Positions 1 to 64,000 of a stretch of DNA of 64,000 bases are shown piece by piece. The notes under the pieces are model-generated. The model saw nothing but the letters and a program-made list of their open reading frames with translations, had not been told where the DNA came from and did not search any database. The translations under genes were made by a program, and so were the position numbers. Position 1 is the stretch's first letter. Each line of letters begins with the position of its first letter. Location of the stretch: the IMG/VR virus record IMGVR_UViG_3300020195_000009, positions 124,001 to 188,000 of that record. One strand, 5' to 3'.

Positions 1-387
1 CGATTGCAACGGCCCGGTGAACGGGGGGAGCACCAAGGTTGCCGCCCCCGGTGCCGGAGTGACCATTTCGGCGCTTGCCCCATCGATGTAAACAAGCTTG
101 ATCCAAAACGCATCCGTATCCGACAGGGAGAAGTTGGAAGGCTTGAAAATCATCCGAACGTTCTCGCCCGGTTGAATCACATGCTGAGGGCCCGCTACCT
201 CAGGGTCCACCTTTCCTGTTCTGGGGACGGTCATCACCGTGGTCGCGAAAAGACCCCCTGGGTTGTTGGCGACATCCGCCTTGAGCCGGTACTGTTCAAC
301 CAGCTCCGATGCAGGTCGGATCGGAGTGATGAGATCGATCAGGCCGGGTTTGCGACGAAGGATTGAGAACAGGCGGGGGGCTGTCAT
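1..387 (-). CDS. Hypothetical (probably virion) protein, runs off the window edge
   Basis: Manual translation from ATG at 387 (MTAPRLFSILRRKPGLIDLITP...) is open to base 1; it starts 1 nt after the stop of 389..793. Not in the ORF track because it has no stop inside the window. Confidence 0.7.
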   Translation of the reverse strand, partial: MTAPRLFSILRRKPGLIDLITPIRPASELVEQYRLKADVANNPGGLFATTVMTVPRTGKVDPEVAGPQHVIQPGENVRMIFKPSNFSLSDTDAFWIKLVYIDGASAEMVTPAPGAATLVLPPFTGPLQS

Positions 388-388
388 G

Positions 389-793
389 TCACTTCGACCC
401 GGCTACAAGATGATCATAGGTTGCAGCCGCCTCGTTACCCTTCTCGGTACGGGCCAGCTCTTGGGCCTCCCTCCAGGAGCCGGTCTCAACCCCCTCGTAG
501 TTTGCCTGAAGGTTGGCTTTGAAGACGTGGTCCTTCTCTTTTTTGGCCAGCATGTCCCGCCGCTTCGCCCGGTAGGCGTTCTCTTTGATGGACTTGCTAG
601 CCCACCCCCCAGACTCACCCTCCTTGAGAATGAACCCTAGGTTACCGGGGGCGAAGCCAATTTGAGCTGGAAGGCCGCAGGTCTTGCAGGCGAGGGCTTT
701 GGTGCCAGCTTTTACTTGGTCGTACTCCGAGTACGACAGGCGTTGGTCGTGGGTTTCACCGCATTCAAGGCATTCGATTTGGTACGTCGGCAC
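389..793 (-). CDS. FmdB-family zinc-ribbon protein
   Basis: MPTYQIECLECG...ACKTCG, the typical MPxYxYxCxxCG/CxxCG pattern; SD-like GGGAGA upstream. Confidence 0.75.
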   Translation of the reverse strand: MPTYQIECLECGETHDQRLSYSEYDQVKAGTKALACKTCGLPAQIGFAPGNLGFILKEGESGGWASKSIKENAYRAKRRDMLAKKEKDHVFKANLQANYEGVETGSWREAQELARTEKGNEAAATYDHLVAGSK

Positions 794-806
794 GGTCGAT
801 CTCCCT

Positions 807-1706
807 TCATTTCATTTTCATTTCACGCTGAATAGCGTGGCGGAAAGCATCCTCTGCGGCGGTCTTCTTCTTGGGGATCTCCCACTTACGAACATGACCA
901 ATGACAGCCGATACGTGTTTGCAAACCCGATTGATCCTCTCGGGGTCTTTAATGTTCGGAGTTGAAGCCGTACCCACGGGCTTACCGTCTATGTACGCCT
1001 CACCCTTCGCATGGAACTCGGAACCCAACCATCTCCAAGCATGGCAGGAGCATGAGAAGTGGGCGTCCATCTTGGTCAAGGCTTTCACTACCCCTTTGCG
1101 GGTTGCCTTAAGCTTGACCATCTTGGGGCCGTTACCGCAGTTGACAGAGAAGATCCAACGAAGATTGCCAACATCCACTCGTTTGACGGAAACAGCGCAA
1201 GTTTTGGATCGGTCGACGACCTTGGGGTTCAACCCCTCTTCAATCTCGGGAAACCGGGCAGCAATCCGCACCAAACCCTCAAGTGGTACCAAGACCTCAT
1301 GGGCCGTCCGTAGCAACCAGAGCTGCGTCACAGACTCAACGAGGTGGGCGTTGTGACGGTTGGGGATCTTGTCCCGGTACGGGTAACGGGTCTTGGAATA
1401 GTCGTTGTCGGGTCGTTCACCAAGCCCGTTGTAGCTAGGTTGGGCTTTCGAGTGGTCGATCTCGTCCGCCCGCCCTTGGTCCTTCAACAGATCGTCGGCG
1501 TTGTCGACATGGTAGATCGACTGGTTGTTCATGGAAGGCTCTCGGGGAGGCTCGCCGGGTGGCTTTGCAAACGTAGAGGACCCAGGGATAGCGGGGTCCA
1601 AAGACAAGCCCTTCCCCGCCGGGTCACCACTGGGGAGCTTGGACTCCGAAAGTGCCGACCCACCCGCTGTGCCGTAAGGCGGGCGAATAACAAGCGGCTG
1701 GATCAT
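807..1706 (-). CDS. SWIM-type zinc-finger protein (putative virion morphogenesis)
   Basis: FSCSCHAW...VCKHV (CxC...CxH) in the C-terminal half; carries the VRIAARF motif. Confidence 0.6.
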   Translation of the reverse strand: MIQPLVIRPPYGTAGGSALSESKLPSGDPAGKGLSLDPAIPGSSTFAKPPGEPPREPSMNNQSIYHVDNADDLLKDQGRADEIDHSKAQPSYNGLGERPDNDYSKTRYPYRDKIPNRHNAHLVESVTQLWLLRTAHEVLVPLEGLVRIAARFPEIEEGLNPKVVDRSKTCAVSVKRVDVGNLRWIFSVNCGNGPKMVKLKATRKGVVKALTKMDAHFSCSCHAWRWLGSEFHAKGEAYIDGKPVGTASTPNIKDPERINRVCKHVSAVIGHVRKWEIPKKKTAAEDAFRHAIQREMKMK

Positions 1707-2458
1707 GGGGAGGCTGCCTTCCCCCGCGCTCTCTTCTCGGCCTTGTATATCCGATTCTGTTCTCGCCGTCTTGCTTTACGTGCCCGCTCCTCAGGGGGGA
1801 GATGAGCGTCTCTGGCGATTGCATTCGCAGCAACCGTTTCCCAAGCCTTGCGCAACCCCTCGGCGTTAGCCTTCTGCCACTCAGGATCAGCATGCTGCTT
1901 ACGAAGCTGCTCTAGGTTCTGCTTTCGCCACTCAGGATTGGCGAGCTTTGCTTGAGCACCCCTTGAACAAGCGTCCCTGTACTCAAGGTCAGCCGCTCTC
2001 TTCTTGGCCCCCTCCGCCACATTCTTCCGCCACTCAGGGTTAGCGGTTCGCTTGCGAACACCTTCCCGAAGCTTCTCTTGGCAAACAGGATCAGCCGCCC
2101 TTTTCAATGCGGCTTCTGCCACATTCCTCTGCCACTTGGGATTTGCCGACCGTTTGCGAGCCCCTTCTCTACTACGTTCCAGAATCTCAGGGATAGAAAA
2201 GTCCACACCTTCTCCGCCAGAGGTAAGGTTGTAGCCCTTAGGAGTGAGGCAGTCGTGGGTTGCTATCTGTCGGATTTCTGCCGCAAGGAGGTCTGCGCGA
2301 ACACCTTCAACGACCTCAAGGCAAACTACCGTAAAGTTTGGGACACCATACTTACGCATCGCCCTATGTAGGGGGTAAGAGCTGCCATTTTTGGCGGCGC
2401 TCAAATGCTCCCCCCAACGCTTTGCGATGAGCTTGGTGAGCCCAACGTACCTAGCCAT
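1703..2458 (-). CDS. GIY-YIG homing-endonuclease-like protein, N-terminally truncated, with six 17-aa C-terminal repeats
   Basis: YVGLT, KRWGEH, AEI and GYNLTSGGEG motifs are present; the first GIY motif is absent; repeats are of the type xRKRxA[ND]PEWxxxxxEG. Confidence 0.7.
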   Translation of the reverse strand: MARYVGLTKLIAKRWGEHLSAAKNGSSYPLHRAMRKYGVPNFTVVCLEVVEGVRADLLAAEIRQIATHDCLTPKGYNLTSGGEGVDFSIPEILERSREGARKRSANPKWQRNVAEAALKRAADPVCQEKLREGVRKRTANPEWRKNVAEGAKKRAADLEYRDACSRGAQAKLANPEWRKQNLEQLRKQHADPEWQKANAEGLRKAWETVAANAIARDAHLPPEERARKARRREQNRIYKAEKRARGKAASP

Positions 2459-2467
2459 CCGAGTGCC

Positions 2468-3214
2468 CTACTTGTGCTTGTCTTTGATGACCGATTTGTT
2501 CTTCTCCCAGTTGTCCGCGATCTCCTCCAATTGAGCGTCCGTGAGGGCCGGGTTGGACTTTTTGAAGCCATCCATCACGTCCTCACGTGAATCCGCTTGC
2601 ATCGGTCCCATCGCCTCGACAGCTTCCTGAGCTGTCTGGGATAGGGCCATCTTGACGTAATGGAGGCCAGCGATGACCACGTGCCGGTTGGGAGTGGCCG
2701 TCTTCTCGATGTAGTTCGCAAGTTGGCGGAGATGCGAGGCGATGCGATTGGTCGATGCGAGTTTGAACATGGCCTGCTTCCCTTGACCCATTTGAGGAGT
2801 CGTTTGAATCGGTTGGATGTACGGCGAACGACGATCGATATGCCGGATTCGGACGTCTTTGAGAACCCGCTCCAGCTCTTCAACCTTCTCTGGCTTGAGA
2901 GACTGCTTCAACTCCTCGTAGTCAAGACGAGAGGCCGCTAGAGCCGTAGCGTCCAGCGCCTTGTCAAGCCTGAAAAGAGCATCGGGGAGGCCATAGATGA
3001 CATCCCCGGCAACTTCGTAGAAGTGGTCTCGATGGCTGGATTGCGAGATGAGCCGCACAGCCTTGTCAACGAAGTCTTTGAGTTGAGCACAACGCATGCG
3101 AGCGTCGGTCAGCTCCTCCATTAAATAAACCGTTACCCCAGCCTCTTTTGAGAGGGCAGCCGTCACTAAATCGGGGAGGGAGATACCCTCTTCGAGCTTC
3201 TCGTCTGACGCCAT
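2468..3214 (-). CDS. Hypothetical helical protein (putative internal head protein)
   Basis: 248-aa ORF with late-type motif 16 nt upstream; several KxA motifs (KEAG, KQAM, KLAS, KTAT). Confidence 0.6.
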   Translation of the reverse strand: MASDEKLEEGISLPDLVTAALSKEAGVTVYLMEELTDARMRCAQLKDFVDKAVRLISQSSHRDHFYEVAGDVIYGLPDALFRLDKALDATALAASRLDYEELKQSLKPEKVEELERVLKDVRIRHIDRRSPYIQPIQTTPQMGQGKQAMFKLASTNRIASHLRQLANYIEKTATPNRHVVIAGLHYVKMALSQTAQEAVEAMGPMQADSREDVMDGFKKSNPALTDAQLEEIADNWEKNKSVIKDKHK

Positions 3215-3249
3215 CGCAAGACGAGAAGCTACAAGAGAAGTAGCGGCAC

Positions 3250-4551
3250 CTATGCTGCGAAGGCTTCCGGGAACTCCTCCAGGAGAACCCGCTTGAAGTC
3301 ATCGGATTCCGCAGCGAAGATCGCCCGGATGACGTCCAGACGATCCTCAAAGTTCAGACGGATCATCGCCAACCGACGCTTCCAGTGGTCACTGAACTCG
3401 TACTCGGTTGGGAAATCCTTGCAGATAGCCTTGGCGATGCTCTTTCGGGCGTCCGCCGTCCCATCCTTATCGATCTTGGATTGACCCTCTTCAGGGCCTC
3501 CCTGAAGAGCCCCTTGCTGAGGCTGGACCATCTGCATGTTTCCGAAGGCCTTCTTGGGGCCATTCGTGTTGCGGAAGGTCATCCCTTCGGCTTCGACGAC
3601 GCTCTCCTTGGGCTTACCGCCCATACCCGAGAGGTCGGCAATCTCAGTCCCACCCCCCGTTGAAAGGGTAGTCTGGATGCCCTCGGTCTGGGAGACCCGC
3701 TGGCCTTGGGGGATCTGAGCTACCACCCTGGACTGAGCCGGTGCTGCTTGAACCCGCTGAGGTTGAGCCGAAGCTTGACGCTGGCCCATCCCCGGCTGGT
3801 TGTTGGCCGCCATGTTGTGCGACTGAGCTTGAGGGGGGACGTAGCCGACGCCTCGGCTCATCACGTCGCCCTTATGAGCCTCCTTCTCAGCGAGATACTG
3901 GGAACGCTGATCTTCGGTCATCCTAGCGAGGACCTCTTGCTCCGAGATGCCCTCCCCCGGTCGAACCTTCACCTGTTCGGCAGTTCGGATGGCAGAACCC
4001 ACGGTGTCCGGGGTCACCCTCGTCTCCATCCTGGCGGGAGTCATGAGGGTACGAGCCACGGGAACACCGAACTCCGCGCCCCCCATCTCGATGGCTCCAG
4101 GACCCCCGTTGAAAGAACGAGCAACCCCACCACCTCGGTTCTGCTGAGCCCGAACGGATTGAGTCTGCTGTTGAGCGGCGGCTGCCCGGTCCCCACGGGA
4201 CATCACGATGCGCTCATCCGACTCGACGGTCGTGATGGCGTTCCTCTTGACCGGCTGCATCGGGTTCTGGCCAAAATCGTTGGCCGACCGGACCTGGATG
4301 TTGGCTGAGGGTGCCGCTTGAATGGGGTCGCTCGGGTCGTAAGTCTCGGAGGGGACGAGCCACCCGAGCTTGAGAGCCCCCCGAAGGGTCGGGAGTACGA
4401 ACCTCTGACCGCCGACTTCCACGTTGGTCCCGTCGAACAGGACCTCCATCTCCGTAGCAACCGTGTAACCCGTGCTTCCTAGAGCAAAGGACCGGGTTGA
4501 AACGTACGAAATCATCTGGCCGGGTTTGAATTTGATCTGATCCATCATCAT
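3250..4551 (-). CDS. Hypothetical protein with Q/G-rich low-complexity middle
   Basis: 433-aa ORF with SD-like GAGGAG upstream and genome-typical codon usage. Confidence 0.65.
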   Translation of the reverse strand: MMMDQIKFKPGQMISYVSTRSFALGSTGYTVATEMEVLFDGTNVEVGGQRFVLPTLRGALKLGWLVPSETYDPSDPIQAAPSANIQVRSANDFGQNPMQPVKRNAITTVESDERIVMSRGDRAAAAQQQTQSVRAQQNRGGGVARSFNGGPGAIEMGGAEFGVPVARTLMTPARMETRVTPDTVGSAIRTAEQVKVRPGEGISEQEVLARMTEDQRSQYLAEKEAHKGDVMSRGVGYVPPQAQSHNMAANNQPGMGQRQASAQPQRVQAAPAQSRVVAQIPQGQRVSQTEGIQTTLSTGGGTEIADLSGMGGKPKESVVEAEGMTFRNTNGPKKAFGNMQMVQPQQGALQGGPEEGQSKIDKDGTADARKSIAKAICKDFPTEYEFSDHWKRRLAMIRLNFEDRLDVIRAIFAAESDDFKRVLLEEFPEAFAA

Positions 4552-4616
4552 TTGGAGGCTCCTCTATAGGGGTGCTTACCCCCTACTCATAGGGATCCCA
4601 TAAAAGGATTCATGCC

Positions 4617-5081
4617 CTAGCCAGCCCGGGGGCCACAAAACTCACACGAGGCTTTAGGAACTCGATGCCACCTTACGTGTGTGTGGTAGCGACCTAGCTT
4701 TGACGCCTCTAGGTTCACCTGAGAAGAATCGACGGATCGAGACCAAGGTAGAGGCCCCCCGAAGTCCCATAGCTGCACTTCCTCTATGGCTAGAAACCCA
4801 AGGGAGAGGCGACATTCGTTGATAAAGATGAGCAGCTCTGAAGAAATCCAAAAGAACTCTCTGGTGAGAGTAATGCGGTCCTTCTTAAACTGGAAGTGGA
4901 CCTCTTTTTCAGGGGTGTTGGTCCAAGCGAGGAGGGCGATTCTTCGGAACGTATTTGTTCGGAGGTTGTAGAGCCGAGTGGTGATTCGAGCACTAACTCC
5001 GATCTTTACCACATTTGGCTCAACGAGGGCGATGTAGGTGCCCTTAGTTGCCGGGGCCGGAAGGTCTACGAGGTGAACCAT
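4617..5081 (-). CDS. T5orf172/MUG113-like GIY-YIG nuclease-domain protein
   Basis: TYIA...VKIGVS...RL..L...EKEVH..F...REFF pattern; C-terminal H/H/CxxC; lower GC than its neighbours. Confidence 0.65.
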   Translation of the reverse strand: MVHLVDLPAPATKGTYIALVEPNVVKIGVSARITTRLYNLRTNTFRRIALLAWTNTPEKEVHFQFKKDRITLTREFFWISSELLIFINECRLSLGFLAIEEVQLWDFGGPLPWSRSVDSSQVNLEASKLGRYHTHVRWHRVPKASCEFCGPRAG

Positions 5082-5092
5082 GGCTCTACAAA

Positions 5093-5131
5093 ACGAGCGG
5101 GGGTGGGCCCTCCTCAGGACCCACCCCTCGT
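5093..5131 (-). terminator. Intrinsic terminator after HU
   Basis: Hairpin ACGAGGGGTGGGTCC...GGGCCCACCCCCGCTCGT followed by TTT on the minus strand. Confidence 0.65.
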
Positions 5132-5147
5132 ATCGCCTCGTCGTCGG

Positions 5148-5477
5148 TCACTTCTTGCGGCTGGCTTTGCTCGTATCCGGGAGTTGCCCCACCGTCACCT
5201 TGAGGGCCTTCACGAACCGAGCCTTGAGCTTCTTGGACGCAGGCTTCGCTGGAACGGTCATCGTCGCTCCCGTTGCCGGGTTGCGGGCCTTCCGCTCCTG
5301 CTTCGGGGGGACCTTCACGAGGAGAAGCTTCGCGATCCCAGGGACAACGAACTTCCCATCCTTCTTGAGGGTCTTTCCGCAGACCAAGTTCAAGGCGTTG
5401 AGAAACGCCTTCACATGAGTCTTGGTCGTCCCGTCCATCTCTTCCGCGATTGCAGTGATGAGTTGCGTCTTTGTCAT
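5148..5477 (-). CDS. hup: HU-family DNA-binding protein
   Basis: MTKTQLITAIAE...FVVPGIAKL...RKARNPATG...PAK...KAR..KALK signature. Confidence 0.93.
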   Translation of the reverse strand: MTKTQLITAIAEEMDGTTKTHVKAFLNALNLVCGKTLKKDGKFVVPGIAKLLLVKVPPKQERKARNPATGATMTVPAKPASKKLKARFVKALKVTVGQLPDTSKASRKK

Positions 5478-5575
5478 CTGTTTCCTTCCGATCTAGCTAT
5501 CTTGAGTTAGGGGTACGCTCGTTAGTGAGCTATCTTAGCTTACCTACACCAGCCGTGTCACGTAAAAGCAGAAAA

Positions 5576-6049
5576 TCAAACAGAAGATGTTTGCCCGTTC
5601 ATCGATTCAGCCGCTTCAAGCATTTCCTGAAGGGCCGAATCACCTGACCCGGTTTCAACAGTACCTTGGGCCGGGTCTTCCGTAGACCAAAGCCCAGTGA
5701 GGGCTCCTGAGCCGCTGAGCATCAAAAGAGCCTGCTCTGCAAAGACAGTCTCCGTCTCCCTCAGCCTGTGGAAACCTTGGATGTGCTCCTGGACGGCCTT
5801 GTACGAGTCCTTGATGGCTTCCTCGTCCGTAGGTCCTGTCCCCTCCCAAGATTGATCGAAGGAGACTTGAATCCCCCCAACATCGTCGATCCCCTTGGTC
5901 CCTTGGAGTGAGGCCCTAAATTTCCAACCCCCAAGCCCAATGTCTGAAGGCGAGTGTTGAAACTCGAAGAGTACCTTGGTGACCGATTGAGGATCGATCG
6001 ACTTTCCGAGGAAGAGTAGGGCGTCAGCAAGGACCGAGAGGTGGCTCAT
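5576..6049 (-). CDS. Hypothetical protein
   Basis: 157-aa ORF preceded by GGTGTA motif and SD-like GAGAGG. Confidence 0.6.
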   Translation of the reverse strand: MSHLSVLADALLFLGKSIDPQSVTKVLFEFQHSPSDIGLGGWKFRASLQGTKGIDDVGGIQVSFDQSWEGTGPTDEEAIKDSYKAVQEHIQGFHRLRETETVFAEQALLMLSGSGALTGLWSTEDPAQGTVETGSGDSALQEMLEAAESMNGQTSSV

Positions 6050-6072
6050 GCCGCCTCTCTACACCAGAAGCC

Positions 6073-6681
6073 TCAGACTAGGGCTTGGTTTCCGATCTGC
6101 ACCTTGTGGAAAGTCCCGTTGAAGTCGCTTCCGGTAGCGACCCCACCGACCCCAACGAACACGTAACTAGGCTGAAAAGGAGCCCATGTGGCCGTTGGGT
6201 TGGTCCCCCACGTGGTCGTAGCCGTTTCACTCTGCCGAAACTTGGCGAACCTTGCCCCATCGATGGCTTGCTCAGAGTTCCAGGAGTAGCGAAGCCTCAT
6301 CTGGGCTCCCGCTACCTCTGCGGCGAATTGGCCGGCAGCGACCAAGACCCCCGCAGCGGATCGTTGATGGACGATAGCTTGGTTGTCTGTAGTGAGATAA
6401 ATTTCAAGAAACCGCGTTGGAGAAACGGCGGCATCCGCAAGGACCACAAGAGACCTGGAGGAGCCCGTAGCCCCAGTCGTGATCCACAGGTCAATGGCCC
6501 CTTTGATCCCTGAGATTTGCGTTACCGCGTAACGACCAACCCCAAGACCCGTGAAGACAAGTCCGGGGAGAAGCTCGGTTACCCTCGGTGCCCTCTGAGA
6601 GGCACCAACCATGGGGAGCCCAGGGTTCATCGAGAGGTCCCCGATCATGCCGGTTGGGTAGAGAATGAAGGGCTCGGTCAT
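6073..6681 (-). CDS. Putative virion protein, LamG/concanavalin-like beta-sandwich
   Basis: Beta-rich pattern GAIDLW...LEIYL...YSWN...FVG...FNGTFHKVQI; immediately downstream of the capsid gene; late motif 18 nt upstream. Confidence 0.5.
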   Translation of the reverse strand: MTEPFILYPTGMIGDLSMNPGLPMVGASQRAPRVTELLPGLVFTGLGVGRYAVTQISGIKGAIDLWITTGATGSSRSLVVLADAAVSPTRFLEIYLTTDNQAIVHQRSAAGVLVAAGQFAAEVAGAQMRLRYSWNSEQAIDGARFAKFRQSETATTTWGTNPTATWAPFQPSYVFVGVGGVATGSDFNGTFHKVQIGNQALV

Positions 6682-6699
6682 CGTACCCGAAGGCGGGAT

Positions 6700-6708
6700 A
6701 CAAGAAGA
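6700..6708 (-). promoter_or_regulatory. Putative late promoter motif TCnTCTTRT (representative copy)
   Basis: Similar copies at 3231, 13641, 16419, 21410, 28283, 29203 and 54848; most lie 16-21 nt before a start codon. Confidence 0.55.
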
Positions 6709-6732
6709 TCAGGCGGGAGGGGACGGTACCAC

Positions 6733-6772
6733 AAAGCCGAAAGGCCACCCCGGTTTCCCAGGATGGCCTTTC
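6733..6772 (-). terminator. Intrinsic terminator after major capsid gene
   Basis: GAAAGGCCATCCTGG-GAAA-CCGGGGTGGCCTTTC hairpin followed by GGCTTT. Confidence 0.65.
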
Positions 6773-6800
6773 AACAGTGGCTTATTCAGCCTGCTTCGTG

Positions 6801-7673
6801 TCAGACGCGGGTGACGATCAACCGTGTGAGACCACGTGGGTTGAACGCCCCTATACCCACGTTCTCGAAACATGAGAAGCCGATTGTCCGGGCCTTCGGA
6901 TCGTCCGCGGAAAGCACGGTGAGTTCCGTGCGGACCGGGAAGCGGCCGAAGTTCTCCGGCTCGGCGCAGATGTACACGAACCCGGCTGGAACCAGCCGCG
7001 ACGTGATGATCTGAGCACCCCAGAGAGTGGCCTGGAGGCCAGTCTTGAGGAGGACTGCCTGGCTCTCGATGTCCAGGATGTCCCGACCGAACTTGCGGAT
7101 GTCCGCGTAGTCCGTCGCATTCATGTAGATACGAGCGACCCGGAGGTCGTGACGTTCCACTTCTGCGAAGGCGTCCGCGAGGACCGAGGGGCTGATCGGA
7201 GCCACGACGTTGATGTCGGGGTTCGTCTGGCCGGGGAGGGTGTCGAAGCCCGAGACAGCGATGCTGTCGAGGACGGCGAACACACGCTCATCTTCGGCTG
7301 CCTGGATCTGCGCCTTGGCGAGGTCCTGGCTGCGTTCGATGAGGTCGAAGCGGCGCTCCTTGATCTGCGTGAGCGGGATCTCCGGGTTCGAGGCGATCTC
7401 GAACAGCGGGAAGATCACGCGACGAGGCTTCTGGATGGCGAGAATGTTCTCGCCCTCTTCGCCGACGACGTAGGCCGTGACGTCCGGGTCCTTGTCGTAG
7501 ATCGGAAGGGCTCCGTCCGGGAGCTGCTCCACCAAGAAGGTCTTACGACCCACTGCCGTGTAGTCACGGCGAAGGCGAAGCGGTTGGATCATGGAAGCAG
7601 CGAGCTTCGCTCGGCCAGCGGCCGTTTTGATGTACTCGCTGATGATCTGCTGCTTGATGTCGTTGGATACCAT
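6801..7673 (-). CDS. Major capsid protein (HK97 fold)
   Basis: 290 aa with very strong codon bias, downstream of protease-scaffold-decoration genes. The segment LAASMIQPLRLRRDY...PIYD...FEIASNPEI...AAEDERVF resembles, from recall only, capsids of Bxz1/cluster-C-like large phages. Confidence 0.85.
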   Translation of the reverse strand: MVSNDIKQQIISEYIKTAAGRAKLAASMIQPLRLRRDYTAVGRKTFLVEQLPDGALPIYDKDPDVTAYVVGEEGENILAIQKPRRVIFPLFEIASNPEIPLTQIKERRFDLIERSQDLAKAQIQAAEDERVFAVLDSIAVSGFDTLPGQTNPDINVVAPISPSVLADAFAEVERHDLRVARIYMNATDYADIRKFGRDILDIESQAVLLKTGLQATLWGAQIITSRLVPAGFVYICAEPENFGRFPVRTELTVLSADDPKARTIGFSCFENVGIGAFNPRGLTRLIVTRV

Positions 7674-7696
7674 GTTCGTGCCTTTCTTCCTTCCGC

Positions 7697-8347
7697 TCAG
7701 ATCCGAAGATCCAGCACGAGCATGGGGGTGCTGGCGTCAGGGGCAGCCTTGACGATGCCAACAACAGTTGGGGCGGTCGGAGTGGTGGCGTACGCTACCG
7801 CTGCGAAGAGCTGCTCATAGGCGTCGTCCGGGTTGTTCGTGAGAAGCCCGTTCGCCGAGGCGTAGAGACGGTCACCCGCCGCGTAGACGAGGTCGTCACC
7901 AGCATTGCCGGGACCCGTCGCCTGTTGGATCTTGGTCTCGTAGATCGTGACCCCGATCGTCGAACCCGCCCCACAGACGTAGGAGCCTCGACCAGAAGCC
8001 GGACCTGGGGTGTTCTCGAAGGCGTTGCCGACAGCATCGTTGAGATAGATGCCGAGAGGCATGATGCCAGCGAGGAACACCGGGCCAGCGGTGGTGAACG
8101 CACCTCCGTGGAGGTTGTTGCCGACTTGAGGTCGCGTGAAAGCGACCGATCCACCCAGAACGCCGACCTTGGTGATGCCGGCGAGAGTGGTGCTCTTGGT
8201 TGTTGCGCCCGTGTAGACGACAGGGTTCGCCTGGGTGAAGGCATCTGCCGTGAGGGCACCAACCGCGTTGCGGGTGACCACATGAAACAGATGAACTCGA
8301 CCAGAGGTTTCCTTGAAGTCACCCGAGCTTTGTCCGCGCATGCTCAT
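7697..8347 (-). CDS. Head decoration/cement protein
   Basis: Gly/Ala/Thr-rich 216-aa protein directly upstream of the capsid gene; Y..GDRLY.S.NGLLT...VGIV..AP pattern typical of beta-tulip cement proteins. Confidence 0.65.
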   Translation of the reverse strand: MSMRGQSSGDFKETSGRVHLFHVVTRNAVGALTADAFTQANPVVYTGATTKSTTLAGITKVGVLGGSVAFTRPQVGNNLHGGAFTTAGPVFLAGIMPLGIYLNDAVGNAFENTPGPASGRGSYVCGAGSTIGVTIYETKIQQATGPGNAGDDLVYAAGDRLYASANGLLTNNPDDAYEQLFAAVAYATTPTAPTVVGIVKAAPDASTPMLVLDLRI

Positions 8348-8471
8348 TGAATGCGTCTCCTATGGGCGGGAAAGCGTTGGGGGTCTTCACATCTACATTT
8401 GCATCTAGGCAACCACCGAAGTGATTGAGAGAGTCACCCAATGAAGGGTGATTGAAGGATTATTGAAGACC

Positions 8472-8496
8472 GGAGGGCTTCAAGTTGAAGCCCTCC
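8472..8496 (-). terminator. Hairpin (probable terminator) after scaffold gene
   Basis: Inverted repeat GGAGGGCTTCAA/TTGAAGCCCTCC. Confidence 0.5.
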
Positions 8497-8502
8497 TAAT
8501 CC

Positions 8503-9951
8503 TCAGCGGTCGGGAAGGCCGAAGGCCTCCTTGACGTTGGGTGCCGAACCCCAGAGCGACGAGAGCTTGCCGATCTCGTTGCCGCCACTGGGAGCTGGGC
8601 CGCCACCAATGTGGCTCACACCCTGAGTGGGGCGTGTTCCGACGGTACGGCTGGAAGCTGTACGAACGGCATGAGCCTGCTTCTGTTGCTGCTCACCACC
8701 GTCCTGAGCCTGCTGGGCCTGTTGAGCCTCATCGTTGGAGAAGAGCTGACGAAGGACATCATCCTCCGGTCCGAGTTGAACCTCACCGACGTCCATCGAG
8801 GGGGTTTCGAGTTCGATCTCCATCTCCGCTTTCGGAGCTTGGATGCCACCATCCGAAGCGAGCATCTGATCGATGAGAGCATCATCGCCCATCATCGGCA
8901 TTTGCTGCTGCTGACCCTGCTGAGCAGGCATCTGCTGCTGGTTGCCCTGCTGCTGCATCTGTTGAACGATCTGCTGAGCCGCTTGAACAGGATCCTGACC
9001 CTGTTGAATGGCGGACTGGATGGCCTGCTGCATCTGCTGAGCCTGTTGCTGCTGCTGGGCAAGCTGCTGCTGCTGGGCAAGCTGCTGCTGGTTCGCTTGA
9101 ACCGGCATCTGCCCCTGCTGCTGAGCGAGCTGTTGCTGTAGCTGGGCAACCTGCTGCTGTAGCTGGGCAACCTGCGGGTTCTGCTGAGCCTGCTCCTGCT
9201 GCTGAGCCATCTGTTGCTGCATGGCCTGCTGGACCATCTGCTGAGCAGACTGAGCGTCGCCCTGTTGGAGGGCGAGGACGGCCTGAAGAGCCTGGTTGGC
9301 TTGCTTCTTCTTGTCGTCGTCCTTCTTGGCGGCGGCTTCTTCCTTCTTCTTTTCCGCGTTCTCTTTGAACTGCGGAGGCATCTGACCGGCCTGCTTCTGG
9401 TCCTGCTGACCTTGGGCTTCCTTGTCGTCCTCGCCTTCCTTCTTGTCCTGGGCCTGCTTCTGCTGGTCCTGACCCTGGGCTTCCTTGTCCTTGTCGTCGC
9501 CTTCCTTGTCCTTGTCCTGACCGGCAAGGCGGGTGTACGTCGACATGACCTCCGCATCGGGGAGGTGCATGAAGGAAATCGACTGCTCCTCAACGTCCAG
9601 CTCGGACGCCGTCTTGGGGAGCATCGCCCGAGCGATGGCGACACAGAGGGCCGCCTTCTTGGTGAGGACTTCCTCACTCGCTGTCTTCTCGGGATGATTG
9701 AAGGTGTCGCCCCTCATCTCCGGCATGCCGATCTCGTTCCGCTTCACTTGGCCGCCGCTGTACTCGGCCTCCCAGGTGGAGCCGGAGGGGTGGATGTCCT
9801 CGGCAAACGAGGAGGGGTCACCAGACACGTACTTGTCAGCCGGGGGCTGAACCTTCACGTGATCCTGATTCATCAGGTAGGGGTCCGCCGTTTTGATTGT
9901 CGCCCGCTTGGCGATCTCATCACGGTTCCAGGTTGAACGCTCTCGGGGCAT
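8503..9951 (-). CDS. Capsid scaffolding protein with poly-Q and K/D/E-rich tracts
   Basis: Lies between protease and decoration/capsid genes; low complexity; many K-[TQE]-A motifs. Confidence 0.6.
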   Translation of the reverse strand: MPRERSTWNRDEIAKRATIKTADPYLMNQDHVKVQPPADKYVSGDPSSFAEDIHPSGSTWEAEYSGGQVKRNEIGMPEMRGDTFNHPEKTASEEVLTKKAALCVAIARAMLPKTASELDVEEQSISFMHLPDAEVMSTYTRLAGQDKDKEGDDKDKEAQGQDQQKQAQDKKEGEDDKEAQGQQDQKQAGQMPPQFKENAEKKKEEAAAKKDDDKKKQANQALQAVLALQQGDAQSAQQMVQQAMQQQMAQQQEQAQQNPQVAQLQQQVAQLQQQLAQQQGQMPVQANQQQLAQQQQLAQQQQQAQQMQQAIQSAIQQGQDPVQAAQQIVQQMQQQGNQQQMPAQQGQQQQMPMMGDDALIDQMLASDGGIQAPKAEMEIELETPSMDVGEVQLGPEDDVLRQLFSNDEAQQAQQAQDGGEQQQKQAHAVRTASSRTVGTRPTQGVSHIGGGPAPSGGNEIGKLSSLWGSAPNVKEAFGLPDR

Positions 9952-9996
9952 CGGGGGATCCTTTCCTTTGACTGAAGGACTCGTATAGAAACTTCT

Positions 9997-11664
9997 TTAG
10001 AGTCCGAGGGAGTACAAACGGCCCTTCTCAACGAGTTGGGCTTTTTCGGACTCCATGAGTTCACGACCCACTACCTTCCGACAAGCCGAGAGGTAGAGAT
10101 TTACATCTGAATACTGACCCGTCCCGCCAACGGCGATCACGGTTCGGTAGATCCGAGCATCCCCCGCCATCGAGGAACGTTTGGTTAGCCGATCGATCAA
10201 CCTGGACATCACCAGAATCTCACGGCCAGAGAAGCGATTTGCTCGTCGAACAGCTTCCCAACCACCCAGGTCGTGAAGGATCAACCCAGCCAGAACGGAC
10301 CTTGAAGTTGAAGGCGTCTTGACAGACGCCATGATCACCTTCGCCCGCTCTCGCCACTTGGCGTATCGAAGAGCAGACTTGATGAGAGACTCGTTGGAGC
10401 GGTTCTCATCCAAGATATCTTTGACGTTCCCTGCTTCGTCTTTGGAGATGTCGTCTCTCACACGAGTGACAACATGGTCCTTCAAGACCTTGTAGAGATC
10501 GTCCACGACCTTCTTGAGGGGGTCTTCGGGTTCGGCAGGAGCCACTTGCTCTCCACCCCCCGTATCACTCTCACCGGGGAAGTCCTGTTCGGCCGTTCTA
10601 TTCTCGTACACAGACTGAACTTCTGCGTGACGCTCGGCTCGAAGCTGTTCGGCCTTTGCTTGAGTAGAGAAGGCTGGGGGGGCGTGTAGGGTCCCGATGG
10701 GGGCGCCATCGAACAGGTACGCAAGGTAGTCTGAAGGGACCGCTCGGCTACCAACCCCAATGGGGGCCAACCTAGCTGCCTTCTGAAGCATGGTCGGATC
10801 TGCAACCCGAGTCGGATGAGAGAAGGCTACTTGAATCTTCTTCCGAGTAAGCTCCGCCATCTGGGCCGAAGCTGGGTCCAAGATGTTACGAAGGACAGCT
10901 CCAGTGAAGGCTGGGTTAGCTACCCACGAGCCTTCAATGAACTTGACAGACCCCGGCTCACGGTCGATATGACCGCATAGCTCGGCGATCTTCCGTCTCT
11001 TCCCCATCGGGTCGAGGAAGAAGTTGCCCTTCTGGTACTTGATGTGCCGGCAGAGCTGGAGTTCATCCTCCGCTACGTTGCCGCACTTGGTGCAAACAGT
11101 GAACCCAACGTGGCAACCCATCGAGAGGGTGGCAAGCGAACCGTTGGTGATCGCATCGATCAGAGCCTTGTGTTTCTTATCGGTCGCAACGAGGATGTCG
11201 ACGTAGATTGAGTCTCCAATGTCCCGAGCGGCGGCATCGATGATCTTGCCCTTGCTTAGCTCCGGGATTTGAATGTGCTCGACGTAGTTCTCTGCTCCGA
11301 TGAACGTCTTGTAGGCTGCAAGGAGGAGTTTGCGCTCCCAAGCATCCTGGTTGTTGTTGACGTACTTGGAGGTCCCGACCGTGATGTAGTAGTCGGGGAA
11401 CTGACGATCAATCTGAACCCCATCGAACATCTGCTTCCCGAGCGGCTGCCCAGGCTTCTCGGTATCCACCGAGGCGATGATCGAACAATGGGACAGAAGG
11501 TACTTCGACGGGTCGTACTTCTGGAGGATGACTTGCGCTTGAGTGCCGATTCGTTCATCGAAGTTCGGCCCTAGACCGACAGCCGCATGGCGGATGTCGT
11601 CCCAACCTGCCTTGTTGATGGCGGGTTGAACTACAGAGGCGTTGGCGAACTTCGCGAACCCCAT
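9997..11664 (-). CDS. Prohead (capsid maturation) protease with Zn-finger insert
   Basis: YVEH...KGKIIDA and LSMGC..GFTVCTKCGN...LCRH...EGSWVANPAF, consistent with HK97/herpes-assemblin-type proteases of large phages; gene position supports the call. Confidence 0.7.
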   Translation of the reverse strand: MGFAKFANASVVQPAINKAGWDDIRHAAVGLGPNFDERIGTQAQVILQKYDPSKYLLSHCSIIASVDTEKPGQPLGKQMFDGVQIDRQFPDYYITVGTSKYVNNNQDAWERKLLLAAYKTFIGAENYVEHIQIPELSKGKIIDAAARDIGDSIYVDILVATDKKHKALIDAITNGSLATLSMGCHVGFTVCTKCGNVAEDELQLCRHIKYQKGNFFLDPMGKRRKIAELCGHIDREPGSVKFIEGSWVANPAFTGAVLRNILDPASAQMAELTRKKIQVAFSHPTRVADPTMLQKAARLAPIGVGSRAVPSDYLAYLFDGAPIGTLHAPPAFSTQAKAEQLRAERHAEVQSVYENRTAEQDFPGESDTGGGEQVAPAEPEDPLKKVVDDLYKVLKDHVVTRVRDDISKDEAGNVKDILDENRSNESLIKSALRYAKWRERAKVIMASVKTPSTSRSVLAGLILHDLGGWEAVRRANRFSGREILVMSRLIDRLTKRSSMAGDARIYRTVIAVGGTGQYSDVNLYLSACRKVVGRELMESEKAQLVEKGRLYSLGL

Positions 11665-12428
11665 TACCTAGCTCCTCGTTGCGAAACCACGGGAGGAGCA
11701 AGAGCGGGTGAGGTCTTGAACCAATCGTGGGGCTCTCCCGTCGGACCCAGGATGGAAGGAGGGTCGATCAAGTAGAGGCACTTGGGGCAAGCGAAAACCG
11801 AGTGCTTGGCTCCTTTGTTCATCTTGTAGGTCGCCTTGCGCATCCGAGAGCCACACTTTGGGCAAGTCGGCTTACCGATCTTGAGATCCTCACCCGTGGC
11901 TCGGTACTGCCGGTTCTGGGCGACCCAGTAAGCGCCTGCCTTTTGAATCGCCTGTTGAATCCGAAGCTCCCCTGCGTTGCGGGCGAGACGGTAGAACTTC
12001 CTTACCTCATCTCGGAGGGCTTCATCATCAACGTTGGGTGAGAGGGTTCGGTAAAGGTCATCGTAGGCGATGACCTCCCCGGCTCCCTTATGCCATTGAC
12101 GGGCGAGGTCGATGTAGACCGAAGGCTGAAACTGAGCGTTCCGCCAGAGGGGAGCGGATGCCTTCCGCGCCTTTTCGATCTCGACCGTCGAGTAACTTTG
12201 ATCGAAGGCAGGGGGTAGGTACCGAAGGAAATCCGGGCTGACCCTGACAACGTCATCAGGGAAGACTCGCTCGTTGCCGAACGGCCACTGAACATCCAAG
12301 CAACCGATGCCCCGGTGGACGGCGGTTACGGACCCAACGTAGGGTGAGAGCTGTCCCGTGTTGACGTCGATCTTTTGGACCGCATCCCCTTGGGAGTACT
12401 CTTTTGTCAGCTTCCAGTAATCAATCAC
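11664..12428 (-). CDS. Hypothetical head-module protein with SH3-like N-terminus and C-terminal Zn ribbon
   Basis: CPKCG...CPKC; its stop overlaps the start of the protease gene. Confidence 0.6.
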   Translation of the reverse strand: MIDYWKLTKEYSQGDAVQKIDVNTGQLSPYVGSVTAVHRGIGCLDVQWPFGNERVFPDDVVRVSPDFLRYLPPAFDQSYSTVEIEKARKASAPLWRNAQFQPSVYIDLARQWHKGAGEVIAYDDLYRTLSPNVDDEALRDEVRKFYRLARNAGELRIQQAIQKAGAYWVAQNRQYRATGEDLKIGKPTCPKCGSRMRKATYKMNKGAKHSVFACPKCLYLIDPPSILGPTGEPHDWFKTSPALAPPVVSQRGAR

Positions 12429-12473
12429 GAGCGCCCCACGAAGGGTTAGGGTTGCTTTTGAAGAACCCGAACC

Positions 12474-15400
12474 TCAGGGAGCGAGGGGACGGCCGTTCTC
12501 GGCCTTGCCTGTCTGGACCGCCTGCGACTGGTCATCCTTGTATTGACCCATGTAGGGCTCGTCCGAGTCCGTCTGCTTGGGGGCCGTGGGGGCGTTGAAC
12601 GTCGGCATGTACTTCTCATCCGAGTCCTGCTGGATGACCTTCGCAGACTTGAGGACTTCCACCTGGCGCTTGGCGAGAGACTCATCCCCGTAGGTCGCCT
12701 TCTCGATGTCATCGGCCGTCCGATCGAGATCGTTGACGATGTTCTTGGCGGTCTCGAAGTCCATCCCCCACTTCGTGTGGTTCTCCTGAATGTAACCGGC
12801 GACCTTGTCGAGCCGGTCCAGGATGACGTTGGCTTGCTCCTTGGCGAATTTGACGGTCATGGCGTTTCCCTCTGTCTCTTCCGTTGAGGAGGTCTTTCGG
12901 ACCCCTGGTTTGGTTCCCGAAGTGGCTTTCTCCACCTTGAACCCGAACTTCTTACCTACGTCTTGAAGGGCTTTGAAAGCCTTATCGATGTCCGCTTCGG
13001 GGACTTGAACCCAAACAAGGGTCTCCACACGAAGGCCTTCCTTCTCTTGATGGAAGGTGAGGAAGCCGCCGCCACGGGTGTCCACGACCCGGAGATTAAC
13101 GTCGTGCTCCTTACCGTCGTCACCTTCGGTCGGGATCCACGTCTTGTTGATGGCGTTGATCGTGTCGATGTTGAAGGGAACCGGCTTACGGGTGGGGACA
13201 AAGAGCACGGTGATCGTGTCCACGCCGTAACCGAAACCAGCCGTGTGGACCGTCAACAAGGTCTCGCCCGCAGGTTGCGAGGCCAGTTTGGCGAGCATCA
13301 TGTTGTACAACGGAGCGGAGATCGCTCCGTTGTACTTGCCATCCTCAGCTCGTTGAATCGCGAGGTCCAAAGCGGCTCGGAATCGAGCATCAGGAACCAT
13401 CCCTTCGACGGACTTCGACAGGATGGGGGACTTGAGCCAGTCCTTGGCGGCTGCCAAGAGAGTTCCAAAGTCACTCGGCCCGAGGTCTCGTTGGTGAACC
13501 TGATGCCACTCGGGGTACGAGGCAAACCCCTCGTGACCCTTTGGGTAAGGCTCAACGCCATGATAGATGGCCGTACGGACCGCTTGGCGAGCGTCATCGA
13601 TGGAAAGCGGAGGGGTGCCCATCTGCCAATTTCGGTCCCGATAAGAAGAATAGAGAGAAGCGACCCGTAACGAACGAAGCTCGTCAAATTGCTCCTGACG
13701 GGCCGCTCGCTCCGCCTTGGAGGGCTTACCTTCGTAACCAAGAGGCTTCACTGGAGGCTCCGGGGCGAGCGGGGGTTCAGGTTCAGGAACCTCAAAGGGT
13801 TTTGAGGGGGTCCGATAAGGATCTCCTTTGGCCAACTCCTTCTCATGCTTGATTTTCGCCTTAGTCCACTCGGTGTGCTCTCGTTCAAAGGCCCTGTAGG
13901 CCTTTTTCTGTTCTGCTTCCGCAGCTTTGAACTCACCAATAGACTTCTCGTACGCCTCACCTTCTGCTTGTTTGAGGAACTCCTGGACCTGAGCTTCCTT
14001 TTTGGGATCAAGCCCGCGTAGGGACTGACGGACCCGAACTCGGAAGACCATAGATGGGTCATCAAGCGCAGCCTTTACCTCGGCTGGGTAACGCTTACCT
14101 GCTTTGCGGATCATCTCCGTTGCAGCGGTTAGCTTGTTGGCTATTACTCTCGGGTGGTCCCGCTCGGAGATGACGTCGTTGGACTTTGGATCCAAGAAGC
14201 GCTCATGAGCGGCTCGGTAGTCCTCCCCTTGGAGGTTGGCTACCGCCACCATCTGCGTGTGGGGATCCAGCTCCTTAAGGTTGGATAGGAGCTTATTTCG
14301 CTCTTGGTCCTTCAACGCCTCGCGTTTGGTATTTCTTGAGACCAAGCCAAACCTCTCATCAGGATCCTCACTAACTTGAGGGAACCCGGCAGATGCTTTA
14401 CTAAAGAGGTTTTGAGCTGCCTCTTTAGCTTTGGACTCTCGTTCTTCAGGTGGGAGTGAAGCAGAGGTCAGCGATAGATGAGCGAGGCTGGGTGCTAGGT
14501 GACTGGGAACACCAGACGATTTGAGGGCGTGTGAAACACGCATTTGGGTCGTAACACTAGCCGCTACAACTGCTACCCGATGCTCTTGTACAGCTTGAGC
14601 CTGCTCTTCTTTAGACAGCTCCTCAAATGGCTTTTCAATGCCGTCCGAAGCCTTCCCCTTCTTAGGGAGGGTCTTCACCAGAGCGGGATCCGTGGTGAAT
14701 GAAGCCCCACCATTTTGAATCTCATCTTGCACACTTCGAGGAGCTGGGAGGGACTTGAAGTCTAGGTAGTTCGCAACGACAGCCTTTACATCCTCTGGGT
14801 GCATCAACCTTAATTGAACACGGACCTGAGGAGGTAGGTCTGTGGTAAAGAGTAACTCTGTAGCCTCATGTATCTGTTGCTGAGTGGGGGGCTTTCGCTT
14901 CGGCGGGGGGAAGTCTTGGGCGCTCGTAGGCTTCTTCTCGGGAGCCTTCTCCTTCTCAGGGGCCTTCTCACCTTCAGGAGTCTTCTCACCTTCAGGAGTC
15001 TTCTCGGGGGTTTTCTCTTCCTCGGGGGGTTTCTTGGTGTCGACCTCAGCGGGAGCTTCCTGAGGTCTCTTCGTCCGCTGGGCTTTAGCTACAGGCTTTG
15101 GAACAAGCTCAAGAGCCTTCTTGAGGTCACCAAGGGTTTTGATTTCAGGTGGGAAATCTGCCTTGGGGAAGACCTCTTTTACAGGCTTGCCTGGGTTGCT
15201 ATCGGCGACAGCTTGCAACGCGGTAGCTGGATTTGAAAACGTACCTATGGCGCTCTTTAGGGCCGGGTCGTTCTTCGCTCGCTCTTGAAGCTCTTCCCCT
15301 CCGATACGAGCATCCAATTCCTTGATTGGCTCGTAGGGTGCCTTCGGCTCAGGGTTGAACTTGTCTCGCTTCTTGGGGGCCTCTTGTTTCGATTTAGGCT

Positions 15401-16400
15401 CCTCGGGCTTCTTGGGGGCCTCTTGTTTCGCAGGTCCAGGCTTTTTTTCAGTGTCTTCTGCTGCGGGATCTTCGGGTTTCTCAGTCCCAGGCTTGGGCTC
15501 TTCCTTGGGCTTCTCCTCTTCCTTGGGCTTCTCCTCTTCCTTGGGCTTCGGACCCATCAACTTAGGTGGTGGCTTCCCGTCTCTCTCCGCATCCTCGACC
15601 GCCTCAAAGTGATCATTGATCCACTTCGGGATCGACTTCGACCATGTGACCGCATCCCCCACGGTTTTGAACTTGGCAAGCTCAGGGTGACCTTCGAGCC
15701 CCTTCACCTCCGAAATGGGTGTGTCCTGCGGTAGATCGGAGATCGTTGACAGAGCCTTTTGAAAGACAGGATCCTTCTGGGTCTTTTCAAGAATCCCCTG
15801 GACGAAATCAAATTCCTTACGGTGCTCAGGAGCTAGGGGATCCGGCTCAGTTCCAGGTTTTTCCTCGCGGGTCTCTGGCTTACCCCCCTCGGGCTTATCT
15901 TCAGGCTTCTTATCTTCAGGCTTGACCGGCTTGTATCGGGAGGGGTTGTTCTTCGCCGTCGTCTCGGGAACCGAGACGACCTTTTTCTCCTCCGAATCGA
16001 AGACCGAGACGTACTTCTTGGGACCGGATTGAGCCGGCTTGCGCTCTTTGAGGTCTTTGCGCTTCTGGGTCCGCTTCTCTTTACGTCGCTGTTGGAACTT
16101 CGGGTTGGACTTAGCCTCCAGGTAGCGGCTCACCACCCGGTCCTCGATGGCCGGCTCCAGAAACCGATCCACAACCCTAGCAATCAGACCAACGGAACCC
16201 CCGACCCTTTTGTAATTGAGGGATAGGTCTGGGTCGCTCTTGGTGTCCGGGTCCCCCTCTACATCTGGATCTCGATCCGGCTGCATATCGTCACGACGAC
16301 GATCCCTGCGAGGGGGCTTCTTCTTGGGTTGAGGACGGACAAGGCGCTCCGCCTCATCATCCTCTTTCTCCCCATGCGTCTTCGTGGCCAGAAAATCCAT
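12474..16400 (-). CDS. Large (~1308 aa) putative internal head protein with P/E/K-rich repeats
   Basis: Long ORF between portal and protease genes. ATG at 16400 is 18 nt from a late motif (the track uses GTG at 16406). Two RVVxR[FY]L motifs near the N-terminus. Confidence 0.7.
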   Translation of the reverse strand: MDFLATKTHGEKEDDEAERLVRPQPKKKPPRRDRRRDDMQPDRDPDVEGDPDTKSDPDLSLNYKRVGGSVGLIARVVDRFLEPAIEDRVVSRYLEAKSNPKFQQRRKEKRTQKRKDLKERKPAQSGPKKYVSVFDSEEKKVVSVPETTAKNNPSRYKPVKPEDKKPEDKPEGGKPETREEKPGTEPDPLAPEHRKEFDFVQGILEKTQKDPVFQKALSTISDLPQDTPISEVKGLEGHPELAKFKTVGDAVTWSKSIPKWINDHFEAVEDAERDGKPPPKLMGPKPKEEEKPKEEEKPKEEPKPGTEKPEDPAAEDTEKKPGPAKQEAPKKPEEPKSKQEAPKKRDKFNPEPKAPYEPIKELDARIGGEELQERAKNDPALKSAIGTFSNPATALQAVADSNPGKPVKEVFPKADFPPEIKTLGDLKKALELVPKPVAKAQRTKRPQEAPAEVDTKKPPEEEKTPEKTPEGEKTPEGEKAPEKEKAPEKKPTSAQDFPPPKRKPPTQQQIHEATELLFTTDLPPQVRVQLRLMHPEDVKAVVANYLDFKSLPAPRSVQDEIQNGGASFTTDPALVKTLPKKGKASDGIEKPFEELSKEEQAQAVQEHRVAVVAASVTTQMRVSHALKSSGVPSHLAPSLAHLSLTSASLPPEERESKAKEAAQNLFSKASAGFPQVSEDPDERFGLVSRNTKREALKDQERNKLLSNLKELDPHTQMVAVANLQGEDYRAAHERFLDPKSNDVISERDHPRVIANKLTAATEMIRKAGKRYPAEVKAALDDPSMVFRVRVRQSLRGLDPKKEAQVQEFLKQAEGEAYEKSIGEFKAAEAEQKKAYRAFEREHTEWTKAKIKHEKELAKGDPYRTPSKPFEVPEPEPPLAPEPPVKPLGYEGKPSKAERAARQEQFDELRSLRVASLYSSYRDRNWQMGTPPLSIDDARQAVRTAIYHGVEPYPKGHEGFASYPEWHQVHQRDLGPSDFGTLLAAAKDWLKSPILSKSVEGMVPDARFRAALDLAIQRAEDGKYNGAISAPLYNMMLAKLASQPAGETLLTVHTAGFGYGVDTITVLFVPTRKPVPFNIDTINAINKTWIPTEGDDGKEHDVNLRVVDTRGGGFLTFHQEKEGLRVETLVWVQVPEADIDKAFKALQDVGKKFGFKVEKATSGTKPGVRKTSSTEETEGNAMTVKFAKEQANVILDRLDKVAGYIQENHTKWGMDFETAKNIVNDLDRTADDIEKATYGDESLAKRQVEVLKSAKVIQQDSDEKYMPTFNAPTAPKQTDSDEPYMGQYKDDQSQAVQTGKAENGRPLAP
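15501..15549. repeat. 18-bp tandem repeat (KPKEEE) inside the large ORF
   Basis: ttccttgggcttctcctc x~2.7; similar 18-bp EK[TA]PE[GK] units at ~14930-15010. Confidence 0.7.
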
Positions 16401-16436
16401 GCCCACCCCGGCTGGGCGAAAAGACGAGTATCGGTC

Positions 16437-18245
16437 CTAGAACCGGCCTTCTTCTGCGGCGGCTGGTTCTTCTTTGACGCTAAGGTTGAGGTACTTGGCG
16501 ATCTTGTCCATGATGTCGGTCTTTTCCGCGAGCATCCGGCCGACCTCCCCATAGATCCCGCGAATGACCTCGTTGAACACGGAGTCGTTGACCGAGAACA
16601 TGTCTCGCTCGATCTTCTCTTTCGTATCCGCTGGGTCGATGTTGAACATCTCCAGAATGAGGTCGATGGAGATGCTCCCCTTCTGGTACAAATTGAAGAG
16701 GGCGTCGTAGGTGTCCTGGCTGTCCCGAAGGGCCAGACGAGTGAAGGAGAGCCTTGGGATGAGGACAACCTCATCCCCCCAATCATCCTTCTCCACGAAC
16801 CCCTTGCGTCTTGCTACGGGCTTGAAGAGGTACTCCTCCACATACTCCTGGAGCATCTCTCTGAAGAGCAGATAGCGGGTGTTGAGGACCTCCAGCTTGA
16901 CTCGGTCTCCGGAGAACGTGCTCTCTCCGTTGAGAAGACTCTCGGTCACACCAAGGCCTGCGAAGAGCTGCTTATCCGTGATCTCGTATTCACCAGACAG
17001 ATCAAGGAGACGGTCACGGGCTCCGATCTCTTCCCAGTGGACCTCGTAGTTGGTGACGATCGAGTAGTCCGGGTCCACGAGAGCCAAGTCGACCTGCTCA
17101 CGAAGATCATCCGTATCAATGTCCGAAAGGTTCTCACCCCACACGAGACGCTTGGGCGTCATCGCTCGGTCGGCGATGAGCGTCTGGGCCTGCCGGAGCT
17201 TCTCTCGGTAGTACAGGATACGAAGACAACGATCGAGGAGGCTGGCCCCAAGCTCCTCACCAGCTCCACGTCGGGCCGTGAGATGGTAACAGAACGAACC
17301 CTCATCAGGATCCGTCCCAAGTGGGATCAACTGGCCAGATTCGATGTAGTCCCGCACTTCTTGGGGGATTTCTTCGACCATCCGCTGGGCCTTATCGTCC
17401 CCGATTTTGGCCTGCTCGATGAGGGCTCGGTCCCGGTCTGACGGGATTAGGTCGAGTTGAACCTTGTCCGTGAAGCTAAAAGAAGCGAGCTTGACCTGGT
17501 CGATAGGGAGGATGATGAGCTTGTCCCACCCCTTGTAATGCTGCTGATAGTACGCCAGCTCAAGGTCTTCTCGATCGTTAAGTTCCGTGATCGACTCTTC
17601 GACTTCCTCCACCCCGTTGCCGTCGTCATCGAGGGAAGACTTGACGTTCTTTTCGATCTTGTGCCCAACCTCGGGCGGTACGTCTACGGTCCCATCCTCA
17701 GCAAACAAGAACACGTTTCCATCGAGATGGTAGTGGTGAGCCCCCGTGATCAGCCGTTGAAACAGCTTGATCCGCTTGCACATCTTCTCAAAAAACGAGA
17801 GAATGTAACGGCCGTAATCTTCGGGGCTCTTGAACCTATCCGGGTGTGTCCGAGGGGTCGGTTTCGCTAGGCGAACCTTGGAGAGCGGAAGCTCTGTATG
17901 TAGGTCGATGGCCTGCCCTACAATAGGGTCTGTGTTGTAGAAGTGGCGATAAATCTCTCGCTTCTCACGAAGCGATTGGGGCAGTTGGAGGAAGTCTGTC
18001 GAGAGTTGGGGCGAGAAAAACGCCCCCTGACCCGACAATGTTGTGTGTCCACCACCGGCCCCACCCGTTGGAAACGCCCCGGCCGTCTTGTTCTGGCTCT
18101 GGCTGGCTCGACGAGCCATACGCTCCTTTTCGGTCAAATTGGTGATCCCACCCTTTGCCGAATAGGGGGCATGCAAGTAACGACCGATCTGCGTGTTCGC
18201 TAGAACGATGCCGTTTCGAGCATTGGTGAACCGATCAGCGGGCAC
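16437..18245 (-). CDS. Portal protein
   Basis: 602 aa in the head module; YRHFY..DPIVGQAIDLH, GNVF, G.SLL.R...L, LFAGLGV.ESLL.G segments typical of large-phage portals. Confidence 0.8.
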   Translation of the reverse strand: MPADRFTNARNGIVLANTQIGRYLHAPYSAKGGITNLTEKERMARRASQSQNKTAGAFPTGGAGGGHTTLSGQGAFFSPQLSTDFLQLPQSLREKREIYRHFYNTDPIVGQAIDLHTELPLSKVRLAKPTPRTHPDRFKSPEDYGRYILSFFEKMCKRIKLFQRLITGAHHYHLDGNVFLFAEDGTVDVPPEVGHKIEKNVKSSLDDDGNGVEEVEESITELNDREDLELAYYQQHYKGWDKLIILPIDQVKLASFSFTDKVQLDLIPSDRDRALIEQAKIGDDKAQRMVEEIPQEVRDYIESGQLIPLGTDPDEGSFCYHLTARRGAGEELGASLLDRCLRILYYREKLRQAQTLIADRAMTPKRLVWGENLSDIDTDDLREQVDLALVDPDYSIVTNYEVHWEEIGARDRLLDLSGEYEITDKQLFAGLGVTESLLNGESTFSGDRVKLEVLNTRYLLFREMLQEYVEEYLFKPVARRKGFVEKDDWGDEVVLIPRLSFTRLALRDSQDTYDALFNLYQKGSISIDLILEMFNIDPADTKEKIERDMFSVNDSVFNEVIRGIYGEVGRMLAEKTDIMDKIAKYLNLSVKEEPAAAEEGRF

Positions 18246-18249
18246 TTAT

Positions 18250-18753
18250 TTATACCTCTTCCCCGTACAAATCATCCACTTCGCCAGGGGTAACCAAGTC
18301 CGGAGACAAGGAGACCGGAGGGGAGGGATGGTCAGGGCCAAACAGAGCGGAAAGAGGATCTACTTCTACCTTCTTGCCTTCTTTGGCAGCCTTGGCTTCT
18401 TTGCGAGCTTGTTTTACCTGCTCTTCTTGAGCCAGATCAGCCATGGTTCGCTTGGCCTCAGCCAAGACACGATCAAACGCAGCGGTCCGTTTCAACCCCT
18501 GCGAGACCATGCCCGTAAGGCGTTTTCCCACGTTGGCCAAGTTGAGGTACGTCGGCGTTGCGTAGTCGGGGGTTCCACGACGGACCGTGTGGTACAGGAC
18601 CTCGTAAACCTTATGGAGGCGCTCCGCAGCAACAGACATCTCCTTCTGGAGACGCCGGCCCTCAACACAAAGCTCATCGGGGGTCATCCGCTCAACGGGC
18701 ACCCCCGCTCTGGACCCCGAACGAGTCGGGAGAATTTCATCTAGGTTTGGCAT
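18250..18753 (-). CDS. Hypothetical helical protein
   Basis: 167-aa ORF tightly packed between neighbours. Confidence 0.6.
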   Translation of the reverse strand: MPNLDEILPTRSGSRAGVPVERMTPDELCVEGRRLQKEMSVAAERLHKVYEVLYHTVRRGTPDYATPTYLNLANVGKRLTGMVSQGLKRTAAFDRVLAEAKRTMADLAQEEQVKQARKEAKAAKEGKKVEVDPLSALFGPDHPSPPVSLSPDLVTPGEVDDLYGEEV

Positions 18754-18758
18754 TTGAT

Positions 18759-19271
18759 TTACATAGAAGTCTGAATTCCCAAGAAGTTTCGATTACTTGT
18801 CTTGGGAATTTGAGCCACGAACCCGGTGAAAAAGGCGGGGGCTAGAGGGTGCCCGGATAGGGTCATCTCGTCCTCCTTCGTCCACAAACCACGAAGTGAT
18901 AGATAGAGTATGTCCTGGACTTGGTAGACGAGCGGGACGAGGGGTCCCCCAAGACGGGAGGCATACGTGTACTGCTCGTAGCTGCTCGTAGAGATGAGGC
19001 AGCCTCCCGAGAACATCGTGGCGTAGCGATAGTGGGGTTGCTGGCGGGTGATCGCCGTGAAGCGGTCCCCCTCTTCATCCGAGCCCCAAACAAGGAAACC
19101 CCCGTAGAGACCCTCTGAGTAGGTGACCAACCGTTCATCGCCCGTTGACCCTGCCCATTGAACACCTTGACCCCCAGGCCAACCACCCGTGACCATAGCT
19201 TGAGACACCGCCACGGTCTGAGTGTCGCCTTTGAAAAAAACGACGCAGTCTCGGGAGCGTAGGATCTCCAT
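18759..19271 (-). CDS. Decoration-like protein, tandem paralogue 3
   Basis: RSRDC...KGD...GGWPGGQGVQW...YSEGLYGGFLVWGSDE shared with the two upstream ORFs. Confidence 0.7.
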   Translation of the reverse strand: MEILRSRDCVVFFKGDTQTVAVSQAMVTGGWPGGQGVQWAGSTGDERLVTYSEGLYGGFLVWGSDEEGDRFTAITRQQPHYRYATMFSGGCLISTSSYEQYTYASRLGGPLVPLVYQVQDILYLSLRGLWTKEDEMTLSGHPLAPAFFTGFVAQIPKTSNRNFLGIQTSM

Positions 19272-19273
19272 GG

Positions 19274-19801
19274 TCAGATTGAGGTCTGGAGGGTGATGAA
19301 AAAGTTGTTGTCAGCCGACGGAGCCTGCACCACGCTCGCTACAAAGAAGTTGTTGGGGGCTCTAGGGTCGGCCGTGATCGTCCATTCGTCTTCGCGAGTG
19401 AAAAAACCTCGAAGGGAAAACACGACCCGTTCCCCAACGACGTAGTTGTTTTCGACGAGCGGCCCACCAAGCCTGGAGGCGTAAGTGTAACGCTCGAACG
19501 TTCTCGTAGAGATGAGCCAACCGCCAGCGCAAAGGGTTCCGAATCCGTAGAGGGGTTGATTGCCCGTGAGGGAGGCGAATTTGTCGGAGTCTTCATCAGA
19601 CCCCCAGAGAAGAAAGCCCCCATAGAGCCCATCGGAATACGTGACGATGAACTCATCCAAGGAGGAGTCGATCCACTTGACTCCTTGCCCACCTTGCCAA
19701 CCCCCAGTCTTCATCGCCTGGGATACAGCAACGGGGTACGCATCACCCTTGAAAAGGACGTAGCAGTCTCGCTCACGGGGGAAGCTTTTGATGAAGGCCA
19801 T
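19274..19801 (-). CDS. Decoration-like protein, tandem paralogue 2
   Basis: RERDC...KGDAYPV...GGWQGGQGV...YSDGLYGGFLLWGSDE. Confidence 0.7.
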   Translation of the reverse strand: MAFIKSFPRERDCYVLFKGDAYPVAVSQAMKTGGWQGGQGVKWIDSSLDEFIVTYSDGLYGGFLLWGSDEDSDKFASLTGNQPLYGFGTLCAGGWLISTRTFERYTYASRLGGPLVENNYVVGERVVFSLRGFFTREDEWTITADPRAPNNFFVASVVQAPSADNNFFITLQTSI

Positions 19802-20316
19802 CAGATGCTCACCTGAATTCCCATAAAGAATTCAGTCGAGGCGCTGGGGATCTGTGACACGAATCCGATGAAGTAGCTGTTGGAGCCTCTTGGGTCGCCT
19901 GAGAGCGTCCACTCATCTTCGCGGGTCCAGTAACCCCTTAAACTGAAAACGAGTCGATCACTTGGGGAGTAGACGATCTGAACTAGCGGGCCAGCTTGTC
20001 TGGAGGCGTAGGTGTACTTCTCGTAACTTCGAGTAGAGATATGCCAACCCCCGGCTCCACATGTGGCAAACCTGTAGAACGGTTGGCTTCGGGTTGTAGC
20101 AGTGAACTGATCCGCAGATTCATCCGAACCCCAAAGCATAAATCCTGCGTAGAAGCCGTCCGAGTAGGTGACGAGAAACTCGTCTTTCAGCGGGGGGGCC
20201 CATTGAACCCCTTGGCCCCCTTGCCACCCACCGACAGACATCGCCTCAGAGATCGTGACCGGATAGGCGTCTCCTTTCACGAGAATTATGCAATCTCGGC
20301 TCCTGGGGAGTTCCAT
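19801..20316 (-). CDS. Decoration-like protein, tandem paralogue 1
   Basis: RSRDC...KGDAYPV...GGWQGGQGVQW...YSDGFYAGFMLWGSDE. Confidence 0.7.
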   Translation of the reverse strand: MELPRSRDCIILVKGDAYPVTISEAMSVGGWQGGQGVQWAPPLKDEFLVTYSDGFYAGFMLWGSDESADQFTATTRSQPFYRFATCGAGGWHISTRSYEKYTYASRQAGPLVQIVYSPSDRLVFSLRGYWTREDEWTLSGDPRGSNSYFIGFVSQIPSASTEFFMGIQVSI

Positions 20317-20317
20317 C

Positions 20318-21388
20318 TCAAGCCGACTCCGTCTCCTGTTTGCGGCCCGGCATCTTGCTCCAAACCGTCACGACGGTCTTGAGTAGTTCGTTGTGAATGG
20401 GATCCCCATTGAGGAACTTCTCCCAACTACCCCCACTCTGACGGAAGACCGACCTCATCACTTTGAAGTCGGTCTCTTCTGTAACGGTATCTTCCGACAC
20501 CATGTGATCCACAAGTTGACGGATGACGCGATCCCCAAAATTCAAAGGAACCTCAGGCGGGCAATCGAAGGAAGCTGCCTTCTCGTTCAACTTCTCGATG
20601 ACCGAGCCGTCATGAAGGTAAGCTTCCTCCATGGAAGGCACGAGGTACTGACTACGAAGCGTAGACGCCTCGTGCCCTACCGCTTCGGCAGCCCCTTCGA
20701 TGGCCTTCTTGAACTCGGCCTTGAGGATCTTGTCCTTCTCTTTGCGACCGGCTGGAAGCTTCGGACCCCCTGACCGAATCTTCCTCAGGCGCTCTTGGAC
20801 CTCCGTGTTCGCGTGAAGACCCCGGATGTCCTTGGCCGTGATGTCGAAGTCGGTCAGGTAGGCGTTGACTTCTTTCGCTCCCACGCACCCATCATCGTGG
20901 GAGAAGATGCAGGTCTCGCCCCCCTCCACAGAGTCGTAGGCCTTGCGGAGCGCCTTGAGGATCTGGCCGTCCGAGACCTTTTTCTCGTGCTTGACTCCAG
21001 ACTTGCCAACGTACTTGACCGTTGCTGTCCCCTTGCCGAACGACAAGTGACGCTTCTGCCAGCCTGTCACCCCAAAGTGGCCCTCATCGGCGGACCCGTC
21101 GTTTCCGACTCGCTCGTAGGTGTGGTCAATCAAGGCAACCGCAAGAGCCGTCAGCTTGGTGGACAGGTCCTTGGAACCCATGTCGGATTTGACTTTAGTT
21201 CGGAGCTTCCCCATCGATTGACGAAGCTTCTCGACACGATTGGCCTTCTCGTTGTTGCGGTTCGCGATCTGACGATCGCTATACTCGTAGACCGTCATGT
21301 CCTCACCGGACTCGGTCTTGATCTTCTTCTTGGACTTGTACCTAGCCACAACGCGAAGGGCTATCGGGTCTAGCTGGGGAATCCTCAT
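20318..21388 (-). CDS. DNA topoisomerase IB (poxvirus/bacterial-type catalytic core)
   Basis: Full catalytic pentad: ERVGN (R), GKSG (K), AKDIR (R), VGH (H), RSQYL (Y). Confidence 0.88.
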   Translation of the reverse strand: MRIPQLDPIALRVVARYKSKKKIKTESGEDMTVYEYSDRQIANRNNEKANRVEKLRQSMGKLRTKVKSDMGSKDLSTKLTALAVALIDHTYERVGNDGSADEGHFGVTGWQKRHLSFGKGTATVKYVGKSGVKHEKKVSDGQILKALRKAYDSVEGGETCIFSHDDGCVGAKEVNAYLTDFDITAKDIRGLHANTEVQERLRKIRSGGPKLPAGRKEKDKILKAEFKKAIEGAAEAVGHEASTLRSQYLVPSMEEAYLHDGSVIEKLNEKAASFDCPPEVPLNFGDRVIRQLVDHMVSEDTVTEETDFKVMRSVFRQSGGSWEKFLNGDPIHNELLKTVVTVWSKMPGRKQETESA

Positions 21389-23394
21389 CGTGTTCTCCCC
21401 AAGGGCTTTACAAGACGATCCCGGTGGACCCCGTGTTGACGCATCCGAGCCATCTGGAAGTGCTGCAAGGACCTCGGCCCACCACTCTGCCGTGGGTCAT
21501 TAGGGTTCCTCGGGGCCGTGATCTTCATGGTGCTGATCCGCTCCATTGAGAGCCAAATGGCTCGAATGAGAGCGTCGGATACATCGTCATGAGCCCCGCT
21601 GATCTGCGGCGCCTCCACGACAATCTGGTTACGTGCCGTCTGCTTGGCTTGGAGGCTCAGCATCTCTTCAATGAGAGGAGAATGCTTGGATTGCGACTCA
21701 CCCACCTTGGGCAGCGGGTAGTCGTAGAGGATCACTCGCTTGTCGAAGATGAGAAGCTTCGCCGCCTGGAACATCCGGCTTGTCGCATCACGGTTGTAGA
21801 ACTCACTCTTGAACTGCTTTAGGCCCTTCTTGTGGAGGGCCTCCTCCAAAGGGAGCCCATTCCAACGATCGAACGATCCGGCTGTGATATAGAAACGTTT
21901 CGTGAGGAGAACGATCCACTTGGCGATCTCCTCGAAGTCCAAACGCTCCGCCATCTCCAGCGTCTTTGCGTAATCACATAGAGGGTTCGTGAGGTGCGGG
22001 TTGGACTCCTTCCACGGGACCCCGGCGTACCAAGCCTCGTGGTAATCAAGGATGATCTTCGGACCCTCGGTATGCGTAATCGCAATCGCGGTCCCGTCTC
22101 CTATGAGCCCAACGTCGATCCCCATTTGGTGAGGGAACCTAGGCGGGCCGTACGTTTTGGGCCGTAGGTCTGGGCGAACGCATTCGATGAGGTCGGTCTC
22201 TCGTTCAATCCAACCTCGAACACGATCGGAGAACAGAGCCCCATGCTCCGTCATGAAGACCGTCGGGTCCTCATGGTACTTCTCACGGTAGTAGCTCGTT
22301 GGGATGGTCGGGTTGACCTCCCACGTCGGAGCCTGAATGACGAGCATGTTCTCCGAGCCGGGACCCCGACTCATTCCAAGGTGGAACAGCTCGTAGAACT
22401 TACCAGCCTTGTTCAAGGGAGACGAAATGCAAATGACGCGGGCTTCGGACTGAGTCTCCGATCCGTGAATAGGGAGTCCCGTGTCGAGGTCCTTAGCGGA
22501 GAAGGCAGCCACGGACGGAGTGATAGCGTCGTAAATGTCCTTAGCGCTGGACTTACCTTTATCCTGAAAGTGGGCGATCTCGTCCAGGATGATGACGATG
22601 TTACCAGAGCCTCGAAGGCCCTTTGAAATGCTCGCCTTGAAGGTAACCCGGATACTCGCCTTACCGTTGAACGAGGTGAACTTTCCGTCCGTATGTCGGA
22701 CTGTAGGACCGTAACGCTCGATATCATAAGGGGTTCGGAGCTGAACGTAGGAGAGTGTGTTGTTGGCGATGTACGGTTGGAAGAACTCGCACTTCGCCAT
22801 GTGCGAAGTCACGTCATTAAAGAGAAGGCCTGCTTGGTCCTTATCGGTAGCGACCGAGATGATTTGAATGCGGTTGCCGTTTGGGAGCCCGTAGTACTCC
22901 TGGGGGTTACCAAGAGAGAGCAGGCGGTACAGCTCGTAGCTAGCGAAAACAGCGGACAATGTCGTCTTGCCAGCCCTCCTACCGATGGGAAGCGTGAGCT
23001 GACGACGAAGATGGTCTTGTTCCCCGATGTTGCAACGACCCTCGTTGTAGAGGTAGCTCAGGTACTCCTTCTCCGTGAAAGTGTAGAGCGTTTTTGTGTT
23101 GAACATGTCCGAGATCCGAATCCTTCGGGTCTCGTCTTCTGGAAGCTTATCGTCAAGAGGCAGGTGGTAGTACAGCTTCACGATGAAGCGTTGTACCGGG
23201 AACAACCTCATATTGAGGCCCCAGGCAGACTCAACGTAGTTTAGAACGTTGAAGATACGGGTGGTCCGGCCGCTAGATCCAACAGAGGCTAGATCCCCAT
23301 TACCCGACTGTTCATCAGAGATGACCCGAGCACGATGCCCGGCACTCCGAATCAGATGGGAAATGCTTGACGATGACTTTTGCTCCCGAGCCAC
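21385..23394 (-). CDS. terL: Terminase large subunit
   Basis: Walker A GRRAGKT, Walker B IIILDE, coupling motif ISSP, RNase H-like nuclease GIDVG...DGTA and HDDVSDA. Confidence 0.92.
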   Translation of the reverse strand: MAREQKSSSSISHLIRSAGHRARVISDEQSGNGDLASVGSSGRTTRIFNVLNYVESAWGLNMRLFPVQRFIVKLYYHLPLDDKLPEDETRRIRISDMFNTKTLYTFTEKEYLSYLYNEGRCNIGEQDHLRRQLTLPIGRRAGKTTLSAVFASYELYRLLSLGNPQEYYGLPNGNRIQIISVATDKDQAGLLFNDVTSHMAKCEFFQPYIANNTLSYVQLRTPYDIERYGPTVRHTDGKFTSFNGKASIRVTFKASISKGLRGSGNIVIILDEIAHFQDKGKSSAKDIYDAITPSVAAFSAKDLDTGLPIHGSETQSEARVICISSPLNKAGKFYELFHLGMSRGPGSENMLVIQAPTWEVNPTIPTSYYREKYHEDPTVFMTEHGALFSDRVRGWIERETDLIECVRPDLRPKTYGPPRFPHQMGIDVGLIGDGTAIAITHTEGPKIILDYHEAWYAGVPWKESNPHLTNPLCDYAKTLEMAERLDFEEIAKWIVLLTKRFYITAGSFDRWNGLPLEEALHKKGLKQFKSEFYNRDATSRMFQAAKLLIFDKRVILYDYPLPKVGESQSKHSPLIEEMLSLQAKQTARNQIVVEAPQISGAHDDVSDALIRAIWLSMERISTMKITAPRNPNDPRQSGGPRSLQHFQMARMRQHGVHRDRLVKPLGRTR

Positions 23395-23397
23395 GGA

Positions 23398-24006
23398 TCA
23401 CCTCAGAGCGTTCGTGGCTCGGTCCTCCCAGCCTTCCATCACCGAAGCAAATCGGTTGAAGAAGAGGTTCATCACTTCCTGAGGGAGAGTCTCTTGCGCA
23501 ACTTCACGCATGGTCTCCACCCAAAGGGTGAACAGCTTTTGCATCCGCTCGCTGCTCAAGTTGACGGAGGCCGAATCCAGCTCTTTGATCTTCAACTCGA
23601 TGTCAGCGATCTTCTTGAGGGCTTCGATGCGTCTGGTCGAGACCTGACCCGTTTCCTTTCCGCGCTTCGCAACTTCGAGGCGCTCGAAGTTGAGGCTAGC
23701 CGCTTCGGACGCGACCTCCTTCTTGATGAGGTAGAGGATTTCTAGGGGTGCCCCCTTAGCTTCGATCTTCTGTACAAGAGGGTCGGAGGCGATGAACTTC
23801 TGGCGCTCCCGGACCATCTCAGCATGGTATTCGAGGTCACTCGTTGTTGGCTTTCGCTCGATCTTACGGGGGCGACCTACCCCTCGCTTGACGCTGGCAA
23901 GTTGGTGACCCTCCGAAGTGTTCGGAGCATCCTGTTCCGGGAGGAGACGCAGGACTGCGTCGACACGCTCTTCTTCGGAGTTGGGGTTTGTTCCGTCCTT
24001 CTTCAT
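23398..24006 (-). CDS. Putative terminase small subunit
   Basis: Helical 202-aa ORF immediately upstream of terL; AT-hook-like KRGVGRPRK. Confidence 0.5.
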   Translation of the reverse strand: MKKDGTNPNSEEERVDAVLRLLPEQDAPNTSEGHQLASVKRGVGRPRKIERKPTTSDLEYHAEMVRERQKFIASDPLVQKIEAKGAPLEILYLIKKEVASEAASLNFERLEVAKRGKETGQVSTRRIEALKKIADIELKIKELDSASVNLSSERMQKLFTLWVETMREVAQETLPQEVMNLFFNRFASVMEGWEDRATNALR

Positions 24007-24013
24007 TGTATCC

Positions 24014-24403
24014 TCACTTCACAGGCTTGGTGCCGCCGCCCCCACCTGTCTCGATGAGATATTGGGAGAGGTTCTTCACTGTAGCATAGCCTTTGTCTTT
24101 GGGAATTTGCTTCTCAATGACTTTGGCAAGGTCTTTACCCGTCTCAGCCAAATTGCGAACACTCGTTTGATTCGGCTTGGGGACGAACACATCCTCAGGT
24201 CGGATGTCACGACGATTGGGTGAGACGGTTTCGTCGTGACCATCACCCATGGGCTTGCCGTGCTCTTTGAGGATCGAACGATCAATACCCTTGGGGCGGT
24301 TCACGGGCTTGACCATGTCCTTGTCCTTCTTCCGTTGACCAGGGGGTTGGTCACTTTGAAGGAATCTGGCAGCCACCCGGAGGATGAGAACATCGTCGAT
24401 CAT
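24014..24403 (-). CDS. Small basic protein with N-terminal LRVAARFL motif (putative internal head protein)
   Basis: 129 aa; motif shared with the topoisomerase and the 1310-aa protein. Confidence 0.6.
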   Translation of the reverse strand: MIDDVLILRVAARFLQSDQPPGQRKKDKDMVKPVNRPKGIDRSILKEHGKPMGDGHDETVSPNRRDIRPEDVFVPKPNQTSVRNLAETGKDLAKVIEKQIPKDKGYATVKNLSQYLIETGGGGGTKPVK

Positions 24404-26412
24404 AGGTCGATCTTGGCTCTCCCCAGCTCGACAGATACGGTAGCCGCCTTGGTGGGCTCCGGGTTCAAGTCGATGGTCATCGACTTCATCCCGAACTCCG
24501 CCACGATCGACTTGTTGTTGATCATGAGGTCGGCGAGAGACACCTCATTGGCCTTCCCCGAGTTCAGAATCTCTTGCTGTTGGGCCTTTTTGTCCGCGTA
24601 CGGAGGCTCGATGACGAGCGGCTTGGCATACTTGGAGCAGTGCCCTGGGCTCGTCTGGAGGACACAGCTCCCGCACTTGGATCCCATCTTGACGTAGGGG
24701 ACGAGACGGGAGCGGTGGAGACGGGCTCCTTCGTCGCAGCCCCTACCGTAGTCATCATAGACCGCTGCATTGACGTAGTAGATCCCCTGGAGCCCTTGCT
24801 CGGAAAGGAGCGGCTTCAACTCCGGCCCGGCCGCCACGATGTCTCGGGGATCGAACTGGCGCTTGAGGAGGGCCCCGAGCTGAGACCCGTAGAGGCCCTC
24901 GTTCAAGTACCGAGAGGCGGTCTTCACGATCTCACGCTTGGTGATACCAGCCGTAACGTGGCCGTGGCCCTGACCGTTGAATGCCTGCTCCAAGTAGGAA
25001 CGGACTGTAGTGGTTTCCTGCTTCCCAGCCTTGGATGCAACCCTGTAGATTGCCTTGAGAGCCTCTTTGGGAGTTGACCCCCAAGCCACCTTGTCCGAAC
25101 CCGTCTCCAGCTTACCAGCCAGACGATGCTCCCAGATGACGTTTTTGACGACATCTTCGGTGAAGGCCGCATCGGAAGTTGCCACGAGCGGGCGTCCGTA
25201 GAGGAGACATCGAGCCATCTTGTTGTAGATGCACCCGTTGCACTTACCTCCCGCTACGATCGATTTAACGGATGGGTTGTGCTTGGCGAGGAAGTCGGCT
25301 CCGACGTGGCAATCATCGAACGAAGTCTGTGTGGAGTAGACGGTCCCGTAGTAACCTGCCTCCTTGAAGAGAGGACCCCATGCTTCACGGGTGTTCTTCA
25401 GGTCCTCCGTGGTGAAGGACAGCTTGAGAGCTTGAATCAGCTCAGCTTCCCCTCGACCCTTGAGCATCTCTCGACGAAGGAGGTTAGCGACCTCGAAGCC
25501 CTTCTTGTCCTGGGATGTCTTGATCCCAGCGGTCTTTCCCTCCACGGGAGGCTGCCACGCCTGCTCTGCTTGGGTGAAGCTCTGAGCCTGGCTGTGAAGG
25601 ACCGGAAGGTGAACCTTCCCCGGAGCCTGATTGGCCCGGATGAACTGAGCAGGATTGACGATCGGCTTGGGGGTCTCGTGAGGCCCTGCGATCTTCCCAT
25701 CACCAGCCAAGAACGCCGCTTGGATTCGACCCTTGGCGTCCGTTGTGGACGCTTGGATCTGCTTCCCCTGAGAAGCTTGCGAACGCTCGACAGCATCGGC
25801 CAAGGCTGGCGTGTACGGAACTTCCAGGACAATCTGCTTTTGGAAGACGCCGCAGGTGCTCCCAGAGCTGTGGACGCACCCGGAGCACTGGTCCTTCGCT
25901 TCCACGAACTTCGCATCCGAAGCAAAGCGACGAACGAACGCTACGACCTTCTTGGATCCTTGAGCGCAATCGGTGAAGTCCGAGGCAGAGATGTAGTGTC
26001 GACCAAGAAGCCCACGCTCTTGAAGAAGAGCGGCGAGGACCGGCTTGGCGGCGAGGATGGTGTCCGAGTCGAACCGGGAGGTGAGGGCATGCTTTAGACG
26101 CCTCAGATCCGGCGACTGCATGAGGGCGTATCGAGCCACCCTAACCAATTGCTCGGTGGCTGCTGCTGCCTGCTTGGCATGAGCTTGGCTCAGGTCCGCC
26201 ATCGCGGGGACCTTGTCCTTGTTGGGAACCAGGTAGGCGCTTGCCGGCTTGTCCTTGTGATCCCACATGGCCTGAAGATCAGGTGCAATGTCGAGGTTTT
26301 GCTTCGGGAGCTTGTCCAGTTCTCGATACTGCGTCTCGTTGACGTCGAGCCAGTCGAGGTCGGCGACCGCGCCCTCTTTCAAGAAGTCCGAGATGTCGCC
26401 GAGATCAGCCAT
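24400..26412 (-). CDS. Protein with three internal Cys4 repeat domains
   Basis: Three ExG(L/Y)xGxxY...C..G...CxxC-x6-7-C...(K/R)x(I/L)V units. ATG 26412 (MADLGD) overlaps the upstream stop and is a likelier start than 26451. Confidence 0.7.
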   Translation of the reverse strand: MADLGDISDFLKEGAVADLDWLDVNETQYRELDKLPKQNLDIAPDLQAMWDHKDKPASAYLVPNKDKVPAMADLSQAHAKQAAAATEQLVRVARYALMQSPDLRRLKHALTSRFDSDTILAAKPVLAALLQERGLLGRHYISASDFTDCAQGSKKVVAFVRRFASDAKFVEAKDQCSGCVHSSGSTCGVFQKQIVLEVPYTPALADAVERSQASQGKQIQASTTDAKGRIQAAFLAGDGKIAGPHETPKPIVNPAQFIRANQAPGKVHLPVLHSQAQSFTQAEQAWQPPVEGKTAGIKTSQDKKGFEVANLLRREMLKGRGEAELIQALKLSFTTEDLKNTREAWGPLFKEAGYYGTVYSTQTSFDDCHVGADFLAKHNPSVKSIVAGGKCNGCIYNKMARCLLYGRPLVATSDAAFTEDVVKNVIWEHRLAGKLETGSDKVAWGSTPKEALKAIYRVASKAGKQETTTVRSYLEQAFNGQGHGHVTAGITKREIVKTASRYLNEGLYGSQLGALLKRQFDPRDIVAAGPELKPLLSEQGLQGIYYVNAAVYDDYGRGCDEGARLHRSRLVPYVKMGSKCGSCVLQTSPGHCSKYAKPLVIEPPYADKKAQQQEILNSGKANEVSLADLMINNKSIVAEFGMKSMTIDLNPEPTKAATVSVELGRAKIDL

Positions 26413-27982
26413 TGGAACCCGTCCTGTTTTCGTCTTCGTGTCGGAAGACATCTTGAATGTCGTTGCGGTAGTTGTGCGTGTTCCAGTCGTACTTCACGTA
26501 GGGAGCATCCTGGCGTTCCACCTTATGCCCTACGTCCATGACATCTCGGTCGTAGTTGTAAAGGGCGGGGGCTTGATCCCCAGGCATACGAGACTCACCC
26601 TCAAGGGCGGGCCTCCACGCCTGCCGAGCCCGAGCCCGAAGGTCATTTTCCGTGACGAAGCTACCAGGCCCCTCGGCTTCCAGCTTCGCTCCTCCAAACA
26701 TGTGTTCGTTGTTGTGGGCGGGCCGGGGCTTGAGCGGGGCATCAGGGCTTTGCGGTCCTGAACCAGGAAGCCCGGACTCCCCACGAAGATTCACGTTGAA
26801 TTGGTTTCCCTTGTTTCCCTCGAAGTAGTCCGACCTCGCTATGGGATCCGGGCCGTCAACGGGAAGCTGAGACTCCCCACACGCATGATCGCAAGCCCAA
26901 ACGTTGCGTTCAATTCCGTCCAAGTATGGCCCAGTGCCTTCTTCCGTGTCCCTCGTCGGAGCACCAGGGTTGTTGGGGAGACCGCTGGAGGGGCCAAACA
27001 CCCCACGACCATCAGGAGCTACCGTCCCGTAACCCTCAGACCCACGACCCTTGGCCCCGTAACCGATCCCAAAATCACGAGCTTCCGTCTCCGTAGGCTC
27101 GCTGTTGGCGTCAGGGACCGCAGACTCACCCCAAGTGACCTTCCCGGTCTTGTCGAGGACGTTGTTGGCCCAGTCGGACTCGTAGAGGTAGTCATCTCCT
27201 ACCCCTTCGGTCTGCCCCCATTCATCCTGCGTGAGAGGCTCGCCTTTGTTGTAGGAACCGTAAGGTCCCGTCTGCTCACCACGGTCAAGATGGTCAACAC
27301 GTGGCCCAGGGAGGGTCGTTACAGGAAGCGAGCTGTTGGCGTTGACGCTCCACTTGGAAGTGGCGGTTTTCTGAGGGATCTTACCGAAAGGTTTAGTCTC
27401 AGACGGGATATCCCCACCCTCAGGAACCTGAGAGGCTTCGTCCTTCTTGTTGGGGGTTCCGCCCGGACCATCGTTTTTCTTCTCGATTTGGTCGAGCTTC
27501 TTCTCCCCAAAGCCCTCAGGGTCCTCCAGAACCTCCTCAGCCTCGTCCATGAACTCCGTGACGTCTTCGGCATCGTTCTCCCCAAGATCAGCAAGCTTCG
27601 GCTGCCAGTAGGGGGCATTCATTTCATCATGAATCGTGTCCGTGATGGAGGAGAGAAGCTCGCAAGCTTGCTGGAGCTTTGCTCGCACATCCTTGACCTT
27701 GAGGACGTAGCCCCGACCCCCAAGCATCCCATCCGGGGAGATGCTTGAAGACTTGATTCGAGTAAACTCCTTGTAGGCCGTAACCGCATGCCCCAGTGAA
27801 ACGCTGGATGAGAACAACATCCGAGCCATCGGCTTGAGGGCCTTAGGGTCGAAGTCATGGTTCTTGGGGATGTTTCGCTGGAGAGTCCCATCCGTGACTC
27901 CCCCACCAAATGCCGGCGGCGGGGAGGGATCAAAACCCTCCTCCCTGGCGACAATCATGCGGACTTTTTGGTGTGCCTTCAC
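26405..27982 (-). CDS. Hypothetical protein with repeated GESx[LVM]P motifs
   Basis: 525 aa; helical N-terminus followed by a disordered acidic region with GESAVP, GESQLP, GESGLP and GESRMP; SD GGAGG. Confidence 0.65.
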   Translation of the reverse strand: MKAHQKVRMIVAREEGFDPSPPPAFGGGVTDGTLQRNIPKNHDFDPKALKPMARMLFSSSVSLGHAVTAYKEFTRIKSSSISPDGMLGGRGYVLKVKDVRAKLQQACELLSSITDTIHDEMNAPYWQPKLADLGENDAEDVTEFMDEAEEVLEDPEGFGEKKLDQIEKKNDGPGGTPNKKDEASQVPEGGDIPSETKPFGKIPQKTATSKWSVNANSSLPVTTLPGPRVDHLDRGEQTGPYGSYNKGEPLTQDEWGQTEGVGDDYLYESDWANNVLDKTGKVTWGESAVPDANSEPTETEARDFGIGYGAKGRGSEGYGTVAPDGRGVFGPSSGLPNNPGAPTRDTEEGTGPYLDGIERNVWACDHACGESQLPVDGPDPIARSDYFEGNKGNQFNVNLRGESGLPGSGPQSPDAPLKPRPAHNNEHMFGGAKLEAEGPGSFVTENDLRARARQAWRPALEGESRMPGDQAPALYNYDRDVMDVGHKVERQDAPYVKYDWNTHNYRNDIQDVFRHEDENRTGSNG

Positions 27983-27994
27983 GGGACCTCCGGC

Positions 27995-28264
27995 TCAGTA
28001 ACGAAGAGGCTTTCCGTTGTCGTCAAACTGACGCTCGATGACCATCGAGCCGTCCGCTTCACGTTTGATGGCCCACAGATCCTTCTCCGACTTGTGGATG
28101 AGGGTGTCGTTGCTCAGGCGGATGAAGTTGGAGAGATCCTGGAGGGAACCCACCTTGCGCCTCCCCGAGGGGGTGATCATCTGAGGCTCCCTTGCGAAGA
28201 AGGAGTCCAGGCCGTAGGAGCCTTGGACTTGGAACATGGAGCCGATGTCGAAATCTTTACTCAT
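27995..28264 (-). CDS. Hypothetical protein
   Basis: ATG 28264 (MSKDFDIG) with GAGGG SD and late motif 18 nt upstream; the track start is 28276. Confidence 0.6.
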   Translation of the reverse strand: MSKDFDIGSMFQVQGSYGLDSFFAREPQMITPSGRRKVGSLQDLSNFIRLSNDTLIHKSEKDLWAIKREADGSMVIERQFDDNGKPLRY

Positions 28265-28272
28265 CCTGACCC

Positions 28273-29175
28273 TCACGTAATCACAAGATGAATGTCAATA
28301 TCCAGGTAGCTGTTGGAGCTGTACCCGGAGACCCTGAGTTTCTCCGTGTAGGTCCCCTGGAGGAAGTTGTCTGGGGGCACTGCGGTCACCGTGATGACGT
28401 CCGACCCCAAAGAGGCAAGCGTCCCGGAGGCCGGTAGGAAGCTGGTAAGCCAATCCGAAAGCCCCGTAAGCTTCTGGATTTGGTAATCGAGGATGGACCC
28501 CGCTGGTCCCGAGTTCTGCACCGTGAACGTCTGGACCGGAATCGACGGGAACGGGCCCGAAATAGGCTTCACGACCGAGAAGGTCAGGAGCGTGGGGAGC
28601 AGGAAGATGGTGGCCTTGGGTCGAACCACAATCGTGACCGGGAACATCTGGGGGTTGTTGACCGCCGCAGGATCTTGAACCGCGATGCTTTCAACGTACG
28701 GGCTTGAGGCCGCAAGGAGGTTAGTTGCATCCACTTCAACTTGGAACTGGCCCGATTCATTCAACGCTAGGTTGCCTACGTTGGCCGGGGTGACCCGTAC
28801 GTAGGCCGCTGAGGTGGTGAGAGTCACTCCAAGGATAGACCCGTACACCCCGTCGTTGGTGAGAAGAACAAACTCCCCAGGCCCGAACCCACGGCCCTCG
28901 TCCACGTTGAACGTGAGAGACGAAGGCGGCCCAAGCAGGATGCTCGGGGAGAAGTTGGCTCGAAGCTCGTCGATGGACTCGGCCATCGCGGCCACAACCT
29001 CCCCTGGGATGGGGATGGAGTCTCTCAGCAGGCCATAGGGAGAAACAATGTCGAGCACCGAGTAGACCGGGTTCGACTGCGACACATCCAGCCGTGTTGT
29101 CCATCGCCACTTACCGGCAGCAACGGGCAACTCGAACTTGTAGTCGTGGACCTTCAGGTTCGAGACTAGCGGCAC
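28273..29175 (-). CDS. Virion protein with two Ig-like (BACON-like) domains
   Basis: PSSLTF...TSAAYVRVTP and PTLLTF...QTFTVQNSG...WL...PASGTL...GTYTE; likely GTG start at 29175 after GAGGGA (track start 29199). Confidence 0.6.
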   Translation of the reverse strand: MPLVSNLKVHDYKFELPVAAGKWRWTTRLDVSQSNPVYSVLDIVSPYGLLRDSIPIPGEVVAAMAESIDELRANFSPSILLGPPSSLTFNVDEGRGFGPGEFVLLTNDGVYGSILGVTLTTSAAYVRVTPANVGNLALNESGQFQVEVDATNLLAASSPYVESIAVQDPAAVNNPQMFPVTIVVRPKATIFLLPTLLTFSVVKPISGPFPSIPVQTFTVQNSGPAGSILDYQIQKLTGLSDWLTSFLPASGTLASLGSDVITVTAVPPDNFLQGTYTEKLRVSGYSSNSYLDIDIHLVIT

Positions 29176-29220
29176 TTGCAGTTCCCTCTTGAACCACAAG
29201 CCATAAGAAGAAACGGGGCG

Positions 29221-29386
29221 TTAGGCGGCCTTCGAGCGAAAACTACCCAGATAATCGGCCGCTCCCTGGAGCACCCGGAGGCTCTCCCTGGCATGCCCCA
29301 AGCCGAAGTTGCAGCCTCGACAAAGGAGCCCTCGGACAGCTAGGCCCGAAGGGTCCTGAGCCGCCGCAAGTCGTACAGGCTTTCAC
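29221..29386 (-). pseudogene. Internally deleted, frameshifted endonuclease VII-type HNH homing endonuclease remnant
   Basis: GTG start reads MKACTTCGGSGPFGP; another frame then reads AVRGLLCRGCNFGLGHARESLRVLQGAADYL...TAA, the EndoVII C-terminal signature. The DHDH core is missing. Confidence 0.75.
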
Positions 29387-29398
29387 GTTGATAACCTA

Positions 29399-30028
29399 TC
29401 AGAAACAACCATCCCCACCGCGGTTTGACCACTGCGGCAAGCGAACTTCGCGCAAGATGTTGAACTTCTTGGAAGCTATACTGGAGAAAACCTTGTGGTA
29501 AGGGACGAACTTGCCCTCTTCGCCGGCACGTTTTTCCAGTGTCTTGACGGCCCCAAAGAAACGATGACGCACTCGACCTTGCGTGAGCCCGAGTCGCGTA
29601 GCGACTTCACTCTGGCAGGTCGTTTGCCACATCCCCACGAGGATATCGACGTCGATAGGTTTGAACGGAACGTCGGGGAGGTCCTGACGCATCTCATCTT
29701 CGCTGATTTGCGGAATTGAAAGAAGGAACCGTATGCGTTGTAAGCCCCGATCCAGCCGATAGCTGATCGCCGCTTGCGTGACGCCGAAAATCTCAGCGAT
29801 GTCGGCTTGGCGCTTCTTTTGGATGTAGTAGAGGAAGATGAGATCAGCCTCTCGCTCTGGGATCCGATCCAGTAGGGGCTTGACCTGGTTCTCGTAGTTG
29901 AGGGTTGATAGGAGGGGCTCTACGTTGGGCTCCTCTTCCTCATCAAGATCATCAAAGAGCCGGTCTGGGGCTGCGAATCTGTTGGCGAGTTCTGCCGGGT
30001 CAACCGAAATAGTGAAGCCGCCACTCAT
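29399..30028 (-). CDS. Transcription factor with two tandem sigma70 region-4-like HTH domains
   Basis: IPEREADLIFLYY...QADIAEIFGVTQAAISYRLDRG and QSEVATRLGLTQGRVRHRFFGA; no recognisable region 2. Confidence 0.7.
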   Translation of the reverse strand: MSGGFTISVDPAELANRFAAPDRLFDDLDEEEEPNVEPLLSTLNYENQVKPLLDRIPEREADLIFLYYIQKKRQADIAEIFGVTQAAISYRLDRGLQRIRFLLSIPQISEDEMRQDLPDVPFKPIDVDILVGMWQTTCQSEVATRLGLTQGRVRHRFFGAVKTLEKRAGEEGKFVPYHKVFSSIASKKFNILREVRLPQWSNRGGDGCF

Positions 30029-30049
30029 GGATTCTTCCTCCCGTCAAAG

Positions 30050-32095
30050 TCACTCGGAAAAGGCGAGTTGTTCTTGTCGCTTCGCAAATCCTCGTGAAGC
30101 GGTCTGAAAGAAGGGTTCCACTATCGAGTCGGCTTGGATGCTGAGCCCACCGATGACTTCGGAGGCGATCTTTGCATCAGGACTCGGAGCGATCTCATCA
30201 AACGAGAGATCGTCGCGTAGCTGCATGAGATTCAAATTGAGGCGGACCTGAGCTTCGGCCGCACGGATCTTCGCGTACTGCCCGGCGGTGATGCCAGACA
30301 AGTTGGATGCGAAGACCTCATCAACTGAACCGTAGTTTTTCAAGAGCGCCGTCAGAACTTTCGTAGGTACCCGGCCACCGACACCCGGTACCTCATCTGA
30401 ATCGTCCCCGAGTAACGCCCGAAGTTGGACCATGCGTTCGGGTGTGACTCCATATTCTTCCACAACTTTGTCCCGGTCGTAAAGGGTCTCCTGTCGATTT
30501 CCGACCTTGGGTGATAGCACGATGTCAGTCAATGTCACCAACTGTAAGAAGTCTTGGTCCGTAGAGAGGATGACGTTCCTCTGACCTTTGAGCTTGCCTC
30601 GGACAAGACAAGCGATGACGTCATCCGTTTCTTCCTCGGCGTTGAATGCTTGGGTGACACCCAGGAGGGGGAGGATGTTTCGCAGGCGACTCATCTGGCT
30701 CTCAGGGCCAACAGAGGCACCATTCAAGGACCCGTTGGCCGCTCGCTCGGCTGCTCGCTTCTCACGCCGCTTAATCTTGTACCCCTCAAAGAGGTTGATA
30801 CGACGCTGCGGGGATCCGTCCCAAACAACGTAAATTGAGGCATTTGCAAATCTCTTCTTGAGACTAGCCAGGCTTTTCAAGAACCCAAACACGAGGGAGG
30901 TGGGGTTCCCTTCTGCGTCCGTGAGGGGTTTCTTCATGGCCCCGAGGGCATGAGAGACTCGGTACGCGAGGTTGTGCCCATCGATGATGACGTTCTCGAA
31001 CATGTCCGATCTCCCTGTTAGCGCCTCAACGTTACCCACGTTACGGGCCAGCCCATTCAATCTCTGTACGATGTCTTGGAGCCACTGAGACTCAAGCATT
31101 TTTGCTTCTACTTGAGCGTTGAGTGTCGGTAAGGTGGCGAGAGCTGGGGCCGCTTGGAGGTATTGAAACCAAGCTGGACCTCGTTCTATCAACGAGTCCA
31201 TTTGATGCACAAGGCCGTATTTTTCAGCGACCTTGTCCATCACTGGAGTGGGCTTTACTTGGAGACCGAGCTTACGACTACGATCCAACCAACCACCAAA
31301 GAGTTGAACCCCTTGGTGACTATGCAACAAAAGGGTGATTGGAGGAGGGCCTGAGGGGAGCGTCATCTGACGGCGGATGTGTTTGACGCGATCCAACCGT
31401 ACAAGGCCTAGCTCGATATTACCGAGGTCTCGGACGGCCTGCTCGACCTCCCTAAACCCAGAGGGAACCCACGACAGAATGGGTTGAACCAACCGACTCC
31501 ACTCTCGGATCCGTTCGATCTTCGTCATGAACGGAGAGAATGTGGGAAGATCCGACTGGTCCTTCGAGACGAATCGGAGAAACGACCTGGGGAGCGTGAC
31601 TATGGCTTCTTTGGATCGAAGCTTGATATAGACCTGAACTGAATCGGTCTCTGGGATCTCCTCGATGATCCGGCCGTTGATGCCCTTGTAGGGGCCGTTC
31701 ATCACCTGAACTTCATCCCCTACTTCAATACCTTGTTCTGTTTCAACGTGTATTTGACGACGCATCTTGTCGATGTCCACGTCTCGAACAGTCGCCATCT
31801 CACGGTAGGTGGTCTTTCGGTCCAAAGCCCGAGCTACCGTCAGAACCGAAGCGACGTACCGCGTACCCTCAAGCCGCATATACGCAGAGTCAGGGAGGGT
31901 CCTACGTACAAAGACGTAGTTGTCGATCAGCTTGTGGATGACACGGCTATCTCCGACGATGGACACGGAGGCAGGGATGAAAATCTCGACCGTCTTGTCT
32001 CGGAATACACGAGCTAGAGCGGAGGCGAGGACCTCTGGGTCTTCGTCTTCTCCTTGAGGGGAAAGCTCTAAGACGACCCAATCACGCGTCGCCAC
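30050..32095 (-). CDS. NusG/RfaH-like (NGN+KOW) domain fused to a PolA/T5-FEN-type 5'-3' exonuclease
   Basis: N-terminal WVVL, IFIP, NYVFV and KOW IEVGDEVQVMNGPYKGING; C-terminal IIDGHN, VWDG, ETDDVIA, STDQD, GDDSD and H3TH motif. Confidence 0.85.
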   Translation of the reverse strand: MATRDWVVLELSPQGEDEDPEVLASALARVFRDKTVEIFIPASVSIVGDSRVIHKLIDNYVFVRRTLPDSAYMRLEGTRYVASVLTVARALDRKTTYREMATVRDVDIDKMRRQIHVETEQGIEVGDEVQVMNGPYKGINGRIIEEIPETDSVQVYIKLRSKEAIVTLPRSFLRFVSKDQSDLPTFSPFMTKIERIREWSRLVQPILSWVPSGFREVEQAVRDLGNIELGLVRLDRVKHIRRQMTLPSGPPPITLLLHSHQGVQLFGGWLDRSRKLGLQVKPTPVMDKVAEKYGLVHQMDSLIERGPAWFQYLQAAPALATLPTLNAQVEAKMLESQWLQDIVQRLNGLARNVGNVEALTGRSDMFENVIIDGHNLAYRVSHALGAMKKPLTDAEGNPTSLVFGFLKSLASLKKRFANASIYVVWDGSPQRRINLFEGYKIKRREKRAAERAANGSLNGASVGPESQMSRLRNILPLLGVTQAFNAEEETDDVIACLVRGKLKGQRNVILSTDQDFLQLVTLTDIVLSPKVGNRQETLYDRDKVVEEYGVTPERMVQLRALLGDDSDEVPGVGGRVPTKVLTALLKNYGSVDEVFASNLSGITAGQYAKIRAAEAQVRLNLNLMQLRDDLSFDEIAPSPDAKIASEVIGGLSIQADSIVEPFFQTASRGFAKRQEQLAFSE

Positions 32096-33602
32096 GAGAT
32101 ATCACTCCTCGATTCAACCAGAGTGTTTCAAAACCCCTTCGCCAAACGGATGGGCTAACGATGTCTCTCCCATCCCTCAACCGATGCTCATCCCAGAGGA
32201 TGGGCGCCTTTGCGTGTTTGTTCGCCGGTAAAGGGCCGGGAACTGCAAAATGATCAAACTCCCCGAGCGCACACGGATCTTGACCTGAAGGGCCCACTCC
32301 ATCGGCACGGACATCCGGCCCAACGGATCTTGGTTGAGGTATGAATTTCTGAGGTGGGGCTGGAGCTGCCAAGACCTGCGGTAGTGGAGCCTGAGCTGGG
32401 GCCGCCACTGGGAGTACAGGGGCCTGCACGGGGACCTCAGGGGTTGAGGCTGGCTCGGGTGAGATTTGTAGAGGTGCTGGGACCGCTACTGGACTTGGAG
32501 CTGGACCCAACGGTTGAAGCGGTGGGGGTTGCTGCTGTTGACGTGGAGCGATTGGGTGCTCTGAGGTGAGTTCCTCTGCCGCCATCAACACATCACAGAT
32601 CAAGCCGACTTTGGTTACATACCTTGACCGAAGGAAGCGTTCTGCGAGGCGAACAAGCCTTTGCCCCCCGTACGCCTGGAAAGCCTTTTGACCGAGATCC
32701 TTGTCGGCGAATGTGAAGTCAGCGGTCATCCCGGTTGCCAACCGGAACGAATTCATCGCGGCTTCTGCGAGACCGGAAGCCACTTCTTCGGGGGTGACTC
32801 GATCACAAGCCTTGTCTACGTAGGACAAAGCCTCTTTGGTGTCCGAGGCGATGCGCAGAAGGATCTCGTAGTAGGTCGATACAACGGAGAGGTTGAGGTT
32901 GGCTCGTACGCTCTCCACCGTTACAGGACCCATCTGGGCAACCATCTCCAGACGGTTGATTACGTCACGTACGTGACCCCCAGAGAAGTCGATGACGATG
33001 AGAAGGGCATCATCCTCGTGCTCAACCTTCTCTGACGTGAGGATGCTCTTCACCCGAGCAAGGATATCCTCTCGGGTCACCTTACGGATTGCGTACTCCT
33101 CACACCTCGACCGGATGGCGCCACGTACCTTCTCAGGTTCCGTCGTACAGAACATCCCAACGAGCTTCTTTTCCTCCAAGGGTTTGAGAAGAACGTCTTG
33201 GGCGTCCTTGCTCATCCGGTGGCACTCGTCGATGACGTAGATGCGCTTCTTGGCTCCGAAGACAGCGAAGGGGAGGTCGTCTACGATCTTTCGTACGTGT
33301 TCGATCGTCCCACGGCTAGCCGCATCCAGTTCGACGAAAGCACCGAGGTTATCATCCAAGACCCCCTTGCAGTTCTCACACTCGTTACAAGGCTCAGGGT
33401 TCGCAGGGTCGAGCTGTTGACAAAGCACGGCCCTCGCAAGGATCCGGGCTAGGGTAGTCTTCCCTTGTCCCGGACCCCCGCAAAAGATGTAGCTCGTGTC
33501 TAGGGCCGTCCCGTTACGAAGCCTCGATTTGAGGACTTGAACGGTGCCTTCTTGACCGAGGACATCGGCGAACTTGAGCGGCCTATACTTCGTATCCCAC
33601 AC
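32082..33602 (-). CDS. dnaX: DNA polymerase III clamp-loader subunit gamma/tau
   Basis: KYRP..F..V.GQ, GQGKTT, PCNECENC, ELDAAS, IDECH, LLKPLEE, IRSRC; Pro-rich tail. Confidence 0.92.
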   Translation of the reverse strand: MWDTKYRPLKFADVLGQEGTVQVLKSRLRNGTALDTSYIFCGGPGQGKTTLARILARAVLCQQLDPANPEPCNECENCKGVLDDNLGAFVELDAASRGTIEHVRKIVDDLPFAVFGAKKRIYVIDECHRMSKDAQDVLLKPLEEKKLVGMFCTTEPEKVRGAIRSRCEEYAIRKVTREDILARVKSILTSEKVEHEDDALLIVIDFSGGHVRDVINRLEMVAQMGPVTVESVRANLNLSVVSTYYEILLRIASDTKEALSYVDKACDRVTPEEVASGLAEAAMNSFRLATGMTADFTFADKDLGQKAFQAYGGQRLVRLAERFLRSRYVTKVGLICDVLMAAEELTSEHPIAPRQQQQPPPLQPLGPAPSPVAVPAPLQISPEPASTPEVPVQAPVLPVAAPAQAPLPQVLAAPAPPQKFIPQPRSVGPDVRADGVGPSGQDPCALGEFDHFAVPGPLPANKHAKAPILWDEHRLRDGRDIVSPSVWRRGFETLWLNRGVISRGDA

Positions 33603-33612
33603 GTGGTGAACC

Positions 33613-34122
33613 TCAGTGGGCTGCTGGGGCTCCAGCGGAACGGGTGGTTGTTCGGGTCGGGTCGGCCTCGGTCACACCAGCCGTCATGAAGCTGAGGTCG
33701 AGGGTTTGAGCCACGGAGACGAAACCAACGAGGTCCTCGTTCCAGGTCCCATGTCGACGAAGGATGGAAGAGAACTCTTGGACGTCCGGCTCCCGGAGCT
33801 TCCACTTCATCTCTGCCGTCTCTTCATCTTCTTCCCCGAGGCAACGCTCCAGAAGATGATCGACCAGGGCGGTACGCTTGCTCGCATCGAGAGGGGTCCA
33901 AGAGTCGAGTGCGATCTCAACTAGGTAATCAGCGTCGATGAGGAAGATCATGAGATCGCTCATCTTCTTGACCGTACCGTACACGGTCTTCCCGCCTTTT
34001 TTACCGGCCTTCTCCTTGAAGACGTACCGGAATCGTGCCGTTGCAAGTTCCGGGTGGTGCGACGGGATGAGGGTCTTGGCGAGGGCTTCGACAGCCTCGG
34101 CATTTTCGTAGGTCTGAGGCAT
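33613..34122 (-). CDS. Phage metallopeptidase-like protein with degenerate active site
   Basis: ALVDHLLERC...LREPDVQEF..I.RRHG, against the usual ALxDHELxH...HDVEEF pattern. Confidence 0.55.
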   Translation of the reverse strand: MPQTYENAEAVEALAKTLIPSHHPELATARFRYVFKEKAGKKGGKTVYGTVKKMSDLMIFLIDADYLVEIALDSWTPLDASKRTALVDHLLERCLGEEDEETAEMKWKLREPDVQEFSSILRRHGTWNEDLVGFVSVAQTLDLSFMTAGVTEADPTRTTTRSAGAPAAH

Positions 34123-34128
34123 GGTCTC

Positions 34129-34830
34129 TCACTCCATTTGGGCTTGAAGAAACGACTTGAAACGATCATCACCCCAGGCTTCCCAGAGGTCACCAGGGTC
34201 CTTAATAGCTTTACCGTTCGGTAGTTTGACTCCTATCGGGTAGCCCACCGACCGGACTTCTTCAAATTGACCTCCGTACTCTTTAACGAAGGCCGAGTAA
34301 ACACGAATGCCGATCGCATCGTTATCATAGAAGAAGCGCCACCGCTTTACAATACGCCGGCAGGCTCGGAGGAGGTTCCCACTCACCTTGGCCGTGAGCG
34401 TTGACACTGAGTACGGCACAACGCGCTGCGTTGGGAAGTAATCAAACACACCCTCTACGGGCATGATTGCCTCATGCTCCCAGATCGAAGGCATCGCTTG
34501 CCCCAACCCAAAGTAGACGGGCTCCGCTCGGGTGAGGAAGTAGTCCGAGTAGGTCGAGGACCTCTCAACCCCTCGAAATTGAAACCCCAGCACTTCACCA
34601 AGAGGGTTGGTCAGAGGGAAGACGAAGGAGTCAGCCAGCTTCCTCCCGTGCCAGCACCATTCCAAGAAGTCGGCGGGATACTCGGCCGGGGGCAGCTCTT
34701 TGTTTAGGTACCCGATCTGGAGGAGATCGATTTGGTCCTCTGACGCCCCACGAGTCCAAAGGGCTTCCCGGACTCGCTCGTCCAGGCCACCCTTCGCGTA
34801 GTTCACCAGAGTTTCAACCCAAGCTGCCAT
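34129..34830 (-). CDS. dnaG: DnaG-type primase catalytic core (TOPRIM), no zinc-binding domain
   Basis: VFPL..PLGEVLGFQFR, VEGVFD, YDND..G, KDPGD. Confidence 0.75.
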   Translation of the reverse strand: MAAWVETLVNYAKGGLDERVREALWTRGASEDQIDLLQIGYLNKELPPAEYPADFLEWCWHGRKLADSFVFPLTNPLGEVLGFQFRGVERSSTYSDYFLTRAEPVYFGLGQAMPSIWEHEAIMPVEGVFDYFPTQRVVPYSVSTLTAKVSGNLLRACRRIVKRWRFFYDNDAIGIRVYSAFVKEYGGQFEEVRSVGYPIGVKLPNGKAIKDPGDLWEAWGDDRFKSFLQAQME

Positions 34831-35437
34831 TCGGTCGGACCACCATCAACGTTCGGGGAACGTTGTAAAGTTGGAGCCCGAGATGGTCCCCAACCCTCGT
34901 ATAGACACCGAGGGCGGGTGGACTTGCAGCAACTAACGCAGATCCTTCAGGAAGTGAGGGGGAGGTCACAACTTGGACTCCCTCCACAGAAGCGTACCCT
35001 TCGGGTAACTCCTGCCCTGTAGGTAGAACCACGGTCTTCGGTTGGACTGGAGAGGCTTTCATCGAGGCAAGAGCCTCTGGGATTGAAGCGAAAACGTTGG
35101 GCCAGTTGAGTTCAAGAGCCAGGTTCAACACCCTCAAGAAAAGGCGGTTCAGTACTTCCCCCTCCTCGGCCGGAGGGCAGGGGAAGAATCCGTACCTAGC
35201 GACCCCCTCGGAGCCACGCCGAACCTGGAGAAAGGCCCCCCGCATACTCGATGCCAGGATGGGTTCGGCACTCGCAGGGACCGCCCGCTCCTCCATCGCT
35301 GGTACAGAGAACCCACCCTGGCTCGTCGCCCGTTGACGAAGACGCTCCGTCACCAGCAAGTAGGAGAGAGGTGAGAAGTTCAACTCAACCTCTTGGGCTC
35401 CGCCCCAAGAAGCCGGAGAAGCCAAGCCTTCCACCAT
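34814..35437 (-). CDS. Hypothetical protein
   Basis: ORF overlapping both neighbours in the replication operon; start uncertain. Confidence 0.5.
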   Translation of the reverse strand: MVEGLASPASWGGAQEVELNFSPLSYLLVTERLRQRATSQGGFSVPAMEERAVPASAEPILASSMRGAFLQVRRGSEGVARYGFFPCPPAEEGEVLNRLFLRVLNLALELNWPNVFASIPEALASMKASPVQPKTVVLPTGQELPEGYASVEGVQVVTSPSLPEGSALVAASPPALGVYTRVGDHLGLQLYNVPRTLMVVRPNGSLG

Positions 35438-36039
35438 GGAACCGGCGAGGCTGCTGTACCTGTCGAGTCGTACGGATCCGCAGGCGGGGTGATCGGATCT
35501 GGCTCAGGCGGATCTGGCTCAGGCTTAGGGGCCGGAGGCTTAGGGGCCTCTTCCTGTTGAATCAACCTCTCTATCTTCTCTTGAGTTTCGACGATCTGTG
35601 GCTGATCCTTGGCCTCAGCCTCTTCCAAGAGCCAAAGTAGGGAGAATACTTCGGGTAGGTTCCCCCGTGTCCACGACTCATCTCGAAGCTGCTCCCGGAA
35701 CTCTTTGAGTAGATCAGCCTTCTTTCGGGCGGGCTCAAAGACAGGACAACGGATGGCGTCAAGGGGCTCTTCGCAGATGGTACCACCCCACATCTCCGGG
35801 TCCTTGGATCCGAGCATGCAGAGCCCGATCGTCTGGAGGACAGGGAGCCCACGATTGTCCGTGATGCGGTTGTAAGTCTCGTTAGACTCCCCATCGACCT
35901 TCTTTCGTTGGTCCAAAGGATGCCGGTAGTTGTGAACACAACGACACGGAAGCTTCTCTGTGGCTGACGCGATGCGGCGATTCAACTCTTCGCTGAGGAG
36001 TTGGTTCAACCTACCTCGGATTTCGGTTTCACCTTTCAT
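35380..36039 (-). CDS. Hypothetical Cys-containing protein with Pro-rich linker and amphipathic C-terminus
   Basis: C.C.HN...C...C...CP.F; PWWKAWLLRLLG tail; ATGA overlap with the upstream gene. Confidence 0.6.
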   Translation of the reverse strand: MKGETEIRGRLNQLLSEELNRRIASATEKLPCRCVHNYRHPLDQRKKVDGESNETYNRITDNRGLPVLQTIGLCMLGSKDPEMWGGTICEEPLDAIRCPVFEPARKKADLLKEFREQLRDESWTRGNLPEVFSLLWLLEEAEAKDQPQIVETQEKIERLIQQEEAPKPPAPKPEPDPPEPDPITPPADPYDSTGTAASPVPWWKAWLLRLLGAEPKRLS

Positions 36040-36725
36040 GCCCCTCGCAACCTCTTCACCACGAACTCACTCTTTACACCTACCGGCTTGGAGTCCCCTT
36101 GATATGAGACGCTAGCGTGCTCAAGGAACGCCGGCTTGTGAGTCACCATGAGAAGGGAGAGGTTGCTTGTGTCGGCTAACTTCTGGAGGAAATGCCCCGT
36201 CGCCTCGATGTAGTCGTCCGAAACTGCCGCAAGAGTCTCATCCAAGAGCAGGATCTTCTTACGCTTCAATCGGAGAAGAGTGAGGATTCGCAGGATGAGG
36301 CTAGCGATGCTAGACGGACCTCCGCCGAACGAATCCAGCGGGGAACCCTTGATCCCACCATTGTCAGGATCCCCTTGGCAGATGTAGAACTCGACGCTGA
36401 TTTTGTTGTACTTCTGCGACACTTCCGCTCGGAAGCTGAGGTCTTGATCGAAGAAGATGGTTCGCAGCCCTTCCGATACGATCGTTTCGATCATACGGAC
36501 TTGCCCCATCACCATCTGATCCATGAGGACCCGGTACAACTCAGAGACCTTCGTGAGGATCTCTTGCCGACGCGTAAGCTCCTCAATCTCTTCTTCCTTG
36601 ACGGTCAGCTCGTCAGCGAGTTGGTCCCTAACCACCCTCAGCCGAATGGCTGAGTTTTGGAGATGTTGAACACGCTGAGACCAGCCGTTTACTCTTTCGA
36701 CGGCATGAAGCGTGTCACTCTGCAT
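36036..36725 (-). CDS. SbcC/Rad50-like ABC ATPase, C-terminal half
   Basis: Short coiled coil, signature SFGGG, Walker B LLLDE, H-loop MVTH; no Walker A. Confidence 0.8.
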   Translation of the reverse strand: MQSDTLHAVERVNGWSQRVQHLQNSAIRLRVVRDQLADELTVKEEEIEELTRRQEILTKVSELYRVLMDQMVMGQVRMIETIVSEGLRTIFFDQDLSFRAEVSQKYNKISVEFYICQGDPDNGGIKGSPLDSFGGGPSSIASLILRILTLLRLKRKKILLLDETLAAVSDDYIEATGHFLQKLADTSNLSLLMVTHKPAFLEHASVSYQGDSKPVGVKSEFVVKRLRGA

Positions 36726-37939
36726 TTGTACGTGTCCTCTGGCTCGAAGACGGACTTCCCGGCGGCATCCAGGCGGAAGTCGTCGAGGGTTCGGAACATT
36801 CCGACCTCCTTCCTACCTCCTTCTGGGGCCAGAATCAAAACGTGAAGCTCTACGTCGACCGATTTCACCCGCTCGATCAGGTCGATCATGTGGTCGATGT
36901 TGATACTGAAGGCCCAGTCGCGAGCCTCCATCCAGTCCTTGCCGTCGATCTGCTTCGGTCGGACCGTAACGGGTAGGCTGTCGGTCTTGGAAGTACCTTC
37001 GGAAACCCCGAACTGAACCCGTCGCAGCTCGTGGTTGAACTGGATCTTGATCTTGTCCCGGCTCTTCTCAAGCTCACTTCGCGTGTACTTGAGGGAGTTC
37101 AAGAGCTGCACCTTGTCGATGAGAAAGATGTTCTTGTCACTCTTGAGCGGGTAGTACTTGAACTGAGCGTGAACCTTGGCGTGTTTCGGCCAGCCAAGGA
37201 CGTGCCCCTTTGCGTTCTCGACAAACGTGAAGTGTGCCCCCATGCGGAAGGTCACCTCCTTATCAGCACTCTTGCTGAGGAACGAGATCAAAGCAGGCAA
37301 GTGTTGGGAGTGGATTTCGAGCCCCTTACCCGCAAATGCCTCGCACCAGAAGTAGTAGGCTCGGACACTGTCCGAAGCCAACAGGTGCCCATCTCCCTTG
37401 ACGTACTCCGGCTTTGAGGCGTCGAAGACCTGAAGGGCCTTGTACTGCTCCTCGATCCGGGTGTCCGTAGTCTTCGCCAGGAAGGGGCGGCTCATGTCGA
37501 TCGCCTCCTTCAAGATGGCCGTGGGGTAGTTGTGCGTCGTCGTTGTGGCGTTGAGATCATCGTCACAGGTGGACAGGAGCTTCGGGTTAAACGAGGTTCG
37601 CTCCGTACGGGCTCCATTGGACGACTCGTATCGAACAATGAAACGCTCATCTTCCTTGGCTTCGGCCTCAAACGTGAGGGTCTGGCCATCCAGGTACCTG
37701 AGCGCGTCGATGAACTCTGCCGGATATACGAAAGACCCGTCCTCATCCACCTCGACAAGATCGAAACTCGCTCTTGCCACGCACTGGTCGTCACGGGAGT
37801 AGACGTGGCACTTGGTACCTTGGACCATGAAAAGGTACCCAGCTCCGCCTTGTGCCGTCACGGCCCGAGGGGTGACGATCTTCACCACGTCGAGAGCGGC
37901 GATCAGGTCTGACGCGTTTAGCTTGAATTTCATCTTCAT
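36689..37939 (-). CDS. DNA polymerase III beta-type sliding clamp (divergent)
   Basis: MKFKLNASDLIAAL..V start, ASDSVR (cf. ATDGHR), SINIDHMIDLI; 416 aa; clamp-loader genes nearby. Confidence 0.65.
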   Translation of the reverse strand: MKMKFKLNASDLIAALDVVKIVTPRAVTAQGGAGYLFMVQGTKCHVYSRDDQCVARASFDLVEVDEDGSFVYPAEFIDALRYLDGQTLTFEAEAKEDERFIVRYESSNGARTERTSFNPKLLSTCDDDLNATTTTHNYPTAILKEAIDMSRPFLAKTTDTRIEEQYKALQVFDASKPEYVKGDGHLLASDSVRAYYFWCEAFAGKGLEIHSQHLPALISFLSKSADKEVTFRMGAHFTFVENAKGHVLGWPKHAKVHAQFKYYPLKSDKNIFLIDKVQLLNSLKYTRSELEKSRDKIKIQFNHELRRVQFGVSEGTSKTDSLPVTVRPKQIDGKDWMEARDWAFSINIDHMIDLIERVKSVDVELHVLILAPEGGRKEVGMFRTLDDFRLDAAGKSVFEPEDTYKCRVTRFMPSKE

Positions 37940-37943
37940 CTCC

Positions 37944-38219
37944 TCATTTCTTGTCGTAGGAGGTCAGGCTGTTTTCAGCCTCGATGAGACCTCGCTCGAA
38001 CTCATCCATGAGGGATTCGAGTTCCTGTTGCGCCTTGTTGCGGTCTTCGACGAGCGTTTTGGGGTTGTACCCTGCTGCCTGGATCTCCTTTACGAGAGAT
38101 TGCAGCTCGTCCTTCTTGGACTTTAGCTCCCCACCCAGCTCCGCCTTTCGTTTGAGAACGCGAGCATGTCGGGTTTGAAGGTCTTGGATCTTGGTGTTCA
38201 ACTCTTCAGGGGAGAGCAT
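37944..38219 (-). CDS. Small coiled-coil protein
   Basis: 91 aa with heptad pattern; SD GAGGA. Confidence 0.7.
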   Translation of the reverse strand: MLSPEELNTKIQDLQTRHARVLKRKAELGGELKSKKDELQSLVKEIQAAGYNPKTLVEDRNKAQQELESLMDEFERGLIEAENSLTSYDKK

Positions 38220-38228
38220 GCTGGTTCC

Positions 38229-39224
38229 TCACTCGTCATCGTCCAAACTCAAACCAGGTTCTACTACACCGGGGTCTGGAAGTGGTGTTCGGGGTTTGCG
38301 GCTCATCGCAGCGACCTTCTTAGTCCCGGCTTCACACTTGCTCACGTAAGAGCAAAGACGGCAATGACCTCCTGCTTGAGCTGGGAAGCGCTCTTGACGG
38401 AGTTCATCATAGCTCTTCGATTGACCAGAGAGCTTATCCAGGGAGGTAACAGAAGACGCGATTCGATCCGCCGCCGCTAGTACCTCTATTTGCGTGTTAT
38501 CTAAATCACCATTGTCGAACGAGATCCATTCCATGGCTTCAAAGGACTCGCTGTACTTATCGGTCCACCACTCGGGACGGGTACCATCAAAATGCCAGAA
38601 GATGTACCCCAACCTATCAGGAACGATTCCAGTCTTGGCTCGATAGAGGGCCGCATACAGCTTGAGCTGCACCCCTTCGACCCTCTGGCCTGACTTCTTG
38701 GGGTCCCCATCGACGTACTTTTCGCGCCATTTGGACCCCTTCCCATCAAGGATCACCAGGTCCTCATAGGGAGCAATCCTACGGATCACGAAGTCCGCTC
38801 GACCCCCAATCAGATGATTCCCAAACTGCGTGTCCAGTTTCAACTCAGCAGAAGCATCCGACCCAAGAAGGCGGTTCTTTCGTATCGTTTGAATCCCTCG
38901 GGGGATCGCTAACCGTACGTCTGCAACGACGTCTTCTCTACTGTGATAGTTCGACTTCTCGTCGGCCCAGTCATAGACACGACCTCTCTGGTCCCGGATA
39001 GCCTTGTCGAAACAGGGCTCCACAATGGATTGAAGGAAGTCGAGATAGTCGACCTTACGCCATAGGCGATCTCGGTAGAAGGTCTCGAAGACCAACCCTA
39101 CAACGCTGCCATAGAGGGCGTTGACCCCGTTGTCCGGGGGGATCGACGTCTTGTTCACATACTTGTGCCAGTATTCGTAGGGGCACTGACCGTAGGTCTT
39201 GAATCCAGAGTAGGACAGGTACAA
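38229..39224 (-). CDS. PD-(D/E)XK (RecB/AddB/Cas4-like) nuclease with 1+3 Cys Fe-S motif
   Basis: LSYSG...QCP, GRADFV, ILDGK, QLKLY, HCRLCSY..KC. Confidence 0.8.
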   Translation of the reverse strand: MYLSYSGFKTYGQCPYEYWHKYVNKTSIPPDNGVNALYGSVVGLVFETFYRDRLWRKVDYLDFLQSIVEPCFDKAIRDQRGRVYDWADEKSNYHSREDVVADVRLAIPRGIQTIRKNRLLGSDASAELKLDTQFGNHLIGGRADFVIRRIAPYEDLVILDGKGSKWREKYVDGDPKKSGQRVEGVQLKLYAALYRAKTGIVPDRLGYIFWHFDGTRPEWWTDKYSESFEAMEWISFDNGDLDNTQIEVLAAADRIASSVTSLDKLSGQSKSYDELRQERFPAQAGGHCRLCSYVSKCEAGTKKVAAMSRKPRTPLPDPGVVEPGLSLDDDE

Positions 39225-39228
39225 AGGA

Positions 39229-40206
39229 TTACCCCACAGCTTCTACGAGTTCTAGGTAACGAAGAGCCTCACGACGAACATCATCAGCAAAGTTGAGGCC
39301 GTGGATGTTGGCTTCGATGCTGGCCGTAGGATCAATCCCACCATCCGCAAGAAGCTGGAGGACGAACTGATCGATATCGTGACGCTCCTTCTCTTGAGCG
39401 GCCTTTTTCTCCAGATCAAACACATCCTCGGCTGGTGCAACTGACAAGGCGATGGGGGTGATTCGCACATCACCCCCATCGATCTCGATCAGGGCGACTT
39501 TGGGGATTCGCTGGAGGTTCTCGCGAACCAGAGCCCCACGAGACACGGCCCCAAGGTTCACGAAATGCTTGCCTCTGATAACCTCGATGCCTTGATCCCT
39601 ATGCCAGTGCCCAAAACACCAGACATCGGGTCCATTTCTGGTCACCAAGGCTTCGTAGGGGAAGACCGGCTCGTTGAAGAAGTCTTCTACTTGAGGGGGA
39701 GGGTTCTTAGCGGCTAGAGCATGGACAATAGCGATGAGGTGCGTGTCCCCAGGCTGCTTCTGGATGCGATGCAGGTCCTCCATGGTCCGCGTGGGATTGT
39801 AGGGGACTCCGACAATCCGGACCTGGAGGTTTCCGTCCTTGAAGACTTGATCACGTAGTTGGTGGAACACCCCGCTGGTGTAGAGAACCCCAAGAGGCTG
39901 CTTTCCAATGGATTCCAGGTTGTTGTAGGCAAGATCGTGGTTACCCTCGACCTCATACGTCTCACACGGGTACGCTTTCTGAATCCTGGCTGAGCGCTCT
40001 ACAAGGTGATGGGGGTTCTTTGAGGACGCTTTGACGTGGAAGTAGTCACCTCCATCCAGCACGGCGTTAGCCTCGTGTTGCCTCGCAAACTGGCCGATCT
40101 GCTCCAGGTTGGACCAAATTTCGGCCGGGTAGTCACCCTTCCACGAGATCGGACTTCGATCCGTGACGTGCGTGTCCGTTCGGTACAAGAAGGCGAGTCT
40201 AGGCAT
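39229..40206 (-). CDS. sbcD: SbcD/Mre11-like metallophosphoesterase nuclease
   Basis: TDTH, GGDYFH, GNHD, H, FGHWH; likely start MPRLAFL at 40206 (track start 40254). Confidence 0.85.
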   Translation of the reverse strand: MPRLAFLYRTDTHVTDRSPISWKGDYPAEIWSNLEQIGQFARQHEANAVLDGGDYFHVKASSKNPHHLVERSARIQKAYPCETYEVEGNHDLAYNNLESIGKQPLGVLYTSGVFHQLRDQVFKDGNLQVRIVGVPYNPTRTMEDLHRIQKQPGDTHLIAIVHALAAKNPPPQVEDFFNEPVFPYEALVTRNGPDVWCFGHWHRDQGIEVIRGKHFVNLGAVSRGALVRENLQRIPKVALIEIDGGDVRITPIALSVAPAEDVFDLEKKAAQEKERHDIDQFVLQLLADGGIDPTASIEANIHGLNFADDVRREALRYLELVEAVG

Positions 40207-41422
40207 GGGCATGTCCGGTCTGAACGGGTTGCGTACAGGTAGGACAGACACCAAGGGCTTCTACTTCTCCTTGAACTAGCCCCTCTTCCTTTGAAACTCC
40301 TTCAAGATCAGCTTGGACTTGCTGGATGGCCTTAGCGATGGCCATCTGACGAGAGGTAAAACGAGCCAGGTCCCGAAGCCGGTCCTTCTTGTTTTCAAGA
40401 GAGACCACGGCCGGAAGGGTGATGGCTCCAGCCGCCTCCAGGGCTGCGAAGCGAGCCCGGTACGATCGAAGCCGGTGAATCCAAAGGTCCAACTGCTGGA
40501 GTCTTTTAGCAGCCTCCTGGAAGGCTTCGATCGCAGGGATCAAATCCAGGAACTTCTCAACCCAGGCGATCGACTTGTAACCTTCTACTCGGCGAGTAAG
40601 ATCGCTGACGAAACGAACCAGAACCCCAACCTTGACGGCCCCTTTGGCAAGGGGGGTGACATCCGGGACAAGGATAGAACCTACCTCCCACAAGCCTCTG
40701 ATTCGCTTGACGAGGTCCTCCGTCGTTGCGACGTAGTGACTCAGAGCGTTGACCCTACGGAGGGCCTTCTCCACACCACCGAGGGTGACCGCAGCTTGAG
40801 TGGCCATCGTGAGAGCCGTATCTAAGCCCTCGTAGGCGGTAAGCCGAAGGCGTAACCCCTCGGCATCCTTCTCTCGGATCTTCTTGGTCGAGACAACCTC
40901 GCGACGGTCTTTCTCGACAAGCTTCGTGGCTGCACTGACACGATCAAGCCGTGCCACGTCCGAGATGGCTTCGGCAATCGCTGGACCTGATTGGTTGAGC
41001 AGGAAGATGGGGAAGAACTGGTCAGCAACTTGAATGCTACCGACCTCATCTCCTACTTTGATAGGGGCAAACCCATGGCTTAAGAGAAACTCTGGGATCC
41101 CTTGCCCTGGCTTATCATACCGTTCACCGTTGAACGTGTACCTGTTGATCGCATCCCCCTTCTCCCACCGAAGGTCGAACCCTTCGGTTTGAAGGCGGAC
41201 CGTCGATTGACACTTGCAGGCTTTAGCCTTGCGAAGGGTTCGAGCACAGTCATCCCCGTGACGAACGAAGGAGGTACCGAGGGAGTTGGTGAGGGCGCAT
41301 TTGATGGCCCTCACCACGGCACTCTTACCGATGTTGGATCGCCCAACAAGAGCAGTAAAGCCGTCAATCTGAATCGAGAGGTGCTCGATTGATTGAAACC
41401 CTCTGATCTCAACTTCAATCAT
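40199..41422 (-). CDS. SbcC/Rad50-like ABC ATPase, N-terminal half ending in a zinc hook
   Basis: IRGFQS, Walker A GRSNIGKS, Q-loop ADQF, coiled coil, terminal CPTCTQ. Confidence 0.82.
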   Translation of the reverse strand: MIEVEIRGFQSIEHLSIQIDGFTALVGRSNIGKSAVVRAIKCALTNSLGTSFVRHGDDCARTLRKAKACKCQSTVRLQTEGFDLRWEKGDAINRYTFNGERYDKPGQGIPEFLLSHGFAPIKVGDEVGSIQVADQFFPIFLLNQSGPAIAEAISDVARLDRVSAATKLVEKDRREVVSTKKIREKDAEGLRLRLTAYEGLDTALTMATQAAVTLGGVEKALRRVNALSHYVATTEDLVKRIRGLWEVGSILVPDVTPLAKGAVKVGVLVRFVSDLTRRVEGYKSIAWVEKFLDLIPAIEAFQEAAKRLQQLDLWIHRLRSYRARFAALEAAGAITLPAVVSLENKKDRLRDLARFTSRQMAIAKAIQQVQADLEGVSKEEGLVQGEVEALGVCPTCTQPVQTGHAHA

Positions 41423-41425
41423 TGA

Positions 41426-42667
41426 CTAGCTGGCCTCAGCCTCCGCACTGCCACCCTCGGTTTCCATATCGGCGAGGATGTTTTCGATCTCTTCGACATC
41501 CACCCCCTCAGCGATATCATCATCAGTGATGCCTTCCCGATCATCCGATTGGATGTCCTCATCCTCAACCGTGCCGGTGACCGCCTGCGGAGCTTCAGAG
41601 GTCAAAGCGGCGATGACCTTGGCTCGGAGATCAGCCATAACCTTGGGGTTGTCGATGAGATACTTCCGAACCCGCTCCTTGCCTTTGATGGCCTCACCGT
41701 TGAGGGTGTAGTTGGAGCCATCCTTTTTGATGAGCTTCCGAGGGATGGCGGACTCGATGAGCGAGTGATATTCATCGATGCCGTACCCGAAGCGAATGAA
41801 GACTTGAGCGCTGTGACCTTGCTTGCCGTCAAGTTTGTTCTTGACGACCTTCACCTGAACCACGTTGCCGTAGGGGATGCGCTTCTTGATGAGGCTCACC
41901 GGGTCTTTTTGCTCCACTACATCCGCCCGAATCTTCGTGAGCTTGAGCCGGTGGGTTGCGTAGAACTTGACGGCTTTACCTCCAGACGTGTTGTCATCCT
42001 CTCCGGCGTGACTACCGGCCTTGATGACAGCACGCGTCTGGTTGATGAGCATGACGCACGTGGGGGAGTCCTTGAGCCACTGAACCATCTTGGAGAGGTT
42101 TTGACTCATCGCTCGGGCAAGGGCTCCGATACGGGCCTCTTCCCCGAGTTTTCGCTCCAACTCCAACTTGGGCACCATCGCGGCAACAGAGTCAACAACC
42201 ACGAGGTCGTAGATCCCACTTGTGATGGCGATGTAGAGCATCTGGTATCCCATCTCTAAGGTATCCGGGGAGAAGAGGATGCACTTGTCCTTGTTGAAAT
42301 TCACACCAATAGCCTTGGCGTAGGGGTGGGCGATGGCGTTCTCGAAGTCGAGGAACATAGACAGACCACCTTGCCTCTGGACCGCAGCAAGAGCCCCCAA
42401 GGCTAGGGTCGTCTTCCCGCTCGACTCGGCCCCGAAGACCTCGATGACGCGACCACGGGCGTAACCGGGACACACCATACCTCCCCCATTAGGGAGAGGC
42501 GTACCCCCGAGAAGGTTGTCGATCTGGATGATCCCTGACGGGATGTGAGGGAACGTTGTGTTCTGGCCCCCGAGCGGCTTCTGACCCGTGACCTTCTCGA
42601 TCAAAGCGAGGGTTTTGGCGAGGATTTGGTCTCTTGTTTCCTTCTTAGCTGCTGCCGCTTTGCTCAT
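41426..42667 (-). CDS. recA: RecA recombinase
   Basis: GRVIEVFGAESSGKTT, FLDFE, VVVDSVAA, ARAMSQ, INQTR, SGGKAVKFY, KVVKNK. Confidence 0.93.
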   Translation of the reverse strand: MSKAAAAKKETRDQILAKTLALIEKVTGQKPLGGQNTTFPHIPSGIIQIDNLLGGTPLPNGGGMVCPGYARGRVIEVFGAESSGKTTLALGALAAVQRQGGLSMFLDFENAIAHPYAKAIGVNFNKDKCILFSPDTLEMGYQMLYIAITSGIYDLVVVDSVAAMVPKLELERKLGEEARIGALARAMSQNLSKMVQWLKDSPTCVMLINQTRAVIKAGSHAGEDDNTSGGKAVKFYATHRLKLTKIRADVVEQKDPVSLIKKRIPYGNVVQVKVVKNKLDGKQGHSAQVFIRFGYGIDEYHSLIESAIPRKLIKKDGSNYTLNGEAIKGKERVRKYLIDNPKVMADLRAKVIAALTSEAPQAVTGTVEDEDIQSDDREGITDDDIAEGVDVEEIENILADMETEGGSAEAEAS

Positions 42668-43314
42668 TGGGACTCCGGGAGTTGAGAGAATCTGTAGAAA
42701 CGCTCACCTTCACGGAACAAAGTCCCGCGTTGGTGAGTCTCGCCCGCATGCTTGCCCTTGGAGAAGGTCTTTTCATTGAAGAAGACGTGTTGCTCTGAAG
42801 GTAGAAGCACGTCTTTATCAATCCTTCCTGTCAAGAGGAGCCAGAACCGGGCAGCAAACCTTGAGATATGGTAGGCGTCAGCTTCGTCCCCATTCCACCG
42901 GGCGATCCCAGTGTCGGCCTTCGCCATCGCCACCATATCAGCCTTGAACATCATTCCTTTACGGACCGTGGGGTCCTCCTTTGCGAGGAGCTTCACGGTC
43001 AGAGGATCGAAGTACACCACATCCTTACGACGTGTGAAGATCGCCTCATTTACATAGAGAAATAGACCATACAGACCCTCAGACCAGAGTTCCCCAAATG
43101 GCGGAGATTCGACCCCTACGATTTGAATCTCTGGCCAGTCGTCGAGCAGGTTCTCTACGCACTCACGTAGACCTATATATCTTGCGACGAATACATCTGA
43201 AGCGGGGCTCGCAAAGCGACCTTTATCCACGACACGCTTCTTTCCAGAAGCATTCGCATCATGGATGCACCAACCGAACCCCGTTAAAGACGGATCCAAC
43301 CCAAGAGACAGCAT
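42664..43314 (-). CDS. ruvC: RuvC-like Holliday junction resolvase
   Basis: LGLDPSLTGFG, GVE, K..M, DEADA. Confidence 0.8.
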   Translation of the reverse strand: MLSLGLDPSLTGFGWCIHDANASGKKRVVDKGRFASPASDVFVARYIGLRECVENLLDDWPEIQIVGVESPPFGELWSEGLYGLFLYVNEAIFTRRKDVVYFDPLTVKLLAKEDPTVRKGMMFKADMVAMAKADTGIARWNGDEADAYHISRFAARFWLLLTGRIDKDVLLPSEQHVFFNEKTFSKGKHAGETHQRGTLFREGERFYRFSQLPESQ

Positions 43315-43376
43315 CTCGTGTCGAGGGGAAAGGGAGCCGAAGGCCGCAACCTGCGGCCCCCTCCACCCCGCCTCAA

Positions 43377-44246
43377 CTAGACGTTACCCAGGATGTTCGA
43401 GAAGTCCTCGCCTGAGATGTCGGATCCGGGAGCTGCGGTTCCACCACCACCAGGCATCAAGCCGAGCTTCTCACGAATCTCATCGACACTCAGCTCGCGG
43501 AACGGGCTCATCTTCTTGTAGAAGGTGACGGCCTTCTCCAGGATCTTGCGCTTGAACTGCTCGTTCTTGGAGTACAGCGCCGGACCGGCCTGGGTGATCG
43601 TGATCTTCTGGAACTGGGTATCCGAGCACGACATGTGAAGGTCGATGCCCGAGAGGGAAGTGCTGCTCTCCAGAAGCCCTCGGTTGATCTTCCGAAGCAC
43701 TTCGTACTTGTCCGGCGAGAAGCGCCAGGGTTTGATCTGCCACTTACGGGCGAGCGCTTCCTTGTCAATCTCCCCATCCCGGTCGGTCGGGTAGATGAGC
43801 AGGAGCGAGATCACGTAGTCCTTCTTCTCCCCCAGCTTCGCAAAGACCTTCTGGTCTTCGGTGGAGATTGGACCCTTCGGCGCCGCAACGTAACCGACGT
43901 CCTTCTTGTAGTAGCCGGAGGCGGTTCGGAACCTCGCCTCACTCAGGTCGAGAAGGTCCACCTGGTCAAGCTGGTCGGCCGATTTGTTGAGCTTCGTAGC
44001 GACGGCAACCCGAACCTTTTCGACGAGGTCCTTCTTCTGAGCGGGGGTGAGGTCAGGCTTCGCAAGGACCGCCTTGCGCAACTGTGATTGCTCGTGGCTG
44101 TTGAAATACACGAAGGCAACCCGGTCCGTACGACCCTTCTCACCCTTGTACCAATCGGTCTGGTTGGACTGGACCTTACCCTTGTCCTCTTCGCCGAGAC
44201 CGATTTCGTTGTCGTCGAGTTCAATCTGAGATTCGCTGTCACTCAT
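43377..44246 (-). CDS. Putative single-stranded DNA-binding protein (gp32-like)
   Basis: 289 aa with strong codon bias, aromatic-rich core and acidic-hydrophobic tail; next to recA/ruvC. Confidence 0.55.
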   Translation of the reverse strand: MSDSESQIELDDNEIGLGEEDKGKVQSNQTDWYKGEKGRTDRVAFVYFNSHEQSQLRKAVLAKPDLTPAQKKDLVEKVRVAVATKLNKSADQLDQVDLLDLSEARFRTASGYYKKDVGYVAAPKGPISTEDQKVFAKLGEKKDYVISLLLIYPTDRDGEIDKEALARKWQIKPWRFSPDKYEVLRKINRGLLESSTSLSGIDLHMSCSDTQFQKITITQAGPALYSKNEQFKRKILEKAVTFYKKMSPFRELSVDEIREKLGLMPGGGGTAAPGSDISGEDFSNILGNV

Positions 44247-44414
44247 TGGAATGGCTCCTTAAACATGCCGCCCGGATACATCACTACGGATAGGTATTGC
44301 CGGGAACAGGCTGGTTAGTGGAGTACGGACACTGGACAGTGTGTGAGGTTGCCCTCTGACATGGTCGTGTGCCGTACCCCACTTGGATATACACCACTCC
44401 AACTTTGATGGCCG

Positions 44415-45494
44415 TTAGATGTTCTTGAGAAGGTCAGAGAAATCAAAGTCCCCATCCTCACCCGCGGGTGAGGATTTAGCCTCATTCAATTGAGGTTTGG
44501 GCTTCTCTTCCTTCTTCTTGGCTTTGACGTCAGACTTTGATGTCGAGCCATTCGCCTTATCACTGATTTCAGAGCCAAGGAAGCGGTTGATGTCCGCTTC
44601 TTCTGTAGAAGGGGTGGCTGCTGGAATAGGACTGCCGGAAAGCAGCATATCTGCAAGGTCAAGAGCAGACTCTTCCTTCCCGGACGGAGCCATAACGACA
44701 GGCTCTTCTTTCATAGGAGGGGCGGCCGGAGGCTCGACCTTTGGGGATGACGCTACCACTTCTGGCTTGGGATCTGGTACCGGCTCAGGCTTGGCTTCAA
44801 CCACGGGGAGCTTGGGTTCCGAAACCTTGGGCTCGGGCACGGGTAGCTTAAGCTCAGAGGCTTCCGCCTCGACCACGGGAGCTTCGGAGCTATCGCTGCA
44901 ACCCGCCCCTAAGTTCCCTGCTTCGGCTCGCATGAGTCGATCAATTTCACCCTCGTCGATACCATTATCTTCCATTGGAAGGGCTCGACCTTTGCCGTCT
45001 CTGGGGCCGTCAAACTCATCACCGTAGCCCGCACCTGACACACGATCCGCAAGAAGAAGAGAGCGCTGCGTCTTGATGTTGTCGCTCGTCCGTACAAGCT
45101 CCTTGTGCCTCAGGAGGACTGCCTTCTCGATCGTATCAAGGTCACTGATCTCTTGCTTGAGCGTCACGACTCGACTGATCCGATCCCGTAAGGCCATGTT
45201 GGCCGAAGCTTCGCGATCCTTGATGTTCGGGAGCCTACGGATGGTCTCGTTCTCAGATAAAAGCTGGTTCAGTTCGATCTGGTAAGCCGCTTCTTGTCCC
45301 GCGAGGTCCTGACTGAAGCCACGCTTCTCCCTTTGAATCTGAAGAAGGAGCATCGTGGCCCGGTTCAAGTAGTTGCGGCACTGGGAGATGACTTGGTTTA
45401 GGTACCTCGGACCCAAGACCGTCGGGTCGGGCTCCAGCTCGATCCCCATACCCAAGATTTCTTCGTAGATCGCATTGACTTGTTTCAGGTCCAT
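44415..45494 (-). CDS. Coiled-coil protein with disordered linker and SSB-like tail (possible recombination mediator)
   Basis: N-terminal coiled coil, P/E-rich middle, C-terminus DFDFSDLLKNI. Confidence 0.55.
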   Translation of the reverse strand: MDLKQVNAIYEEILGMGIELEPDPTVLGPRYLNQVISQCRNYLNRATMLLLQIQREKRGFSQDLAGQEAAYQIELNQLLSENETIRRLPNIKDREASANMALRDRISRVVTLKQEISDLDTIEKAVLLRHKELVRTSDNIKTQRSLLLADRVSGAGYGDEFDGPRDGKGRALPMEDNGIDEGEIDRLMRAEAGNLGAGCSDSSEAPVVEAEASELKLPVPEPKVSEPKLPVVEAKPEPVPDPKPEVVASSPKVEPPAAPPMKEEPVVMAPSGKEESALDLADMLLSGSPIPAATPSTEEADINRFLGSEISDKANGSTSKSDVKAKKKEEKPKPQLNEAKSSPAGEDGDFDFSDLLKNI

Positions 45495-45503
45495 AGGGGC
45501 GCC

Positions 45504-47765
45504 TCAAGGTTTGGTCGGCGCCTCCTCTGAAGAGTCACCGGACCCCCTACTCACACCGGAAACCGTGTTCGCGATCAACTTACCCTGGATATCGTTGAAA
45601 GCTCTCGTGATAGCCCGCTCGAAACCCGTGTTGCGTTGGACCACCTGGTCGTTAGCGATAGCCTTGGAAACGGCGATGTTGTCCCCAAGCAACCAAACTC
45701 GCTTACGAGCCCTTGTCACAGCCGTATAGAACAGGTTTCGTTGAAGCATCCTGCCTTGGGCTCGAACGATTGGAAGGATGACCGTATCGAACTCAGAGCC
45801 TTGGCACTTGTGGACGGTGATCGCGTAGGCCAACCGGAGCTTCTGAGGGATCTCCTTGCGGGGGAACTCAACGAGCATATCAAGCCCATCCTCACCGGCT
45901 CCGTGAACTTTGACGATCACGTGATCGGTACGAATGGTCATGAGTTTCCCCATGTCCCCGTTGTAGACGCCAAGTTCGTAATCGTTCCTGATGACCATGA
46001 CACGGTCACCCTCTCTGAATCTGAGCGCACCGATGACAAGCTCCTTCTTCCCTGGGGAGCTTGGGTTCAACGCCTCACGCAGCTTGTCGTTGAGGTTGCT
46101 TACCCCCACGGTTCCTTCATACTTTGGCGAAAGGACCTGGAAGTTGGCATCCCTGTCTTTCAACTTAAGAGCCATACGGACAACCAAGTCGACAAGCTTT
46201 TCTTCGTCTCCGATAGACACGAAGCGGAAATCGGAGCCTTCAACCCCTGGGACGATCGCCTCCCCTCGGTTGATTCGATGGGAGTTCAGGATGATGTCGC
46301 TGGTCTCTGCCTGACGGAAGATTTGAGTCAGCCGGACCGTTGGGACCTCGGGGCACCGAATCAGCCCCCTAAGGACATTCCCTGGCCCTACCGAGGGGAG
46401 CTGAGCGTCATCCCCCACGAGGACCAAGATGGTACCTTCTTCCAGAGCATCGAGGATGCGGAAGAACAGCTCTTGGTCCACCATCGACATCTCATCGACG
46501 ATGACAGCTCCGACGGGGAACTTGTTGTTGACGTTGTACCCCCAGCGTTCCCCATCGTAACGGAACGTACGGTGAATCGTTGCGGCTGAGTGTCCCGTCA
46601 CCTCGGACAGACGCTTTGAGGCAATGCCCGTGGGTGCCATGAGCGTGAACGTGATCCCGGCCTGCTGGAACAAGCTCACGAAGGTCTTCACCACAGTCGT
46701 CTTGCCTGTCCCAGGCAGCCCCGTGAGGACCAGGACCCGGCTGCTCAAAAGCTTCTCTACGGCTCCCCGCTGAGCCTCTGAGAGGCTGATCTGGTGGATG
46801 GTCTCGTACGACCTCAAGAACTCGTGAGGCTCTACGTCAAGTTGAACGGGCGTAAGGAACCTAGCAAGGTACTCCGCTGACTGGCGTTCGTGACGGAAGT
46901 GGTTGGGGAGGTAGACCCCGACATCGGGGTCCACTCGAACCCCCTCTCGATCTTGAAGCCGGAGAACCGCTTTGTTTAGCTCCTCCGTGAGGCTCCCATC
47001 TCCGAAAGCATCAACGTCCGTCCCCTGGAGCAACTCTCGAAGCTGAGCTGAGATGTCCCCACGACGAACACAGAGGTGCCCTGACTTGGCCGCCTCTCGT
47101 AGGACCCATAGGACAGCCCCTTCAAATCGTCGGGGGTCTCCTCGTTCGACTCCCATGCTATCAGCGACCTCATCGACCTCCCCAAAAGAGAACCCTTCGA
47201 CCTCTAACAGCCGGTAGGGGTTCTCTTGCAGGACCTTCTTGGCCTCGGACCCGAAGGCTTCAAAGAGAGCCTTCATTTGGGTTGAGGAGACCGTATGGTG
47301 AGAGAAGAAGGCAGATAACTCAGAGCTGGTTCGAGCGTAAGCCCAGTCTTCCAGTAGAGAGATGATTGAATCGTCCGTGAGGCCGGGGAGATCCCGAAGC
47401 TTGTCCGGCTCCTCGGAGAGAACGCGGAACAAGTCCACCCCGAACGCATCCACAAGGGTGACTGTTTGGATCTCATCCAGCTCCAAACAGACCCGAAGAA
47501 ACGTATCTACCCCCGCATCCGTGTCGGCCCAAGGCCCCCACCCATGAAGGTCGAACTGACGCCCAAACTTGGGGTGGGAAGTCCATTTCCCAAAGACCTC
47601 AAGAGAGACGCCAGCCGTTATCTGCTGTACACCAAAGATTCGACCCTTGCAGACGATCTTGCGTCCATAGTTGAGAGCATCTCGACCCGAAGGCTCAAGA
47701 GAGAAAATGTAGAAGTCGTCGGTCTTGTGGATGACACTCCACACCCGACCTCGAAGAGACTCCAT
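45504..47765 (-). CDS. recD2: RecD2-like SF1B helicase
   Basis: HPKFGRQF, NPYRL, GLPGTGKTT, APTGIA, TIHR, VDEMSM, GDDAQLPSVGPG, YAITVHKCQGSE, YTAVTRA. Confidence 0.92.
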   Translation of the reverse strand: MESLRGRVWSVIHKTDDFYIFSLEPSGRDALNYGRKIVCKGRIFGVQQITAGVSLEVFGKWTSHPKFGRQFDLHGWGPWADTDAGVDTFLRVCLELDEIQTVTLVDAFGVDLFRVLSEEPDKLRDLPGLTDDSIISLLEDWAYARTSSELSAFFSHHTVSSTQMKALFEAFGSEAKKVLQENPYRLLEVEGFSFGEVDEVADSMGVERGDPRRFEGAVLWVLREAAKSGHLCVRRGDISAQLRELLQGTDVDAFGDGSLTEELNKAVLRLQDREGVRVDPDVGVYLPNHFRHERQSAEYLARFLTPVQLDVEPHEFLRSYETIHQISLSEAQRGAVEKLLSSRVLVLTGLPGTGKTTVVKTFVSLFQQAGITFTLMAPTGIASKRLSEVTGHSAATIHRTFRYDGERWGYNVNNKFPVGAVIVDEMSMVDQELFFRILDALEEGTILVLVGDDAQLPSVGPGNVLRGLIRCPEVPTVRLTQIFRQAETSDIILNSHRINRGEAIVPGVEGSDFRFVSIGDEEKLVDLVVRMALKLKDRDANFQVLSPKYEGTVGVSNLNDKLREALNPSSPGKKELVIGALRFREGDRVMVIRNDYELGVYNGDMGKLMTIRTDHVIVKVHGAGEDGLDMLVEFPRKEIPQKLRLAYAITVHKCQGSEFDTVILPIVRAQGRMLQRNLFYTAVTRARKRVWLLGDNIAVSKAIANDQVVQRNTGFERAITRAFNDIQGKLIANTVSGVSRGSGDSSEEAPTKP

Positions 47766-47770
47766 GGGTT

Positions 47771-49663
47771 CTACCCTTCTACCAACCCAAGGAACTCGTC
47801 TTCCGTGAGGATCTTGGTTCCGTTTTTCTGAGCCGCTGCCGCCTTCGTCGTCGAAGCAGCACTAGCTACGAGGTATGTCAGCTTCTTTGACACCGACGCT
47901 TTCACCTCCCCGCCGTTGCTCGTAACGAGAGCCTCCAACTCAGGACGCTTACGACTCATCGAACCCGTAAAACAGAAGCTCATCCCGGTCAGTTTGCCCC
48001 GGATCTTATCTTGGATAGCCACACCTGCAAGCTCCAAGTCCTCTACGATCCGACCGTGCGTTTGCAACCACTTGAACAAGGACTCAGCCTTTACGGGGCC
48101 GATACCATTCACCTTGACGAGCTGCTCCAGCGTGGCCGATTTGAGAGTCGCGAACGTGTCGTACCCGGCGTCCATCGCCATCTTGATCGTGCTAGTTGCT
48201 ACGCCGGGAATCGAGAGAGCCCCGAGAACCGTCTCCAAGGGGAGGTCTTTCTTCTCGTTGAGGTTTTCAAGAACCTTGGCCGCAACCTTAGGTCCCATGC
48301 GGTCGAGTCCCGCGATCTGCTCTTCCGTGAGTACATAGAGATCGGGGACCGACTTCACGAGACCGGAAGTCACCAACTTCTCCAGAAGCACGTCACCCCA
48401 TTCCAGAATGTTGAGCGTCGAGATCCATTGGGCGAGGCGCCCGACCACCTGAGCCGGACAAGCCCCCCAGTTCGGGCAAACATGGTACTCCCCGTCTTGA
48501 ACCACCTTCACCCCGCAAACGTCGCAGGTCTCTGGAGGTTGGTTGAGGGTGTCGACACCTCGAACCAGAGCCACAACCCGAGGGATCACATCGTTTGCCC
48601 GAGCCACAAGGACCCGAGCCCCAACGTCGATCTTGAGGTCTCGGATGTACTTCCAGTTGTAGAGGCTAGCGTTGGTGACGACCGCACCCATCAGGTTAAC
48701 GGGATCAAACACGGCCACGGGGGTGATGCGTCCAGTTCCTCCGGTCTGCCGTAGAATCTGACGGAGCACTGTCTCCCTCGTGATGGGAGCGAACTTGAAG
48801 GCAACGGCACCTTTAGGTCGGAGGTCCTTCTCTCCCAAGGAAATCTGCTTGGTGAGGTTGTTGATGCGAACAACCAGGCCGTCAATGTCGTAATCAAGCC
48901 GGTCCCGCTTCGACTGCTGGTAGTCGACCCAGATGTCATGGGGGGTTTTGATCCCCACCCACATCCCTGAGAGCGTCCACCATGGCGTCAAAAAACCAAA
49001 CTCCTGAATGAACCGGAACTGGTCTTCTTCCGTTGTGAAGCTGACGCCGTCCGTCACCTGATAAAACATGACCGACAGGTGTTCACACCCTCGACCATCG
49101 TACCGTTTGGCGATTCCACTCGCAGCATTACGCGTGTTGGCGTAGTCGTCTTTGAACCACGCTTGGTGGTCGCTCTTGAGAAGGACGATCTCACCCCGAA
49201 GGGAGAACGAGAGCCTCTTTTGGAGCTTCTCTTTGATCCCCTTCATCTTCAAGACGTTGAGGGTGATGTCCTCGCCAGTATACCCGTCCCCTCGGGTAGT
49301 CGCTTGCGTGAGCTTGCCGTTCAGGTAGCGAACGTGAAGGCTGATCCCATCGAGCTTCTCGGTGACGAAGAGAGACTCCCCACGAGCGTAAGAGTTCACC
49401 CAATCAGTCATCTCTTCAAGGGCGTTCACCTTGTCGAGGGATCCCATCGGGTTCTCGTGTTTGACTTTTTTCCACTCGGAAACAGGGGCGGCCCCGATCG
49501 AAATGACGACCCGATTGATGGCGTCCAACTCCGATAGTTCATCTAACCAAGCATCGTAGACGTCGTCTGTAACTGCCGGTTGCTTGTTGTAGTAGTCGTC
49601 TTTCGCTTTCGCGATGAGACCCTCCAACTCTGCAATCCGAGCCCGCCGCTCCTCGTCAGTCAT
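47771..49663 (-). CDS. ligA: NAD-dependent DNA ligase
   Basis: YY...D..YD, EKLDG, TRGDG, RGE, RNAASG, DGLV, AFKF, Zn finger, HhH, C-terminal BRCT. Confidence 0.95.
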   Translation of the reverse strand: MTDEERRARIAELEGLIAKAKDDYYNKQPAVTDDVYDAWLDELSELDAINRVVISIGAAPVSEWKKVKHENPMGSLDKVNALEEMTDWVNSYARGESLFVTEKLDGISLHVRYLNGKLTQATTRGDGYTGEDITLNVLKMKGIKEKLQKRLSFSLRGEIVLLKSDHQAWFKDDYANTRNAASGIAKRYDGRGCEHLSVMFYQVTDGVSFTTEEDQFRFIQEFGFLTPWWTLSGMWVGIKTPHDIWVDYQQSKRDRLDYDIDGLVVRINNLTKQISLGEKDLRPKGAVAFKFAPITRETVLRQILRQTGGTGRITPVAVFDPVNLMGAVVTNASLYNWKYIRDLKIDVGARVLVARANDVIPRVVALVRGVDTLNQPPETCDVCGVKVVQDGEYHVCPNWGACPAQVVGRLAQWISTLNILEWGDVLLEKLVTSGLVKSVPDLYVLTEEQIAGLDRMGPKVAAKVLENLNEKKDLPLETVLGALSIPGVATSTIKMAMDAGYDTFATLKSATLEQLVKVNGIGPVKAESLFKWLQTHGRIVEDLELAGVAIQDKIRGKLTGMSFCFTGSMSRKRPELEALVTSNGGEVKASVSKKLTYLVASAASTTKAAAAQKNGTKILTEDEFLGLVEG

Positions 49664-49986
49664 GCGTTCATCTTCCCTTTGCCACCAGACATGGCAGAGG
49701 TGATCTCGATCTTTCGACCCCCATTCGGGGACTCTCCGACCTCGACCTTCTCACCTTGAGCTTGCTGTTCTTTGACGATCCGCTCCATCTCCTCGATGGT
49801 CGCCAATGGCGCCAGAACCACCCGAACCTCACGGCCCTTGAAGGTACCCAAGGCTTGTTGGACGTCGAAAGAGAACGGCTTTCCTGCCTGGTCTACCGTG
49901 CGAAGGATGAACCGATCCGACATCGGGTCTTGCTCCACAAGACCTTCGACGAGAAAGACACCCATACCGACTACACCTTGCGTCAT
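49660..49986 (-). CDS. Hypothetical protein
   Basis: 108-aa ORF with ATGA overlap with ligA; an alternative start at MGVFL is possible. Confidence 0.6.
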   Translation of the reverse strand: MTQGVVGMGVFLVEGLVEQDPMSDRFILRTVDQAGKPFSFDVQQALGTFKGREVRVVLAPLATIEEMERIVKEQQAQGEKVEVGESPNGGRKIEITSAMSGGKGKMNA

Positions 49987-50005
49987 TTACGCCTCCAAAA
50001 TGGCC

Positions 50006-50036
50006 AAGCCCCCTCTAGTAACACCAGAGGGGGCTT
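50006..50036 (-). terminator. Hairpin after ribonucleotide reductase gene
   Basis: AAGCCCCCTCT...AGAGGGGGCTT inverted repeat. Confidence 0.55.
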
Positions 50037-50061
50037 AGTAGGAGAGGTTGTTCGCAAAAAG

Positions 50062-52002
50062 TCAGCGGACCGGGCAGATTCCACCCTGACACTCTTCAAC
50101 TTCGATCTCCCCGCCTCGAACAAGCGGGTGATCGTGTTTGATCTGAGCGTAGAGGTTCTGGAACTTGTCTTGCTGAATCTCCTCGTACGGAGCCTGCTTG
50201 TAGCCGTGCTTCTTTGGAAGGCAGCTCGTTGATTTGAGGAACGGTACATACTCCTTCAAGCAGCCGGCCAACTCGTCCTTCTCTTCGTCGGTGAACGAGA
50301 GGGTTGCACTGACCGCATTGTCGGCCCAAGAGTCCTGAACGTCCTTCTGGCGCTCGAACTGCTGACGGATGGTCTCGGATTGAACCGTGACCTCCGTATG
50401 AGCTGACTTCGTGGGGAACGCGAAAACCCAGGTGTGTCCAGACTTGTCGTAGATGTCCTCCTCGTAAGGTACTCCCGCTTCCATCATGGCTCCCGCCATG
50501 GGGTCGTTCTTTGCGATGCGGGTCCGACGAAGGTAGTAGGCGGCGTAGGGAGCGTGAATCCCAGGGCTTGAGCCATTCAAGAGGGAGATGGTCCCTGAGG
50601 GCTTGACTGTTGTGACCGTGATGGGGGCGTTGACGCCAAGCTCCTTGGCGTAGCGGCTCGCCTCATCCCGACAGGCGCCATACCAGTGACGAAGCTGGGG
50701 CTTGTTCCACGCAAAGTCGCAGAGACCCCCAAGGCCGACTCCGACACGCATGTTGTTGAACCCGACTTCTTGGCTCCTTGGATCCGTGAGAGGCGAGAGC
50801 CGCTGCCGGAGACAGTACCTCGTGATGAGGCGGAAGACCGTATCCGGGTCGGTTGAGTCCTCAAACTTGGCCGGGAAGACCTCAGCAAGGTTACAGGCCT
50901 CACGATCATGTAGGAGCTGCTCTCCGCACGGATTTACGCCTTTTGCGCCAGGATCCGTCTTCCAACCAAGAGGGAGATTCAGGATACCCGGCTCCCCGAA
51001 GATGGCGTTGTCCTCCACGAGGGACTTCCAGTCGAACTTCTCGATCTGCTCCCACGACCGGAACGCAAGGGAGTTGTTACTCGTGTGCCGGTGGCTCGTG
51101 ACCTTGTCCCAGTCCTTCTTCGCATCCCGGAAGGGTTGGTCCTCCGCATCCCCAAGAACGATGAGAGCGGATCGACGAACGTTGCCGGCCTTGATGCAGA
51201 GCCCGATGTAGTTGGTGATGTCCAAGCACTCTACAGAGTTGAGGTGGCGTCCCACCGCTCCCCGAATGATGTTCCAGGCAGATCGAAGAAGGTGGGTGAG
51301 GGGGCCGGGGCCGCAAGCGATCCCACCAAACGTCTTGATGGGGAGACCACGAGCCCGAACCTGAGAGACATCCACGATGAGACCCTTGGCCGTGAACGCC
51401 GCCTGTAGGACCTGGCGAAGGGCTTCGACCCACCCCTCACGAGAGTCAGGCACCGTGTAGATCGGGGTCTGGCCGTTGAGAACTTCTTTGCCGTCTGGCT
51501 TGACTTCAGTGATGTCCGGGTGATGCTCAAAGCACCGAACTGCGAGCCTCGCAGCCGGCTCACGTTGAACTATAGGGAGGGTCCTGATGTCGCTCAAACC
51601 GACACCCACGCCGCCTCCGAGCATGAGGCAGTTTGTCGTCCAGCACCAGTCATCGATGCTGTAAAGAGTCGTGAACCAGCAATTGAAACGAGCGTCGGCC
51701 GGGATACCATCGACCCCACCCGTCCAAAGCCCACGACCCGGAGGGAGGGCTTGCCCGGTCCAGAAGAGGTGGAAGAGAAGCTCCGCCTCTTTCTCATCCG
51801 TATGTGATGCGAACGAGATGTTAGACTCGACAACTCGACGAATCGTATCCGTCCACGTCTCTCCACCGCGACAGTACTTGGTGAGGTAAGTCGACCTCGC
51901 CAGGAGGGACTGAAACGGATCCCCCTTGCGGTAGTATGGGCTCAGAAATTCTCTTGAGAACCGAAAGGGGTTCGGTTGCGGCGTCTTTGAGACGATCATC
52001 AT
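50062..52002 (-). CDS. nrdJ: Class II (adenosylcobalamin-dependent, RTPR-type) ribonucleotide reductase
   Basis: PPGRGLW, FNC, GGGVG, GNVRRSA, NPCGE, CNLAE, TVKPSGT, C-terminal ECQGGICPVR; no beta subunit adjacent. Confidence 0.9.
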   Translation of the reverse strand: MMIVSKTPQPNPFRFSREFLSPYYRKGDPFQSLLARSTYLTKYCRGGETWTDTIRRVVESNISFASHTDEKEAELLFHLFWTGQALPPGRGLWTGGVDGIPADARFNCWFTTLYSIDDWCWTTNCLMLGGGVGVGLSDIRTLPIVQREPAARLAVRCFEHHPDITEVKPDGKEVLNGQTPIYTVPDSREGWVEALRQVLQAAFTAKGLIVDVSQVRARGLPIKTFGGIACGPGPLTHLLRSAWNIIRGAVGRHLNSVECLDITNYIGLCIKAGNVRRSALIVLGDAEDQPFRDAKKDWDKVTSHRHTSNNSLAFRSWEQIEKFDWKSLVEDNAIFGEPGILNLPLGWKTDPGAKGVNPCGEQLLHDREACNLAEVFPAKFEDSTDPDTVFRLITRYCLRQRLSPLTDPRSQEVGFNNMRVGVGLGGLCDFAWNKPQLRHWYGACRDEASRYAKELGVNAPITVTTVKPSGTISLLNGSSPGIHAPYAAYYLRRTRIAKNDPMAGAMMEAGVPYEEDIYDKSGHTWVFAFPTKSAHTEVTVQSETIRQQFERQKDVQDSWADNAVSATLSFTDEEKDELAGCLKEYVPFLKSTSCLPKKHGYKQAPYEEIQQDKFQNLYAQIKHDHPLVRGGEIEVEECQGGICPVR

Positions 52003-52017
52003 GAGTGCCCAACTCCT

Positions 52018-53001
52018 TCAACTTGCAAGGTCGAGAATAGCCAGCTCAAGGAGCGTCCTCCGAGAGTGGCTCGTTCGTTTCAGGTCTACATCTAATTTAC
52101 ATAGGTTCTGCATCACGGAGGACAGCCTCCGTTTACTGTGCTTCCCGACTTGCTGGAGAAGAGTCAGTTTGAATCGGTAGGGGTGCATCCCGATACGAGC
52201 GGCGATGTCATCTGGAGCTACACCTGAGTCGAGCATCGTCCGGGTGACGAACAGCTTTTCAGCCTGTTTCATCATGGAATACAATACAGGCATGGCCGGA
52301 TCCTCCGCCACGTGCCGGTACATAGAGGAAAGGGCGTTCAGAGCTTTCTTCGAGTTCTTCTCGAACGCAGCTTCGGCGACGGTCCAAGGTTCTGCCGTGG
52401 ACCCAGGCGACATGACCAACTTGAGGTGGTCGACCGTAACGGGAACCCCAACCGGAACAATGAGCCGAAGCTTCTGAAGCTCACTGGCTAGCCGATAGAG
52501 ATCACCACCCCCGGCTTGGAACATGACACTAGCGGTGCGGTAGTCGATCAAAAGACCAAGCGGCTTGGCCTCCTCTTGGATCCACTTGACGACTTCGTTG
52601 TTGGTGTCGAACGTCTTGAGTTTCTTGAACTCGCGAATCGTTATCTTGTCCCCAAGCTTGGACCAGAAGGCCAACAGCTTTTCGTCTCGAACGATGAAGG
52701 CAAGAACACACCCTAGGTCCCTAGGACCTTTGCCTTCCAGGTACGCCTTCATTGCCTTTTCAGGCTTGAACTTGTTGGCGTTATCAACGACGATGACCCT
52801 TGGCTTAGTGCTAGCCGGATCGTCCAGGTCGACGATCATCGTGGCGCAGATTGAAGCTAGGGCGCTGTCATCTACCGACGGACCATCAACGACCACTACA
52901 GTCCTGGTGGGTTGATCCCGGAAACTGTTGAAGTCGCGATCGAGGAAGTATTCCTCTTCCCCATAGGTCGCAACAACAGGCGTAGTGAATCGGAAGCCCA
53001 T
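52018..53001 (-). CDS. holA: DNA polymerase III delta subunit
   Basis: YGEEEYFL, W..EEAK..G..I, GGDLYRLASELQKL, MHPYR, LCKLD..LK; adjacent to holB. Confidence 0.8.
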   Translation of the reverse strand: MGFRFTTPVVATYGEEEYFLDRDFNSFRDQPTRTVVVVDGPSVDDSALASICATMIVDLDDPASTKPRVIVVDNANKFKPEKAMKAYLEGKGPRDLGCVLAFIVRDEKLLAFWSKLGDKITIREFKKLKTFDTNNEVVKWIQEEAKPLGLLIDYRTASVMFQAGGGDLYRLASELQKLRLIVPVGVPVTVDHLKLVMSPGSTAEPWTVAEAAFEKNSKKALNALSSMYRHVAEDPAMPVLYSMMKQAEKLFVTRTMLDSGVAPDDIAARIGMHPYRFKLTLLQQVGKHSKRRLSSVMQNLCKLDVDLKRTSHSRRTLLELAILDLAS

Positions 53002-53005
53002 GCCC

Positions 53006-53953
53006 TTACCCGCAAAATGCGGCAGCGATGGCCGACTTCAGTTGGAAGGACAGGTTAACGTAAGAGGATTCGTACCTCTCGCTGAGAGTTTTTAACTCCC
53101 CCCACAATTGAAACCATCTGTCGGATTTTGCTCGGTTTCGCATTGTAGTTAGGTCTTCAAGCACGTCCTGGTTGATAGCTCTTTGAGGGTCGACTCGGAC
53201 CACCAGCACGTCATGAACGAGGAAACAAAGGAATCGAAACGCTAGAGGCAACTCTTTGCTAAGTTCGTCGATAGACGCGAAAGAGGACGAAAAGTCCCCC
53301 GTCGCACCCGCAAGCAAAAGCCCGAGTACGGAGTCACGAATTGCGATCCGGTTCGAGCCCCAATACCGGGCGGCTCTACCTACCGAACCTTCTCCCATAC
53401 GGGTGTAGACAAGAGCTTTATCGGGATCCGACTCGAACCTAGAAATTCGCTCAAAGATGAACGAATCACTGAGTTTTCGGAAGGGGACTCTCCCGCAACG
53501 CGACCGGATGGTGGGGAGTACACGCTCGTAGGATTCGGCAAGCATGAAGAAGCGGGAAGCTGCTGGGGGTTCCTCCAAGGTCTTGAGGATTGCGTTAGCT
53601 GCCGGGATCGTCATTCGATCGGCACCATCCACGATGAAGAAGCGGTATGGTGCCGAGGTCGGGTACGAGAAGGATTGCGTAACAATCGCTCGGATTGCGT
53701 CGACTCCTATCTCTTTGTCTGATGGGGCGGACACGACGACTACGTCCGGGTGGGCTCCATGTTCTACTTGAACGTACTCCGGGCTGCCCACACCCCGTTG
53801 CTTGCTGATCAGTTCTTTGACAGCGGAGGTGACCGAGAACTTACGACCCGTACCCTCTTCCCCGATGAGGAGTAACGGAGAAGAGATTTGACCCTCGATC
53901 ACTCTCCGCAGGTAACCCACGGCCTCGTCTTGGCCCACCACATCACTCAACAC
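53006..53953 (-). CDS. holB: DNA polymerase III delta-prime subunit
   Basis: VVGQ, GEEGTGR, HPDV, IGVDAIR, ADRMTIPAANAILKTLEEPP, LPTIRSRC. Confidence 0.9.
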   Translation of the reverse strand: MLSDVVGQDEAVGYLRRVIEGQISSPLLLIGEEGTGRKFSVTSAVKELISKQRGVGSPEYVQVEHGAHPDVVVVSAPSDKEIGVDAIRAIVTQSFSYPTSAPYRFFIVDGADRMTIPAANAILKTLEEPPAASRFFMLAESYERVLPTIRSRCGRVPFRKLSDSFIFERISRFESDPDKALVYTRMGEGSVGRAARYWGSNRIAIRDSVLGLLLAGATGDFSSSFASIDELSKELPLAFRFLCFLVHDVLVVRVDPQRAINQDVLEDLTTMRNRAKSDRWFQLWGELKTLSERYESSYVNLSFQLKSAIAAAFCG

Positions 53954-54140
53954 GACCCACCGGAAGACTGTTTGGCGCAGACTTGGGTTCCACGGGCTCG
54001 ATGACGAGACGAACGAAGTAGTTCTGCTCGCATTGACCGCAGATCATCCTGAAGACTTCCTGCCCGCTTTGACCTAGAACCCCCGCACATCCTGTACGGG
54101 TACACCGCATCATACCTACACGGGAGTCAGAGCCATCCAT
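53943..54140 (-). CDS. Small zinc-ribbon protein
   Basis: CTRTGC...CGQC; overlaps both neighbours. Confidence 0.55.
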   Translation of the reverse strand: MDGSDSRVGMMRCTRTGCAGVLGQSGQEVFRMICGQCEQNYFVRLVIEPVEPKSAPNSLPVGRVE

Positions 54141-54826
54141 TAGAGCTTCACTTTACCCCGAGACTGCAAGAATCGAAGAACCGAACCGTAGACCTCATCC
54201 CCAGCAGCAAGGGTACCGTTGCGGATAGATCGGTCGGTTGCATCCAACCACTTGTCGATGGTTTCTTGGCTCCACGACATCTTGTAGTAGGCCATGCTGA
54301 GGAATTGTTTGCGGATTGAATCCTTCCGCTCGAAGGGGATGTTCCCCGTAAGCCAGAACAGAACAGCCATCGACATGGCGTAGCCCCGCTGCTCCAGGCG
54401 GACTCTCCCTGGGGAGGGCCAAGGGATCAGGCAGGCTAGACCCAAACCAAAGGCGATGAGGGACCACCAACCAAAGAAAAAAGCGAGCACCATCCCCGTG
54501 ATGAGGAACGGGATCAGAAGTACTTGGGGGAGGGCGTAGCTCAGGCGAAACCAAAGCGGGCTCGCCTTCGTGTCGAGAAGGTGGACCCGCTCATGAGCCA
54601 GCGTGATGAGAGATCGGCCCGGATCCTTCTCGTAGGACTCCTGGGTGGGGAACCAGACCATCGGGTAGAAGGTCGTCGTGTACGACGTCATATAGCCGGG
54701 GTTGAACGGCTTCATGATCAGACCAAGCAGCTTGTGGAAGTTCGACGTGTTCTTCCAGTCGAGCTTGAAGCCCGGTACCACTGCGGCTGTGTCTGCTTCA
54801 AATGCCCGAAGGTCGGTCAGGTCCAT
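54140..54826 (-). CDS. Membrane-anchored HExxH zinc metallopeptidase-like protein
   Basis: LAHERVH, then two hydrophobic helices and a downstream E (RLEQRGY). Confidence 0.6.
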   Translation of the reverse strand: MDLTDLRAFEADTAAVVPGFKLDWKNTSNFHKLLGLIMKPFNPGYMTSYTTTFYPMVWFPTQESYEKDPGRSLITLAHERVHLLDTKASPLWFRLSYALPQVLLIPFLITGMVLAFFFGWWSLIAFGLGLACLIPWPSPGRVRLEQRGYAMSMAVLFWLTGNIPFERKDSIRKQFLSMAYYKMSWSQETIDKWLDATDRSIRNGTLAAGDEVYGSVLRFLQSRGKVKL

Positions 54827-54856
54827 TGCGGCAAGGGAGCCTTGCCCAAAAGGAGA

Positions 54857-55090
54857 TTAGAGGTTGACCGACCCCCCTACCGACAGGTGCCATGTGTGGT
54901 TGCACTTGACGCACTGATACAGGCGTTGATGAGACGCTCCTGACCCTTCAGGCGCAGCACCAGAGGTGATTTCGGTTGCTTGGATCGAAGTGCAGCTATC
55001 GTTGCGGCACTTCATGTGGATCATCTTCGGTCCTGGCTTGGCTTCCGGCACCAAACCGGGGCTCACACCTGTTTTGTCGAAGCTCATCAT
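54857..55090 (-). CDS. TFIIS/RPB9-like zinc-ribbon protein
   Basis: KCRNDSC...RLYQCVKCNHTW. Confidence 0.55.
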   Translation of the reverse strand: MMSFDKTGVSPGLVPEAKPGPKMIHMKCRNDSCTSIQATEITSGAAPEGSGASHQRLYQCVKCNHTWHLSVGGSVNL

Positions 55091-55095
55091 GACTC

Positions 55096-55503
55096 CTAGA
55101 GGTTTGAAATTGGGAACTCAATCGTGAAGAGATCCCGCAGTATCATCAACACTCTCTCGTAAAGCTCAGGTTCCCATATCTCTGAAGCCGAGGGATCGAA
55201 GAAGTTGTTGGGGTAGAGAACAACAGAGGTGTCTACTGGAAATTGCCTCGTATCCAGCGTCCCATCTTTGAGAAATGGGACGATTTTGGCCCAATCGTCC
55301 GACCTCACGAGGATGTTGATCCCCCCGCTAGGGTTGAAAAGTCGGATGCACGGGGTGTCGTAAACAACATGACAATCTACCCTTGCCCGACCTCGAAGAA
55401 CCGCCACGATACCCCTAGCTAAGGCCGGGACCTCATTGCGTGTAAGTCGTTGTGGCCTTGACCCATAAACCTGGGAAAGTCGATTGTCCACGCTCAAGAC
55501 CAA
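55096..55503 (-). CDS. Hypothetical protein
   Basis: 135-aa ORF filling the gap between neighbours; lower GC. Confidence 0.55.
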   Translation of the reverse strand: MVLSVDNRLSQVYGSRPQRLTRNEVPALARGIVAVLRGRARVDCHVVYDTPCIRLFNPSGGINILVRSDDWAKIVPFLKDGTLDTRQFPVDTSVVLYPNNFFDPSASEIWEPELYERVLMILRDLFTIEFPISNL

Positions 55504-55515
55504 GGATAACTAGAT

Positions 55516-57572
<2,057 letters not shown>

Positions 57573-57586
57573 GGAGGACCCCTAGC

Positions 57587-57790
57587 TTACACCCGCTCCA
57601 GCCTGGACTTCACCTGGAGGTGCTCCAGATACCCCCGCTGCTCCGTGGCGTCCTTGACCGCCTTGCGGCACATCCGGCAAAGACCGTCAGGGGGAGGTGG
57701 CATGTCGAAGCCGACTTCTTCCCATTCCGCGAAGGGCCTGGGCTTGAGAAGGGGGACGCAGATGGAGCACTTGACCTCGTGACCCATCAT
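57587..57790 (-). CDS. Small Cys4 protein
   Basis: CSIC...CRMC; 67 aa, directly after rtcB. Confidence 0.5.
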   Translation of the reverse strand: MMGHEVKCSICVPLLKPRPFAEWEEVGFDMPPPPDGLCRMCRKAVKDATEQRGYLEHLQVKSRLERV

Positions 57791-57793
57791 GGA

Positions 57794-59200
57794 TCATTCG
57801 GCCCCTTTGATGTTCGCGACCGGCATCATGCGGTGGGCGATCTTGGCGATGCCTTCATCTTCGAGAACCGCAAGAACGGCATCGAGGTCCTTGTAGACGT
57901 GCTTGCATTCGTCGACCGGGATGTTCTTGTGGTTCGAGATGATCCCTTCGATCGTCACACCTGCAAACGTTCGCTGGACGTCGTGCATCTCAGCGTTGAT
58001 TCGATCCTGCTTGGGACCCAGGCTCTTCTTTGCCTTGCTTCGCCCAAGAGTCCGACCCGACCCGTGGTTGACGGAGTACCCGGACTTGGAGGCTCCAGCC
58101 TGAGCGAATAGGATCGCAGCTCCGTCGTACATCGAACCGGGGATGCAGCACGGGTGTCCTGTGTCCGCCCACTTCGTCCCCACGAGATCGGGATGCCCAG
58201 CCGGGAAGGCACGGGTTGCCCCTTTACGGTGGACGAAGCCCTTCTTCGTGGTGCCGTCGGGGAGGACCAGGGTTTCCTCTTGGACGAGGTTGTGGCTGAT
58301 CTCGTAGTAGACCTCGCCCTCAACGTTGAAAACCTCTTGGAGAGCCTCCTGGATGCCTTTGACGATGACGTGGCGGTTGGCCACGGCAAAGTTGGCAGCG
58401 CTGTTGTGGTAGCGCCAGTAGTCCTTCCCAACCTGCTCGTCCATCCGAAGCCAGGACTCTTCACGTCGGTTACTGGGAAGACCACGGGCCTTGGCCCCCT
58501 CGAAGAAGAAGTGATCGGCGGTTTGCCAGCCGTACCCCCGGCTCCCGCAATGGATCATCACCCAGACTTCTGCTGTGTCCCGATCCACCTGCATCTCGAT
58601 GAAATGGTTGCCTCCGCCGACACTACCAAGCTGAGGGATGACCTTCGAGTAGGCCTTCTGGACCATCTTGAAGTCGGTACCCTCCGGGATCGGGATGTAC
58701 TGACGTTCGCATAGGTCGGCTGAGACCCCCAAGGCCTTGGCTCCGAACCGGAGGATCTCATCGGCCTGGTTCTGGTTGAAGTGGGGCATGAGGTTGGGTC
58801 GTTCGGACCCAACCCCGGTCGCGATTCGCTTCTCGACCTCCTTGACCCAACGCTCCCGAGGGTACCGACCCCGAACCCCACTCGCCGTGAGCCCAGGGAC
58901 CTTCATGTAAAGGACCCCACACGAAATGTCGTAACCAGAACCCGACTGGATGATCGTGTCCTCGGTTACAACGACCCCACCGACAGGAATTCCGTATCCG
59001 ATATGACAATCGGGCATAAGGTAGGCGCCGATGACTCCCTCATAGGAGGCGCTCGTCTTGATCTGCTCCCACATGTTCTCTTCCGAGGAGTTGTAGAGAT
59101 CCTCGGACAAAAAGGCGTGCGCCTCCACCTTCATCTCGCCGACTTTTGGCAAGACATAGTGGTTGGAGCCGACCTTTTGCGCTGTGTACTTGAGGGACAT
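57794..59200 (-). CDS. rtcB: RtcB RNA ligase
   Basis: MPDCHIGYGIPVG, GYDISCG, GSVGGGNHFIE, HCGSRG, HN, HRKGAT, PGSM, HGSGR, YKD. Confidence 0.95.
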   Translation of the reverse strand: MSLKYTAQKVGSNHYVLPKVGEMKVEAHAFLSEDLYNSSEENMWEQIKTSASYEGVIGAYLMPDCHIGYGIPVGGVVVTEDTIIQSGSGYDISCGVLYMKVPGLTASGVRGRYPRERWVKEVEKRIATGVGSERPNLMPHFNQNQADEILRFGAKALGVSADLCERQYIPIPEGTDFKMVQKAYSKVIPQLGSVGGGNHFIEMQVDRDTAEVWVMIHCGSRGYGWQTADHFFFEGAKARGLPSNRREESWLRMDEQVGKDYWRYHNSAANFAVANRHVIVKGIQEALQEVFNVEGEVYYEISHNLVQEETLVLPDGTTKKGFVHRKGATRAFPAGHPDLVGTKWADTGHPCCIPGSMYDGAAILFAQAGASKSGYSVNHGSGRTLGRSKAKKSLGPKQDRINAEMHDVQRTFAGVTIEGIISNHKNIPVDECKHVYKDLDAVLAVLEDEGIAKIAHRMMPVANIKGAE

Positions 59201-59279
59201 GTGTGATCCGATTTACGTGATGTTACTAGAGAAGCGGGAAGTTTGAGATTCGCTAACGTTGGGTTGGTTCTGCAACCAG

Positions 59280-59364
59280 CGGAAGATGGAGGTCCCGACC
59301 CCCTAAGCCTTTCAGCTCTCATCCGATTTCAAATCGGCTCCCGGCCCTGCCGAGTTCATCTTCC
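59280..59364 (-). tRNA. Non-canonical 8/4-fold tRNA-Ser(TGA)
   Basis: 8-bp acceptor GGAAGATG/CATCTTCC plus discriminator G; long D-stem CTCGGC/GCCGGG; anticodon loop TT-TGA-AA; long variable arm with GAAA loop; 4-bp T-stem GGGG/CCTC with loop GTCGGGA. Confidence 0.72.
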
Positions 59365-59368
59365 AGTT

Positions 59369-59839
59369 TCAGGCCACCCCGCGTGGGTTGCCCCAGGACT
59401 CGGAGAGCCGAGCCTTGAGAATGTTCATGAATAGACCACCCTGCTCCTTGGCATCATCGAGGGCGATGTGTGTGTGTCTGGCGTCCGGGAACCAGACCTT
59501 GGGCATGTTCCGCTTCGTGGACTGGCGGAACTCGATGCCAAGATACGCCGCCACGTAGGTCTTGATGTCCAAGGCGGAGAAGCTGAAAGGGCTCTCCAGC
59601 CCGCAGTTGACGATATACCAGTAGATGAACATGAAATCGAAGGTGGCTGGGTACCCGACGAACACAGGCTTCCCAGGCAAGGACTTCACCCAATTCACGT
59701 ACCGCTTCATCGTCTCCCCGATCGGCATCGGGTCTTTCCGGCAAGCCACCCAAGCGTTCGGGTTCTTGTCCCAAAACTCGCTCTTCGTGAGCGGGTGCAT
59801 CGAAGCCCCCGGAAAGTGCAACCCCCTCTCCCGTTTCAA
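59369..59839 (-). pseudogene. N-terminally truncated DEDD 3'-5' exo(ribo)nuclease (Rv2179c/RNase AS-like)
   Basis: ExoII (ATFDFMF), LDIKTY and ExoIII (HIALDDA..Q) are present. The ExoI DxE motif is absent and there is no room for it before the vWA stop. Confidence 0.6.
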
Positions 59840-59855
59840 CTTTGGTTACGCTGAT

Positions 59856-61445
59856 TTACCAGCGCTTGCTGCGGACCTTACCGACTTTTGCCTTGGAGGG
59901 CTCCGCAGGTGAGGCCGAGAGGGGCTCCCCTGAGGGTGCTACTAGGGACGGCCCCAGAGAGACCCCCCCAAGCAAGATGCTACCTCCGGCGCCATCCCCC
60001 ACCCCGCCGCTCCACGAGCCCCCTACGAGACCCCCAAGGTCGACGGGCGGGGCCGGGACTGCCGGGACTGCCGGGTCTGGTACCACCGGACCCGTGAACT
60101 CCTGGACCATCATGTCCTGCTGGGCGTTCGAGACCGAGTAGTTGTTCGAGACGAGGACCTCTTGATCCTCGGATGCCAGGCCGGAAGCTCGAAGGCCCCG
60201 CGTCATGGCCCTCCTCATCCCTGCCCGGTTTCCAGAGGTATCTCGATAGGAATCCTGGTTCAGATACATGGCGTTGACGTGCCCAGCAACAGCGGCAACA
60301 CCGACATGCCCTCGGGTATTAATCTCACCCCGAACATCCGCTAGAGCCGCCGCAGCCGCCACGAAGTTGCCACCACGGGCAAACTTCTCGGCTTCGACCT
60401 GAGCTTCCACGAGTTGGGCTCGGGCCACGACCTCATCGACTTCCTTCGTGGGGGTCTTCTGCTCGTCCCCGGCCTTGACGAACTGAACTTTAGCCTTGGC
60501 TTCGGCCGTCTTTGTGACGAGCTTCCCATCGGCGTCGATGACCTGGTACTTGAGCTTCACGTCAACAGCGTTGACCTGACGAGGCCCTGGTTGCTTCTGG
60601 GAGGCCAGCTTCACCATCAAGACGAGGTTCACATTCTCCTCGCTGAGAATGTGTGGAATCTTGACCTGAACTTCACCCGTGGTCTCCTCTTCGACATCGG
60701 CATCCGAGAGGACTTTTGTAACGAGGTGCCCGTTGTGAGGAATCACCTCAATCACGACGTCTTGAGCGTAGGTGGAAAGCAGACCCCCAAGCTCCTTCCC
60801 GAAGGCGGCAAGAGCCCCATCCGGGTCTCGGACGTAAGCGTAGTTGCCGTTCCCCTTCGTGGAGAGAGCCTGTAGGAGGTCTTGGTTGGCGTCGTCGCCG
60901 TACCCGAAGGCGGACACAGACGCCCTCCCAGCCTGCTTCTCCAGAAGACCATTCAAGCCCACAGGGTCCGTCACGCCATGGGTAGGCTGACCGTCCGTGA
61001 ACATGATGACCCGGACGAGGGTAGCCTCGGGAAGGTCCATCTCGTTCGCCGTTTGGAGACCGAGGAGCATCCCCGACGAGAAGTTGGTACCGCCTTCGAC
61101 CTTGAACCGGCCGACGAGGGCTTTGAGAGCCTCCTTGTTCTCGGGGATCATCTTCACCGGCTTGGCGTCGACACGAGCCGAATTGGAGAAGCTGATAATA
61201 CCGAGGTAATCCTCGGAGGAGAGGTGCTCAATGAGCTTCAGGATTGACTGCTTGGCGTAGGCCAGCTTGTCACCACCCATCGACCCCGAGATGTCGAGGA
61301 CCGGGAGGATGCAAAGCGGTGGGCGCTTGGCCTGCCAGTCGCCCTTGGGGGCGGTAAGGGAGACGACCAGGTGGAGGTCGTTGTCCTTGTCGTGGCGGAC
61401 GGATTCGTACGTGAATTGGGGCTTGATTTCCATGGGCTTCACCAT
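59856..61445 (-). CDS. von Willebrand factor A domain protein
   Basis: MIDAS LDISGSM, GGTN, FTDG, GYG, GNY; Ig-like flanks and low-complexity tail. Confidence 0.88.
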   Translation of the reverse strand: MVKPMEIKPQFTYESVRHDKDNDLHLVVSLTAPKGDWQAKRPPLCILPVLDISGSMGGDKLAYAKQSILKLIEHLSSEDYLGIISFSNSARVDAKPVKMIPENKEALKALVGRFKVEGGTNFSSGMLLGLQTANEMDLPEATLVRVIMFTDGQPTHGVTDPVGLNGLLEKQAGRASVSAFGYGDDANQDLLQALSTKGNGNYAYVRDPDGALAAFGKELGGLLSTYAQDVVIEVIPHNGHLVTKVLSDADVEEETTGEVQVKIPHILSEENVNLVLMVKLASQKQPGPRQVNAVDVKLKYQVIDADGKLVTKTAEAKAKVQFVKAGDEQKTPTKEVDEVVARAQLVEAQVEAEKFARGGNFVAAAAALADVRGEINTRGHVGVAAVAGHVNAMYLNQDSYRDTSGNRAGMRRAMTRGLRASGLASEDQEVLVSNNYSVSNAQQDMMVQEFTGPVVPDPAVPAVPAPPVDLGGLVGGSWSGGVGDGAGGSILLGGVSLGPSLVAPSGEPLSASPAEPSKAKVGKVRSKRW

Positions 61446-61610
61446 CGAGAACGTGGGAGGTGCCGAGACGCGGAGGGTTGGACAAACCTCCCAAATCTCA
61501 ACGGTTTTCCGTTACGTCCGCGACTTCGCCCAAACCCTAAGGTGCGGCTCCGTCGAAATGAGACCCCAAGCCGAGGCGCGGTCCCGGATGATCATATTAC
61601 ACCGAAATGA

Positions 61611-61648
61611 CGGCAGGGCTCCACCTTTTTCAAAGTGGAGCCCTGCCG
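61611..61648 (-). terminator. Hairpin after HNH gene
   Basis: CGGCAGGGCTCCAC...GTGGAGCCCTGCCG perfect 14-bp stem. Confidence 0.6.
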
Positions 61649-61677
61649 GGGCCAGTAGGTCTCCCTTTCAGGAGTTG

Positions 61678-62241
61678 TTACGCTGCGTGAGCGCCTACCA
61701 CGTAGTAGCCGTCACCGTGCTTGTGGGCCTTCGAGAGGTCCAGGTACGGCCCCCACGCTTCCGGGATCTTCCCCGCATCAATGAAGACCGGGTGAAGGGG
61801 GAGTGCATGAGGCTTGGCCGGCTTGCGGAGGAGGGTCATCTTGGCCTGCTCTGGTGTGCGCCCGCCCTTTCGGTCGTTGCACGGATAGCAGGAGGTCACG
61901 ATGTTGTCCCAGACCGTCTTTCCACCCTGCTTACGCGGGAGGACGTGGTCGTAGTTCAACTCCCTCATGGTGTACCGACCGCCGCAATACTGGCAGCGGA
62001 AGCCGTCACGGGTGAAGACGTTGATGCGGGAGAACTTGACACCCTTCTTGAAACCGCGAACCTGCTCTTTGAGCTGGAGTACGGCGGGGATGAAATACGA
62101 GGTCGACGGAGAACTGACCGTCTCTTCGTAATCCTCCAACACGGTGGCCTTCTCCTGGTACATGAGGCAGATCGCCTCCTCCCAGTTCAGGATCGCGTGG
62201 GGGAGTCCCCAGGAATTCAGAAGCAGTGTACGAGTCTCCAT
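61678..62241 (-). CDS. HNH endonuclease (McrA/HNH_5-like)
   Basis: LLLN...W.EA, FSRINVFTRDGFRCQYCG, DHVLP..QGG..W.N.V.SC..CN..KG.RTP. Confidence 0.9.
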   Translation of the reverse strand: METRTLLLNSWGLPHAILNWEEAICLMYQEKATVLEDYEETVSSPSTSYFIPAVLQLKEQVRGFKKGVKFSRINVFTRDGFRCQYCGGRYTMRELNYDHVLPRKQGGKTVWDNIVTSCYPCNDRKGGRTPEQAKMTLLRKPAKPHALPLHPVFIDAGKIPEAWGPYLDLSKAHKHGDGYYVVGAHAA

Positions 62242-62350
62242 GACACACCTACCTTCGCCTTCTCTTCCTCATGACAGGCCTTCTTTCTGTTCGATGGCCA
62301 CCGAATTGAAGACGCTCACCATGAGCGTCTTCTGACATTGAAGGGGGCGT

Positions 62351-62560
62351 CTAGGACGCTCGACCACTTGTCTGCTTACCCCTCGGGCGTCGGTACCAGA
62401 CAAAGAGCGCCTGACCGTAGGGGGTAGGGACCACATCCCTACCTAAGACCCTCACGCGGGTCTTCTTCTTCCAGTCAGCGTAGGCCCGGAACAGGTCCGG
62501 GGTCACCGGGAAGGGCTCCATCCCATCCGCAGGAGGGTTGAAGGAGGAGAGCAGTTTCAT
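62351..62560 (-). CDS. Small hypothetical protein
   Basis: The track start (62632) lies inside the tmRNA, so ATG 62560 (MKLLSS) is the plausible start. Confidence 0.45.
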   Translation of the reverse strand: MKLLSSFNPPADGMEPFPVTPDLFRAYADWKKKTRVRVLGRDVVPTPYGQALFVWYRRPRGKQTSGRAS

Positions 62561-62578
62561 GACTTTAGACCTAATTTG

Positions 62579-62925
62579 TGGAGCTGCGGGGTACTGCCCC
62601 CCGGTCCTCCAGAAGTCCGATGACGCCTTCATTCACGTACGTAGTCGAAGTATCCCCCTCGACTGAGTTCGTAGATTCGGCCACGACCTATTCCCGCTGT
62701 TCCTCTCGACCTTTGCACCGCAAGACACGTGCTCGGTCCAGCCCTAGTGGTTGACAGGCTCTCCGCTACCAGGACGATCTGGCGGGAACCCGGCCTTCAG
62801 GCCGCCTTGAGAGCGGTGAAAGCGAAAGCGTTGTCGTTGGCGACTAGCTTGTGCTCGATTGAACAGGTCGAGCGCTGTTGTACGCAGATGTCACTTCTTT
62901 CCAGAGTCGAATCTATTTCAGCCCC
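62579..62925 (-). ncRNA. ssrA: tmRNA (one-piece), tag peptide ANDNAFAFTALKAA
   Basis: 5' GGGGCTGAAATAGATTCGAC; 3' CAGCTCC-A with G3-U wobble; resume codon GCC at 62841 to TGA at 62797; T-arm CGGGG-GGCAGTA-CCCCG. Confidence 0.9.
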
Positions 62926-62973
62926 TTTCGTACTCCTACCCTACACCAAGAAGCATCGAAGAGCTAGTGCTAG

Positions 62974-63058
62974 TACCCGTAGAGGGAGTCGAACCCTCAG
63001 CGCCCACAAGGAGCCGCGAATTTTAAATTCACTGCGTCTGCCATTCCGCCACACGGGC
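62974..63058 (-). tRNA. tRNA-Leu(TAA)
   Basis: GCCCGTG/TACGGGT acceptor, TGGCGGAATGGCAGACGC D-arm, loop TT-TAA-AA, long variable arm, GGTTCGACTCC. Confidence 0.9.
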
Positions 63059-63062
63059 CTAG

Positions 63063-63143
63063 TACTCAGGAAGGGGATCGAACCCTCACGGTTTTACCCG
63101 GTGGATTTTGAATCCACTGCGTCTGCCATTCCGCCACCTGAGC
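63063..63143 (-). tRNA. tRNA-Leu(CAA)
   Basis: GCTCAGG/CCTGAGT acceptor, loop TT-CAA-AA, variable arm CGGGTAAAACCG, GGTTCGATCCC. Confidence 0.9.
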
Positions 63144-63152
63144 AAGAAACAG

Positions 63153-63224
63153 TGCGCCATCTAGGAGTTGAACCTAGCCACCCCGCATATCAGACGGGGC
63201 CGTTCACCGGAAACATCATGGCGC
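63153..63224 (-). tRNA. Atypical tRNA-Ile(GAT)
   Basis: GCGCCAT/ATGGCGC acceptor plus A, loop CT-GAT-AT, T-arm CTAGG-TTCAACT-CCTAG; G at position 8 and an unusual D-arm. Confidence 0.7.
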
Positions 63225-63388
63225 AAACGGGAAGGGAACAGGAGCAAGAACAACTCTGCCCGACGTGACTTGCCTTGTTCGCCGATGCTTGGGAGAACCC
63301 AAGAACTCACGGAGAGCTAAGCCGGCCGTCACGTGACGGAGTGAGTCGGCCAACGGTTTTACCCGTTCCAGGTAGGCCCCTTCCCGAA

Positions 63389-63412
63389 ACGAGGCTCCAG
63401 AAGAAGCCTCGT
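63389..63412 (-). terminator. Hairpin/terminator after 63423..63941
   Basis: ACGAGGCTTC-TTCT-GGAGCCTCGT followed by TT. Confidence 0.5.
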
Positions 63413-63422
63413 CCTAGACCCA

Positions 63423-63941
63423 TCACTCGAAGAGCGACGGATCCAAGTCTTCTACCTCGATCTCCCTGCCGTTGGCGACTGCAATAGCCGCCCTCAGCGA
63501 GCCGGCCTTCTTGCCGGTCTGGATGGCGAGCTTCACCGCATCTGCGGCGGTGATGGTGCGGATCGCACGGATCTGGTTTGGATCCCGCGTATCCACATCG
63601 TCCATATAGGACGGACGGCTGTTCTTCTCACTGACGGTGCTCTTCCACATCTTCTCGATGCGACCGACACCACCGATGCGCTTGATGGCCTCAGCGAGAG
63701 ACATCCTCTCCCCGTTCGCCTCAACCTGCACAGCGAGGTTGTACCTCATTTGAACGACCTGGAGCTTGGCCAAGGCCGCTTCCGCCTTGGCAAAGGTCTC
63801 GATCACCTCTTGAGGTGTCTCCTTTTGCTCGTCGGGGAACTTCTTGAGAGACTGATTGAAGGTCCCGGACGCCGTATCCCTTCTCAGCTCGTACTGTTTG
63901 ATCGCCTCTCTCAAGGCGTACCCTGACGTTTTCATCTTCAT
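63423..63941 (-). CDS. Helical protein, possibly DIP1984-like
   Basis: L.EA......R...; L..L...MRYNL...MSLAEAI pattern; embedded in the tRNA cluster; SD GGAGAG. Confidence 0.5.
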   Translation of the reverse strand: MKMKTSGYALREAIKQYELRRDTASGTFNQSLKKFPDEQKETPQEVIETFAKAEAALAKLQVVQMRYNLAVQVEANGERMSLAEAIKRIGGVGRIEKMWKSTVSEKNSRPSYMDDVDTRDPNQIRAIRTITAADAVKLAIQTGKKAGSLRAAIAVANGREIEVEDLDPSLFE

Positions 63942-63959
63942 CTCTCCGTTCCAAGTTAC

Positions 63960-63965
63960 TACACC
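63960..63965 (-). promoter_or_regulatory. Putative early/middle promoter motif GGTGTA (representative copy)
   Basis: Copies at or near gene boundaries at 5545, 6060, 36075, 38265, 44390, 49972, 57211, 57588, 61598 and 62942. Confidence 0.55.
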
Positions 63966-63967
63966 AG

Positions 63968-64000
63968 TACGAGGTGCGGGACTCGAACCCGCCTGGTCTA
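63968..64000 (-). tRNA. 3' part of a tRNA (identity outside window)
   Basis: GCGGG-TTCGAGT-CCCGC T-arm followed by acceptor strand ACCTCGT-A. Confidence 0.75.

What the first reader, a model, noticed from the sequence alone, without database searches (positions are those of the whole stretch)
62579..62925. Phage tmRNA with a non-TTC T-loop (GGCAGTA) in unpermuted form
Seen: a full 347-nt ssrA with tag ANDNAFAFTALKAA (ClpXP-type AA end), G3-U alanine identity, T-loop GGCAGTA and no encoded CCA. Known (from recall): this T-loop type is typical of alphaproteobacterial tmRNAs, which are mostly two-piece and permuted, and phage tmRNAs are uncommon. Inference: a divergent tmRNA lineage that may be informative about the host or about nuclease evasion. 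It is invisible in the ORF track and overlapped by two spurious ORFs.
Basis: partly seen in the sequence, partly recalled or inferred. Interest (0 to 1): 0.62.

Follow-up and report, generated by a model that had tools for sequence, protein, structure and literature searches.

The report
Huge-phage tmRNA with switched elbow
A very large phage from a microbial mat carries a genuine one-piece ribosome-rescue RNA (tmRNA) whose tRNA-like 'elbow' has flipped to a rare alternative form that sister phages lack, that a few bacterial groups also use, and that the standard finder ARAGORN cannot see.

Summary
Window 62925→62579 (minus strand) is a complete 347-nt standard tmRNA: Rfam RF00023 at 76.9 bits, G3·U70, discriminator A, tag ANDNAFAFTALKAA, T-arm CGGGG-GGCAGUA-CCCCG, no encoded CCA. 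It closes a 45-tRNA array in a ≥286-kb phage. ARAGORN misses it solely because of the seven T-loop bases.

The GGCAGUA loop is typical of permuted alpha-type genes (12/12 tested hit alpha_tmRNA). It is also the native, only ssrA of small Myxococcota and Gemmatimonadota clades, in one-piece form, and occurs in at least 13 other viral contigs. Five syntenic orthologues exist in related phages. Four have canonical UUCGAYU loops and one has an intermediate UGCGAUC. The window's RNA body is closest to these orthologues. So the elbow switched within this phage lineage and is not an alphaproteobacterial inheritance.

The switch is coordinated: T-loop U55 goes with D-loop GG (19/19) and G55 with AG (145/146).

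Function inferred: trans-translation using host SmpB, AlaRS and CCA-adding enzyme, none of which is found in the record. Support comes from stem covariation, in-frame tag length changes, strong conservation in a second metagenome, and a metatranscriptome contig. There is no evidence for nuclease evasion, and the host remains unknown.

The parts
62579..62925 (-). mature tmRNA (ssrA), 347 nt from G1 (62925) to discriminator A (62579)
   Evidence: RF00023 at 76.9 bits, E 4e-28, full-length; direct reading
62919..62925 (-). acceptor stem 5' strand GGGGCUG (G3 at 62923)
   Evidence: Pairs with 62580-62586. G3-U70 kept in 29/29 relatives; pairs 4-7 show 8/14/4/2 double changes
62580..62586 (-). acceptor stem 3' strand CAGCUCC (U70 at 62582)
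62907..62918 (-). D-loop analogue AAAUAGAUUCGA; A12 G13 at 62914-62913 where the Rfam consensus has G G
   Evidence: alignment. AG goes with T-loop G55 in 145/146 genes and GG with U55 in 19/19
62587..62603 (-). T arm: stem CGGGG/CCCCG around the loop GGCAGUA (loop 62592-62598)
   Evidence: stem covariation 5/11/5 double changes. Swapping the 7 loop bases in silico makes ARAGORN call the gene
62604..62614 (-). conserved GGAC (62604-62607) plus the 3' strand of helix P2a (62607-62614, sharing G319)
   Evidence: P2a 20-27/312-319: 81% of cells paired, 39 double-changed cells
62899..62906 (-). 5' strand of helix P2a (CUCUGGAA)
62880..62885 (-). upper P2 5' strand GCGUAC, pairing with 62635-62640
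   Evidence: 87% paired, 18 double-changed cells
62853..62879 (-). pseudoknot PK1 (stem 1 ACAG/CUGU, stem 2 GCUCG/CGAGC)
   Evidence: Stem 2: 83% paired over 29 sequences. Stem 1 seen only by eye in the closest relatives
62797..62841 (-). tag reading frame: resume GCC (62839-62841), ANDNAFAFTALKAA, stop UGA (62797-62799) in the loop of a GGCC/GGCC hairpin
   Evidence: The six orthologues keep ANDN...AA-UGA with tags of 10-20 aa, so the length differences preserve the reading frame
62641..62796 (-). 3' pseudoknot domain (PK2-PK4 region). Only one PK2 stem (62770-62775 / 62741-62746) is well supported
   Evidence: PK2 stem 84% paired, 30 double-changed cells. The PK4 part aligns poorly to Rfam
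62576..62578 (-). 3' trailer CAA: no encoded CCA
   Evidence: Only 9/47 of the phage's tRNA genes encode CCA
62973..63224 (-). tRNA-Leu(UAA), tRNA-Leu(CAA) and tRNA-Ile(GAU): the 3' end of the 45-tRNA array that the tmRNA terminates
62351..62560 (-). 69-aa ORF of unknown function, starting 16 nt after the tmRNA trailer
   Evidence: no Pfam hit
61678..62241 (-). HNH endonuclease gene, the conserved downstream neighbour in all syntenic relatives
57794..59200 (-). RtcB RNA ligase (RNA-repair context)
   Evidence: PF01139, 290 bits
62729..63268 (+). spurious 179-aa ORF antisense to the tmRNA and three tRNAs
62578..62754 (+). spurious 58-aa ORF antisense to the tmRNA

Best explanation
It is a functional, phage-encoded, standard (one-piece) tmRNA. 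It is transcribed with the 45-tRNA array and cut out by tRNA-processing enzymes. A host enzyme completes its 3' end with CCA, and host AlaRS charges it with alanine through G3-U70. Host SmpB and EF-Tu then deliver it to stalled ribosomes, where translation resumes at GCC and appends ANDNAFAFTALKAA before stopping at UGA. This frees ribosomes during infection and marks the truncated products. What is unusual is the tRNA-like elbow. The D-loop purine equivalent to tRNA G18 is A, and the T-loop reads GGCAGUA instead of UUCGAYU. This coordinated alternative state arose within this phage lineage. The same state is found in alpha-type two-piece tmRNAs and in the native tmRNAs of small Myxococcota and Gemmatimonadota clades. 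Shown: the gene, its architecture, its conservation, the covariation and the orthology. Inferred: processing, charging, dependence on host SmpB, tagging and the fate of tagged proteins.
For: Gene and fold: full-length RF00023 hit, with compensatory changes in the acceptor stem, T stem, P2, PK1 stem 2 and a PK2 stem across 29 relatives. Coding constraint on the tag: six orthologues keep GCN-AAC-GAY-AAC...GCN-GCN-UGA with tags of 10, 12, 14, 14, 14 and 20 aa. L177's ANDNAVAFPALKAA is close to the window's tag. Purifying selection: an independent sediment metagenome (X2) has a contig with 2 listed substitutions in the 350-nt gene, both in unpaired positions, against 19 in the 276 nt downstream. 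Fisher p = 1.3e-5, or 1.5e-3 in the worst case. RNA: a metatranscriptome (X13) holds a 307-nt contig covering RNA positions 1-286 with 9 differences, and has zero coverage of the flanking coding DNA. Host dependence: no SmpB, AlaRS, CCA-adding enzyme or ClpP in the 286-kb record. There is also no SmpB in five other phage records with this tmRNA type, one of them 100% complete. Switch within the lineage: tmRNAs at the same locus in L175-L179 have canonical (4) or intermediate (1) T-loops, and the body-only tree and identities place the window next to them. Coordinated elbow: U55 with GG in 19/19 and G55 with AG in 145/146, including 100/101 genes selected on the T-loop alone. Cellular precedent: the same one-piece form is the only tmRNA above cut-off in five bacterial genomes of 2.5-9.3 Mb.
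Against: There is no direct evidence of aminoacylation, SmpB binding or tagging. The RNA evidence is an assembled contig from a relative (about 97% identical). It shows presence in an RNA library but not the ends or the level, and it does not cover the T-arm. The record is only about 60% complete by CheckV, so a phage SmpB or CCA-adding enzyme could lie in the missing part. The tag ends in LKAA rather than the LAA of classic ClpX degrons, so the fate of tagged proteins is uncertain. PK3 and PK4 are not resolved, and Rfam aligns the PK4 region poorly. A GGCAGUA loop lacks U54 and U55, the usual modification sites, and what that does to function is untested.
Confidence: 0.8

Rival explanations
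1. One reading: it belongs to a separate, alpha-like tmRNA lineage, for example a re-permuted descendant of a two-piece alphaproteobacterial gene. On this view its T-loop reports the host or donor.
For: GGCAGUA with D-loop AAAUAG is the alpha two-piece signature. Tags beginning ANDN are shared. A 're-permuted' mitochondrial gene in Jakoba libera is a precedent (PMC11915505).
Against: Syntenic orthologues in five related phages are one-piece with canonical or intermediate loops, and the window's body is closest to them. One-piece GGCAGUA genes are native in non-alpha bacteria. The window hits neither RF01849 nor RF04321.
Confidence: 0.07
2. The elbow was imported rather than evolved in place. 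Recombination or gene conversion with a GGCAGUA-type tmRNA (from the host or a co-infecting phage) replaced the D-loop and T-arm while the body stayed. On this view it adapts the RNA to the SmpB of a host that itself uses this elbow.
For: The state is identical in sequence to that of cellular and other phage tmRNAs. Canonical and variant types are intermixed among phage tmRNAs. All these phages lack SmpB, so compatibility with host SmpB should matter.
Against: Two separate short tracts at opposite ends of the gene would have to be converted. The acceptor stem is identical to that of canonical-loop L175. L179 has AAAUAG with UGCGAUC, an intermediate that fits stepwise change in place. No donor has been identified, and the host is unknown.
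Confidence: 0.15
3. It does not rescue ribosomes. Instead it acts as a decoy that titrates host SmpB, as proposed for the TLD-only RNA of mycobacteriophage DS6A, or it is a decaying relic.
For: TLD-only mini-genes with this same T-loop exist in viral contigs (L032 and L038). DS6A-type inhibition is reported in PMC4131195. The elbow is unusual and the degron end (LKAA) is atypical.
Against: The resume context UAGUC-GCC, the tag frame, the stop-codon hairpin, PK1 and P2 are all kept, and indels preserve the reading frame across orthologues. There is strong conservation in X2.
Confidence: 0.05
4. The altered T-loop is an adaptation to escape a host nuclease or defence that cuts T-loops.
For: The gene sits beside a tRNA array and RtcB, a setting consistent with conflict over RNA damage. 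T-loop-cutting toxins are known (from my own knowledge, not tested here).
Against: The phage's own tRNAs keep canonical T-loops (44/47). The identical loop is native in bacteria. Sister phages with similar tRNA arrays (RtcB also in L175) keep UUCGAYU.
Confidence: 0.03

Closest known systems
Standard one-piece bacterial tmRNA (Rfam RF00023), e.g. E. coli SsrA
   Same: Overall architecture: acceptor stem with G3-U70, D-loop analogue ending UCGAC, GGAC, T arm, long P2, PK1, resume codon after UAGUC, ANDN...AA tag, stop codon in a hairpin loop, and a 3' pseudoknot domain.
   Different: T-loop GGCAGUA instead of UUCGAAU-like, and D-loop AG instead of GG. No encoded CCA. Tag ends LKAA. Encoded by a phage with no SmpB in the record.
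Alphaproteobacterial two-piece (permuted) tmRNA, Rfam RF01849 / RF04321, including phage copies such as the one in OM43 phage Melnitz (PMC9004378)
   Same: Identical T-loop GGCAGUA and D-loop ...AAAUAG..., and ANDN tags. PMC1168896 records the U-to-G T-loop changes in Caulobacter and the Reclinomonas mitochondrion.
   Different: The gene order here is not permuted (full 1-374 match to the standard model), and the body is orthologous to canonical-loop one-piece genes of sister phages.
Native one-piece tmRNAs of a Myxococcota subclade and a Gemmatimonadaceae subclade (L139-L171)
   Same: One-piece, GGCAGUA T-loop, AG D-loop, ANDN tags (ANDNAFALAA, ANDNSFALAA, ANDNLALAA), mostly no encoded CCA, all missed by ARAGORN.
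   Different: Only 45-51% identical to the window. They form separate clades in both trees. Their tags are shorter and end in the canonical ALAA or AMAA.
Known phage tmRNAs (mycobacteriophage Bxz1 group, Bacillus phage G, huge phages of Al-Shayeb et al. 2020)
   Same: A tmRNA carried by a large phage together with many tRNAs and other translation-related genes (PMC4131195, PMC7162821).
   Different: Those surveys found tmRNAs with ARAGORN, which cannot see this form. I did not compare sequences with these phages. blastn of the window against 50,697 GenBank phage records found nothing.

Membership tests
tmRNA, standard form (RF00023) | Covariance-model match over the whole model, above the curated threshold | tested here: met
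   76.9 bits against a gathering score of 47, model 1-374, E 4e-28
tmRNA, standard form (RF00023) | Alanine identity: 7-bp acceptor stem with G3-U70 and discriminator A | tested here: met
   GGGGCUG/CAGCUCC followed by A; G-U kept in 29/29 relatives
tmRNA, standard form (RF00023) | T arm of 5 bp with a 7-nt loop of the UUCRANY type, and a D-loop with GG | tested here: not met
   The stem and loop length are met, but the loop is GGCAGUA and the D-loop has AG. This is a coordinated alternative also used by bona fide cellular tmRNAs, so it does not exclude membership.
tmRNA, standard form (RF00023) | Unpermuted order: 5' acceptor strand, PK1, tag, pseudoknots, T arm, 3' acceptor strand | tested here: met
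tmRNA, standard form (RF00023) | Tag reading frame with a GCN resume codon after PK1, C-terminal AA, and the stop codon in a hairpin | tested here: met
   ANDNAFAFTALKAA-UGA; frame conserved, with length differences that preserve it, in six orthologues
tmRNA, standard form (RF00023) | Helices supported by compensatory changes (P1, P2, PK1, PK2, T stem) | tested here: met
   PK1 stem 1, helix 5, PK3 and PK4 are inconclusive on the MAFFT alignment.
tmRNA, standard form (RF00023) | 3' CCA end | tested here: not met
   The genome encodes ACAA. CCA would have to be added after transcription, as for 38/47 of the phage's tRNAs. Addition itself is not testable here.
tmRNA, standard form (RF00023) | Works with SmpB; is alanylated; tags proteins | not testable with these tools
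   No SmpB or AlaRS in the record. Needs biochemistry.
tmRNA, standard form (RF00023) | Expressed as a stable RNA | tested here: inconclusive
   A metatranscriptome contig of a ~97% identical relative covers positions 1-286, and the flanks have zero coverage. This is contigs only, with no ends or levels.
Alpha two-piece tmRNA (RF01849 / RF04321) | Circularly permuted gene: T arm and CCA upstream of the 5' acceptor strand | tested here: not met
   The 5' strand lies 347 nt upstream of the 3' end. No RF01849 or RF04321 hit in the window.
Alpha two-piece tmRNA (RF01849 / RF04321) | T-loop GGCAGUA with D-loop ...UAG... | tested here: met

The most novel reading that the evidence does not exclude
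The tmRNA elbow has two discrete, interconvertible solutions: D-loop G with T-loop U55 (canonical), or D-loop A with G55, the latter ending in GGCAGUA with UGCGAUC as a stepping stone. The alternative has arisen repeatedly: in alphaproteobacteria and mitochondria, in narrow Myxococcota and Gemmatimonadota clades, and several times in huge phages, here within one phage lineage. Because ARAGORN accepts it only in permuted genes, standard-form tmRNAs of this kind have been systematically overlooked in phage and MAG surveys. The state may track which SmpB or T-loop-modifying enzymes the host has.
Probability: 0.4. Interest if true: 0.6.

Novelty: new variant of a known kind. Interest (0 to 1): 0.5.

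Why it matters
Three points matter.

1. Practical: a whole class of standard-form tmRNAs is invisible to ARAGORN. It found 0 of 47 here, against 70 of 117 permuted genes with the same loop. ARAGORN is the tool used for tmRNA calls in major huge-phage surveys, so counts of phage and MAG tmRNAs are likely too low. Rfam's covariance model still finds these genes.

2. Structural: the near-perfect D-loop/T-loop covariation (164 of 165 genes) pinpoints a tertiary contact in the tmRNA elbow. The six orthologues form a natural mutational series (canonical, intermediate, full variant) in one genetic background. That series is ready for SmpB-binding, alanylation and modification experiments.

3. Evolutionary: the loop should not be read as a marker of alphaproteobacterial descent or host. 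It is a recurrent character state.

The gene itself is an ordinary kind of thing, a phage tmRNA. The interest lies in the elbow switch and the annotation blind spot.

Tried and rejected
- blastn of the tmRNA and of 14 kb of the window against 50,697 GenBank phages found no match.
- The genome search 'own' with RF00023 returned only tRNAs and missed the tmRNA. This is a limit of that tool's first look, since cmscan finds the gene.
- The search for related loci with the VWA neighbour in viral contigs found no relatives.
I rewrote it with the tag start as an anchor.
- The window's terminase was not found in the records of L138, L071, L046, L131 or L129, so those GGCAGUA-type phages are not close kin.
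- More distant GroEL relatives L172 and L173 have no tmRNA within 10 kb. The NCBI record behind L173 is not held as a genome.
- TAG recoding, suggested by the two tRNA(CUA) genes: stop-to-stop statistics give no signal. No alternative code was used anywhere.
- The pseudoknot-free MFE fold of the RNA conflicts with the comparative helices in the middle of the molecule, so I did not use it there.
- No sigma-70 promoter or intrinsic terminator lies near the gene.
- Keiler 2000 and Sharkady & Williams 2004 are not held.
- The supplement of the 2025 tmRNA database paper lists only per-phylum counts. I could not tell whether standard-form GGCAGUA sequences are already in that database.
- The host could not be assigned. 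The GroEL word search returns unnamed metagenome proteins.

Full report
**1. The observation**

The window is bases 124001-188000 of a 286,005-bp IMG/VR virus record with 57% G+C, which CheckV rates about 60% complete. PHROG and Pfam hits confirm a phage: large terminase, class II RNR, NAD-dependent ligase, RecD-like helicase, GroEL and RtcB.

On the minus strand, cmscan finds a full-length standard tmRNA (RF00023) at 62925->62576. It scores 76.9 bits against a gathering score of 47, with E 4e-28.
- acceptor stem GGGGCUG/CAGCUCC with G3-U70
- discriminator A at 62579, followed by CAA rather than CCA
- T stem CGGGG/CCCCG enclosing GGCAGUA
- resume codon GCC after UAGUC
- tag ANDNAFAFTALKAA
- stop UGA in the loop of a GGCC/GGCC hairpin

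ARAGORN finds three tRNAs next to it but not the tmRNA. Two antisense ORFs overlap it. A regex scan finds this as the only tmRNA-type T-arm in the genome.

**2. Context**

The tmRNA is the last gene of a 45-tRNA array on the minus strand, at genome 186973-203829.
- Downstream lie a 69-aa ORF, an HNH endonuclease, a VWA-domain protein and RtcB.
- No sigma-70 promoter or intrinsic terminator flanks it. I infer from this that it is processed out of the array transcript.
- Only 9 of 47 tRNA genes encode CCA, and 44 of 47 have canonical T-loops.
- The record has no SmpB, AlaRS, CCA-adding enzyme or ClpP.

**3. Where else the T-loop occurs**

- In about 100 of them the complementary 5' acceptor strand lies 7-180 nt downstream of the CCA, so the gene is permuted.
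- All 12 permuted loci tested hit Rfam alpha_tmRNA at 67-143 bits.
- PMC1168896 notes the U-to-G T-loop changes in Caulobacter and the Reclinomonas mitochondrion.

A pattern that forces the one-piece order gave two sets of hits.
- It found 13 viral contigs, many of 50-280 kb.
- It found 33 cellular contigs: Myxococcota MAGs, Gemmatimonadaceae MAGs and one short Acidobacteriota contig, some on contigs larger than 1 Mb.
- In five of these bacterial genomes, this gene is the only tmRNA above the Rfam cut-off, at 97-140 bits. It is therefore their native ssrA.
- The state is rare in both phyla. About 2-3 of 201 sampled Myxococcota genomes have it, against 178 with a canonical T-arm. In Gemmatimonadota, only the seed genome out of 81 has it.

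ARAGORN results across the collected loci:
- It finds none of the 47 one-piece loci.
- It finds 70 of 117 permuted loci with the same loop.
- Replacing only the seven loop bases of the window's gene in silico makes it call the gene with the predicted tag.

**4. It is a constrained, structured RNA**

In an alignment of 29 one-piece relatives, compensatory double changes support several helices:
- the acceptor stem (8/14/4/2 at pairs 4-7)
- the T stem (5/11/5)
- P2a (39 double-changed cells)
- upper P2
- PK1 stem 2
- one PK2 stem (30 double-changed cells)

G3-U70 is invariant. PK1 stem 1, helix 5 and the PK3/PK4 region are not resolved by that alignment.

An independent sediment metagenome (X2) holds a close relative.
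- It has 2 listed substitutions inside the gene: C59U in the PK1 loop and U295C in an internal loop.
- The 276 nt downstream carry 19 substitutions.
- Fisher p is 1.3e-5, or 1.5e-3 if all unlisted differences fell inside the gene.

A sediment metatranscriptome (X13) holds a 307-nt contig.
- It covers RNA positions 1-286 with 9 differences.
- Nothing in X13 covers the flanking coding DNA.
- This is suggestive of expression but is not proof.

**5. The decisive comparison: orthologues in sister phages**

The phage's GroEL has relatives at 64-80% identity on contigs up to 470 kb. Five of them (L175-L179) share the gene order tRNAs, tmRNA, HNH, VWA, (RtcB), GroEL, clamp loader, RNR, ligase, helicase. 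Each has a tmRNA at the same place. Their TLDs differ:

| Locus | D-loop | T-loop | ARAGORN |
|---|---|---|---|
| L175, L176, L177, L178 | GG | UUCGACU or UUCGAUU | found |
| L179 | AAAUAG | UGCGAUC | found |
| Window | AAAUAG | GGCAGUA | missed |

- The acceptor stem of L175 is identical to the window's.
- L177's tag (ANDNAVAFPALKAA) is nearly the window's.
- Tag lengths are 10-20 aa with frame, ANDN start, AA end and UGA stop all conserved, which shows coding constraint.
- With the first ~20 and last ~29 nt removed, the window's RNA is nearest to L177 (67% identity), then L179, L178 and L175. All of these are closer than the GGCAGUA-type genes of other phages.
- Canonical and variant types are intermixed in the tree.

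The elbow therefore changed state within this lineage. The gene is not a transplanted or re-permuted alpha gene.

**6. A coordinated two-state elbow**

I tabulated all collected genes, including 15 canonical Myxococcota tmRNAs fetched as a control. One search gives the result:
- T-loop U55 goes with D-loop GG in 19/19.
- T-loop G55 (GGCAGUA or UGCGAUC) goes with D-loop AG in 145/146.
- Among genes selected only on the T-loop, the figure is 100/101.

By analogy with the tRNA G18-psi55 and G19-C56 elbow contacts (established tRNA knowledge), I infer that the first D-loop purine contacts position 55 and that the two sites co-vary. The GGCAGUA loop also lacks U54 and U55, the usual m5U and pseudouridine sites. 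The consequence of that is unknown.

**7. Mechanism and rivals**

The best-supported reading is a working tmRNA that relies on host SmpB, AlaRS, EF-Tu and a CCA-adding enzyme. None of six phage records with this tmRNA type encodes SmpB, and one of them is complete.
- The LKAA ending is shared with L177 but differs from the ALAA or AMAA of the cellular relatives. The fate of tagged proteins may therefore differ.
- Import of the elbow by recombination remains possible. L179's intermediate state and the shared acceptor stem make it less likely.
- A decoy or relic role is unlikely, given the conserved tag frame.
- Nuclease evasion has no support.

**8. Host**

The source is a microbial mat, with relatives in sediments. 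The tmRNA does not nest within the Myxococcota or Gemmatimonadota clades. The elbow is labile, so it cannot name the host. If SmpB compatibility matters, the host might itself use this elbow, but that is speculation.

**9. Novelty**

Phage tmRNAs are known:
- 79 unique sequences in the 2025 database (PMC11915505)
- 402 of 18,146 phage genomes (PMC9004378)
- huge phages (PMC7162821)

The held literature mentions the U-to-G loop changes only for alphaproteobacteria and mitochondria. I found no description of standard-form GGCAGUA tmRNAs, of the D-loop covariation, or of a switch between sister genes. I could not check the tmRNA database itself. I rate this a new variant of a known kind, of moderate interest.

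Noticed in passing
genome 239885-239962 and 241106-241182 (minus strand; outside the window): Two tRNA genes with anticodon CUA (amber suppressors; ARAGORN labels them 'Pyl'), far from the main tRNA array. Stop-to-stop statistics give no sign of genome-wide TAG recoding.
   Followed up: partly
window 12474-18245 (-): ORFs 16437-18245 (602 aa) and 12474-16406 (1310 aa) are in the same frame and separated by a single TAG. Given the suppressor tRNAs, this could be one read-through protein of about 1,900 aa, or simply two adjacent genes.
   Followed up: no
L032 (68 nt, ending at about 3679, + strand) and L038 (78 nt, - strand): tRNA-sized 'TLD-only' genes with acceptor stem, AUAG D-loop, GGCAGUA T-loop and encoded CCA, but no tag or pseudoknots. 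They resemble the SmpB-titrating mini-tmRNA reported for mycobacteriophage DS6A (PMC4131195). No Rfam family reaches threshold on them.
   Followed up: partly
L139-L171 (cellular loci): The GGCAGUA-type tmRNAs of Gemmatimonadaceae and of a Myxococcota subclade group together in both trees, although the state is rare in each phylum. Whether this is horizontal transfer of ssrA between phyla or convergence is open.
   Followed up: partly
L134:11978-12348: In this phage tmRNA the tag frame has lost its stop and runs on (ANDNGVAPFALAALGTGVPATLEQ...). L158's tag ends in LTG and L133's in LVA. Phage tags are more variable at the degron end than cellular ones.
   Followed up: no
window 62968-63098: In the closely related phage of metagenome X2, the stretch holding tRNA-Leu(UAA) and part of tRNA-Leu(CAA) is replaced by 652 other letters, so the tRNA array next to the tmRNA is being remodelled (table 5).
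   Followed up: no
L172:1672-2289: A more distant relative encodes a ClpP protease a few kb from the syntenic site but has no tmRNA within 10 kb. The window's record has no ClpP.
   Followed up: no
window 62576-62925: the genome search 'own' with RF00023 listed only tRNAs and missed this tmRNA, whereas cmscan scores it 76.9 bits. The quick first look of that tool seems to share ARAGORN's blind spot.
   Followed up: no
L175:9248-9613, L172:7730-8104: Relatives carry a small tRNA_bind (PF01588) protein just upstream of GroEL. The window's 126-aa ORF at 57192-57572 (-) occupies the same position but was not scanned.
   Followed up: no
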